Positions 1-35,848 of a stretch of 35,848 bases of DNA are shown piece by piece. The stretch's first letter is position 1, and each line of letters begins with the position of its first letter. The stretch spans positions 1-35,848 of IMG/VR virus record IMGVR_UViG_3300049144_000147. One strand, written 5' to 3'. The notes under the pieces were generated by a model that did not search any database, was not told the DNA's origin, and saw nothing but the letters and a program-made list of their open reading frames with translations. A program made the translations under genes and the position numbers. Source of the DNA: a virus. Lineage: Duplodnaviria; Caudoviricetes.

Positions 1-493
1 GGGTGAGACCCCAGATCTTTTCGGAGTCCTCCCGCGTGTCCGTGCCGTTCCCCAGCTTCGACCCGCGCGACAGTTCCTTGACGTCACCGCGCTTACGCGC
101 GTCCGCCCGACGCTGCCGACGCTCCCGCTCCCGCTTGACCAGTTCGGCCCGCTCATCTTCCGACGGGCCGGTAACCGGTTCACCTTCGACCCGGAACGCG
201 ACCAACTGTCCGGCCGATTCCGGGGCAGAGTTCTCCCGCACTTCCGCAGCCGCGTTCAACAGTTCGCGGTGAATCCGGATGCACGACTTGCAGAACTTTT
301 CGCCCGTCGGATTGGTCGACGTTTCGACGTCACGGGAGTTGCCCACGGTTCGCCCGCAAAGCGCACCCATGTCGTACGAACCGAGCATGACCGGAGTTGC
401 CGTCAAAACGTGCCACGCGTTAGAGCCCTTGCGCACACTTACGGCCGTGCCGTTTTCGCGTTCGATGTTTTCCAGCGTGAGCGACGTTGCCAT
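1..493 (-). CDS. Hypothetical protein, 3' end runs off the window (MATSLTLENIERENGTAVSVRKG...), H-C-CxxC putative Zn site
   Basis: Not in the ORF track because it has no stop in the window. ATG at 493 with RBS GAAAGGGG; frame stays open to base 1; WH..LCG..FCKSC motif. Confidence 0.8.
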   Translation of the reverse strand, partial: MATSLTLENIERENGTAVSVRKGSNAWHVLTATPVMLGSYDMGALCGRTVGNSRDVETSTNPTGEKFCKSCIRIHRELLNAAAEVRENSAPESAGQLVAFRVEGEPVTGPSEDERAELVKRERERRQRRADARKRGDVKELSRGSKLGNGTDTREDSEKIWGLT

Positions 494-547
494 TTCTTCC
501 CCTTTCGCGCGGTGCGCCTTTACGCACCGTCCGTCCGAATCGAACCG

Positions 548-721
548 TTACCGCTTGACGTACCGAACGTCACGGCCGAATGCGAGCGCTTCAACCCATG
601 CGACGGTTTGGGCATACGAACCCTTCCCGTCCGTCCGGAACACTCGCCGACCGTTGCGGAATTCGACGGTCCCGTTTTCCCGGACCGTGACCGTTCCGCC
701 ATTCGCGAGACTGACAACCAT
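548..721 (-). CDS. Hypothetical protein, 57 aa (MVVSLANGGTVTVRENG...)
   Basis: ATG at 721 with the same GAAAGGGG RBS as the downstream gene. Confidence 0.75.
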   Translation of the reverse strand: MVVSLANGGTVTVRENGTVEFRNGRRVFRTDGKGSYAQTVAWVEALAFGRDVRYVKR

Positions 722-759
722 CCCGCATCCCCTTTCCGAAACCCGCATGACACGGGGCC

Positions 760-1640
760 GAATAGGCGCACTACGCCCGTAACAAATGGCACGGCTCTAG
801 ACCGATGTTTGCCGGACACGTATCGCCTATCAGCCTCACATCACGTGAGTAACAAGCGACCCCGGGGCGAACCGTGTGACTGTCTGTCCGCGCGTTTCCG
901 AAGAAACGACCGTCCGCGCGTCACTTAGCAGCGCTCACCCCGGGGGCAAAGCAACCGGCCCCCTTTGCAGGGGGCCGGACACGGGCCGCTAACGCGTTAC
1001 CCATGTGTCGCCGGGCGCAGGCTCTCACCCCTGCGTGATCCGGCCGGACCGTACGACCACCGCCCCCACGTACGCCCACATGGGAAGGGTCGCGATAATC
1101 GAGTGTCGTCCTCACACTCGCGCATCGGTTACCGGTAGGGGGCAATTCGATTTCGTCGCGCCCGCACCAATCGCCACGGTTCAACTCACTCCCGCATTTC
1201 CCACGTGTGCAGCTAGGTTCATCCGGATGTGCAGCGCGTCTTAATCCACGCTTCACGTTCACCTAGCGAGTGACAGGTACTCCGCGAAAGGTCACCGGGC
1301 AGTGCGGGGGTTATCGCTCATCTGAACGCAACTCCGCTCTACCGGCCGCGTCTATTCAAGGCTGACGCTTTTTCAATCGGTCGCATACGCAACCCCCAAG
1401 CCCTTTCCGCTTCCCCCGCGTCTCACGACGTGTTCGGGTTGGCATGTAGTTGTCTGGGAATGCCACACCGGATACGACCGATGCAACCGGCCGTAACTCC
1501 CGTGCCCCCACATTGCCCACAACCACCGTCGCCCGTTTCCGGTGCGGTGTCCGTGTGCGGCGTGGCGCCTATTCCACGGGTCGCCCCGGGTTAGAACCGG
1601 GTGGCGCCCCCCGTGTTGGCGGGGCGTCGTGGCGACACCC
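760..1640 (-). ncRNA. Candidate large structured non-coding RNA or very long 5' leader (~0.9 kb)
   Basis: No credible CDS. Many nested helices; minus-strand C(UUCG)G, GCAA, GAGA and GUGA tetraloops; promoter-like element just upstream. Confidence 0.6.
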
Positions 1641-1643
1641 AGA

Positions 1644-1672
1644 ACATTGCCAGAGATGGCTGCCATTACGAA
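1644..1672 (-). promoter_or_regulatory. Putative leftward promoter TTCGTA-N17-CAATGT (extended TGn)
   Basis: Spacing fits a sigma70/HrdB-type promoter; the start would fall at ~1636-1640, at the first helix of the structured region. Confidence 0.4.
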
Positions 1673-1713
1673 TGTGAACGATCGAGCAAAGAAGCTCCCA
1701 GACTTCAAAAGCC

Positions 1714-2479
1714 CAGGTCAGAGCGGTGGTTGAAATCTGTACGACACAGAGTCAGTCTCACGAGGTAACACCGGATCATGCCTCTGACCTGCGAAGATGA
1801 GAAGTTATGTCACGAACGGATAACGACCGCTCGTAACTCTTGGACCTGCGACGATGCGGGAGACTTTCTTGTTTGTGCAGGTCAGAGGGGGTCCCAGAAT
1901 CCAGGAACTGAGCAGGGAAACGGACATTACGTGACAGACAAGCGTCTATGTTTGCGGCTGCTGGGGGGTCGGCAAAGTTCGTGAGCGCTACACATACCAC
2001 TGAGAATGTGAGCCAGGTCACACGACAGAACATGTGATAGGTGAGCGAAACGGACATGGTCGGGGAGGGTTCCGCGCGCGACAAAGGGAGTCGTCCCGCT
2101 CTTCAAAAACAGTGTCTGACCAGGAACAACAACAAGTAGATACGCGTATGTCCGGTTTAGTAGTTTTGTGTGTGTCTAGGTAGGAAAGATCGAGAGAGTG
2201 GATTAAAGCCCTTTAGTTACGCATGGGATGTGATCAGCCAGTATTTCTCTCGCTCGAAACCTGTACCGGAGACGACGAAAGCGCAGGTCAAAGGGCATGT
2301 CCCGAATGTCGGAATCAGCGCTGATCATGCCTCTGAGCTGCGGGAATGCGACGTGAGGGCATAGGCGCAGCGAAAGACTTGTGAGACAAACTGTCAGCAA
2401 CGACCGGATTGCAAACATCGCAGGTCAGAGGGGGTGCGGCATATGCCAAGAGGCATGATGATCATGCGTCTGACCTGGG
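1714..2479. repeat. Cluster of ~10 (CG)CAGGTCAGAG / CTCTGACCTG(CG) motifs in both orientations
   Basis: Copies at 1714, 1782, 1843, 1877, 2014, 2115, 2282, 2331, 2419, 2469; near-identical 20-mers at 1774-1793, 2323-2342, 2460-2479. Confidence 0.75.
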
Positions 2480-2869
2480 GTTTTGCCAGCCCTACGCGCG
2501 CGCGTACGCGCTCCCTGTCCTCCCGAACGGCAGGGACATACGCCCCGGGGGTATCTGAAAGATCTTGAAAGTGTGTGGTTTGAAGCATGGGAGGAAAGGG
2601 GAGGCTAGTTGGTTTGGCCTGATCAGGGGCGCAGTGATCGGGCCGGACACGTGACAAGACGAGACGTGTCGACTCGTGATCATGACTGTCTGTCTGACAT
2701 TGACATGACCATGACGCGCGACGTGTCGGCAACGACGTGAACGGGACAACGGGACATGCGCCACGACGTGCGCCCCGGTTGCTGGCACGCACGCCGGTTG
2801 TCTCGTCTCTCGTCTGTCTGCCTTTGACTGCCCTACGCGCCACGCCCCGGAGTGTCGACACAAGGGAAC

Positions 2870-3430
2870 GTGAGGGAATGCGCGCGCCATGCGCTTAGAC
2901 AGGAATGCAAGGGAACGGGGCGCAGCAAAAGGCATGACATGCGGGGTGCGCCATTCTCGGATATCTCGATTCCTGGTTTTCGATTCTCGTTTCTTTCATT
3001 CCTTGTCATCCAACATGCCTAGTCAGGAAGGGAAAGACATTGAATGGAAGGCAAGGGGGAGGCAGGAAAGAAAAGAACGAAACGGCAGATCAGATACGGG
3101 ATATGTGTCTCACGTTCTTACGCCTAAGCCACAAGGAAAGGCAGGGAAGAACAACAGAACAGAATGGAATGGAAGGCGGGGAATCGAGCGGGAATGGAAG
3201 GCATGCAATGCCTAGCTATATCCACACCAATGCATGCCATATGTACATGCCTATATCTCACGTTGATATGCAATGAATACACAAAGCAATGAGTGATGAA
3301 TAGGAAGGGAATGCAAGGCAGGAGGGAAGGGAAGCAAGCGGGAGAAAAAATTCGGGGGGAGGGGGGAGAAATTCTCGACGATAGTTGTCCTATGCAGAAA
3401 ACCAAATTCGGAATTGAATTCAAAAATGGG
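2870..3430 (+). other. Purine-skewed low-complexity tract (GGAATG/GCAAGG/GGAAGG) ending in a G6-A-G6 run and an AT-rich segment; possible genome end or packaging region
   Basis: Composition is directly visible; ORFs across it have non-protein-like translations. Confidence 0.4.
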
Positions 3431-3500
3431 GCCCGGGTTGAGGTCGCGTGTCCGTCTACGCGTGGGCCCCGTGGGCTCCGTCCACAGATACAATCGGAGC

Positions 3501-3719
3501 ATGCGCTGCGTGGGGATTCGGTTCGTCGGGGGTCCGGCCGACGGCAAGGAGTTCGTCATACCCGGGGACCCGATGGATCCGCCGGAAACCTGCGAGGTCT
3601 TTCATCCGGGCCCTTCGGGGATCTTGCGTATCAGCTACCGGCGCGAAGTGAATCCGGAAGACGAAGGACCGTTGTGGCTCTACCGCCATGCAGAGGGGGA
3701 CGAATGCGGGAGCGAGTGA
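3501..3719 (+). CDS. Hypothetical protein (FVGGPADG motif)
   Basis: TACAAT 6 nt before the ATG (leaderless-like); overlaps the next gene. Confidence 0.7.
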   Translation: MRCVGIRFVGGPADGKEFVIPGDPMDPPETCEVFHPGPSGILRISYRREVNPEDEGPLWLYRHAEGDECGSE

Positions 3720-3853
3720 AGGCCGAGCTGGAATACCTTCTCTGGAAGATCGGCTGGAAGGACTACTGCCTCCCCTGTGACGAGGTCTTCTCGGGTGTGT
3801 CCGGGCGTCGCCGCCACAAGAGCTGCGGTCGCCTCACTCTGTGGCACGTCTGA
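3704..3853 (+). CDS. Small CxxC...HxxC protein, 49 aa
   Basis: RBS GAGGGGG before ATG 3704. Confidence 0.65.
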   Translation: MRERVKAELEYLLWKIGWKDYCLPCDEVFSGVSGRRRHKSCGRLTLWHV

Positions 3854-3925
3854 AAACCCTCCGGATGATCCGGGTCTTGAAATCGAGTCGGTGAAAAATT
3901 CCGCCGCCCTCCCCACGTGTGGACT

Positions 3926-3935
3926 GGCCTAGGCC
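3926..3935. promoter_or_regulatory. GGCCTAGGCC palindromic operator-like site in the spacer of GTGGAC-N15-TAAGGT
   Basis: Perfect palindrome repeated at other intergenic promoter regions. Confidence 0.65.
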
Positions 3936-3967
3936 ATGCTAAGGTGAGAGGAGGAAAGAGGAAACTG

Positions 3968-4183
3968 ATGACCGACGAGAAGAAGAAGACGACGACCAGC
4001 ATCATCCGGGCCGGGTCTCTGATCCGCCGGAACCTCCGCACCCAGCTCGCCGTCCTGGAGGCCGAGGGACACCTGACCTTCACCGAGGACAAGGGTGTGC
4101 TGGACTCGCAGTTCATCGTGACCGCGTCGCCCGAGGTCTGGAGCCGCCTCAAGAGGGGCATCGCCCGCTTCAATGCCCGCTGA
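3968..4183 (+). CDS. Hypothetical protein, 71 aa
   Basis: Strong RBS GAGGAGG/GAGG; GC3-rich codons. Confidence 0.85.
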   Translation: MTDEKKKTTTSIIRAGSLIRRNLRTQLAVLEAEGHLTFTEDKGVLDSQFIVTASPEVWSRLKRGIARFNAR

Positions 4184-4192
4184 CAGGCGAAC

Positions 4193-4227
4193 GCCCGGGG
4201 CCGGGTGTGTCCGTACCCGTCCCGGGC
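4193..4227. terminator. GC-rich hairpin between convergent genes
   Basis: GCCCGGG..CGGGT / ACCCG..CCCGGGC. Confidence 0.55.
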
Positions 4228-4243
4228 GCTGCTCCTGGGAAGC

Positions 4244-4645
4244 CTAACTCTCCGGCGGGGACGGCTTCCGCATCCTGCGCTCCACCTCGTTCCCCCGGTC
4301 GGCCAGAAGGTCGGACAGGTCCGAGGACTCCATCTTGGGCGGGAACGCCGCGTGGATGTCGAGTGAACCGTTGTCGATGAGCCGCAGAGCCCGGACGTCC
4401 GCGCGGTCGTACGCCCCGGCGCCGTCCCTCATCACGAGCAGGACCATCTCGCGCGCGTCACAGAACTGGTTGTCGCAGTACAGCTCCATGCGGCCGGAGT
4501 CCTTCGGCCGGTCGGAGGCCGAGCGCTTGAGGGTCTGCGCGCCGCAGAACATGCACTGCACCGGGTCGGACTCCGGACCGTAAGTGGTGCGGGACTGGTG
4601 GCGGCGCAGCCACGGCTCGCCCCCCGCTTCCCATTCTTCAGACAT
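4244..4645 (-). CDS. Zn-ribbon-like protein (CxxC...CxxxxC)
   Basis: ORF track; TACCCT 7 nt before the ATG. Confidence 0.8.
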   Translation of the reverse strand: MSEEWEAGGEPWLRRHQSRTTYGPESDPVQCMFCGAQTLKRSASDRPKDSGRMELYCDNQFCDAREMVLLVMRDGAGAYDRADVRALRLIDNGSLDIHAAFPPKMESSDLSDLLADRGNEVERRMRKPSPPES

Positions 4646-4713
4646 GGGTCGAAGGGTACCTGCTCGTCTTTCTCAACTGCGCCTGCCCATTGAGCTGTTG
4701 CACTGATAGACTC

Positions 4714-4723
4714 GGCCTAGGCC
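4714..4723. promoter_or_regulatory. GGCCTAGGCC site directly after TGA-TAGACT -10 element
   Basis: Perfect palindrome overlapping the predicted transcription start. Confidence 0.65.
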
Positions 4724-4748
4724 AAACCACCGAACCCAGCGAGGGAAC

Positions 4749-5150
4749 ATGACCCAGACCCTGTACGGTCTCGACGACATCCTGTCCATCACGACCGGCC
4801 GCCTCCTGTCCCGTCGCCACGTGGAGGGCCTGTACGACATCCTCAACTACATGACCGGTGACAACCTCATGACCCACCAGCTCCCCCGAGCTGCCACCGT
4901 CTGCGGCCCGGCCCTCCTCGACCAGCACCCGCAGCTCCGCGACGTGGCGCCGCCGGAGGGCGACAGCATCACGCAGGAGGAGCTGTTCGCGTGGCTCGAC
5001 CGAGCCGAGGAGGAGTACGGCAAGACGCTGCCCGTGCAGCCTGTCGCCTCGGACGTGTGGGAGAGCCGCAACCCGATCGAGGAGCTGATCGACATGGTCG
5101 GCCCCAAGAAGGTCGCCGTCGTGGTGACGCCCGACGAGGGCAAGTCGTGA
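4749..5150 (+). CDS. Phage hypothetical protein (ILSITTGRL...MTHQLPRA)
   Basis: RBS GAGGG; GC3 bias. Confidence 0.85.
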   Translation: MTQTLYGLDDILSITTGRLLSRRHVEGLYDILNYMTGDNLMTHQLPRAATVCGPALLDQHPQLRDVAPPEGDSITQEELFAWLDRAEEEYGKTLPVQPVASDVWESRNPIEELIDMVGPKKVAVVVTPDEGKS

Positions 5151-5479
5151 CCTCGCAGAAGTCGACCCATCCGGCGCCCGTCGGGAAGGACGCTGCCGAC
5201 CGGATCGCCGGATGGCGGGACGCCGCGAAGCTCCTCGACCGGCGGGCCAGCGGAATCGACGCCCTGTCCAGCTCGGACTTCGGCGAGGAGGCGTACGCCG
5301 TCCGGGAGCTGGCCGCCGCTGCCAACGAACTGCGGCACATGGCCGACGAGGTGGAGTCCGGCGGAGACCACAAGCCGATCTGGGTGACCGCGCTCGAAGG
5401 AAACGACGAGCCCGCCCTGGACGAGAACGGCCGCACGTACCAGCACTGCGGTATCTGCGGAACGAAGAAGCTCTCGTAG
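5147..5479 (+). CDS. Hypothetical protein with C-terminal CxxC
   Basis: GTGA overlap with upstream stop. Confidence 0.8.
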   Translation: MTSQKSTHPAPVGKDAADRIAGWRDAAKLLDRRASGIDALSSSDFGEEAYAVRELAAAANELRHMADEVESGGDHKPIWVTALEGNDEPALDENGRTYQHCGICGTKKLS

Positions 5480-5492
5480 CACCACCACCCAG

Positions 5493-5542
5493 GCCCCGTA
5501 CTGTCCGTGCCCCTCTCTCGGGAGGCTCGGCAGTGCGGGGCT
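5493..5542. terminator. Long hairpin between convergent genes
   Basis: GCCCCGTACTG / CAGTGCGGGGC arms. Confidence 0.6.
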
Positions 5543-5550
5543 TCGGCGCG

Positions 5551-5769
5551 TCAGTCCGTCGTCACCTCGACCTTGACGACCTCCAGCTCCACCTCGGTCT
5601 CCTCGTCCTGGTCCTCCACGTTCGGGTCGACGAAGTACGCCTTCATGCCCTCCAGCTCCTCGAAGGCCCAGGTCTCCATTTCGTCCATGCTCTCCGGGGT
5701 GTCTCCGTCGGTCTGCTTCAGCTTGAAGGTGACCGTCATCGTGCCGGTGAGCTTCTTGCGCTTCGCCAT
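5551..5769 (-). CDS. Acidic hypothetical protein, 72 aa
   Basis: RBS GAGGAG before ATG 5769. Confidence 0.8.
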   Translation of the reverse strand: MAKRKKLTGTMTVTFKLKQTDGDTPESMDEMETWAFEELEGMKAYFVDPNVEDQDEETEVELEVVKVEVTTD

Positions 5770-6045
5770 CTCGGGCTCCTCAACTCGCGTGATTGCAAGG
5801 AGGGTTGGCCAACCCGGTAAGACCACCCTAGGACAGGGAAGACCCTGGTCAAAGCGGGTGCCGAGCAAACCGAGGATGCTCGGGAGTCCCGGTTTTGAGT
5901 CCGTTCGGGGAATGTGGGGCCCGAAGCGGTATGAGGATGGTCCTCAAGGTGGGAGAAGAAGGGTTCGGAGGGCTGAAATGGGCCCGAAGGCTCGCCCGCA
6001 CTTGATAGGTAACGACTAGATAACACCTCGCGAAGGGTTCATCTC

Positions 6046-6267
6046 GTGTCCGCACCCGCCCAGACCATGACCGTCAATCAGGTCATGCACGCCCTCGACA
6101 ACTCGACGCCCTACCCCGTGGAGCTGACCTCGGACGTCCTGCGGTACATGGCCGAGCGCATGCTGGAGATGACCGAGATGCGCAAGAAGGCCGGTCACGA
6201 GGTGTGGCAGGAGGATGAGACGGGCGGCCCGGTCGGCGTCGGACCGGAGCCCACACCGCTCTGGTAA
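6046..6267 (+). CDS. Hypothetical protein
   Basis: ORF track; GC3 bias. Confidence 0.75.
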   Translation: MSAPAQTMTVNQVMHALDNSTPYPVELTSDVLRYMAERMLEMTEMRKKAGHEVWQEDETGGPVGVGPEPTPLW

Positions 6268-6431
6268 TCGGACCTCCGGCCCTCTGTCATCCTTGAGGTC
6301 TGCGGGATCCCATGTGCTCGATCGGGAGCACCCAGGGGATCCCGCTCTCGCAGGCCCCCGGTTTCCCCGGGGGTTTCTGCGCTCCTGGATCTGTCCGTGC
6401 CTTGTCGGCATCCCGGGCCATACTTCTGCAC

Positions 6432-6947
6432 ATGGGACGCATCAAGCAGAGCCGGGGCCGCCGCGACAGCCGGGAACCCGAAGGTCTCCACTGGACTCCG
6501 ATCCAGCAGGCGTGTGGCTGTGTTGCCGAGTGGGGATGGGACACGAAGAAGATCACCCCTCCCGCTTTCATGGAGTGGTGCATGGCGATGCTCAACGCGC
6601 CCTGTGTGTGGCACGGCGCCGAGACCGGCATCGAGGTGCCCGCCAACACGAAGGTGGTGTCGCTTCGCTCGCCGATGGGGAACCTGTACACGAAGAAGGC
6701 TGTCGGTGAGCAGCGTCTGGCTCTCGGTGCCGAGTTGACCCGGCAGGCAAAAGACCTGAGCGCGAGGATGAAGCAGGACGACGTCGCGGGGATCCTCCGG
6801 GAGATGCCGCCCAAGTACCGGCGCATCATGCGGGCCAAGGGCTACGACCCCGTCGAGTCCTGGCTGGAGACGAAGATCGCCGACATCTTCCTGAACCACG
6901 GCCGGGTCACGCTGACCGACGAGGTGATCGAGGCCCTGCCGGAATAG
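6432..6947 (+). CDS. Hypothetical protein (CGC...CxxxxxxPCxWH)
   Basis: CATACT 7 nt before ATG 6432. Confidence 0.8.
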   Translation: MGRIKQSRGRRDSREPEGLHWTPIQQACGCVAEWGWDTKKITPPAFMEWCMAMLNAPCVWHGAETGIEVPANTKVVSLRSPMGNLYTKKAVGEQRLALGAELTRQAKDLSARMKQDDVAGILREMPPKYRRIMRAKGYDPVESWLETKIADIFLNHGRVTLTDEVIEALPE

Positions 6948-7006
6948 GGGGTACGTCTGCCCTAGGGTGACGGGGCATCGAGCCGTACCGGAAAGAGAGA
7001 AGAAGC

Positions 7007-7576
7007 GTGTCCATCGACGATCTGCGCCCTGCCGACGACCCTGACTACCAGCGCCTGGTAAAGGTGACGGAGGCCATCGAGAAGGAGATCCAGGAACTCG
7101 GACCGAAACGCGCCCTGGGCAGGCGTTTCGACTACGAGATGACAATGCGGTACAGCATGCGACGTACCGAGGAGACGTCAGAGGGGGTCCGGCTCGGGGG
7201 TCTCGATCCTGACGAGTTGAGTATGCGGCTCGGGGCAACCTGGCCCGAAGGGTTCGCCTTCGGTGCACTGGCCTACACGCAGGAGCATCGCGGCCGGAAG
7301 GCGGAGCCCTTCCTGGATCGCGTCGCGCTGGCCAACATCAAACAGGCCCTCGCCTCGGCTGGCGACGAAGGCCGGTCGGCGATCTTCTCCAGCATCGCCT
7401 CCACGAACGCCCTTGGGTTCGTCAGCAGCATGCGATCGATGAAGGCCCTTCAGGTTCTGCAATCCCTCGCGAGCCGAGGAGATCAGCAGACCGTCAAGGC
7501 TCTCCTCGCCAGTCACTGGCTGGACGGGTTCTTCGTGGGTCTGGTCTTCGAGGAGTTCGGCGGCCACCGACCCTGA
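7007..7576 (+). CDS. Hypothetical protein, 189 aa
   Basis: ORF track; protein-like composition. Confidence 0.8.
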   Translation: MSIDDLRPADDPDYQRLVKVTEAIEKEIQELGPKRALGRRFDYEMTMRYSMRRTEETSEGVRLGGLDPDELSMRLGATWPEGFAFGALAYTQEHRGRKAEPFLDRVALANIKQALASAGDEGRSAIFSSIASTNALGFVSSMRSMKALQVLQSLASRGDQQTVKALLASHWLDGFFVGLVFEEFGGHRP

Positions 7577-7589
7577 CGGAACTCCGTCC

Positions 7590-7889
7590 TCACGTCCACC
7601 AGCGGCGTACGTCGGCTCCACGGAAGCGGACGTACGCCATCATCTCCTCCATCCGCGCCACGTCTTCGTGCGTGCGGCAGGGCCAGGCCCGTTGTAGGAA
7701 CCAGACCTCCCAGTCGTCGAGCTTGCAGCCCTGCATGTGCTCGAACCTGGTGACGACCCGGCACTCACGCGGGTTGTAGCCAGAATCCTTGATGAATAGC
7801 CGGGCGACCTGAACGGTCGGGGCGATCACCATTCTCCGCACCGGAGCGGACCGCACCGCGACTCCTCTGACCTTCTCTCGCGTCCCCAC
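7590..7889 (-). CDS. Hypothetical protein
   Basis: RBS GGAGGG before GTG. Confidence 0.75.
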   Translation of the reverse strand: MGTREKVRGVAVRSAPVRRMVIAPTVQVARLFIKDSGYNPRECRVVTRFEHMQGCKLDDWEVWFLQRAWPCRTHEDVARMEEMMAYVRFRGADVRRWWT

Positions 7890-7999
7890 TTCACCCTCCC
7901 TGTGCGTCCCCTTCGGGCCCAGTCTACCGATCCTGTTCTCCTGCGTAACTGAACTGCTATGCTGTTAAGCAGAACAACCCCTCGGAGACGGAGGTCCGT

Positions 8000-8398
8000 G
8001 TGACCGTTCTGAAGATCGACCTCGACCCGGAAGTCCTCGCCCACCTCAGCAGTGCGGGGGCATCCGACGTCATCAGCATCTCCATCTCACTCGGGGAGAA
8101 GGCCGTCGAACCGGCGCCTGTGAAGACCCGGTTCACCGGCCCACTGGCCGCCCTCATGGAGGTCGGACTGCTGGAGCCGGGAGAGAAGCTGGCCTTCCAT
8201 CAGCCCCGGGCTCGACGCACCGGCCGGGCGAGGGTGCTGTCCAACGGGCAGCTTGCCGTGAACGGCCAGCCCAACGCCTTCTGGTCGCCGTCGAAGGCGG
8301 CCGAGGCCGTCACCGGGAACGTCATCAACGGTTGGACGCTCTGGCGGACCAAGGATGGCGAAGGACCCACCCTCGACGAACTGCGCAACCAGACCTGA
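8000..8398 (+). CDS. Stand-alone RAMA-like (modified-DNA reader) domain protein
   Basis: GLLEPGEKL...G.ARV...G.L.VNG...SPSKAA....G..INGWTLWR...G.TLDELR matches the RAMA pattern from memory. Confidence 0.75.
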   Translation: MTVLKIDLDPEVLAHLSSAGASDVISISISLGEKAVEPAPVKTRFTGPLAALMEVGLLEPGEKLAFHQPRARRTGRARVLSNGQLAVNGQPNAFWSPSKAAEAVTGNVINGWTLWRTKDGEGPTLDELRNQT

Positions 8399-8426
8399 CT
8401 CACTCGCTGGCACGAAAGGACTGCAC

Positions 8427-8651
8427 ATGCTTGCCCAGCTCACCTGGACTCCCGACAACGGGGAATCCGAGACCTTGACCATCGAGATCTCCGAGCAGCG
8501 CTACCGCGAGATGCGTGAACTCATCGGCACGTCCGAGTGGACTTCCAGCGAGGCCGTCATGTGGATTCCCTACCGGACCAACGGCGGTGACCGCTTCACC
8601 GACGGCCTGTTCCGGCTCGCCCGGATCACCGCGCTCGAAGCGCAGAACTGA
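8427..8651 (+). CDS. Hypothetical protein
   Basis: RBS GAAAGGA. Confidence 0.8.
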   Translation: MLAQLTWTPDNGESETLTIEISEQRYREMRELIGTSEWTSSEAVMWIPYRTNGGDRFTDGLFRLARITALEAQN

Positions 8652-9006
8652 ACAATCCCACGGAAAGGGGGAAAAGTGGGTCAACTGGGGGACGACCTTC
8701 GCGCATGGAGCGAAGCGCCTGGAGTTCGGATCATCGACGGTCGACGCATGGCCTGCAAGAACATCTCGGACCAGGCATTTCTGGTCTGTGTTCGAAAGGA
8801 GGCCGGTCGGAACGGATTCACGACGGCGGTTCGGATTCATGCGGAGCTGGAGAATCAACTGGGCCCCATCCCCCGGCGACTGTTTCTCGCGAAGGCGCGC
8901 AAGCTCATCGCCGCTGGAAAGCTCAACGGATGTGGATGCGGCTGCCGGGGAGATTTCTCGATCCCCCAGCCCTCCGCTCAGTTCTGAACAATCCCACGGA
9001 AAGGGG
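8648..9006 (+). repeat. Identical 23-bp direct repeats CTGAACAATCCCACGGAAAGGGG (8648-8670, 8984-9006)
   Basis: Exact match; each copy contains a TGA stop and the next gene's RBS. Confidence 0.9.
8676..8987 (+). CDS. Hypothetical protein with GCGCGCRGDF motif
   Basis: RBS GAAAGGGG; flanked by the 23-bp repeats. Confidence 0.8.
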   Translation: MGQLGDDLRAWSEAPGVRIIDGRRMACKNISDQAFLVCVRKEAGRNGFTTAVRIHAELENQLGPIPRRLFLAKARKLIAAGKLNGCGCGCRGDFSIPQPSAQF

Positions 9007-9011
9007 AGGAA

Positions 9012-9314
9012 ATGACCTGGCGAGACCTTTGTGGACCCTGCATGAACGGGCAGTGCACCGGGCCGGGCTACGGCGGCATCTGTGAACACGAGTGCCACAG
9101 GCGACCGGACCCCAAGGGCGTCCCGTCGTCGGGCGGCAAGAAGTTCACCGTCCAGCGGAACGGGTTCGAGGTCGAGATGGCCTGGGTGGACGAGGTGAAC
9201 TTCTACAAGAACGGGGACGCGCTGTTCGCCCCGGAGGACGCCGTCACGCTCGGCGAGGCGTTGATCCTCATCGGCCGTAAGGCGCAGCAGGAGGAGGGGA
9301 AGAACCGTGGGTGA
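9012..9314 (+). CDS. Cys/His-rich N-terminal hypothetical protein
   Basis: RBS GGAGG. Confidence 0.8.
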   Translation: MTWRDLCGPCMNGQCTGPGYGGICEHECHRRPDPKGVPSSGGKKFTVQRNGFEVEMAWVDEVNFYKNGDALFAPEDAVTLGEALILIGRKAQQEEGKNRG

Positions 9315-9579
9315 GAGTTCGATTGCCTCGGCGGCGAGGAACCGGCTCGCCTCGCAGATCGGCTACGACCGGGACCATGCGGTTCGGGAGGCCCAGGACA
9401 TCGCCGAAGAGGCGAAGCGGATCGCCAACGACATCGACGCGGCCATCGCCGGAGGCAAGGTCTCGGGCCTCGCGCAGAAGGTCCATCACCTGTTGGTCCG
9501 GACTGCACAGCTCAACGTCCGGAAGGAAGCGCTGGAGCTGTTCGACGCCGCGTTTCCCGGGGAGGGCGAGAAGAGGTGA
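9307..9579 (+). CDS. Helical hypothetical protein
   Basis: Overlapping operon arrangement; RBS. Confidence 0.8.
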   Translation: MGESSIASAARNRLASQIGYDRDHAVREAQDIAEEAKRIANDIDAAIAGGKVSGLAQKVHHLLVRTAQLNVRKEALELFDAAFPGEGEKR

Positions 9580-10454
9580 CCGACCTGACCGACTTCGACG
9601 GCTGCGGCCGTAAGTGTCGCCTGACCGGGAAGCACACGCTGGTCTGGGGTGAGTGTGAGCACGCCTCGAAACCCGAACCGACCGTCAGTCTGTCGAAGAT
9701 CTTCAAGGACACCGACGGTTACCCGTCCATCGGCTACGACGAGTACACCGTGCAGCGGCTCGCCGACCTGATCGAACCCGCGCTGCGAAACGTGCAGGTA
9801 CGGCTCGGCCCCAACGCGCTGGCCATGCTTCAGCGGGGCGAGACGGTCAGCCTGTCCGGCGGGGAGTACGCCGACCTGGCGCGGGAGGCGGCGTACTCCG
9901 TTGTGCACCGGAACGACCCGGCCTACACCAGTCGCCTCCGCCTGACGGAGTTCCAGACCTGCGACATCTGCGGGGCGGCGTACAAGGTGGGCGTCGAGTG
10001 CAGTACGTGCGCCTTCCGGGCCCACATGGCTGCCGAGATGGCCGCCAGGGAGCAGACGCCCGACGGGCAGACGGTGGCGTACCGGGCCCCGGGACTCGAC
10101 GTCCTGTACTGCATCGCGTGCCGCCCCGCCGACGACCGGTTCATGCCGGTGGGCTCTTCGGACCTTCCCGACGGAGGGATCTGCGCCAACTGCGACATGG
10201 ACGTCCTGATCCAGGCGGGTCAGGACGAGAAAGCGATCATCGAGTACGCCCGTGAGGTCGGTCTGGTCGAGCCCGAGAAGGCGCCTCAGATCGTTGCCGC
10301 TGCGCGCGGACTGTTCGCTCGGTCCGGCGTCGACACCCCGGGCTGCAACTGCGGCTACGAGAGCATGGGGCCGGTGCATCACCTGAGATCCTGCACGTGG
10401 CTCAAGACGCAGGACGTTCCCCATCCGGACCAGGTGAACGGAGACGGTCGATGA
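9576..10454 (+). CDS. Multi-CxxC (Zn-finger) mosaic protein, 292 aa
   Basis: GTGA overlap; several CxxC pairs. Confidence 0.8.
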   Translation: MTDLTDFDGCGRKCRLTGKHTLVWGECEHASKPEPTVSLSKIFKDTDGYPSIGYDEYTVQRLADLIEPALRNVQVRLGPNALAMLQRGETVSLSGGEYADLAREAAYSVVHRNDPAYTSRLRLTEFQTCDICGAAYKVGVECSTCAFRAHMAAEMAAREQTPDGQTVAYRAPGLDVLYCIACRPADDRFMPVGSSDLPDGGICANCDMDVLIQAGQDEKAIIEYAREVGLVEPEKAPQIVAAARGLFARSGVDTPGCNCGYESMGPVHHLRSCTWLKTQDVPHPDQVNGDGR

Positions 10455-10742
10455 GCAGCGACCACGGTCTCCCCCCCGTTCCTGGTCGAGTACCTGCTGA
10501 AGCGGGACGCCCAGCGGCTCGACGCGGTGAACAGCCTCCTGGGCAAGCTCACCGCGCGGGAGCAGCGGCTGGTTCGCGAGGCCGCTGTCATGGGCTATGT
10601 CCGGGGAAGCATGCACCCGAAGGGCGAGAAGATCCCCAAGGACGGCTCGATCCTCACCGAGGTGGTCGACGCCTGTCTGGCCGCCCCGGATCTGTATCCG
10701 GTGATGCACGCCATCAGCGAACTGACCGAGGAGGGCTCGTGA
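10451..10742 (+). pseudogene. Hypothetical gene with an apparent +1 frameshift in a C7 run (10471-10477)
   Basis: The ATGA-coupled start MSSDHGLP joins PFLVEYLLKRDAQRLDAV... only if one C is skipped. Confidence 0.6.
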
Positions 10743-11200
10743 TCCCCGACGAGGACACCCAGAAGCGCATCGCTGCCGCGCTGCACGCCAAGATGCCCGG
10801 CTGTACGCACGACGAGCACGGCAGTGACTGCGACGAGCTGGCCGCCGCCGTGGTGGCCGAGGTGGCGCCCTCTCGCGACGTCCTCAAGCTCACCAACAAC
10901 CACCTGAATACGTGCTACGCCCTGACTGGTGACGGAGCCGACCCGGACTGTCCGTGCCAGATCGAGCACCCCCTGCTCTTCCGGGTCACGGCCACGCCGA
11001 CCGACGGCCGGAAGCCGGAGTCGAAGTACTTCCTCACGGCCCAGCAGTCCCGATTCTGGCGGGATCAGGTTCGATCGAACAAGGTGCCCACCGAGGTGAG
11101 TGCGGCACCGATGACCGCCTTCCGGCCCCTGCTGGACGGCGAGGTCGACATGCTGGCGCAAGCGGAGGCCAACCGGATCGAGAGGAGGCAGGCGGAGTGA
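10739..11200 (+). CDS. Hypothetical protein
   Basis: GTGA overlap, RBS GGAGGG. Confidence 0.8.
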   Translation: MIPDEDTQKRIAAALHAKMPGCTHDEHGSDCDELAAAVVAEVAPSRDVLKLTNNHLNTCYALTGDGADPDCPCQIEHPLLFRVTATPTDGRKPESKYFLTAQQSRFWRDQVRSNKVPTEVSAAPMTAFRPLLDGEVDMLAQAEANRIERRQAE

Positions 11201-11475
11201 AGACGAGCATGGAGCCGCCGTCCGGATACATCGTGATCCGGCCGGGACCGAATGCGTACAACCGGGACTGTGCCGACATTGCCGAGCAGATCAGGGTGAG
11301 GCTGGACCCCACCGAGCAGATGTCGGTTCGGGACGGCGATCCTCGCGAGCTGGCCCGGGAGGCTGCGGTGGCCAAGATGAACTCCATCTACAGTGGCCAG
11401 ATCCCTGACGAGGTGTCCCGCAGGATCGCCGATGCGGTCGTGGATGCCCTGCTCGGCAAGGAGCGCTCCGAGTAA
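11197..11475 (+). CDS. Hypothetical protein
   Basis: GTGA overlap, RBS. Confidence 0.8.
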   Translation: MKTSMEPPSGYIVIRPGPNAYNRDCADIAEQIRVRLDPTEQMSVRDGDPRELAREAAVAKMNSIYSGQIPDEVSRRIADAVVDALLGKERSE

Positions 11476-11552
11476 CCGTTCCAGTACGACATGTCGCGGG
11501 CCGGAGACCGATTCACCTGGTCTCCGGCCCGCTGTCAGTAGGTGGGTGCAGG

Positions 11553-13412
11553 ATGGACATTCACCCAAGAGAGAGATTCCGCAAGATGAGCAAGAAGAAT
11601 CCAGCGTACGAAACAGGTTGGCACACCACCGGTACGTTGAAGGTGTTGCCCAGTGTCGACCAGGTCGCAGAACGTCTGGAGAGCAATCCGGCCGTCGCCC
11701 TGCATGCGTTGAACCTGTCATCCCAGGACGGCTGGTGGTCGTACGACGCCGTATGGACCACTGAGGACGGGGCTCGCGTGAGGGGGCGCCTGAACCTCCA
11801 CAATCAGAAGCCCGGAAGCGAGAAGGACCCGGAGAAGGCCGCCCTCAACCCTCGCACCTACGATCCCTCGGTGAGACCGATGGAGGGCTACTTCCACGCC
11901 TTCGCCGACGCCGACAAGCCCTGGGATCCGGCGTGGCCGTCCCCCCTGAACATGTTCCTCGAACGGAAACTCAAGCCGAGCTACGTCACCATGGCGTACG
12001 GCGGCCACAACGCTCTCCACCTCAAGAGCACCGGCAACCTGTCCGGCCTGCTCTCCACTCTCGCCGAGCTTCCCTGGATTGCGACGGTCCTCACGCACGA
12101 CGAGCTGGACCCCCGGGTCTTCATGCCCGAGAGCGGGGTGGCGTACGAAACCCCGCTCATCTCACGCCTTCCCTCCAGCCTGTACGGCCGGGTTCTCGAT
12201 GTGCGGATCATGGGTGACCTGACCCGGGAGAAGGTGAACCGCACCCTGGCGAAGTACGGCACCTACCTGCCCGAGGGCGGTGTGGCCATCCTTTTGGATC
12301 ATGGACGCCGCAAGGGCATCCCCCGGGCAGAACTCTCCTTCAAGCTGGACCGGCCCTTCATCCGGGGCGGGGACATCACGCCGGTTGCTGCGTCGCTGTC
12401 CAAGATGCTCCGGGAGCAGATCATGGTGTCCGACACGGAAGCCGTTGAGGAGATTCGCAAGGACTGGTTCCTGTTGACCCCCGAAGAGCAGGCCCAGCAG
12501 GACACCGTCCTTCTGAGGGACGCCGGGATTCGTGTCGGGGAGCTGGAGAACGAGGTCACCCGCCTGAAGGAAGCCCTCGAAGCCAGTCAGGAGTTCACGA
12601 GGAAGTTCCGCGAGAGTGGTGACAATCTGCTCGAAGAGGCCCGGAAGGCGTTCGCGGAGAAGGACCAGGCGATCGAGGAGCGGAACAAGCTCCGTGGCGA
12701 GCTGGACCGCTTGCTGCGCATGATCCGAGACAGCGATCTGGGCAAGGCGATAGCCGCGCGCGAGGAGGCCGAGAACGAGGCTGAGGCGGCCGAGGAGCTG
12801 CTGGACGAGCAGAACCATGAGGTGGCCGGTCTGCGCCAGGAGAACGCCCGCCTGCGGAGCGAGCTGGCCCGCCTGGGGAGCACCTTCGCCTCGGTCTCCG
12901 GCCCCGAGAAGAAGACCGCACCGTCGACCTGGGATGACTTCTTCGCGCAGGTTCCTTCACTGGAATACGTGGTGCTCGGCGACGTCGAGTCCGAGGTCGA
13001 CAAGCTCCGCAGGCAGGTACAGGAGGGGAACTGGCTGAACCGTTCCTGGGAAGCCCTGCTGGCCCTGGAGGAGTATGCCCGCCTGAAGAAGGAGCGGGGT
13101 GCCTCAGAGCTGCCCCACTTCCGCGCCTACCTGCTGGATCCGCAGGCGGAACACATCATCCCCCGCACTCGGTACTCCAGCACGGAGTCCAAGGGCGTGA
13201 TGATGAACGGCCGCTTCGTCGCCGCCCGCACCTTCCCCGTCCCCCACCAGGTCGACCCTTCTGGCAAGATCGTCATGGAGGCTCATATCCGGATCGGCTC
13301 CGGAAAGCCTCCGGCCCCTCGTCTGCATTTCCACGACGACACGAGCGGGAACACGGGGAAGATCTACGTCGGTCACATCGGCCCGCATCTTCCGAATTAC
13401 CAGACCAACTGA
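11553..13412 (+). CDS. Large protein: unknown N-terminal domain, central coiled coil, C-terminal RelE/ParE-like domain (tentative)
   Basis: Heptad E/K/R/A-rich centre; C-terminus MEAHIRIG..PAPRLHFHDD...KIYVGHIGPHL; start may instead be ATG 11587. Confidence 0.85.
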   Translation: MDIHPRERFRKMSKKNPAYETGWHTTGTLKVLPSVDQVAERLESNPAVALHALNLSSQDGWWSYDAVWTTEDGARVRGRLNLHNQKPGSEKDPEKAALNPRTYDPSVRPMEGYFHAFADADKPWDPAWPSPLNMFLERKLKPSYVTMAYGGHNALHLKSTGNLSGLLSTLAELPWIATVLTHDELDPRVFMPESGVAYETPLISRLPSSLYGRVLDVRIMGDLTREKVNRTLAKYGTYLPEGGVAILLDHGRRKGIPRAELSFKLDRPFIRGGDITPVAASLSKMLREQIMVSDTEAVEEIRKDWFLLTPEEQAQQDTVLLRDAGIRVGELENEVTRLKEALEASQEFTRKFRESGDNLLEEARKAFAEKDQAIEERNKLRGELDRLLRMIRDSDLGKAIAAREEAENEAEAAEELLDEQNHEVAGLRQENARLRSELARLGSTFASVSGPEKKTAPSTWDDFFAQVPSLEYVVLGDVESEVDKLRRQVQEGNWLNRSWEALLALEEYARLKKERGASELPHFRAYLLDPQAEHIIPRTRYSSTESKGVMMNGRFVAARTFPVPHQVDPSGKIVMEAHIRIGSGKPPAPRLHFHDDTSGNTGKIYVGHIGPHLPNYQTN

Positions 13413-13436
13413 GTTCTGGATTTGGGATGTTGAACC

Positions 13437-13446
13437 GGCCTAGGCC
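13437..13446. promoter_or_regulatory. GGCCTAGGCC site in the spacer of TTGAAC-N15-TAGGTT
   Basis: Same geometry as the 3926 site. Confidence 0.65.
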
Positions 13447-13462
13447 GTGATAGGTTCGAAGG

Positions 13463-13499
13463 CGTACGGAACCCCTCTCCTCAACGGGGGTTCCGTACG
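13463..13499 (+). terminator. 14-bp hairpin (terminator or attenuator)
   Basis: CGTACGGAACCCCT / GGGGGTTCCGTACG. Confidence 0.6.
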
Positions 13500-13508
13500 T
13501 TCAAGCAT

Positions 13509-13559
13509 CCGGGAAGCCCCCGGCTGCGGCTCACGACAACGGCCCGGGAAGCCCCCGGC
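13509..13559 (+). repeat. Two identical 16-mers CCGGGAAGCCCCCGGC, each able to form a 5-bp stem-loop
   Basis: 13509-13524 and 13544-13559. Confidence 0.8.
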
Positions 13560-13576
13560 CCGACAGAGGAGGAACG

Positions 13577-14248
13577 ATGATCATTGGCGGAGACTCCACG
13601 TCTACCCCGGTCGGCACGACGACGATCAAGATGAAGACGCTGGACCCGGAAGAGGTCCGCAGCCTTGGTCCGACCGACCTGATCTACGTGCAGGATCACG
13701 GTTTCGCCTCGCGAGTCCTCGTGCCCGCCTATCGCAAGATGGACGATGCCGCTTACCTCGACCGCGAGGACAAGCCCCGCGTCCACGTTCGCTCCATCTA
13801 CGGCGGCGAGTTCTACGTCTGCGCCGAGACCGAGGTCTTCGAGGAAGACGCTCTCGGGGAAGAGATGCCGGTCATCCGCTCCGTGGGCACGCGCGTATCC
13901 AGCTCCGTGTTCATCCCCGGAGTGGAGCCCGAGGAGGCGGAGGCCCGCCTGAAGAAGGCCCTGCGCGAGGAATTCGGGCCGGGCGTCGTCGAGCTGTGGA
14001 ACCTGCGATCCCAGCCCACCAAGGATCTTCGATGGGACATCTACCTGGTGAAAACGGGGTGGGTACCGAAGAAGGGCAGTCGGAAGGGCCGGGGCCAAGA
14101 GGGTTCGTTCCAGGAGATCCAGCGCAAGCTGCTCGCCCGGGGTGTCCGCGACGGCCACGAACGCTACTTCATGAGCAAGGCCGAGCCGGGGTGGCAGGTC
14201 ATGAGCGAACCCCATCAGCCTCACACGACCGAGACCGAAGTGCTGTAA
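13577..14248 (+). CDS. Hypothetical protein, 223 aa
   Basis: RBS GAGGAGG. Confidence 0.85.
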   Translation: MIIGGDSTSTPVGTTTIKMKTLDPEEVRSLGPTDLIYVQDHGFASRVLVPAYRKMDDAAYLDREDKPRVHVRSIYGGEFYVCAETEVFEEDALGEEMPVIRSVGTRVSSSVFIPGVEPEEAEARLKKALREEFGPGVVELWNLRSQPTKDLRWDIYLVKTGWVPKKGSRKGRGQEGSFQEIQRKLLARGVRDGHERYFMSKAEPGWQVMSEPHQPHTTETEVL

Positions 14249-14264
14249 CGGAAGGGAGAACGTG

Positions 14265-14426
14265 GTGACCAAGGACGAGTACGAGCAGAAGCAGCGCGAA
14301 CTCGGGGAACAGGCGGAGGAGGCTCGTCAGGTCTATTTGGACGCCAAGGCGGCCTACGACAAGATCTGCGACCGGATGCGCAACCTTCGCATCGAGTGGC
14401 GTGAGCAGCAGAGGGCGTCGTCGTGA
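14265..14426 (+). CDS. Small coiled-coil protein (MTKDEYEQKQRELGEQ...), 53 aa
   Basis: RBS AAGGGAG; below the ORF-track cutoff; GTGA-coupled to the next gene. Confidence 0.75.
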   Translation: MTKDEYEQKQRELGEQAEEARQVYLDAKAAYDKICDRMRNLRIEWREQQRASS

Positions 14427-14695
14427 GGTGCGGGCATCTCGACCCCTCTTTGGCGATCATCTCGCGCGAGTACTACGAGGCCCTGCGTCGTCAGTACTTC
14501 TCGCCCCTCAACGGGGTGCGCAACCTGGCCGCCGACTTCATGCAAGAGTGGGGGCACGACCCTGCGGAACATGGGGAACTGCTCGACTGCATGGCGGAGG
14601 AGATCACCGAGGCGATGATCGAGGCGAGCGCCGAGACCATGCGCCAGCACGGCCTGAAAGATCTTCGCGTAGAGCCGGAAGGGACGAAGGGATGA
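14423..14695 (+). CDS. Hypothetical protein
   Basis: GTGA overlap. Confidence 0.75.
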   Translation: MRCGHLDPSLAIISREYYEALRRQYFSPLNGVRNLAADFMQEWGHDPAEHGELLDCMAEEITEAMIEASAETMRQHGLKDLRVEPEGTKG

Positions 14696-14970
14696 GCAAC
14701 GAGGATCGGACCGATTACACGCCTGGCGACCCGCCCGTTCCCGTGGGGTCGATCGTGGAATACCGGGATGGCGAGTACGAGGTAGTTGCGTACCAGGATC
14801 CGAGGGAGGGCACACCCGACCCGGAGGTGCACTACCCCGACGGGGTCGCCTATCTGGTGCACATCGCCGGTCAGCCCAAGAAGTTCGGGAGCGAGGGGTG
14901 GGTCTCCGGCGTGCGCCGCCGCTCCTTCCGCGTGAAGGCCGGAGCCGCGCCCCCGAAGCAGGAGGACTAA
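14692..14970 (+). CDS. Hypothetical beta-rich protein
   Basis: ATGA overlap. Confidence 0.8.
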   Translation: MSNEDRTDYTPGDPPVPVGSIVEYRDGEYEVVAYQDPREGTPDPEVHYPDGVAYLVHIAGQPKKFGSEGWVSGVRRRSFRVKAGAAPPKQED

Positions 14971-14972
14971 GT

Positions 14973-15191
14973 ATGGCGACGTATCGAGTCCCCCTGACCT
15001 CCTGGGCCAACGCGGCGGTCGAGGTGGAGACCGAAGAGACCGACCCGGAGAAGATCGCTGAGCTGGCGATGGAGCAGCACAGTGTTTCCCTGTGTCATCA
15101 GTGCGCCGGTCGGGACGGGCTGGAGATCGGCGATGTCTGGGATCCGGTTCTGAACGACGGCAAGCCCGAGGTCTACAAGCTCGACGGCTGA
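14973..15191 (+). CDS. Hypothetical protein (SLCHQCA)
   Basis: RBS GGAGG. Confidence 0.8.
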   Translation: MATYRVPLTSWANAAVEVETEETDPEKIAELAMEQHSVSLCHQCAGRDGLEIGDVWDPVLNDGKPEVYKLDG

Positions 15192-15202
15192 TCTCCAGAA
15201 TC

Positions 15203-15264
15203 CCAGAACTACAAGGCCAGAACTACAACGCCGTTCGTTGTGGATGAAGGTTGTAGGTCTGGCC
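15203..15264. terminator. Imperfect 15-bp inverted repeat between convergent genes, with a duplicated CCAGAACTACAA
   Basis: GGCCAGAACTACAAC / GTTGTAGGTCTGGCC. Confidence 0.55.
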
Positions 15265-15299
15265 CCCTGGTCCTACAGTGATCACGCGCGGCCAACGCA

Positions 15300-15563
15300 T
15301 CAAGCACCCTGCTTCGGGTGAGGCCCTGGCGACGAGGCGGTTCCCTCGGCGTCGGGGCCTTTCGCTGCCATCGGCAGGTAGTGCTTCCCGTCGGCGCCGA
15401 CGATGACCACAGGCGGGCAGTTTGGGCAGGAGAAGAGGTTCTGGCTTCCGATCCAGCGCCACCCCTTGCTCCACAGGGGCCGGTGGTCTCGATCCTTCGG
15501 AATCGTAGCCACTTCCCCGCAGGCGGTGCAGATGAGGATCGTGCGCTTTGTCCGGGAAGTCAT
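15300..15563 (-). CDS. Zn-ribbon protein (two CxxC)
   Basis: TAGGCT 6 nt before the ATG. Confidence 0.75.
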   Translation of the reverse strand: MTSRTKRTILICTACGEVATIPKDRDHRPLWSKGWRWIGSQNLFSCPNCPPVVIVGADGKHYLPMAAKGPDAEGTASSPGPHPKQGA

Positions 15564-15686
15564 GTCCTGAGCCTACCGGTGCCTCCGCTCAGTACTGCCA
15601 GACGTCACAGACCCCCATCTTGGTCAGGAGCCAGTGCCAGGGGCTGCGGATGCGAAGGCATCGAGAACAGACGAATCGTTCCTGCA

Positions 15687-15998
15687 TTACAGACATTCGT
15701 TTGCCGCGAACGGGAGCATGGCGGCAGCGTCCTCCTGCTTCAGGCCGGTCTCCATGAGGGCCTTCAGCATGCCCCTGTAGTCCGGTCCGTCGCCCTGGAG
15801 GGCCTGCTCGCAGACGGAGTTCTGCTGGGGGCCGGAAAGGTCCGCCCAGCGCTCGGAGGCGGCCTTCAGGTCGGCGGATGCGGTCACCGTCGCAGGGCTG
15901 GAGGACGGAGTGGGTTCAGTGCCCCCAGAGGAGCAACCGGCCACGCCGAGGAACATCGCGGCGGTGATTCCAGCGAACACAGAGCCGACTCTCGGCAT
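15687..15998 (-). CDS. Lipoprotein
   Basis: RBS GGAGG; hydrophobic signal, lipobox VAG-C and a Ser/Pro/Thr linker. Confidence 0.8.
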   Translation of the reverse strand: MPRVGSVFAGITAAMFLGVAGCSSGGTEPTPSSSPATVTASADLKAASERWADLSGPQQNSVCEQALQGDGPDYRGMLKALMETGLKQEDAAAMLPFAANECL

Positions 15999-16091
15999 TC
16001 TTCCTCCAGAAAACCCCATGAAAGTCCCGATAAGTGTAATCCTTTGAGCGATAGGGTGTCTCGCGATCGGCATACGGAATGGAGGAGAGAC

Positions 16092-16373
16092 GTGGAGCAG
16101 CAACAGGAGTGGCAGGCGACCGCCGTCGCCCGCGAAGTGCCAAACCTGACCGAAGAACAGCTTGAGGAGCTGGCTCTGCGCATCGGCGGGGTTGTCAGGT
16201 ACGACCAGAACTCAAGCCGCCTGACTCTGGTATGGCGCATCAAGGAGCCCGTCATCAAGGCGGCCGACCTGGCGAGCAAGACGGTCGTCAACACGCTCGT
16301 CTTTGCACTGCGGGGGGAGTTCACCCTGGAAGAGCTTCGTCTGGTTCACGCCTCCGCCGTCGAGGCCCCCTGA
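16092..16373 (+). CDS. Hypothetical protein
   Basis: RBS GGAGGAG before GTG 16092. Confidence 0.75.
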   Translation: MEQQQEWQATAVAREVPNLTEEQLEELALRIGGVVRYDQNSSRLTLVWRIKEPVIKAADLASKTVVNTLVFALRGEFTLEELRLVHASAVEAP

Positions 16374-16451
16374 AGAAGCGGAACCACTTGTTGAAAATTG
16401 GTCACCCCCTCCCCTTGGGAACGTGACGAGGGGTAGTCGATGCTGGTCAGC

Positions 16452-16658
16452 ATGGACAACGTGATCGACATCAGCAGCCGCAGCAGCAACAGTCACTCCG
16501 CCGCGTCTGGATACGACGGCGCCATCTGCTCGTGCGGGGAGGCGTGGTTCAACACCGGCCCGGTGTGCATGACGCGCGACGGCGAGGTGACGGGGTACGC
16601 CGGGCGACCGCACTGTGTCTCCTGCGGCAAGGCGTACTCGTTCCTCGGCACCGGGTGA
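16452..16658 (+). CDS. Small Zn-binding protein (CxC...CxxC)
   Basis: ORF track; start 16440 or 16452. Confidence 0.7.
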   Translation: MDNVIDISSRSSNSHSAASGYDGAICSCGEAWFNTGPVCMTRDGEVTGYAGRPHCVSCGKAYSFLGTG

Positions 16659-16670
16659 CAGGGGGGCAGC

Positions 16671-16841
16671 ATGAAGGGCACGATGTCACGCATGGCTCGA
16701 ATGCTCGGAACCTGGTCTCGGCCCTGGTGCCCCATATGCAAGGGCCCGTCCGGGCCTGACTGCCCCGACATCTCCACGTCCAAGAGGTTGCGCAAGGCCC
16801 AGGAGGAGCGGAGTTGGCGCCGCGAGGCTCTGACTCAATAA
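16671..16841 (+). CDS. Small protein (..MARMLGTWSRPWCPIC..)
   Basis: Read by hand; alternative start at 16692. Confidence 0.6.
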   Translation: MKGTMSRMARMLGTWSRPWCPICKGPSGPDCPDISTSKRLRKAQEERSWRREALTQ

Positions 16842-16912
16842 CAGCCACCGAAGGACAAGTTGGCCAATTTCCGGTCTGTCCTGAACGCGAAGGAAAGCCC
16901 CAGACTGTGGTA

Positions 16913-17143
16913 ATGGCGAAGCATCCCCGCGTCCTGTGCCCGTCCTGCGAACGCCCCGTGGCCGGGATCCCCACCCGGGGAATCGGCATACTCAGCCTGC
17001 ATGACCACAAGAAAGAACCCCGGGCGCTCGTTCTGTGCCCGGGGTCCATGCAGCACGTGCAGGCGAAGGACGCCGTCTTCGTGCAGGAGGTCTTCTTCGA
17101 GGAACCGCCCGAAGCGCCGGAAGCCCCAGCGACGATCTTTTGA
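16913..17143 (+). CDS. Zn-finger-like protein (CPSC...H...CPGS)
   Basis: CAGACT 6 nt before the ATG. Confidence 0.7.
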   Translation: MAKHPRVLCPSCERPVAGIPTRGIGILSLHDHKKEPRALVLCPGSMQHVQAKDAVFVQEVFFEEPPEAPEAPATIF

Positions 17144-17228
17144 GTACCCTTCATGTAGCACCCGCATCTCGCGAAAGAGGCAGGTCAGGGCATCTCTTCC
17201 TGGTTTCTAGCTGCTTTACAGTAGCCCG

Positions 17229-18017
17229 TTACACCTTGCGCCAGCTCGGCACCCAGGCGCCGTCTTCGGTCACCGCGTAGTCCCCGAAGAGGGCCGGTGC
17301 CTCCTTCTTCATCAGCTCCCCCACCTTGCCGAAGACGAGCCGGATCTCTTCCTCGGCACCCTCGGCCGTGCGGGACTCGATGACGTGTCGCAGGGTGCGT
17401 ACGTTGGCCGTCCAGACCAGACCGGTGGCCAGGCCCTCCGGGGCGAAGCGGCGCATGAACGACGTCTTGTGCTTCTTCTCCTTGAAGGGCACATCCTCGT
17501 CGTCGAGACCGAAGTGGTCGGCCATCCAGAGCTGGAACTTCTCCATCTCGACCAGCAGGCGTACCGCCCGGGTCATCAGCTCGCCGTCCTGCTGGGCCCA
17601 TTCGGGGAACCAGACCGGCAGGTCGTCGAGTCGCACGAAGCGCAGGGACTCCTGAGAGATCGCGGTGCCCGCGCGATGCCGGACCTGCTCGTGGGTCAGG
17701 ACCCGACTGACGTTGTGGAACACGAAGTTGAAGTTGAGGTGTTCCAGGACGGAGCCGTGGGCGCTGGAGAGGATGTTCCCCAAGTATTTGTCCTGGTCGG
17801 TCCGAATGCGGGTCACGTTCGGGTTCAGGCCCGGCTCCCAGCTCCGGTAGCAGTAACGCCCGGCGAACTCCGCGAGGTTCTGCGCGTCGTTGAGTTCGCC
17901 CCGGTCGAGCCGTTCGAGCCAGCTCTCGCCGCCAACCTCCTTGAGGTATTCCGCGACTTCGTCGTAGTCGACAGACGGGCGGCCTATGAGACGAACCTCG
18001 GGCTGTACGAAGTGCAT
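17229..18017 (-). CDS. thyX: Flavin-dependent thymidylate synthase
   Basis: AGRYCY, HGSVLEH and HEQVRHRAGTAISQESLRF (RHRx7-8S) motifs, plus N.R and AEEEIR. Confidence 0.95.
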   Translation of the reverse strand: MHFVQPEVRLIGRPSVDYDEVAEYLKEVGGESWLERLDRGELNDAQNLAEFAGRYCYRSWEPGLNPNVTRIRTDQDKYLGNILSSAHGSVLEHLNFNFVFHNVSRVLTHEQVRHRAGTAISQESLRFVRLDDLPVWFPEWAQQDGELMTRAVRLLVEMEKFQLWMADHFGLDDEDVPFKEKKHKTSFMRRFAPEGLATGLVWTANVRTLRHVIESRTAEGAEEEIRLVFGKVGELMKKEAPALFGDYAVTEDGAWVPSWRKV

Positions 18018-18049
18018 TCGCGTTCTCCAGTTACGCCGATGGTGATCTT

Positions 18050-18352
18050 CTACTCGGTGAGGACTGGAAGTGGGGATGGTCCGAGGCCAGTGAAGGCGAA
18101 GCCGTCGTCAGCCGTGAAGGTGACCTCGATATCCCGCGCCGATGACCCGGGTATCCGGATCCACACGTCCTCGCTTCCGAAGGCCCTGAAGCGGGCTACG
18201 TCGCCGTATGCGCCGGTCTCCAGGTAGCCGCCCCAGTCCTCGATGGTGCGGTCTTGTGCTGAGTCAATGAAGGCCATCACGTCGAACGCCTCACCGTCAA
18301 CCAGGAGAACGGCGGGCCCAGAGTAGAAGTCCATATCGGAATGATCCCTCAT
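18050..18352 (-). CDS. Acidic hypothetical protein
   Basis: ORF track. Confidence 0.65.
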   Translation of the reverse strand: MRDHSDMDFYSGPAVLLVDGEAFDVMAFIDSAQDRTIEDWGGYLETGAYGDVARFRAFGSEDVWIRIPGSSARDIEVTFTADDGFAFTGLGPSPLPVLTE

Positions 18353-18485
18353 CCCGAGCGAATAGTGGGACTCCCGAGACGGAAGTACATGTCACAACCC
18401 ATGTACAGTCTCACCACTTTCAGCAAGAAGGGGAAAATACCCGGGACTACGAAGGCAACCCTAAGTCCTGATCTTCACAAATGAC

Positions 18486-18517
18486 GAAGCGTGGGTGACT
18501 GCAACCACCCACGCTTC
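18486..18517 (-). terminator. Perfect 12-bp hairpin
   Basis: GAAGCGTGGGTG-N8-CACCCACGCTTC. Confidence 0.65.
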
Positions 18518-18631
18518 CAAATGTCTGGACCAGCAGATGAATCCCCATCAGTAATGATGAACAGTGGAGAGACGGCTTTACCGTAACGGGGTTCCGGGTC
18601 AAGCCCATAGCCACGAGACGTTATTGAAGAA

Positions 18632-18988
18632 TCAGGGCCTCGGCGCCGAAGGCAGGTCGATCACCGGGAAGGCGAGCTGGGTCCCGCAGCCGGTGAAGAC
18701 GACGCGGTGGTCCCCTCTGTACCAGTAGGGGCTGATGCCCACACTCTGCTCGTCGTCCCGCTGAAGCCGCAGCCATCCCCGAACCGTAGCCAGGCTGGCC
18801 GGGTAGGCGGTCAGTTCCCAGGTGGCCTCCGGGACGCCGGGCGCCCGGACTTTCGCCGCGACGAGGTCGTGGCGGGTCATGTCGGTCAGGGTCAGGCTCT
18901 CGCCGTCGTAGACCATCCGGACCCCTTGGCATTCTCGCGGGATCCGCTCCAGAAGGTCGCACAGCTCGCGAACGGTCAGCACTGCCAC
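18632..18988 (-). CDS. Hypothetical protein
   Basis: RBS GAGGAGG before GTG 18988. Confidence 0.75.
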   Translation of the reverse strand: MAVLTVRELCDLLERIPRECQGVRMVYDGESLTLTDMTRHDLVAAKVRAPGVPEATWELTAYPASLATVRGWLRLQRDDEQSVGISPYWYRGDHRVVFTGCGTQLAFPVIDLPSAPRP

Positions 18989-19086
18989 GATGTTCCTCCT
19001 CAACTTGTTTCCGTCGCAACACTTTTCACTCGCGTCGCAGTTTCGCGGGAAGCCCTTCCCTTTTGCTGCGTCCCCGGCGCATGGTT

Positions 19087-19096
19087 GGCCTAGGCC
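19087..19096. promoter_or_regulatory. GGCCTAGGCC site 1 nt after CATGGT -10-like hexamer
   Basis: Same geometry as the 4714 site; lies in a divergent intergenic region. Confidence 0.65.
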
Positions 19097-19137
19097 CCAT
19101 TCAGGGCCCATCCCTACGACACGAAGGGCAACTGCCT

Positions 19138-19722
19138 GTGTCCACCACTCTCGCTCGTCCGGCTCCTCGCGAGACCGCCGAGCTGGCTTCGCAGATCCTC
19201 GCCGCGTGGATGGCCGACCCGGAGATGCCGCTCGTCCTCACCGGCAGCGTGAAGTACTCCTCGGACTGGGACGACTTCTACGGCCACGTGCTCATCGACA
19301 ACTACAACACCGAGCGCGACGCCGAGCCGCTGGTCACCGAGGCCCTGCGGGTGATGGCTCTCAAGTCGGCCGTGTACGCGCTGACCGGCGACGAGGTCGC
19401 CGCCGAGCTGCCGGTGCCGGTGCCGATCGACGCCACCTGCCACGCCCTGTGCGCGCAGTTCCTCGTCGTCAGCCGCATCCAGACGCGGACCGGCTACTCC
19501 TTCATCCACTCGACGGTCAACGAGCACACCGTCGGCACGGCGTGGACCACGGGGGACTACACGCAGGAGACGTACGAGCTGGCCTTCGGCTCGACGCCGG
19601 AACGGTACTGGTTCGACGGTGACGAGGCCGAGCGTCGCCGCCAGGTTCTCGACACCAAGTACCACTCGATCGGCATCACCGAGCGCGGGATGGCCAGCGC
19701 CATCGACTACGCCGTGGCGTAG
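19138..19722 (+). CDS. Hypothetical protein, weak resemblance to the glycine-rich-domain-containing (GRDP-like) family
   Basis: PVP.PIDATCHAL...G..FIHS pattern; very high GC3. Confidence 0.75.
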   Translation: MSTTLARPAPRETAELASQILAAWMADPEMPLVLTGSVKYSSDWDDFYGHVLIDNYNTERDAEPLVTEALRVMALKSAVYALTGDEVAAELPVPVPIDATCHALCAQFLVVSRIQTRTGYSFIHSTVNEHTVGTAWTTGDYTQETYELAFGSTPERYWFDGDEAERRRQVLDTKYHSIGITERGMASAIDYAVA

Positions 19723-19966
19723 CCGTCTCGGCGGGGGGCTCCGGCTGGTAGGCCGGTGCAACTCGGTCCGGCTCCAGTCCGACCTTGTCGGGATGGACGC
19801 AGGCCGGAGTCCCCTCGGCCGTGTACCGGAAGCCGTCCTCCGGATTGAACGGTGCCTCGCGCGTGGGCCGGTCGTAGACCACGAAGCCTTCGCGCGGGCA
19901 CCGCAGTGACGGGCAGATACCGCAAGCTCGGTGATCGGAATCCGGGTCGATGAAGGGGTCGCTCAC
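19676..19966 (-). CDS. Hypothetical protein (CGIC...CVHP)
   Basis: GTGA-coupled to the upstream gene; 3' overlap with the convergent gene. Confidence 0.7.
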   Translation of the reverse strand: MSDPFIDPDSDHRACGICPSLRCPREGFVVYDRPTREAPFNPEDGFRYTAEGTPACVHPDKVGLEPDRVAPAYQPEPPAETATPRRSRWRWPSRAR

Positions 19967-20145
19967 GATCGCCTCTCGGCTTGCGTGACGATGTCCGCCA
20001 CGTTCAACTCAGGCCCCGCATCGGGCCCCTGGTAGTTTCCGCCACAGGAGCAGTGCCAGCCGTCGTAGATGTAGCAGTGCTTGAAGTGCGGTCCGGCCGG
20101 GAGCTGGTTGTCGTTGGCCACGACCTGGTGTATCAGAAAGTTCAC
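19963..20145 (-). CDS. Small His/Cys protein
   Basis: GTGA overlaps on both sides. Confidence 0.7.
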   Translation of the reverse strand: MNFLIHQVVANDNQLPAGPHFKHCYIYDGWHCSCGGNYQGPDAGPELNVADIVTQAERRS

Positions 20146-20633
20146 TTTTCCGCCCCTTCGTTCGTGACTCCGTCGCCGACCTCCATGTCTCGCAGCACCT
20201 TCTCAACGAGCAAACGGGCAACGCCGGTACGGGCGGTATCCGGAATCTGCTCAGCGAAAGCCGCATCCACCGTTCGACGGATCCGGCCCTCGGTCTCGCG
20301 GCGCCAGTTCTCGACCGTCTCGGCGATGCGCCGCCCGGCCAACTCGTGGTAGCCCGGCGGGACTTCATTCTCGATGACTTCCGCCAGACGCCTCTGGAGC
20401 GTTCCCACGGTGCCCGGTATGGGGTACTCGAAAGGCGGCGGCCCCATGCGCTCGATGCACTTGGTGCAGGTGACCTCAGCATCCTCCGGATACCAGGTGT
20501 GCGAGTGCTTCGGGTCCAACCAGATCAGGCAAGCAGTGGCGTGACCACCAGCGGTGATGCTCCGCGCACCATGTACCGGATCAGTCCCGACGTAGCGCAC
20601 CCGAAAAGGGAACTTGACCGGCGGCAGGAGCAT
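20142..20633 (-). CDS. Hypothetical protein (H..C..CxxC)
   Basis: RBS GAGGA before ATG 20633. Confidence 0.75.
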   Translation of the reverse strand: MLLPPVKFPFRVRYVGTDPVHGARSITAGGHATACLIWLDPKHSHTWYPEDAEVTCTKCIERMGPPPFEYPIPGTVGTLQRRLAEVIENEVPPGYHELAGRRIAETVENWRRETEGRIRRTVDAAFAEQIPDTARTGVARLLVEKVLRDMEVGDGVTNEGAEK

Positions 20634-20685
20634 AGCGATCGTCCTCGTTTCGACTCTTCTCCACTTCCTTGTCGCCGAGTCTACC

Positions 20686-20695
20686 GGCCTAGGCC
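20686..20695. promoter_or_regulatory. GGCCTAGGCC site 2 nt upstream of a minus-strand TAGACT -10
   Basis: Perfect palindrome. Confidence 0.65.
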
Positions 20696-20948
20696 ACATT
20701 GCGCGAGCCCCCCGGGACGCCGGAACCCTTGGTGTCGTTGGGGGCCAGGGGCTCCGGCGCCGCACCTCGTTCGGGTCGAGGTGTCGTCAAGTTGTAGCAG
20801 AACGCGACCTTCCGCAACCGTGGTTCCAGGAAACCCCTCCGATCCGCCCTTCGCTTAGATCCGGTTCTGGAGAAGCGCATAACGTAACCCTGGATCCGAT
20901 ACTCCAGTCGCATGCAATTTCACGAGTTGGCCTACAACTGGCCTACGG

Positions 20949-20976
20949 GTAGCGCATAATGTGCGTTAAGAGTTCA
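20949..20976 (+). other. dif/res-like recombination site GTAGCGCATAA-TGTGCG-TTAAGAGTTCA
   Basis: 11-6-11 layout; left arm close to the E. coli dif XerC arm GGTGCGCATAA; upstream of the recombinase operon; extra AGCGCATAA at 20874-20882. Confidence 0.55.
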
Positions 20977-20992
20977 TCCCCCATCTGAACGG

Positions 20993-21247
20993 GTGTTCGA
21001 TATGCAGCGAGCCTGGTGCTTCGATCACGGGTTGCTTCACCACTTCGGCGAAGACGGCGAGTGGTGCACCGCAGCCTGGGTCCTCCTCTCCGGCGACACC
21101 GACGAGCAAGCCCTGAAGCAGAAGGAGCTGATCTGGGGATCGGCCCAGTTCTTCGACCAGCTCCCCCTCGATCGACAGGGCGGCCTGGTCGGCATGCTGA
21201 TGAAGCGCCAGGGCCAGACCGTCAAGGAGGCCATCGAAGCCTCATGA
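20993..21247 (+). CDS. Hypothetical protein
   Basis: ATGA-coupled to the recombinase. Confidence 0.7.
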   Translation: MFDMQRAWCFDHGLLHHFGEDGEWCTAAWVLLSGDTDEQALKQKELIWGSAQFFDQLPLDRQGGLVGMLMKRQGQTVKEAIEAS

Positions 21248-22347
21248 ACCTCCTCTCAACTCCCCCTAGGGCGGAGCTGATTCAGGGAGGCACGACCGCA
21301 GAAGACGCCTTCACCTGGCTCCGCGACACCCTAGGAACCGTCGCCCCTCGGGATCCGGTGACCAGGCGGCTCGGGACTCGGCGCCATCGCCTCGACCTGC
21401 TGACCGAGCTGTGCGAGCGGGAGACCTTCCTTCTTGTCACCTCCTGGCTTGGTTCGGAAGCTGTGCGCGCCGTCCAGTCGAAGCGGGACTACGCCGACGA
21501 CATCAGAATGTGGGCCGGAGTTGCCTGGGAACTGGGCGGTCACGAGCGGTTTTTCCTGGGGTGCATTTCCCCGGAAATGATCGAGACATGGACCAAGGCG
21601 CAGAAGGCTCGGAACGCGAAGCCACGCACCATCAACCGACGCCTGTCCGCGCTGACGTCGTTCACGAGCTTCGCCGCCTGGAAGCTCAAGGACACCTCGA
21701 TCGTTTCTCCGGTGAGCAAGTACGACCGTCCCTACGTCGACCCGAACGACGAGGCGACAGCTACGCCCATCCTGGAGAAGAACGAGTTCGAGGACGTGAT
21801 GCGGGCGACCGAGACGGTCCAGCAGGCCGTCACCGTGGCTCTCATCTACACCCTGGCGGGACGCGTCAGCGAGTGCTGCAAAGCCCAGATCTCCGCCCTG
21901 ATCACAGTCGATGGCAAGAAGAGACTGGACCTGCTCCGTAAGCGTTCCAAGGAGCGAGGCTGGCCCATCCCCGACACCCTCTGGGGTCTGCTCGAAGTGG
22001 CGATCGATGGTCGCACTGAAGGCGCCATCCTCCTGGACGACCAGGGTCAGCCGATGGACCGCCACGCGGTGGACCGGATGCTCACAAGGATCGGAAAAAG
22101 AGCGGGCGTACTGCTAGGCCGCGATCTCACTCCTCACGTCCTGCGGGCCAGCCGCCTGACCCACATGCATGACGAGGGTGCACCACTGGAGGAAATCCAG
22201 GAGTACGCCGATCATGCCTCGATCCTGACGACCCAGCGATACGTTCGGATGCGGCAGATCGGCGAACGCAGGGCCCGGCACGCTCAGTCGGCCGCCCAGG
22301 TCTACAGCGATCTCATCACGCGATTCACCGACAAAGCCACCGTTTGA
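21244..22347 (+). CDS. Tyrosine recombinase (XerC/D-like resolvase or integrase)
   Basis: Catalytic R (AGRVSE), K, HVLR, H (ADHAS), Y (TTQRY); N-terminal PRTINRRLSALTSF core-binding domain; RBS AAGGAGG. Confidence 0.93.
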   Translation: MNLLSTPPRAELIQGGTTAEDAFTWLRDTLGTVAPRDPVTRRLGTRRHRLDLLTELCERETFLLVTSWLGSEAVRAVQSKRDYADDIRMWAGVAWELGGHERFFLGCISPEMIETWTKAQKARNAKPRTINRRLSALTSFTSFAAWKLKDTSIVSPVSKYDRPYVDPNDEATATPILEKNEFEDVMRATETVQQAVTVALIYTLAGRVSECCKAQISALITVDGKKRLDLLRKRSKERGWPIPDTLWGLLEVAIDGRTEGAILLDDQGQPMDRHAVDRMLTRIGKRAGVLLGRDLTPHVLRASRLTHMHDEGAPLEEIQEYADHASILTTQRYVRMRQIGERRARHAQSAAQVYSDLITRFTDKATV

Positions 22348-22380
22348 TACGGCACTTGAGGCCGTGGTAGCTTGCCTCCA

Positions 22381-22448
22381 GCAGTCGGCCGCGCAAGCGG
22401 ATGTCTGCTTTCACGAGACCCCTGGGCCTTCCGGGGGTCTCGTCATTT
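22381..22448 (+). ncRNA. Candidate ~65-nt small RNA
   Basis: TTGATA-N18-TAGCTT promoter (22344-22373), GCAA-tetraloop hairpin, then a terminator hairpin. Confidence 0.4.
22413..22443. terminator. Hairpin between convergent genes
   Basis: ACGAGACCCCTGG / CCGGGGGTCTCGT. Confidence 0.7.
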
Positions 22449-22685
22449 CTGCCCCGTGAGCAGTTCTTCGTGCATCCCCCTCGGGCATGTGCAGCCGTCG
22501 GTCGGGGACCAGGACGGGCAGACGCTGGCGACTCCGGCGACGTGCTGACACGGCTCGTTCCAGAACGTCGTCTCGCAGCCGCACCGATCGTCGTTGTGCC
22601 AACGGGATACAGGTTGACGGCAGAGTTCGCAGACGAGGTACGGGTTGGCGAAGGAAACGTAGACGTGGGTCCGAGTGAAGGTCAT
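22443..22685 (-). CDS. Cys-rich small protein
   Basis: CxxC, CGC, PCxH, CTC motifs; divergent from the protease. Confidence 0.75.
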   Translation of the reverse strand: MTFTRTHVYVSFANPYLVCELCRQPVSRWHNDDRCGCETTFWNEPCQHVAGVASVCPSWSPTDGCTCPRGMHEELLTGQK

Positions 22686-22722
22686 AGGCTCAGGATCGCC
22701 CAGGCTGCGTATGCTTCGCGAC

Positions 22723-23619
22723 ATGATCTGCTCTTTCATTCCGCCTCACATCGCGAAGAAGGTCGCAGAGACCGACCACTCTTTCGCGTCCGGCATCCGG
22801 GTGGACACGAAGCTCCGCGCAGCGCGCGAAGAGACGGCGATGATTGCCGGTCCGATCACCGTCTACACCGCAGGCAACAGGACAGCCGTTCCGGGAAGAC
22901 TCGTCACGGAGGACGACGAGTGCGCAAACCGGGTGAAGGGGTACGCCTACCTCATATCCCAGGTACTCGGCGTGAACGAGTTCCCTGACGGCGTCGTGCA
23001 CTACGGGCAGGGGTACGCCAACGCGTTCTTCAACGGCAACTACCTGGTCTTCGGGGAGGGGGACGGGGAGGTGTTCGGCGACTTCACCAAGTCGCTGGAC
23101 ATCATGGCTCACGAGTTCGGCCACGCACTCGTCTCGCTGGGGCCGGGTCTGCTGTACCAGGGTGAGTCCGGCGCGATGAACGAACATCTCGCAGACGTCT
23201 TCGGCATCAGCGTCCAGCAGTGGGCCGCGCAGGACCAAGAGGACTGGCGTGTTGGCGAGGAAATCATGCTCGACGGCGTCTCGGCCGTGCGGGACATGCT
23301 CTACCCGGGCCAGGCGTACGACTCTCCGATCCTCGGCCGGGATCCGCAGCCGGGCCACATGGACCAGTTCCAAAAGATCAGGGGAGACAACGGCGGCGTC
23401 CACATCAACTCCGGCATCCCCAACCGGGCCTTTGCCCTGCTGTGCGAGAAGACCGGAGAGCCGAGCTGGGGAAGGCCGCTCGCCATGTGGCGCCGGGCCA
23501 TGCAGGATCTCGGTCCGCGCTCGGGGTTCCGGGATCTGGCGGCGGCCACGTGGCGGCACTCGGGCGGTCTGAACCCTGTCGTGCGCGAGGCGTGGGCCGA
23601 GGTCGGCATCTCCGTCTGA
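22723..23619 (+). CDS. M4 family (thermolysin/protealysin-like) zinc metalloprotease
   Basis: NAFF, HEFGH (HExxH), GAMNEHLADVFG, DNGGVHINSGIPN; short IPPH propeptide typical of protealysin-like enzymes. Confidence 0.93.
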   Translation: MICSFIPPHIAKKVAETDHSFASGIRVDTKLRAAREETAMIAGPITVYTAGNRTAVPGRLVTEDDECANRVKGYAYLISQVLGVNEFPDGVVHYGQGYANAFFNGNYLVFGEGDGEVFGDFTKSLDIMAHEFGHALVSLGPGLLYQGESGAMNEHLADVFGISVQQWAAQDQEDWRVGEEIMLDGVSAVRDMLYPGQAYDSPILGRDPQPGHMDQFQKIRGDNGGVHINSGIPNRAFALLCEKTGEPSWGRPLAMWRRAMQDLGPRSGFRDLAAATWRHSGGLNPVVREAWAEVGISV

Positions 23620-23714
23620 GGAAGTTGTTCGGCCGGAACAACGGAAACTGCACCGCACAAAATCAGGTCCACAGTTTCTGCCGTTTTCGGCGATCTTGGT
23701 GGTGAGATGGAGCC

Positions 23715-23867
23715 ATGGAGAACACACGCGAAGTGACACTCAGGCTGAACCTGGACAACGACATGGTCCGTGCTTGGTTCGAGCGCCTGATGGAAGGCAC
23801 GCGGCACCCGATGTACCAGAACGGCATCCAGCTCGTTCACACCCGGGAGGCGGAGAAGGGGCATTGA
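23715..23867 (+). CDS. Small hypothetical protein, 50 aa (MENTREVTLRLNLD...)
   Basis: Read by hand; GGAG before the ATG; followed by a hairpin. Confidence 0.55.
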   Translation: MENTREVTLRLNLDNDMVRAWFERLMEGTRHPMYQNGIQLVHTREAEKGH

Positions 23868-23877
23868 ACGGCGGGAT

Positions 23878-23906
23878 GGAGGAGTCGGCCACGCCAACTC
23901 CTCCTC
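23878..23906. terminator. Hairpin between convergent genes
   Basis: GGAGGAGT..GGC / GCC..ACTCCTCC. Confidence 0.55.
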
Positions 23907-23913
23907 GCGACGG

Positions 23914-24129
23914 TCAGACGATGTGGACCCGCTCGATGTCGGTTCCGTCGGCCTGGCCGAGGTACAGAACCTTCCCGTTCAGGAACTCGCGCTGCATGAA
24001 CGCGTAGATCTGGACGGCCCGGTTCGTCACGTCGTTCTGATTGAGGCCCGTGGCCCCCATCAGCTCGTCGAGATCCTGGGCGGCCTTCGGGATGAAGGTG
24101 ATGCTGGTGCGGCGGTTCTCGTTGGTCAT
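23914..24129 (-). CDS. Ribbon-helix-helix (CopG-like) DNA-binding protein
   Basis: RTSITF strand plus two helices (LDELM..TGL...DVTNRAV); RBS AAGGAGG. Confidence 0.75.
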   Translation of the reverse strand: MTNENRRTSITFIPKAAQDLDELMGATGLNQNDVTNRAVQIYAFMQREFLNGKVLYLGQADGTDIERVHIV

Positions 24130-24210
24130 AACCCCTCCTTGGCCTTCTTCTCCTTACGCATCAATCATACATCAAATTGACGCTTATTTAGTGATACCTC
24201 GGAGGATGCC

Positions 24211-24786
24211 GTGGCGCACGATTCGCTCGCCCAGGTGATGGTGGACTACGCCTCACAGGGCATGACCCTGGCGCAGATCGCAGCCAAGGTGGGCATGGAC
24301 GTCGAGGCCGTGCACGAGCGCATGACCTCGTACCTGGAGAACCAGGCGACCTCGATGTCCGTCGTGCAGATGCGCATGCTCCAGCTCAACCGACTGGAGC
24401 GCGTCATCCAGGCACTGTGGGATCAGGTCATGGCTGGCGACCTGATGACTCAGGGCCGGAACGTCAAGAACATGATCGAGACCATTCGGGAGATCACCGA
24501 GCTGATGGACCTGAAGAAGGACCGTCTGCGAGACGAGCAGGTGCGACTAACGCAGGCCCAGACGCAACTCGTGACCGCCTCGATCGACGCCATCCGGGTG
24601 GGCATGCTGGAGCGAGTCCTGGAGGTACTGCCCGAGGAGGCCCGGGAGGCAGTGGAGGTCACCTGGAACACTTCCTTCCCTGCCATGGCCGCCGACGCCA
24701 TCGCGCGCAACAAGGCAGCCGTGGTGAAGATGGGCGCGGGCGCGGGCCCCGTGGAGCTGGAGCCCATCATGGAGGAGACCGACTGA
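24211..24786 (+). CDS. HTH DNA-binding protein, probable terminase small subunit
   Basis: N-terminal HTH (GMTLAQIAAKVG) then helical RLE...LW...GD region; upstream of TerL. Confidence 0.65.
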   Translation: MAHDSLAQVMVDYASQGMTLAQIAAKVGMDVEAVHERMTSYLENQATSMSVVQMRMLQLNRLERVIQALWDQVMAGDLMTQGRNVKNMIETIREITELMDLKKDRLRDEQVRLTQAQTQLVTASIDAIRVGMLERVLEVLPEEAREAVEVTWNTSFPAMAADAIARNKAAVVKMGAGAGPVELEPIMEETD

Positions 24787-24790
24787 CCTC

Positions 24791-24949
24791 TCACGGAAGA
24801 AGCGGCAGGCCGCAGAAGGTACAGAGCCATCTGCTTCCGGCCCGGCGCTCCACCTCCCGTATCCACTCGTCGCTGACTCGACGGGCGAGCCAGGTAGGAC
24901 ATTCGCACATCGCGCTCGGCTTCGCCCCGTCGGGCGACTCAGTGCTCAT
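24791..24949 (-). CDS. Small Cys protein (CEC...CTFC)
   Basis: Overlap-coupled to the upstream ORF. Confidence 0.6.
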   Translation of the reverse strand: MSTESPDGAKPSAMCECPTWLARRVSDEWIREVERRAGSRWLCTFCGLPLLP

Positions 24950-25112
24950 CGCGTCGCACCCGCCTTCGCGGCAGTGGATCACCCGACTCGAAACGCTTCT
25001 TGAGGGCCAGTCCGAAGTTCTGCCACGGCTCCCAGCAACGGCAGAACTGATGGTGCCCTTGGCGGTAGTGCCGGGATCGCAGCCGCATGGCCTTGCGGTA
25101 TCGCCTGTTCAT
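24939..25112 (-). CDS. Small basic protein (MNRRYRKAMRLRSRH...), 57 aa
   Basis: Read by hand; stop overlaps the next start. Confidence 0.5.
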   Translation of the reverse strand: MNRRYRKAMRLRSRHYRQGHHQFCRCWEPWQNFGLALKKRFESGDPLPRRRVRRDEH

Positions 25113-25186
25113 TAACGGTCCATCCTGGGCGGTTCTTTTGGTTCGCCAGTCTCTCCCATTTGGGTGACGTCCGGTACGCTCTTTGC

Positions 25187-25747
25187 GTGACGACGATCGG
25201 CGACATCATCTACGAAGAGCTGCCCGCTTTCATGAGACGTACGGGCAAGGAAAAATTGCGCGTGCTGGAGGTCGGAGTTCTGCGGAACATCGACGCCGAG
25301 CACCTGGAAGGTGACGGTCATTCCACGATGGCCTTCACCCGCCTTCTCCATCAGCACCCGGGCAGTGAGTACGTCGGGATCGACCTCGACCCAAGCCACG
25401 CGCAGGCGGCCGTCGACTCCGAAGGGCTGGGCGGTTTCTGCACCTTCCATGCGGGCGACTCTGTGGAAACGATGTGGAGCCTCGCACTCGCCGGGGAGAA
25501 GTTCGACGTCATCTATCTGGACGCCGACAACTCCGGTTCGGCGACCATGCGGGAATACCTGCTGGCCGTCGACCTGGTGGCGCACCCGGGCCTGATCATG
25601 GGCGACGACATGAACACCGACCACCCCGAGGTGCGCAAGGGGCGAGTCCTCATTCCGTACCTGCGGGAAGAGGGTGCCACCTTCAAGCTGCGCCAGCGTC
25701 ACACGCCGTGGGACACCCGGGACATCCTCGTCCAGGAGATCGTGTGA
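25187..25747 (+). CDS. Class I SAM-dependent methyltransferase (Methyltransf_24-like)
   Basis: VLEVG..G.ST, YVGID, GDS, FDVIYLDA, G.IMGDD motifs; TACGCT 6 nt before the GTG. Confidence 0.85.
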   Translation: MTTIGDIIYEELPAFMRRTGKEKLRVLEVGVLRNIDAEHLEGDGHSTMAFTRLLHQHPGSEYVGIDLDPSHAQAAVDSEGLGGFCTFHAGDSVETMWSLALAGEKFDVIYLDADNSGSATMREYLLAVDLVAHPGLIMGDDMNTDHPEVRKGRVLIPYLREEGATFKLRQRHTPWDTRDILVQEIV

Positions 25748-25848
25748 CCACATGGACGTTGACCCGGTGGCGCTGCATCTGCGGCAAACGGCACGCCCCG
25801 TGGTGGCGTTCGACCCAGGCCCCCTCCTGTACCGCCAAGAGGAAGTGA
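25744..25848 (+). CDS. Very small protein, 34 aa (CICG.H...C)
   Basis: GTGA overlaps at both ends. Confidence 0.45.
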   Translation: MTTWTLTRWRCICGKRHAPWWRSTQAPSCTAKRK

Positions 25849-26162
25849 GCACCTCGATGAAGCCGACCGTTGGCCGGATCGTCCACTACGTCTCGCACGG
25901 AACGCCGATACGCGAAGACGGATCGCAGGCGTACAACAAGGAGTGCCGGGCGGCGATCGTCACCGTCGTCCACGGCCCCGCCATCAACCCCGCCACCCTC
26001 GAAGACTCGGACATGTGGGACGTGGGCCTGTGCGTCCTGAACCCGACGGGGACGTTCTTCCACGAGCACTGCGTACAGATGGAGCACGCCCGGGATGGCG
26101 GCACCTGGCACTGGCCGGAGCGTGAAACGGAGTCGACCCCGCCCGGGAAGGGCGGGGCCTGA
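25845..26162 (+). CDS. Phage hypothetical protein (KPTVGRIVHY...GGTWHWP)
   Basis: Familiar actinophage sequence pattern; GTGA coupling. Confidence 0.8.
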   Translation: MSTSMKPTVGRIVHYVSHGTPIREDGSQAYNKECRAAIVTVVHGPAINPATLEDSDMWDVGLCVLNPTGTFFHEHCVQMEHARDGGTWHWPERETESTPPGKGGA

Positions 26163-26164
26163 CC

Positions 26165-26425
26165 TCAGCTCCAGCTCACCGTGTCACCGAACCCGAATCT
26201 CTCGGGCTCCTTCGCCAGCCGCAGGAGTTGCGCTTCCGCCCGTTCCCGCTCCGGGAAGATGGTGGCGCCGCTCTCGTCGTACCAGCCGCTCGGTGCCATC
26301 CAGGAGAAGGATCCATCGCTGCGCCGGAAGCTCCATCCGGCGAACCGGCCGAAGCTCCGGGTGACCGGCTGGAAGTCGGCGGCACCTTCCGGGCCGCAGG
26401 CTGCGGGGTTCTCGACGCAGGCCAT
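26165..26425 (-). CDS. Hypothetical protein
   Basis: ATG 1 nt after the upstream stop. Confidence 0.7.
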   Translation of the reverse strand: MACVENPAACGPEGAADFQPVTRSFGRFAGWSFRRSDGSFSWMAPSGWYDESGATIFPERERAEAQLLRLAKEPERFGFGDTVSWS

Positions 26426-26426
26426 G

Positions 26427-26837
26427 TCAGTTGAACATGGACGGGATCTGGGTGTACTTGGCCGGTATCCAGCCCTGGTACAGGGGGCCCCAGCCACCCT
26501 TGCCCGTCGTGATCTGCTTGACCTCGATGAGCTGGCCGTCGCCGTTCTTGCCCGGCTTCTTGCCGCCCAGCCACTCGAACTGGTCCTCGGCGCCGAGACC
26601 GGAGCCGGTGCGGTTGCCGTTCTCGTCGCGGAAGGTCACGGCCACGGTGGTGGCGGAGATGGTTCCGGTGCCCTGGCGGATCGTCTCGTCCGGCGCGGTC
26701 TTGACGACAGCGCAGCCCCAGACGGTCATCTCCTGTCCGGAAGGACAGTCACTGGCGGCCACCCCCACACCGAGAGTCGCGCTTCCGGCGAGAACGGCGG
26801 TGGCGGCGGCCTTGGCGGCAGCAGTCTCGAAAATCAT
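26427..26837 (-). CDS. Secreted protein with signal peptide, possible SH3b-like domain
   Basis: RBS GAAAGGAG; Ala-rich signal ending VAA; C-terminal GW...GWIPAKY. Confidence 0.75.
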   Translation of the reverse strand: MIFETAAAKAAATAVLAGSATLGVGVAASDCPSGQEMTVWGCAVVKTAPDETIRQGTGTISATTVAVTFRDENGNRTGSGLGAEDQFEWLGGKKPGKNGDGQLIEVKQITTGKGGWGPLYQGWIPAKYTQIPSMFN

Positions 26838-26890
26838 CCCTTGGGTTCTCCTTTCCGATGGGGCGTGCGCCCCTTTTAAGAGAACCACAT

Positions 26891-26900
26891 GACCTAGGCC
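26891..26900. promoter_or_regulatory. GACCTAGGCC, 1-mismatch copy of the palindrome
   Basis: Lies in a divergent intergenic region. Confidence 0.5.
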
Positions 26901-26929
26901 ATTCGCAACCCTCGTCGAAAGGTGAAGCC

Positions 26930-27157
26930 GTGGACATCGTCCCCGTCTCGACTGTGACCCTGGACCGCGCCTGCCTGCGGCGTGAAGAGCTGGCCCGGCT
27001 GGTCGATCCGAGCACCCCGGAAGAGGCCATAGCCCCGTGCGGCCAGTGCGAGCCCTGCCGTCGAGTGGCCATGCTTCACCTGGCTTCCTACGCACTGAAA
27101 GAGGAGGACCCCAAGGGGGCCCTCCTCGATCTGCTCAGCAAGCTGGGTCTGCGTTAG
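26930..27157 (+). CDS. Hypothetical protein (PCGQCEPC)
   Basis: RBS AAAGGTG. Confidence 0.7.
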   Translation: MDIVPVSTVTLDRACLRREELARLVDPSTPEEAIAPCGQCEPCRRVAMLHLASYALKEEDPKGALLDLLSKLGLR

Positions 27158-27537
27158 GCGTGCGACTCCTCCAGCAGCAGGTGACCCAGGATCTCTTCGG
27201 CTTGCAGCCGGTCCATCCCATTCAGGGCCTGCGATGCGAGAAGGATCCTTTCGCAGGTCTCCACACTCGTCCAGCGTGTACGCGCGAGGGCGGAGAGGCC
27301 GTCCACGGCTTCCAGGATCTCCTCGAACGTGGCGTCGCGTCGGCGAAGGACCGCCATCACGCGACGCGTGTACGCCTGCGCATGCCCGTGACGGACCGAG
27401 CCGTCATCCTGGGCCCCTCGCGGGCAGGCGTCGGCGTGGGTGACGTCCCAGCCGGAACGCCCCCTGCGCAGGGTTCCTTCACCGGCCGGAACAGTTCCCT
27501 GGCAGATGCTGCACGGTTCCGGGTACATGTTCCTCAT
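27154..27537 (-). CDS. Hypothetical protein (CxxC...HxxxC)
   Basis: CACTCT 7 nt before the ATG. Confidence 0.7.
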   Translation of the reverse strand: MRNMYPEPCSICQGTVPAGEGTLRRGRSGWDVTHADACPRGAQDDGSVRHGHAQAYTRRVMAVLRRRDATFEEILEAVDGLSALARTRWTSVETCERILLASQALNGMDRLQAEEILGHLLLEESHA

Positions 27538-27669
27538 GTTTTCAAGAGTGGCACAGAGTGCGCGGAAATGAAAGTTGGATAGTAGCCACGAAGTTCACGA
27601 CCCCTAGCACTCCTGACGCCAGACCCACATCGGGGGCACAGGTTCCCCATTAAATGCTTGCAACACGCC

Positions 27670-27920
27670 ATCTATCTTCTTACCCCGCGAAGGTAAGAGA
27701 TCACTTCAGACTCTGCCGGATTGGCTCAAACGGGGTACATGTTGCGACTCATCTGACGTACTTGACACGGGCGTTGGCACACCAGTCCAGGCGGGGTCAG
27801 CCGAACCCCCATGAGGAAAGGCCCGGCGGCATATGCGCGCGCGGGCCTTCTCTGACGATTCCTCAGCCCCTGGAAGTGGAGACCGGTCCGCCCTGTGCCG
27901 ACCGGGATGGGGCTCCATCA
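27670..27920 (+). ncRNA. Candidate structured RNA or leader upstream of the terminase
   Basis: Nested helices CCAGG/CCTGG, TGAGGAA/TTCCTCA, AAGGCCCG/CGGGCCTT, TGGAG/CTCCA, CCGGTC/GACCGG, TCTTACC/GGTAAGA. Confidence 0.35.
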
Positions 27921-27980
27921 GGTTACCGAAAACCCACCGCCATAAGGAATGCTGTACCTGTCGTACGAGAAAGGGGCGGC

Positions 27981-30350
27981 ATGTCCTCACAGGAAGAGCG
28001 GATCGCCACGGATGCCGAAGCCTACTTCAGGAATCAGGCACGACAGGCGGGCTGGGTAAACGATCCTGCGGGCTGGGCCAAGGACGTTCTGGGGGTTCAC
28101 CTTTGGAGTAAGCAGCGCGAGATCTGCGACTCGCTCATCCACAACAAGCGGACCGTGGTGGCCTCGTGTCACGGCACCGGGAAGGCGCTTGGCCTCGACG
28201 AACTCGTGCACACCCCCGACGGACCTGTGCCCATGGGCGAGATACGCGAGGGCATGACGGTGCTCGGTGCCGACGGCAAGCCGGTGACGGTGGTGGCCAC
28301 GACCGGAAAGCACACGGCCGAGTCGTACCGAGTGCGCCTGGAACGTGGTGGGATGGTCGAGGAAATCGTCGCATCTGGCGACCACGTCTGGCCGGTTCTT
28401 CCTCTTCAGGTTTTGGCGGAGATCCAGATCAAGTCCGACCGCGCAGGTGTGCCGGTGGAGACGGGTCTGTGGCATCACCGTGCGCAGAATCTGACGACGA
28501 AGGAGCTGGCCCGCCTGCAAGGGGTGGCTGTCATACCGGGGCAGGTTCCGCAGATCCTCCCTCGCGGAGTGGACTGGGATCCCGGAACCTCGGTGGACCC
28601 TTCGCTGCGAGAGCGGACCGCCCTCGATCCGTTCGGCCGGACTGCCCTGCTGTGGAAGACGCGCAGTGACGAGCCGGAGGAGATCGCATCTATCCGGGAT
28701 CGCATGCGCTCGATCGGCGTGCACACGATCTACCACCGCGAGCGGAAGTACGGAACGACGTTTCGGCATCTGGCTCTCATGGGGACTCACGCGCCTGATC
28801 TGCTTCCGGATCCCAACGTCCGGGCCATCGCGCTGTCGCACCTGCTGAGCAGGCAGGGGAGCTGGGGCGACGACGGCTGGAGAATCGTTTCGGTGAAGCC
28901 TATCGGGCCCCGGGAGGTGCAGTGCATCCAGGTCGATTCCCCTGATCACCTCTACCTCTGCGGCAAGAGCGGGATCCCGACTCACAACTCGATGATCGCC
29001 TCCGTTCTCGCCTGCTGGTGGGTGTCCACCAAGCCGCCCGGTCACGCCATCGTGGTGAGCACCGCACCGACATATGCCCAGGTCAACAAGATTCTCTGGG
29101 AGGAGATCCGCAAGCATCACTCCAACTCGCAGCGCGGCCAGTACCCCATGCCGGGCCGGGTGACGCAGGCGGACGAATGGAAGCTGGCCGACGGTCAGAT
29201 CGTCGGCTTCGGGCGGAAGCCAGCGAAGGGTGACCGGCACTCCTTCCATGGCATCCACAGGCGATACGTTCTGGTGCTGCTGGATGAGGCGTGCGGCATC
29301 CCCGAGGAGATCTGGACCGGTGTCGAGGCCATCACCACGAACGTCGGCTGCCGGATCCTGGCCATCGGAAACCCGGACGACCGCAACACCGAGTTCGGCA
29401 AGAATTTCCTGGAGCCACGCACCGCACACCTGTGGAACCGGATCTCGATCCCGGCGTCGACCACGCCGAACTTCACGGGTGAGCCGGTGCCCAAGCTCCT
29501 GAACGAAGTGCTCATCTCCCGGGACTGGGCTGAGGAGCGCCTGGCCGACTGGGGAGAGAAGGACCCTCGCTACATCTCGAAGATCGACGCCCGATTCCCC
29601 GAGCAGAGCCAGTCATCGCTGTTCGCCCCCTCACTCATCGCCGACGCAGTCGACGAACCCCCCACCCCCGCGAAGTACTCGATCCTGCGTCTCGGTGTGG
29701 ACGTCGCACGCTTCGGATCCGACAAGACAGTGGTCGCCTCCTACTCGGGCGTGACGGCACAGATCGAGGAGTCGTGGTCGGGAACCGACACGGTGTCCTC
29801 GGCGTACAAGGTGCTCGACATCGCCGAACGGCTCAAGGAGGAGCGCAAGGCGCCCTGGGTGGAAATCCGGGTGGACGGCGTCGGTCTGGGTGCGGGTGTC
29901 ATCGACACACTGAACGCGCGCGCAGCCCTGCTGCCGCAGCCCTGGTTCACGGTGTACGAGATGCATGGCTCGGCAGCCCCTCCGGCGGACGTCGGCGGCT
30001 CGGTGTACGGCTACTACAACGCGCGCGCCTACTGGTTCGACCAGCTCCGGCAGAAGATGCGGAACTCCTCGGTGAAGCTCATCGACCCGGATGAGTTGAT
30101 CTCCGACGACCTGAAGATGGTCTTCTACTCCGTCCGCAACGGCCGCCTGCTCATCGCCTCGAAGGAGGAGATGCGCAAGGAGTACGGTCGCTCGCCCGAC
30201 CTCGCCGATGCCGTCGCCTACGCCACGGCCCCTGTGGCGGACGGCCTCCAGCAGGGCGACATCGTCGCCGAGACGGCCGAGGAGGTGGCGGGCATGTACG
30301 GCGAGGATGCGTGGCTGATGGATCCGGAGACGGTGATCGCACCGTACTGA
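27981..30350 (+). CDS. terL: Terminase large subunit, intein-containing (789-aa precursor, ~521 aa after splicing)
   Basis: RBS GAAAGGGG; Walker A SCHGTGK|S, Walker B VLLDEA, GNP, nuclease LGVDVARFGSD and SPDLADA. Confidence 0.95.
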   Translation: MSSQEERIATDAEAYFRNQARQAGWVNDPAGWAKDVLGVHLWSKQREICDSLIHNKRTVVASCHGTGKALGLDELVHTPDGPVPMGEIREGMTVLGADGKPVTVVATTGKHTAESYRVRLERGGMVEEIVASGDHVWPVLPLQVLAEIQIKSDRAGVPVETGLWHHRAQNLTTKELARLQGVAVIPGQVPQILPRGVDWDPGTSVDPSLRERTALDPFGRTALLWKTRSDEPEEIASIRDRMRSIGVHTIYHRERKYGTTFRHLALMGTHAPDLLPDPNVRAIALSHLLSRQGSWGDDGWRIVSVKPIGPREVQCIQVDSPDHLYLCGKSGIPTHNSMIASVLACWWVSTKPPGHAIVVSTAPTYAQVNKILWEEIRKHHSNSQRGQYPMPGRVTQADEWKLADGQIVGFGRKPAKGDRHSFHGIHRRYVLVLLDEACGIPEEIWTGVEAITTNVGCRILAIGNPDDRNTEFGKNFLEPRTAHLWNRISIPASTTPNFTGEPVPKLLNEVLISRDWAEERLADWGEKDPRYISKIDARFPEQSQSSLFAPSLIADAVDEPPTPAKYSILRLGVDVARFGSDKTVVASYSGVTAQIEESWSGTDTVSSAYKVLDIAERLKEERKAPWVEIRVDGVGLGAGVIDTLNARAALLPQPWFTVYEMHGSAAPPADVGGSVYGYYNARAYWFDQLRQKMRNSSVKLIDPDELISDDLKMVFYSVRNGRLLIASKEEMRKEYGRSPDLADAVAYATAPVADGLQQGDIVAETAEEVAGMYGEDAWLMDPETVIAPY
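28185..28988 (+). mobile_element. Class 3-type intein (268 aa, Ala1), no intact homing endonuclease evident
   Basis: ALGLDELVHTPDG...ASGDHVW...VQCIQV...IPTHN/S; Trp-Cys-Thr signature. Confidence 0.9.
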
Positions 30351-30429
30351 ACCCTGGATTTCCCGCATGCACCTTCAAGGCAACTTCACTTTCACGCACC
30401 CGCCCCGCGCGGAACTCAAGGAGGACACC

Positions 30430-30885
30430 GTGCCTGAGACTCAGACCTGCCCTCGGCGCATGAACGAGATGGGGCCCTGGGAGCACGAAGAGGGTCAGGA
30501 CTTCTGGCGCGAGGACGACCGGGACCCGGAGGAGATCGACCGCCCAGACCCGGGTCCGTGCTGTTCGTTCTGCGGGTCACTCCATCCCGAGAGGTTCCTG
30601 GAGCTGATCGCCGAAGGCTGGACGGTGGAGCCCACCGACAAGACGTACAAGGCGTATCTGTCTTTGACGCTGGACCGGCCCAGGGGCGACGTCGATCCCG
30701 ACGCTCCTCTGTCGGTGGCCTTCTTCGGCGGTCGCACCAAGTTCTACTACCAGCACTTCACCGAGGAGCAGATGCAGCGATTCGTCGACCTCTACAACGA
30801 CAACACGATGCGCCTGGGGCGTCCCGGCTACTTCTACCGGATGCCGTTCTTCATGGCCACCGGCAGGGCCGACAGCGAGACGTGA
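30430..30885 (+). CDS. Hypothetical protein (CSFCGSLHP)
   Basis: RBS AAGGAGG before GTG. Confidence 0.85.
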   Translation: MPETQTCPRRMNEMGPWEHEEGQDFWREDDRDPEEIDRPDPGPCCSFCGSLHPERFLELIAEGWTVEPTDKTYKAYLSLTLDRPRGDVDPDAPLSVAFFGGRTKFYYQHFTEEQMQRFVDLYNDNTMRLGRPGYFYRMPFFMATGRADSET

Positions 30886-30898
30886 CCAGGGGGGCGCC

Positions 30899-31150
30899 GT
30901 GTACGACAGGTCTGAAGCGGCTCTGCGCCGGATCGTCGCCAGGGCCCGAGAAGGCGGCCCCGCAGGGCGTGCATACGTGGAGCTGGCGATGACACTGATG
31001 CGGTCGGCCCCCGCGTCTCCGTTGCGGGACCGGGCTCTCATGCGCCTCGCGGATTCGTGTGACGACGCGATGCCGTTGCTGGAAAAGACGGGACAACTTC
31101 CTGAGCGAACCCAGCCTGACGCCTCTTCCCGTCGCCAAATAGGCCGTTAA
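30899..31150 (+). CDS. Hypothetical protein
   Basis: ORF track; fills the gap before the portal gene. Confidence 0.55.
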   Translation: MYDRSEAALRRIVARAREGGPAGRAYVELAMTLMRSAPASPLRDRALMRLADSCDDAMPLLEKTGQLPERTQPDASSRRQIGR

Positions 31151-31159
31151 AGTGATCGC

Positions 31160-32884
31160 ATGCAGATCCAGAAGCCCGTTGAGGAGATGTCGCTCACGGA
31201 AATCCAGACCTTCGTGGCGAATCTCGAAGCTCGCAATGAAGAACTTACGGGACTTGTGAGTGAAGAAATGCGTGAGGCCGGGGAGTTCGGCCGAGCGCAG
31301 CTCGCCTTGGAGGACATCGGCTGGCGTCCGCTGATGGGCCTGGCGGACAACGCCAACTCCTTCACGCTGGATGCTCTGCATCACGCGAGCGACCTGTGCC
31401 GGGCCGTTGCCACGGTCAATCCTCTGGTCGGTCGCGGCCTCCGGGTGCGCACTGGATACATCTGGGGGTCCGGTGTATCGGTGGTTCCGAAGGAGTTCAT
31501 CCAGGGGCCCGGCCGACCGAGGACGGTGAACCTGGAACCTGAACTCCCCGAAGGTATCGATGAGGTTCTGACCGGAACGCTCGCGCAGCTCGAACTCGAA
31601 AGAAGTTCGGGCACCGACGGGAACCTCTTCTTCCTCGTCGACCGCCGGACGAAGGAGGTCCAGCGCATACCCTTCGAGGAGATAACCGAAGGGGTGTCGC
31701 AACGAGGCAACCGAGAGCGGCTGATGTACATCCGCCGCACCTGGAACGACTGGGACCTGGAACTCGACTTCGGCAACGACATCGAGCTGAACCCCATCAC
31801 TTCCCCGAAGGCCGCTGCTCGGGGCCGTAGTTGGATGCGCGCCGACCGTGAGGGTGATTCTGCCGGGGCGGCGAAGTTCTCCTTCCGGGACTGCTGGTAT
31901 CCGACTCCGGCCGGTTTGCGTGCCATGGGTCGCAGTCGGGGGGCGGCCAACATCGCGGGCGATCCGGTCGACAACTCGAAAGTCCTCGTGCACGTTCCTT
32001 TCAACCGACTGACCGGCTGGCGCTGGGGAATCCCCGACGTACTGCCCGCCGTGTGGTGGACCAAGGCGTACAAGGAGTTTCTGGAGAACTCTGCGACCCT
32101 CACCAAGGCGTACGCGCGGTTCGCCTGGAAGGTCACCTCCGACAAGTCGAGGTCGGTACGCCGTACGGCCGCAGCCATCTCGCAGGCCCCTCGCATGGAC
32201 CCGGCCACCGGAGCCCCGCTCAACGTCGGCGCCTCGGCCGTCCTGGGCGCCGGACAGGATCTGTCGGCCGTCGGCGGCAACAGCAAGGTGGACTTCGACT
32301 CCGGCCGCCCGCTCGCGGCGATGATCGCGTCCGCTCTGGACGTCCCCCTTCCTGCTCTTCTGGAAGACCCGTCCATCGCGAACAATGCGGCGGCCACCTC
32401 GCTCGACACGTCCACCATTCTGGTGATGCAGGCCCGCCAGAAAGTCATGGACGACATGTTCCGCCAGATCTTCAAGGTGCTTGGCCTGAAGGTGCGTTTG
32501 CGTTGGCCGGAGATTTCCGAGGAGCCGGTTCACCGTCGCATGCAGGCTCTCGACATGGCAATCCGTCTGGGACTGGTGTCGGCCGACGAAGCGCGCGCTA
32601 TGGTGCTCGATGCGTGGCACGACAAGTGGGAAGACTTCGATCGACGCGCCCCGATGCTCGACAAACTTCCCCATGTGGCCGGAGGAACAGCCCAGGGAAC
32701 TGCGGAACCCGCTTCGTCGACAACTCCTCAGAAAACTCCGTCCAATTCCGGGGAAACTGGCACCGGAGGCACGGGCGGTCCGGGCGCACCTGCACCTCTG
32801 AAGGCGGGAAACTCCCGCTCAACTGCCGCCCCGAAGCAGCCGGATCCGATGTCCTACGCAGACCACGAACTGCGTGATGAGTGA
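31160..32884 (+). CDS. Portal protein
   Basis: Position after TerL, size 574 aa, DGNLFF and FNR..GWRWGIPD motifs, low-complexity C-terminal tail. Confidence 0.85.
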   Translation: MQIQKPVEEMSLTEIQTFVANLEARNEELTGLVSEEMREAGEFGRAQLALEDIGWRPLMGLADNANSFTLDALHHASDLCRAVATVNPLVGRGLRVRTGYIWGSGVSVVPKEFIQGPGRPRTVNLEPELPEGIDEVLTGTLAQLELERSSGTDGNLFFLVDRRTKEVQRIPFEEITEGVSQRGNRERLMYIRRTWNDWDLELDFGNDIELNPITSPKAAARGRSWMRADREGDSAGAAKFSFRDCWYPTPAGLRAMGRSRGAANIAGDPVDNSKVLVHVPFNRLTGWRWGIPDVLPAVWWTKAYKEFLENSATLTKAYARFAWKVTSDKSRSVRRTAAAISQAPRMDPATGAPLNVGASAVLGAGQDLSAVGGNSKVDFDSGRPLAAMIASALDVPLPALLEDPSIANNAAATSLDTSTILVMQARQKVMDDMFRQIFKVLGLKVRLRWPEISEEPVHRRMQALDMAIRLGLVSADEARAMVLDAWHDKWEDFDRRAPMLDKLPHVAGGTAQGTAEPASSTTPQKTPSNSGETGTGGTGGPGAPAPLKAGNSRSTAAPKQPDPMSYADHELRDE

Positions 32885-32962
32885 AATTCTTCCCATCCCG
32901 TTGGGACTTTTGGCCACTAGTGCTATTAGTGTGTGCCTCGTCGTTGATCAGCGAGGGGGCGT

Positions 32963-34051
32963 ATGAACCAGGAAACGCTGCGGGAATCCGCAACTCTTTC
33001 CTCGGTGGATGCTCAGACCGCCGGTAAGGGGATCTGGCGTTCCCTCCTCATCGCCGCCGACGTTCAGGGCAGCAGCGGCTACTACCCCGCTGAGGTTCTG
33101 GAGCGCGATGGTTCCAAGGCTTTCCCCGCTGGAACGCATGTCTACTTCGACCACCCGACAGGGGCGGAAGAGGAGGAGCGCCCGGAGCGCAGCGTCCGGG
33201 ACATCGCGGGATACCTGCTCGACGATGCGGCTTTCGAGGAGGGTCCGGAAGGAAGAGGTCTCTTCTCCCGGATCCAGTTCACCGAGAGTGCCAAGTCTCT
33301 TGTCCAGGATCTCAAGACGGTCATCGGTCTCTCGATTCGAGCCGCTGGCCAGATCGAGGAAACACCCTCGGGGCGAATAGTTCGCCAGATCTCCGAGGGC
33401 CTTTCCGTTGACCTCGTCACCCGCGCTGGAGCGGGAGGAAGGCTCGTCACCATGACTGAGTCGGCCGCGCCGGAGTCCCCTCCGGCCGAGCAGACCGTGG
33501 CCCCCGTCGCTCAGGCGACCCAGGCCGCGATCCCGTCCACCATCGGAAGCGGCGCCCTCGTCAGTGAGGTCGGCGCCCTCAAGGAGTCCGTCTCCGACCG
33601 TCTCGACCAGCTCTCGGTCGACGTGACGCGCATGGCCGCCCAGCTCAAGGAGGCCCAGCGTGAGTCGGAGAAGCAGGCGCGTGAGAACGCCAAGCTCGCC
33701 GAGGCCATCTCCTTCCTGAAGGAGCGCGCCGAGACGTCCGAGGCCAAGATGTCCGAGGCCAAGAACGTCGGCCAGGTCATCGCCGAACTCCTCGAAGCCA
33801 AGCTGCCGATCCCCTCGATGATTCGCCTGGCGCAGACCTACCGCCCGGACCAGGATCTGCACGAGTCGATCAACCACGAGCGCGAGTACCTGAAGAAGGT
33901 CATGCGCGAGTCGGAGCGCGGCGCCCTCGCGGCCGACCGCGAGTCCTCGTCGAACCTCGGCCTGACCGAGTCGGCTTCCTCGTTCTCCTCGTCGTCGTCC
34001 GACAGCGACCTCGCCGAGATCCGCGACCTGCTGAAGGGAGGCGCGTACTAA
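32963..34051 (+). CDS. Capsid maturation protease / scaffold fusion
   Basis: GSSGYYPAEVL..., VYFDHP, GLSI, SVDLVT protease-like N-terminal domain; coiled-coil C-terminal half; synteny. Confidence 0.8.
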   Translation: MNQETLRESATLSSVDAQTAGKGIWRSLLIAADVQGSSGYYPAEVLERDGSKAFPAGTHVYFDHPTGAEEEERPERSVRDIAGYLLDDAAFEEGPEGRGLFSRIQFTESAKSLVQDLKTVIGLSIRAAGQIEETPSGRIVRQISEGLSVDLVTRAGAGGRLVTMTESAAPESPPAEQTVAPVAQATQAAIPSTIGSGALVSEVGALKESVSDRLDQLSVDVTRMAAQLKEAQRESEKQARENAKLAEAISFLKERAETSEAKMSEAKNVGQVIAELLEAKLPIPSMIRLAQTYRPDQDLHESINHEREYLKKVMRESERGALAADRESSSNLGLTESASSFSSSSSDSDLAEIRDLLKGGAY

Positions 34052-34536
34052 TGGCCACCAACGAGGTCTTCAAGTACGGGCAGTGGATTTCCCTTCCGCT
34101 CCCCCTGCGCGGCAACGACCCGACGAAGAACGACGACCCGACCCTGAACGGCGACCCCGTCAAGATCGGTTCCATCGTCGGCTTCGCGCAGGAGGTCGGC
34201 GGCAAGCCGGTCACCTACTCGACCGGCATGACCACGGTCACCACGTCGCGCAACACGGCGAACTCGCTCCAGCCGGGCTGGGCCTCCGTCGCACTCGTCG
34301 GCGCCTTCGCCTACCCGGTGACCGGGTGGGACCCGGAGACCATGGGCTCCGGCACCCCGGTCTACATCGTGGCGGCGTCCGGTTCGACCCGGGCCACGCT
34401 GACCACCGCCGCCAACGCCGACCCGTTCGGCGTGATCGTCGGTCAGATGACCGACGGCACCCCCATCGTCAACGTCGTTCAGCCCGTCCCGGGCGACGCC
34501 AACGCGGTCCCCGACAAGGCCGCCACCGGATCCTGA
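34051..34536 (+). CDS. Head decoration/cement protein
   Basis: GDPVKIG..VG.A pattern; lies between scaffold and MCP. Confidence 0.7.
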   Translation: MATNEVFKYGQWISLPLPLRGNDPTKNDDPTLNGDPVKIGSIVGFAQEVGGKPVTYSTGMTTVTTSRNTANSLQPGWASVALVGAFAYPVTGWDPETMGSGTPVYIVAASGSTRATLTTAANADPFGVIVGQMTDGTPIVNVVQPVPGDANAVPDKAATGS

Positions 34537-34553
34537 AAGGAGGCTCCTGAGAC

Positions 34554-35848
34554 ATGAACACCCTGAACCTCCTCGACGGAATCAAGGCCACCTCGAACCC
34601 TCAGTTCGAGCGGATCGCCGAGGCTCACAAGCAGCGTCGTGCCGCCATCCGTGAGGGTGCGGATGCGCGCCTGCTGAAGATCAACCGCGCCGTCGAGTTC
34701 CTGCGCCTCAAGCGCGAGGCGGAAGTCGGCTCGCCCGTCGCGATGGGCCGTCTGCGCGAGGCCGTCTCCAGTGGCGACTTCCCGCTGCTGTTCCAGTCGA
34801 TCTCGCAGGCGTCGATGCTCGGCCAGTACGCCGAGCTGCCGCAGCAGTGGCCGACGTTCTCCGTGCGCACCACGGTGCCGGACTTCCGGCCCGCGCGCAT
34901 GGTCCGCTGGGACGCCGTCACCGGGAATTCGACCGACTACAACGGCGGCGCCGAGCGTCACGTCCGGGCCCTGCCCCGCATCCCGGAGCTGACGGAGTAC
35001 CCGACGTTCAACCTCACCACCGAGGGTACGGACTACTTCGTCAACAAGTACGGTGCGCGCTTCCCCTTCTCGTGGGAGGCGTTCATGAACGACGAGCTGC
35101 GGGTTCTCTCGCAGCTCCCGACGGAGATGGCCCGGTGGGCTCGCGACACCGAGGACGTTCTGACCACGGGTGTCCTCGCGACGTCGACCGGCCCGAACCC
35201 GGACTTCTTCAACACCACCGAGAACTTCGGCCCCGGCGCCCCGGTGGGCAACTACGTGGACGGCAACCCGCCGCTCACGCTGGACGCCCTGGAGCACGCG
35301 ATCAACCAGATCGGCATGCGCCAGGTCGCGGGTCGCCAGGTGCGTGTGCAGAACTTCGTTCTGCTCGTCCCGCCGTCTCTCGCGCTCACCGCGCAGGAGA
35401 TCGCTCAGGGCACCACGTACCTGCGGGTGCGCCAGCTCCCCGACGGCACGGAGATGCGCCAGAACGTCTCCAGCCCGGTCGCGGGCCGCTTCACGGTCGT
35501 GGAGTCCCCGTGGCTGCCGCTCATCGACTCCTCGCCGAACGCCGCGACGACCTGGTACCTGGTTCCGGCCGGTGGCCAGACCGACCGTGGCCCGGCGATC
35601 GTGACCGCGTTCCTGCGCGGGCACGAGACCCCCGAGGTCCGGGTCATGGGCGACACGGGTCGCGCGCTCGGCGGCGGCGACATCAGCGCCTTCGAGGGCT
35701 CCTTCTCGCACGACGACATCCAGTACCGCGTTCGCTCGATCATCGGCGCCGCCGGTATCGACGCGTCGGCGGTCGCGGTGTCGCTGGGTACGGGCGTGGA
35801 CAACGCGGTCCGGATGGCCTCGATCACCAGCGGTCCCTCGGTGACGGG
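34554..35848 (+). CDS. Major capsid protein (partial, runs off the window)
   Basis: RBS AAAGGAGG; MNTLNLL...LREAVSSGDFP...VPDFRP...KYGARF..SWEAFMND; open to the window end; synteny. Confidence 0.9.
   Translation, partial: MNTLNLLDGIKATSNPQFERIAEAHKQRRAAIREGADARLLKINRAVEFLRLKREAEVGSPVAMGRLREAVSSGDFPLLFQSISQASMLGQYAELPQQWPTFSVRTTVPDFRPARMVRWDAVTGNSTDYNGGAERHVRALPRIPELTEYPTFNLTTEGTDYFVNKYGARFPFSWEAFMNDELRVLSQLPTEMARWARDTEDVLTTGVLATSTGPNPDFFNTTENFGPGAPVGNYVDGNPPLTLDALEHAINQIGMRQVAGRQVRVQNFVLLVPPSLALTAQEIAQGTTYLRVRQLPDGTEMRQNVSSPVAGRFTVVESPWLPLIDSSPNAATTWYLVPAGGQTDRGPAIVTAFLRGHETPEVRVMGDTGRALGGGDISAFEGSFSHDDIQYRVRSIIGAAGIDASAVAVSLGTGVDNAVRMASITSGPSVT

What the first reader, a model, noticed from the sequence alone, without database searches (positions are those of the whole stretch)
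760..1640. Candidate novel ~0.9 kb structured phage RNA at the head of the leftward operon
Seen in the sequence: no protein-like ORF, but dense nested pairing. Helices include 893-908 (C-UUCG-G loop on the minus strand), 955-978 (perfect 10 bp, GCAA loop on minus), 1016-1035 (GAGA loop), 1000-1007/1077-1084, 1100-1120, long-range 1132-1138/1339-1345 enclosing 1186-1191/1268-1273 and 1212-1218/1261-1267, 1376-1383/1475-1482 (extended by a G-U pair only on minus), 1419-1430 (GUGA loop) and 1580-1585/1631-1636. A TTCGTA-N17-CAATGT promoter-like element would start transcription at the first helix. Established: UUCG and GNRA loops are hallmarks of functional RNAs, and phages carry large ncRNAs such as GOLLD and ROOL. 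Inference: this is a large ncRNA or giant leader/antitermination RNA co-transcribed with the 548-721 and 1-493 genes. I recognise no tRNA, tmRNA, RNase P or group I/II intron motifs, so it may be an undescribed class.
Basis: partly seen in the sequence, partly recalled or inferred. Interest (0 to 1): 0.88.

Follow-up and report, generated by a model that had tools for sequence, protein, structure and literature searches.

The report
Giant folded RNA in Streptomyces phages
A family of large Streptomyces phages keeps a gene-free kilobase ahead of the first gene beside the genome end, whose base pairs are preserved through many compensating changes and which matches no catalogued RNA family, so it is likely a new large phage RNA, predicted to be made early in infection and to help take over the host.

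Summary
The window is a fragment of a cluster BM-like Streptomyces phage (Satis relatives). Positions 722-1637 (minus) are the most divergent member (50-56% identity) of a 0.86-1.09 kb gene-free element. It sits between the terminal repeat and the first leftward gene in 17 of 17 full-length homologues. Three domains covary: 19/30, 11/15 and 11/21 pairs change on both sides, 0/500 shuffles each. G-U cells outnumber A-C 78 to 16. A model built without phage G001 finds it with all 30 pairs intact. A ~100-nt module with a loop-E-like internal loop is doubled in 7 of 17. There is no Rfam, tRNA or conserved-ORF match. Folding z-score alone does not discriminate, because neighbouring DNA scores as well. 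Expression is untested. The closest analogue is the abundant, toxic, partly essential Pleft RNA of mycobacteriophages L5/D29: same position, no detectable homology. Best guess: a stable early RNA acting as a protein-binding decoy or scaffold (0.4); antiterminator leader next (0.22). This scan found the family before on another genome (e1-5807703).

The parts
722..1637 (-). Large structured RNA element (predicted 5' end about 1637; runs to the start codon of the first leftward gene)
   Evidence: Homologous gene-free element at the same place in 17 of 17 full-length relatives; covariation
1644..1672 (-). Promoter-like element TTCGTA-N17-CAATGT with extended -10 TG; its spacer holds the palindrome ATGGCAGCCAT (1656-1666)
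   Evidence: invariant G.AATG....CCAT, TG and last T in 12 of 12 aligned; function inferred
1580..1636 (-). 5' domain: closing helix 1636-1631/1585-1580 and a hairpin with a 7-nt T-loop-like loop UUCUAAC (1596-1590)
   Evidence: T-loop-like hairpin with varying stems in 12 of 18; first hairpin nearly invariant, 1 of 15 pairs compensatory in 8 homologues, window not included
1524..1549 (-). Hairpin with GAAA loop; the same hairpin has GNRA or UUCG loops in relatives
   Evidence: read by eye
1131..1346 (-). Central domain closed by long-range helix 1346-1339/1138-1131
   Evidence: A 6-14 bp helix of varying sequence at the equivalent place in 17 of 17; beats shuffles at <=1/200 in 6 of 17, not in the window (29/200)
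1189..1290 (-). Core module: P1 (1290-1283/1196-1189), loop-E-like internal loop (GAGUA 1282-1278 / GGAAA 1201-1197), P2, P3 (1267-1261/1218-1212), UGAA bulge, apical hairpin; two tandem copies in 7 of 17 relatives
   Evidence: the motif name is recalled, not from a call
1010..1127 (-). Domain E: hairpin with G-R-D-D-ACG loop (1113-1107), bulged stem, third stem
   Evidence: 19 of 30 pairs compensatory, 0/500 shuffles; loop hairpin in 17 of 17
861..1006 (-). Variable hairpins: 1006-979, GCAA hairpin 978-955, long hairpin 944-861 capped by C-UUCG-G (908-893)
   Evidence: the automatic alignment gave only 1 of 6 compensatory pairs for the first hairpin
761..849 (-). 3' domain G: long irregular hairpin closed by 831-824/768-761; absent from Satis and G001
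   Evidence: 11 of 21 pairs compensatory, 0/500 shuffles
729..737 (-). Ribosome-binding site GGAAAGGGG
   Evidence: Sequence; role inferred
548..721 (-). First leftward gene, 57 aa, homologue of Satis gp337 (68% identity), unknown function
2..493 (-). Second leftward gene, cut by the window end, no family
1714..2477 (.). Five CTGACCTG boxes in both orientations upstream of the promoter, likely DNA protein-binding sites, not part of the RNA
   Evidence: 5 of 6 window copies lie here, 0/100 shuffles reach 6; pairs invariant, covariation term +0.45
3383..3456 (.). Edge of the direct terminal repeat; physical right genome end near 3438 by analogy with Satis
   Evidence: repeat of 1,049 bp in Satis (PMC6687918)

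Best explanation
This is a conserved, multi-domain folded element ahead of the first right-arm gene; it is likely transcribed from the promoter beside the terminal repeat, likely accumulates as a stable free RNA early in infection, and likely works as a decoy or scaffold that binds host gene-expression proteins through its repeated loop-E-like module. Shown: position, absence of a conserved protein frame, conserved pairing, strand, module duplication. Inferred: transcription, a 5' end near 1637, release from the downstream mRNA by termination or cutting near 740-760, abundance, and any partner. The accumulation and host effect rest on analogy with the Pleft RNA of L5/D29.
For: Covariation in three domains. 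G-U 78 versus A-C 16 cells in two alignments. Held-out phage G001 found at 41.9 bits, E 1.2e-9, with no broken pair. Unconstrained folding gives the full module in 12 of 19 copies and its closing helix in 15 of 19, read by eye. The module is doubled in 7 of 17 and domain G is lost in two, which fits a modular binding RNA better than one catalytic core. Cluster A mycobacteriophages carry a ~500-nt non-coding RNA between Pleft and the first right-arm gene; it is the most abundant transcript, stable, processed, toxic to the host, partly needed for lytic growth, and has no evident canonical terminator (PMC5712189, passages).
Against: No expression data exist here. No terminator with a U tail separates the element from the first gene; the scan's two internal terminator-like sites (978-955, 874-857) are at chance level, 5 found versus 3.9 expected. 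Position is fixed ahead of the operon in 17 of 17, as a cis element would be. No homology to the L5 RNA was found. No partner protein was identified. Folding z-score is matched by neighbouring non-coding DNA. Shuffle controls ignore relatedness, and many homologues are 90-99% identical to one another.
Confidence: 0.4

Rival explanations
1. A cis-acting antiterminator or read-through leader: the nascent RNA modifies host RNA polymerase so that it passes the hairpins between the right-arm genes, as put RNA of phage HK022 or EAR RNA of Bacillus do (both recalled).
For: Fixed place and strand directly behind the promoter in 17 of 17. 10 of 13 downstream intergenic gaps in Satis, JustBecause and Frankenweenie fold at -19.7 kcal/mol or better. 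Single copy in Satis.
Against: About ten times larger than put or EAR (recalled sizes). No Rfam match. The intergenic hairpins lack U tails and may be processing or stabilising sites. Tolerates module duplication and domain loss.
Confidence: 0.22
2. A passive 5' stabiliser or translation-control leader of the first early mRNA.
For: Runs up to the ribosome-binding site. In JustBecause-type phages the last hairpin hides a GGAGG about 20 nt before the start codon.
Against: One or two hairpins would do; conserved internal loops, long-range helices and a doubled module are unexplained. The GGAGG-hiding hairpin is not kept in the window or L012. No conserved 5'-3' switch was found.
Confidence: 0.13
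3. A self-assembling RNA like GOLLD or ROOL, forming a homo-oligomeric cage.
For: Similar size, phage-encoded, GNRA loops and T-loop-like loops that could make contacts (PMC12286853 passages).
Against: No Rfam match. No tRNA gene in the window or eight loci, whereas GOLLD and ROOL often lie near tRNA islands. I found no covarying pseudoknot or kissing loop, by eye only.
Confidence: 0.1
4. A replication primer or RNA-based origin, like ColE1 RNA II or the ori RNAs of non-RepA cluster A prophages.
For: Lies next to the terminal repeat and repeated DNA boxes. RNA-based origins exist in actinophages (PMC7157519, passages).
Against: The repeated boxes are behind the promoter, not at the RNA's 3' end, which runs into a gene. 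The known ori RNAs lie beside parABS in temperate phages; Frankenweenie is reported unlikely to be temperate (PMC10652959).
Confidence: 0.08
5. A DNA-level signal (injection stop, packaging) or selectively neutral hairpin-rich spacer.
For: Near the genome end; neighbouring DNA folds as well as it does.
Against: G-U excess, strand-specific GNRA/UNCG loops (62 sense versus 15 antisense over 15 elements; upstream control 32 versus 28) and compensatory changes are absent from the neighbouring DNA.
Confidence: 0.07

Closest known systems
Pleft non-coding RNA of cluster A mycobacteriophages L5, D29, StarStuff (PMC5712189)
   Same: Actinophage; gene-free stretch between the leftward promoter at the right genome end and the first right-arm gene; divergent in sequence; no canonical terminator; folds better than shuffles (z -4.71).
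   Different: About 500 nt versus 860-1090 nt; contains repressor stoperator sites; no match to either covariance model inside the transcribed region. Its expression is measured, this one's is not.
GOLLD and ROOL RNAs (PMC12286853)
   Same: Large, ornate, phage-encoded, function unknown.
   Different: No Rfam match; not beside tRNA genes; fused to the head of an operon; no pseudoknots shown; oligomerisation untested.
put RNA (HK022) and EAR RNA, RNA-based antiterminators (recalled)
   Same: Structured RNA just behind an early promoter of a long operon.
   Different: Far larger; no Rfam match; no read-through test.
RNA-based origins of non-RepA cluster A prophages (PMC7157519)
   Same: Non-coding RNA in an actinophage.
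   Different: Those lie beside parABS in the genome centre and serve plasmid-like lysogeny.

Membership tests
Any Rfam 15 family (GOLLD, ROOL, OLE, introns, RNase P, riboswitches, ribozymes) | Covariance-model score at the gathering threshold | tested here: not met
   0 hits in the window; only an 18-bit chance hit at E 2.2; 0 hits at E<=1 in eight loci
GOLLD/ROOL | Often near tRNA islands | tested here: not met
   ARAGORN 0 genes in the window and 8 of 8 loci
GOLLD/ROOL | Multiple covarying pseudoknots or kissing loops | tested here: inconclusive
   Looked by eye only; 5'-3' duplex not above shuffles (5-83 of 100)
GOLLD/ROOL | RNA-only homo-oligomer | not testable with these tools
   Needs cryo-EM or mass photometry
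tRNA/tmRNA | Cloverleaf or tag frame | tested here: not met
Cluster A Pleft RNA | Gene-free stretch between leftward end promoter and first right-arm gene | tested here: met
Cluster A Pleft RNA | Sequence or structure homology | tested here: not met
   Models R1 and R2 give no hit inside the L5 transcribed region; blastn of the element finds only 6 Streptomyces phages
Cluster A Pleft RNA | Very abundant, stable, processed, toxic transcript | not testable with these tools
   Needs infection RNA-seq and expression tests
RNA-based antiterminators (put, EAR) | Suppresses termination in cis | not testable with these tools
   Only context: intergenic hairpins
Protein-coding gene | Conserved reading frame | tested here: not met
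   No blastp match between frames of the window element and any homologue

The most novel reading that the evidence does not exclude
A new class of kilobase-size phage RNA, built from a repeatable loop-E module, that is the first product of infection and takes over host transcription or translation without protein. Together with the unrelated Pleft RNA of mycobacteriophages it would define a general actinophage strategy: a giant RNA at the head of the early operon.
Probability: 0.3. Interest if true: 0.9.

Novelty: new variant of a known kind. Interest (0 to 1): 0.66.

Why it matters
Very few bacterial or phage RNA classes approach 1 kb, and those known have yielded unexpected structures (PMC12286853). 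This one occurs in cultured phages (Satis, JustBecause) of the laboratory host S. lividans, so expression, deletion and structure can be tested at once. It also gives a second case for the open question of what the abundant Pleft RNA of L5/D29 does. The window's divergent copy shows which parts are the conserved core.

Tried and rejected
No RNA holder listed for window 500-1800. Folding z-score rejected as evidence. A conserved 5'-3' end pairing or switch was not supported: the window's duplex is matched by 9 of 100 shuffles, others by 5-83; the anchored version of the test failed to find its anchors. Homologue hunts: 7 of 7 viral hits real. 10 of 107 metagenome hits were confirmed by nhmmer, one duplicating L011 and five partial. 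3 of 9 hits were already known members. 0 of 10 confirmed. Of 4 hits, 3 were in family phages and 1 in a coding region. Of 4 hits, 1 was G001; L199 (read) is coding and L200 scores identically, L198 not read. Bacterial genomes: 0 hits and 20 hits with no full model match. Plasmids: one chance hit. G003 (capsid 71%) is only a tentative member: local alignment 12/100 shuffles, collinear words 2/500, R1 17.2 bits after pre-selection, z -2.03. No element was located in G002, G004, G005 or G006, all incomplete. RNAalifold on the MAFFT module alignment recovered only 4 pairs because rows are out of register; the 15 pairs counted were chosen by me from single-sequence folds, which biases that count. 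The 5' hairpin and the 1006-979 hairpin gave little covariation. Literature searches found no description of this RNA. In PMC10690425, 6 supplement files held no match and 3 could not be searched; its 29-151 nt candidates may include pieces of this RNA.

Full report
Source. The window is a 35.8 kb virus record, 19% complete. It encodes terminase, portal and major head protein. The start of the finding matches only six Streptomyces cluster BM phages by blastn, and the 57-aa ORF at 548-721 is 45-68% identical to the last gene of seven BM phages. Window 3383-3456 matches the edge of their terminal repeat (1,049 bp in Satis, PMC6687918, whole text). The finding therefore lies about 1.8 kb inside the right genome end, outside the repeat, between a promoter-like site and the first leftward gene. 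Satis, JustBecause, Kela and Frankenweenie have no annotation there.

Observation. GNRA/UNCG-capped stems number 5 on minus and 0 on plus (1/300 shuffles). No reading frame is conserved. Two listed helices (1186-1191/1268-1273 and 1000-1007/1077-1084) compete with pairings that homologues support.

Homologues. Pattern scans and a capsid-guided search gave 17 distinct full-length elements of 861-1091 nt, the window included. All lie on the same strand ahead of the same first gene. The window's copy is 50-56% identical to the 12 others in that comparison, several of which are 90-99% identical to each other, so the independent lineages number about six or seven. A more distant phage, G003 (capsid 71%), has an 800-nt gene-free leader at the same place with short motifs in the same order; I count it as tentative. 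Nothing was found in bacterial genomes or plasmids.

Structure. Domain E (1127-1010): RNAalifold on an unedited MAFFT alignment of 15 rows gives 30 pairs, 19 with changes on both sides, 95% of cells paired, 0/500 shuffles, and 34-46% paired when slid. A model built from these rows finds G001, which was not among them, at 41.9 bits with no broken pair. Domain G (849-761): 11 of 21 pairs compensatory in 12 rows, 0/500 (I dropped an outer 8-pair helix that RNAalifold proposed); Satis and G001 lack it. Core module (1290-1189): helix P1, an internal loop with GAGUA opposite GGAAA, helix P2, a second loop, helix P3, a UGAA bulge and an apical hairpin. AGUA opposite GAA is the loop E / bulged-G motif (recalled). 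11 of 15 pairs that I chose are compensatory in 18 rows, and unconstrained folding gives the whole module in 12 of 19 copies (by eye). Seven of 17 elements carry two tandem copies. A 6-14 bp helix of changing sequence closes the central domain in all 17, individually significant in 6. G-U cells outnumber A-C 47:7 and 31:9, which fixes the strand. As a control, the 250 nt upstream align as well but pair only through invariant inverted repeats, with a covariation term of +0.45 against -5.11 and -3.02. Weak spots: the 5' hairpin and the 1006-979 hairpin show 1 of 15 and 1 of 6 compensatory pairs, and the shuffle control ignores relatedness.

Comparison. Rfam and ARAGORN are empty for the window and eight loci. 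The best analogue is the Pleft RNA of cluster A mycobacteriophages: about 500 nt, between the leftward promoter and the first right-arm gene, the most abundant transcript, stable, processed, toxic, with one part that could not be deleted and no evident terminator (PMC5712189, passages; also 10.1101/2025.11.21.689395, passages). Neither model matches inside it, so it is an analogue and not a member. GOLLD and ROOL share size and phage origin but not context (PMC12286853, passages). RNA origins of cluster A prophages lie beside parABS (PMC7157519, passages). PMC10652959 was read in part 1 of 2. Nine searches found no paper on this RNA; three supplement files of PMC10690425 could not be searched.

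Mechanism. Shown: conserved RNA-type pairing, strand, place, modularity, no protein frame. Inferred: transcription from the 1672-1644 site, which is atypical, a stable free RNA by analogy with L5, and protein binding by the loop-E module. I put a decoy or scaffold role at 0.4, a read-through leader at 0.22 (10 of 13 downstream gaps hold strong hairpins), a passive leader at 0.13, a self-assembling cage at 0.1, an origin RNA at 0.08 and a DNA-level or neutral reading at 0.07.

Earlier finding. This scan reported the same family on another genome (e1-5807703, sharing 177 of 180 words with L006). That note is not independent support.

Verdict. A real, uncatalogued large structured RNA element of BM-like Streptomyces phages; function untested; interest 0.66.

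Noticed in passing
L187 927-835 minus (L5 record about 51,226-51,135): By eye, the 3' end of the L5 Pleft RNA looks tRNA-like: a 6-bp acceptor-like stem directly after a T-arm with a UUCGAUU loop. It ends at the mapped 3' boundary and its 5' strand lies in the deletion that could not be made (PMC5712189). ARAGORN and Rfam do not call it.
   Followed up: partly
window 1714-2477: Five CTGACCTG boxes in both orientations, invariant across ten phages without covariation; likely protein-binding DNA sites beside the terminal repeat.
   Followed up: partly
window 1656-1666: Palindrome ATGGCAGCCAT in the promoter spacer, identical in 11 of 12 aligned; possible regulator site. It does not recur as a genome-wide motif.
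   Followed up: partly
window 1574-1559 with 777-760: In the window alone the 5' and 3' ends can pair over about 15 bp in place of the domain G closing helix; not above shuffles (9/100).
   Followed up: yes
L179 1330-1470 (G001): Repeated GUCGAC-stem hairpins replace domain G and recur before the second gene.
   Followed up: no
L002 2693-6574, L003, L013, window 494-547: GC-rich hairpins without U tails followed by a purine-rich CGG(A/G)AAG-type sequence in most gaps between right-arm genes; terminators or RNase sites.
   Followed up: partly
L003 2697-2879: JustBecause carries an intact gp337 homologue that its GenBank record does not annotate.
   Followed up: yes
window 27654-30350: The terminase large subunit has an insertion of about 270 aa ending in His-Asn before Ser, likely an intein (by eye; Pfam found none).
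   Followed up: no
window 22675-23619, 21016-22347, 25160-25747, 17229-18017: Thermolysin-family peptidase, tyrosine recombinase, methyltransferase and thymidylate synthase genes.
   Followed up: no
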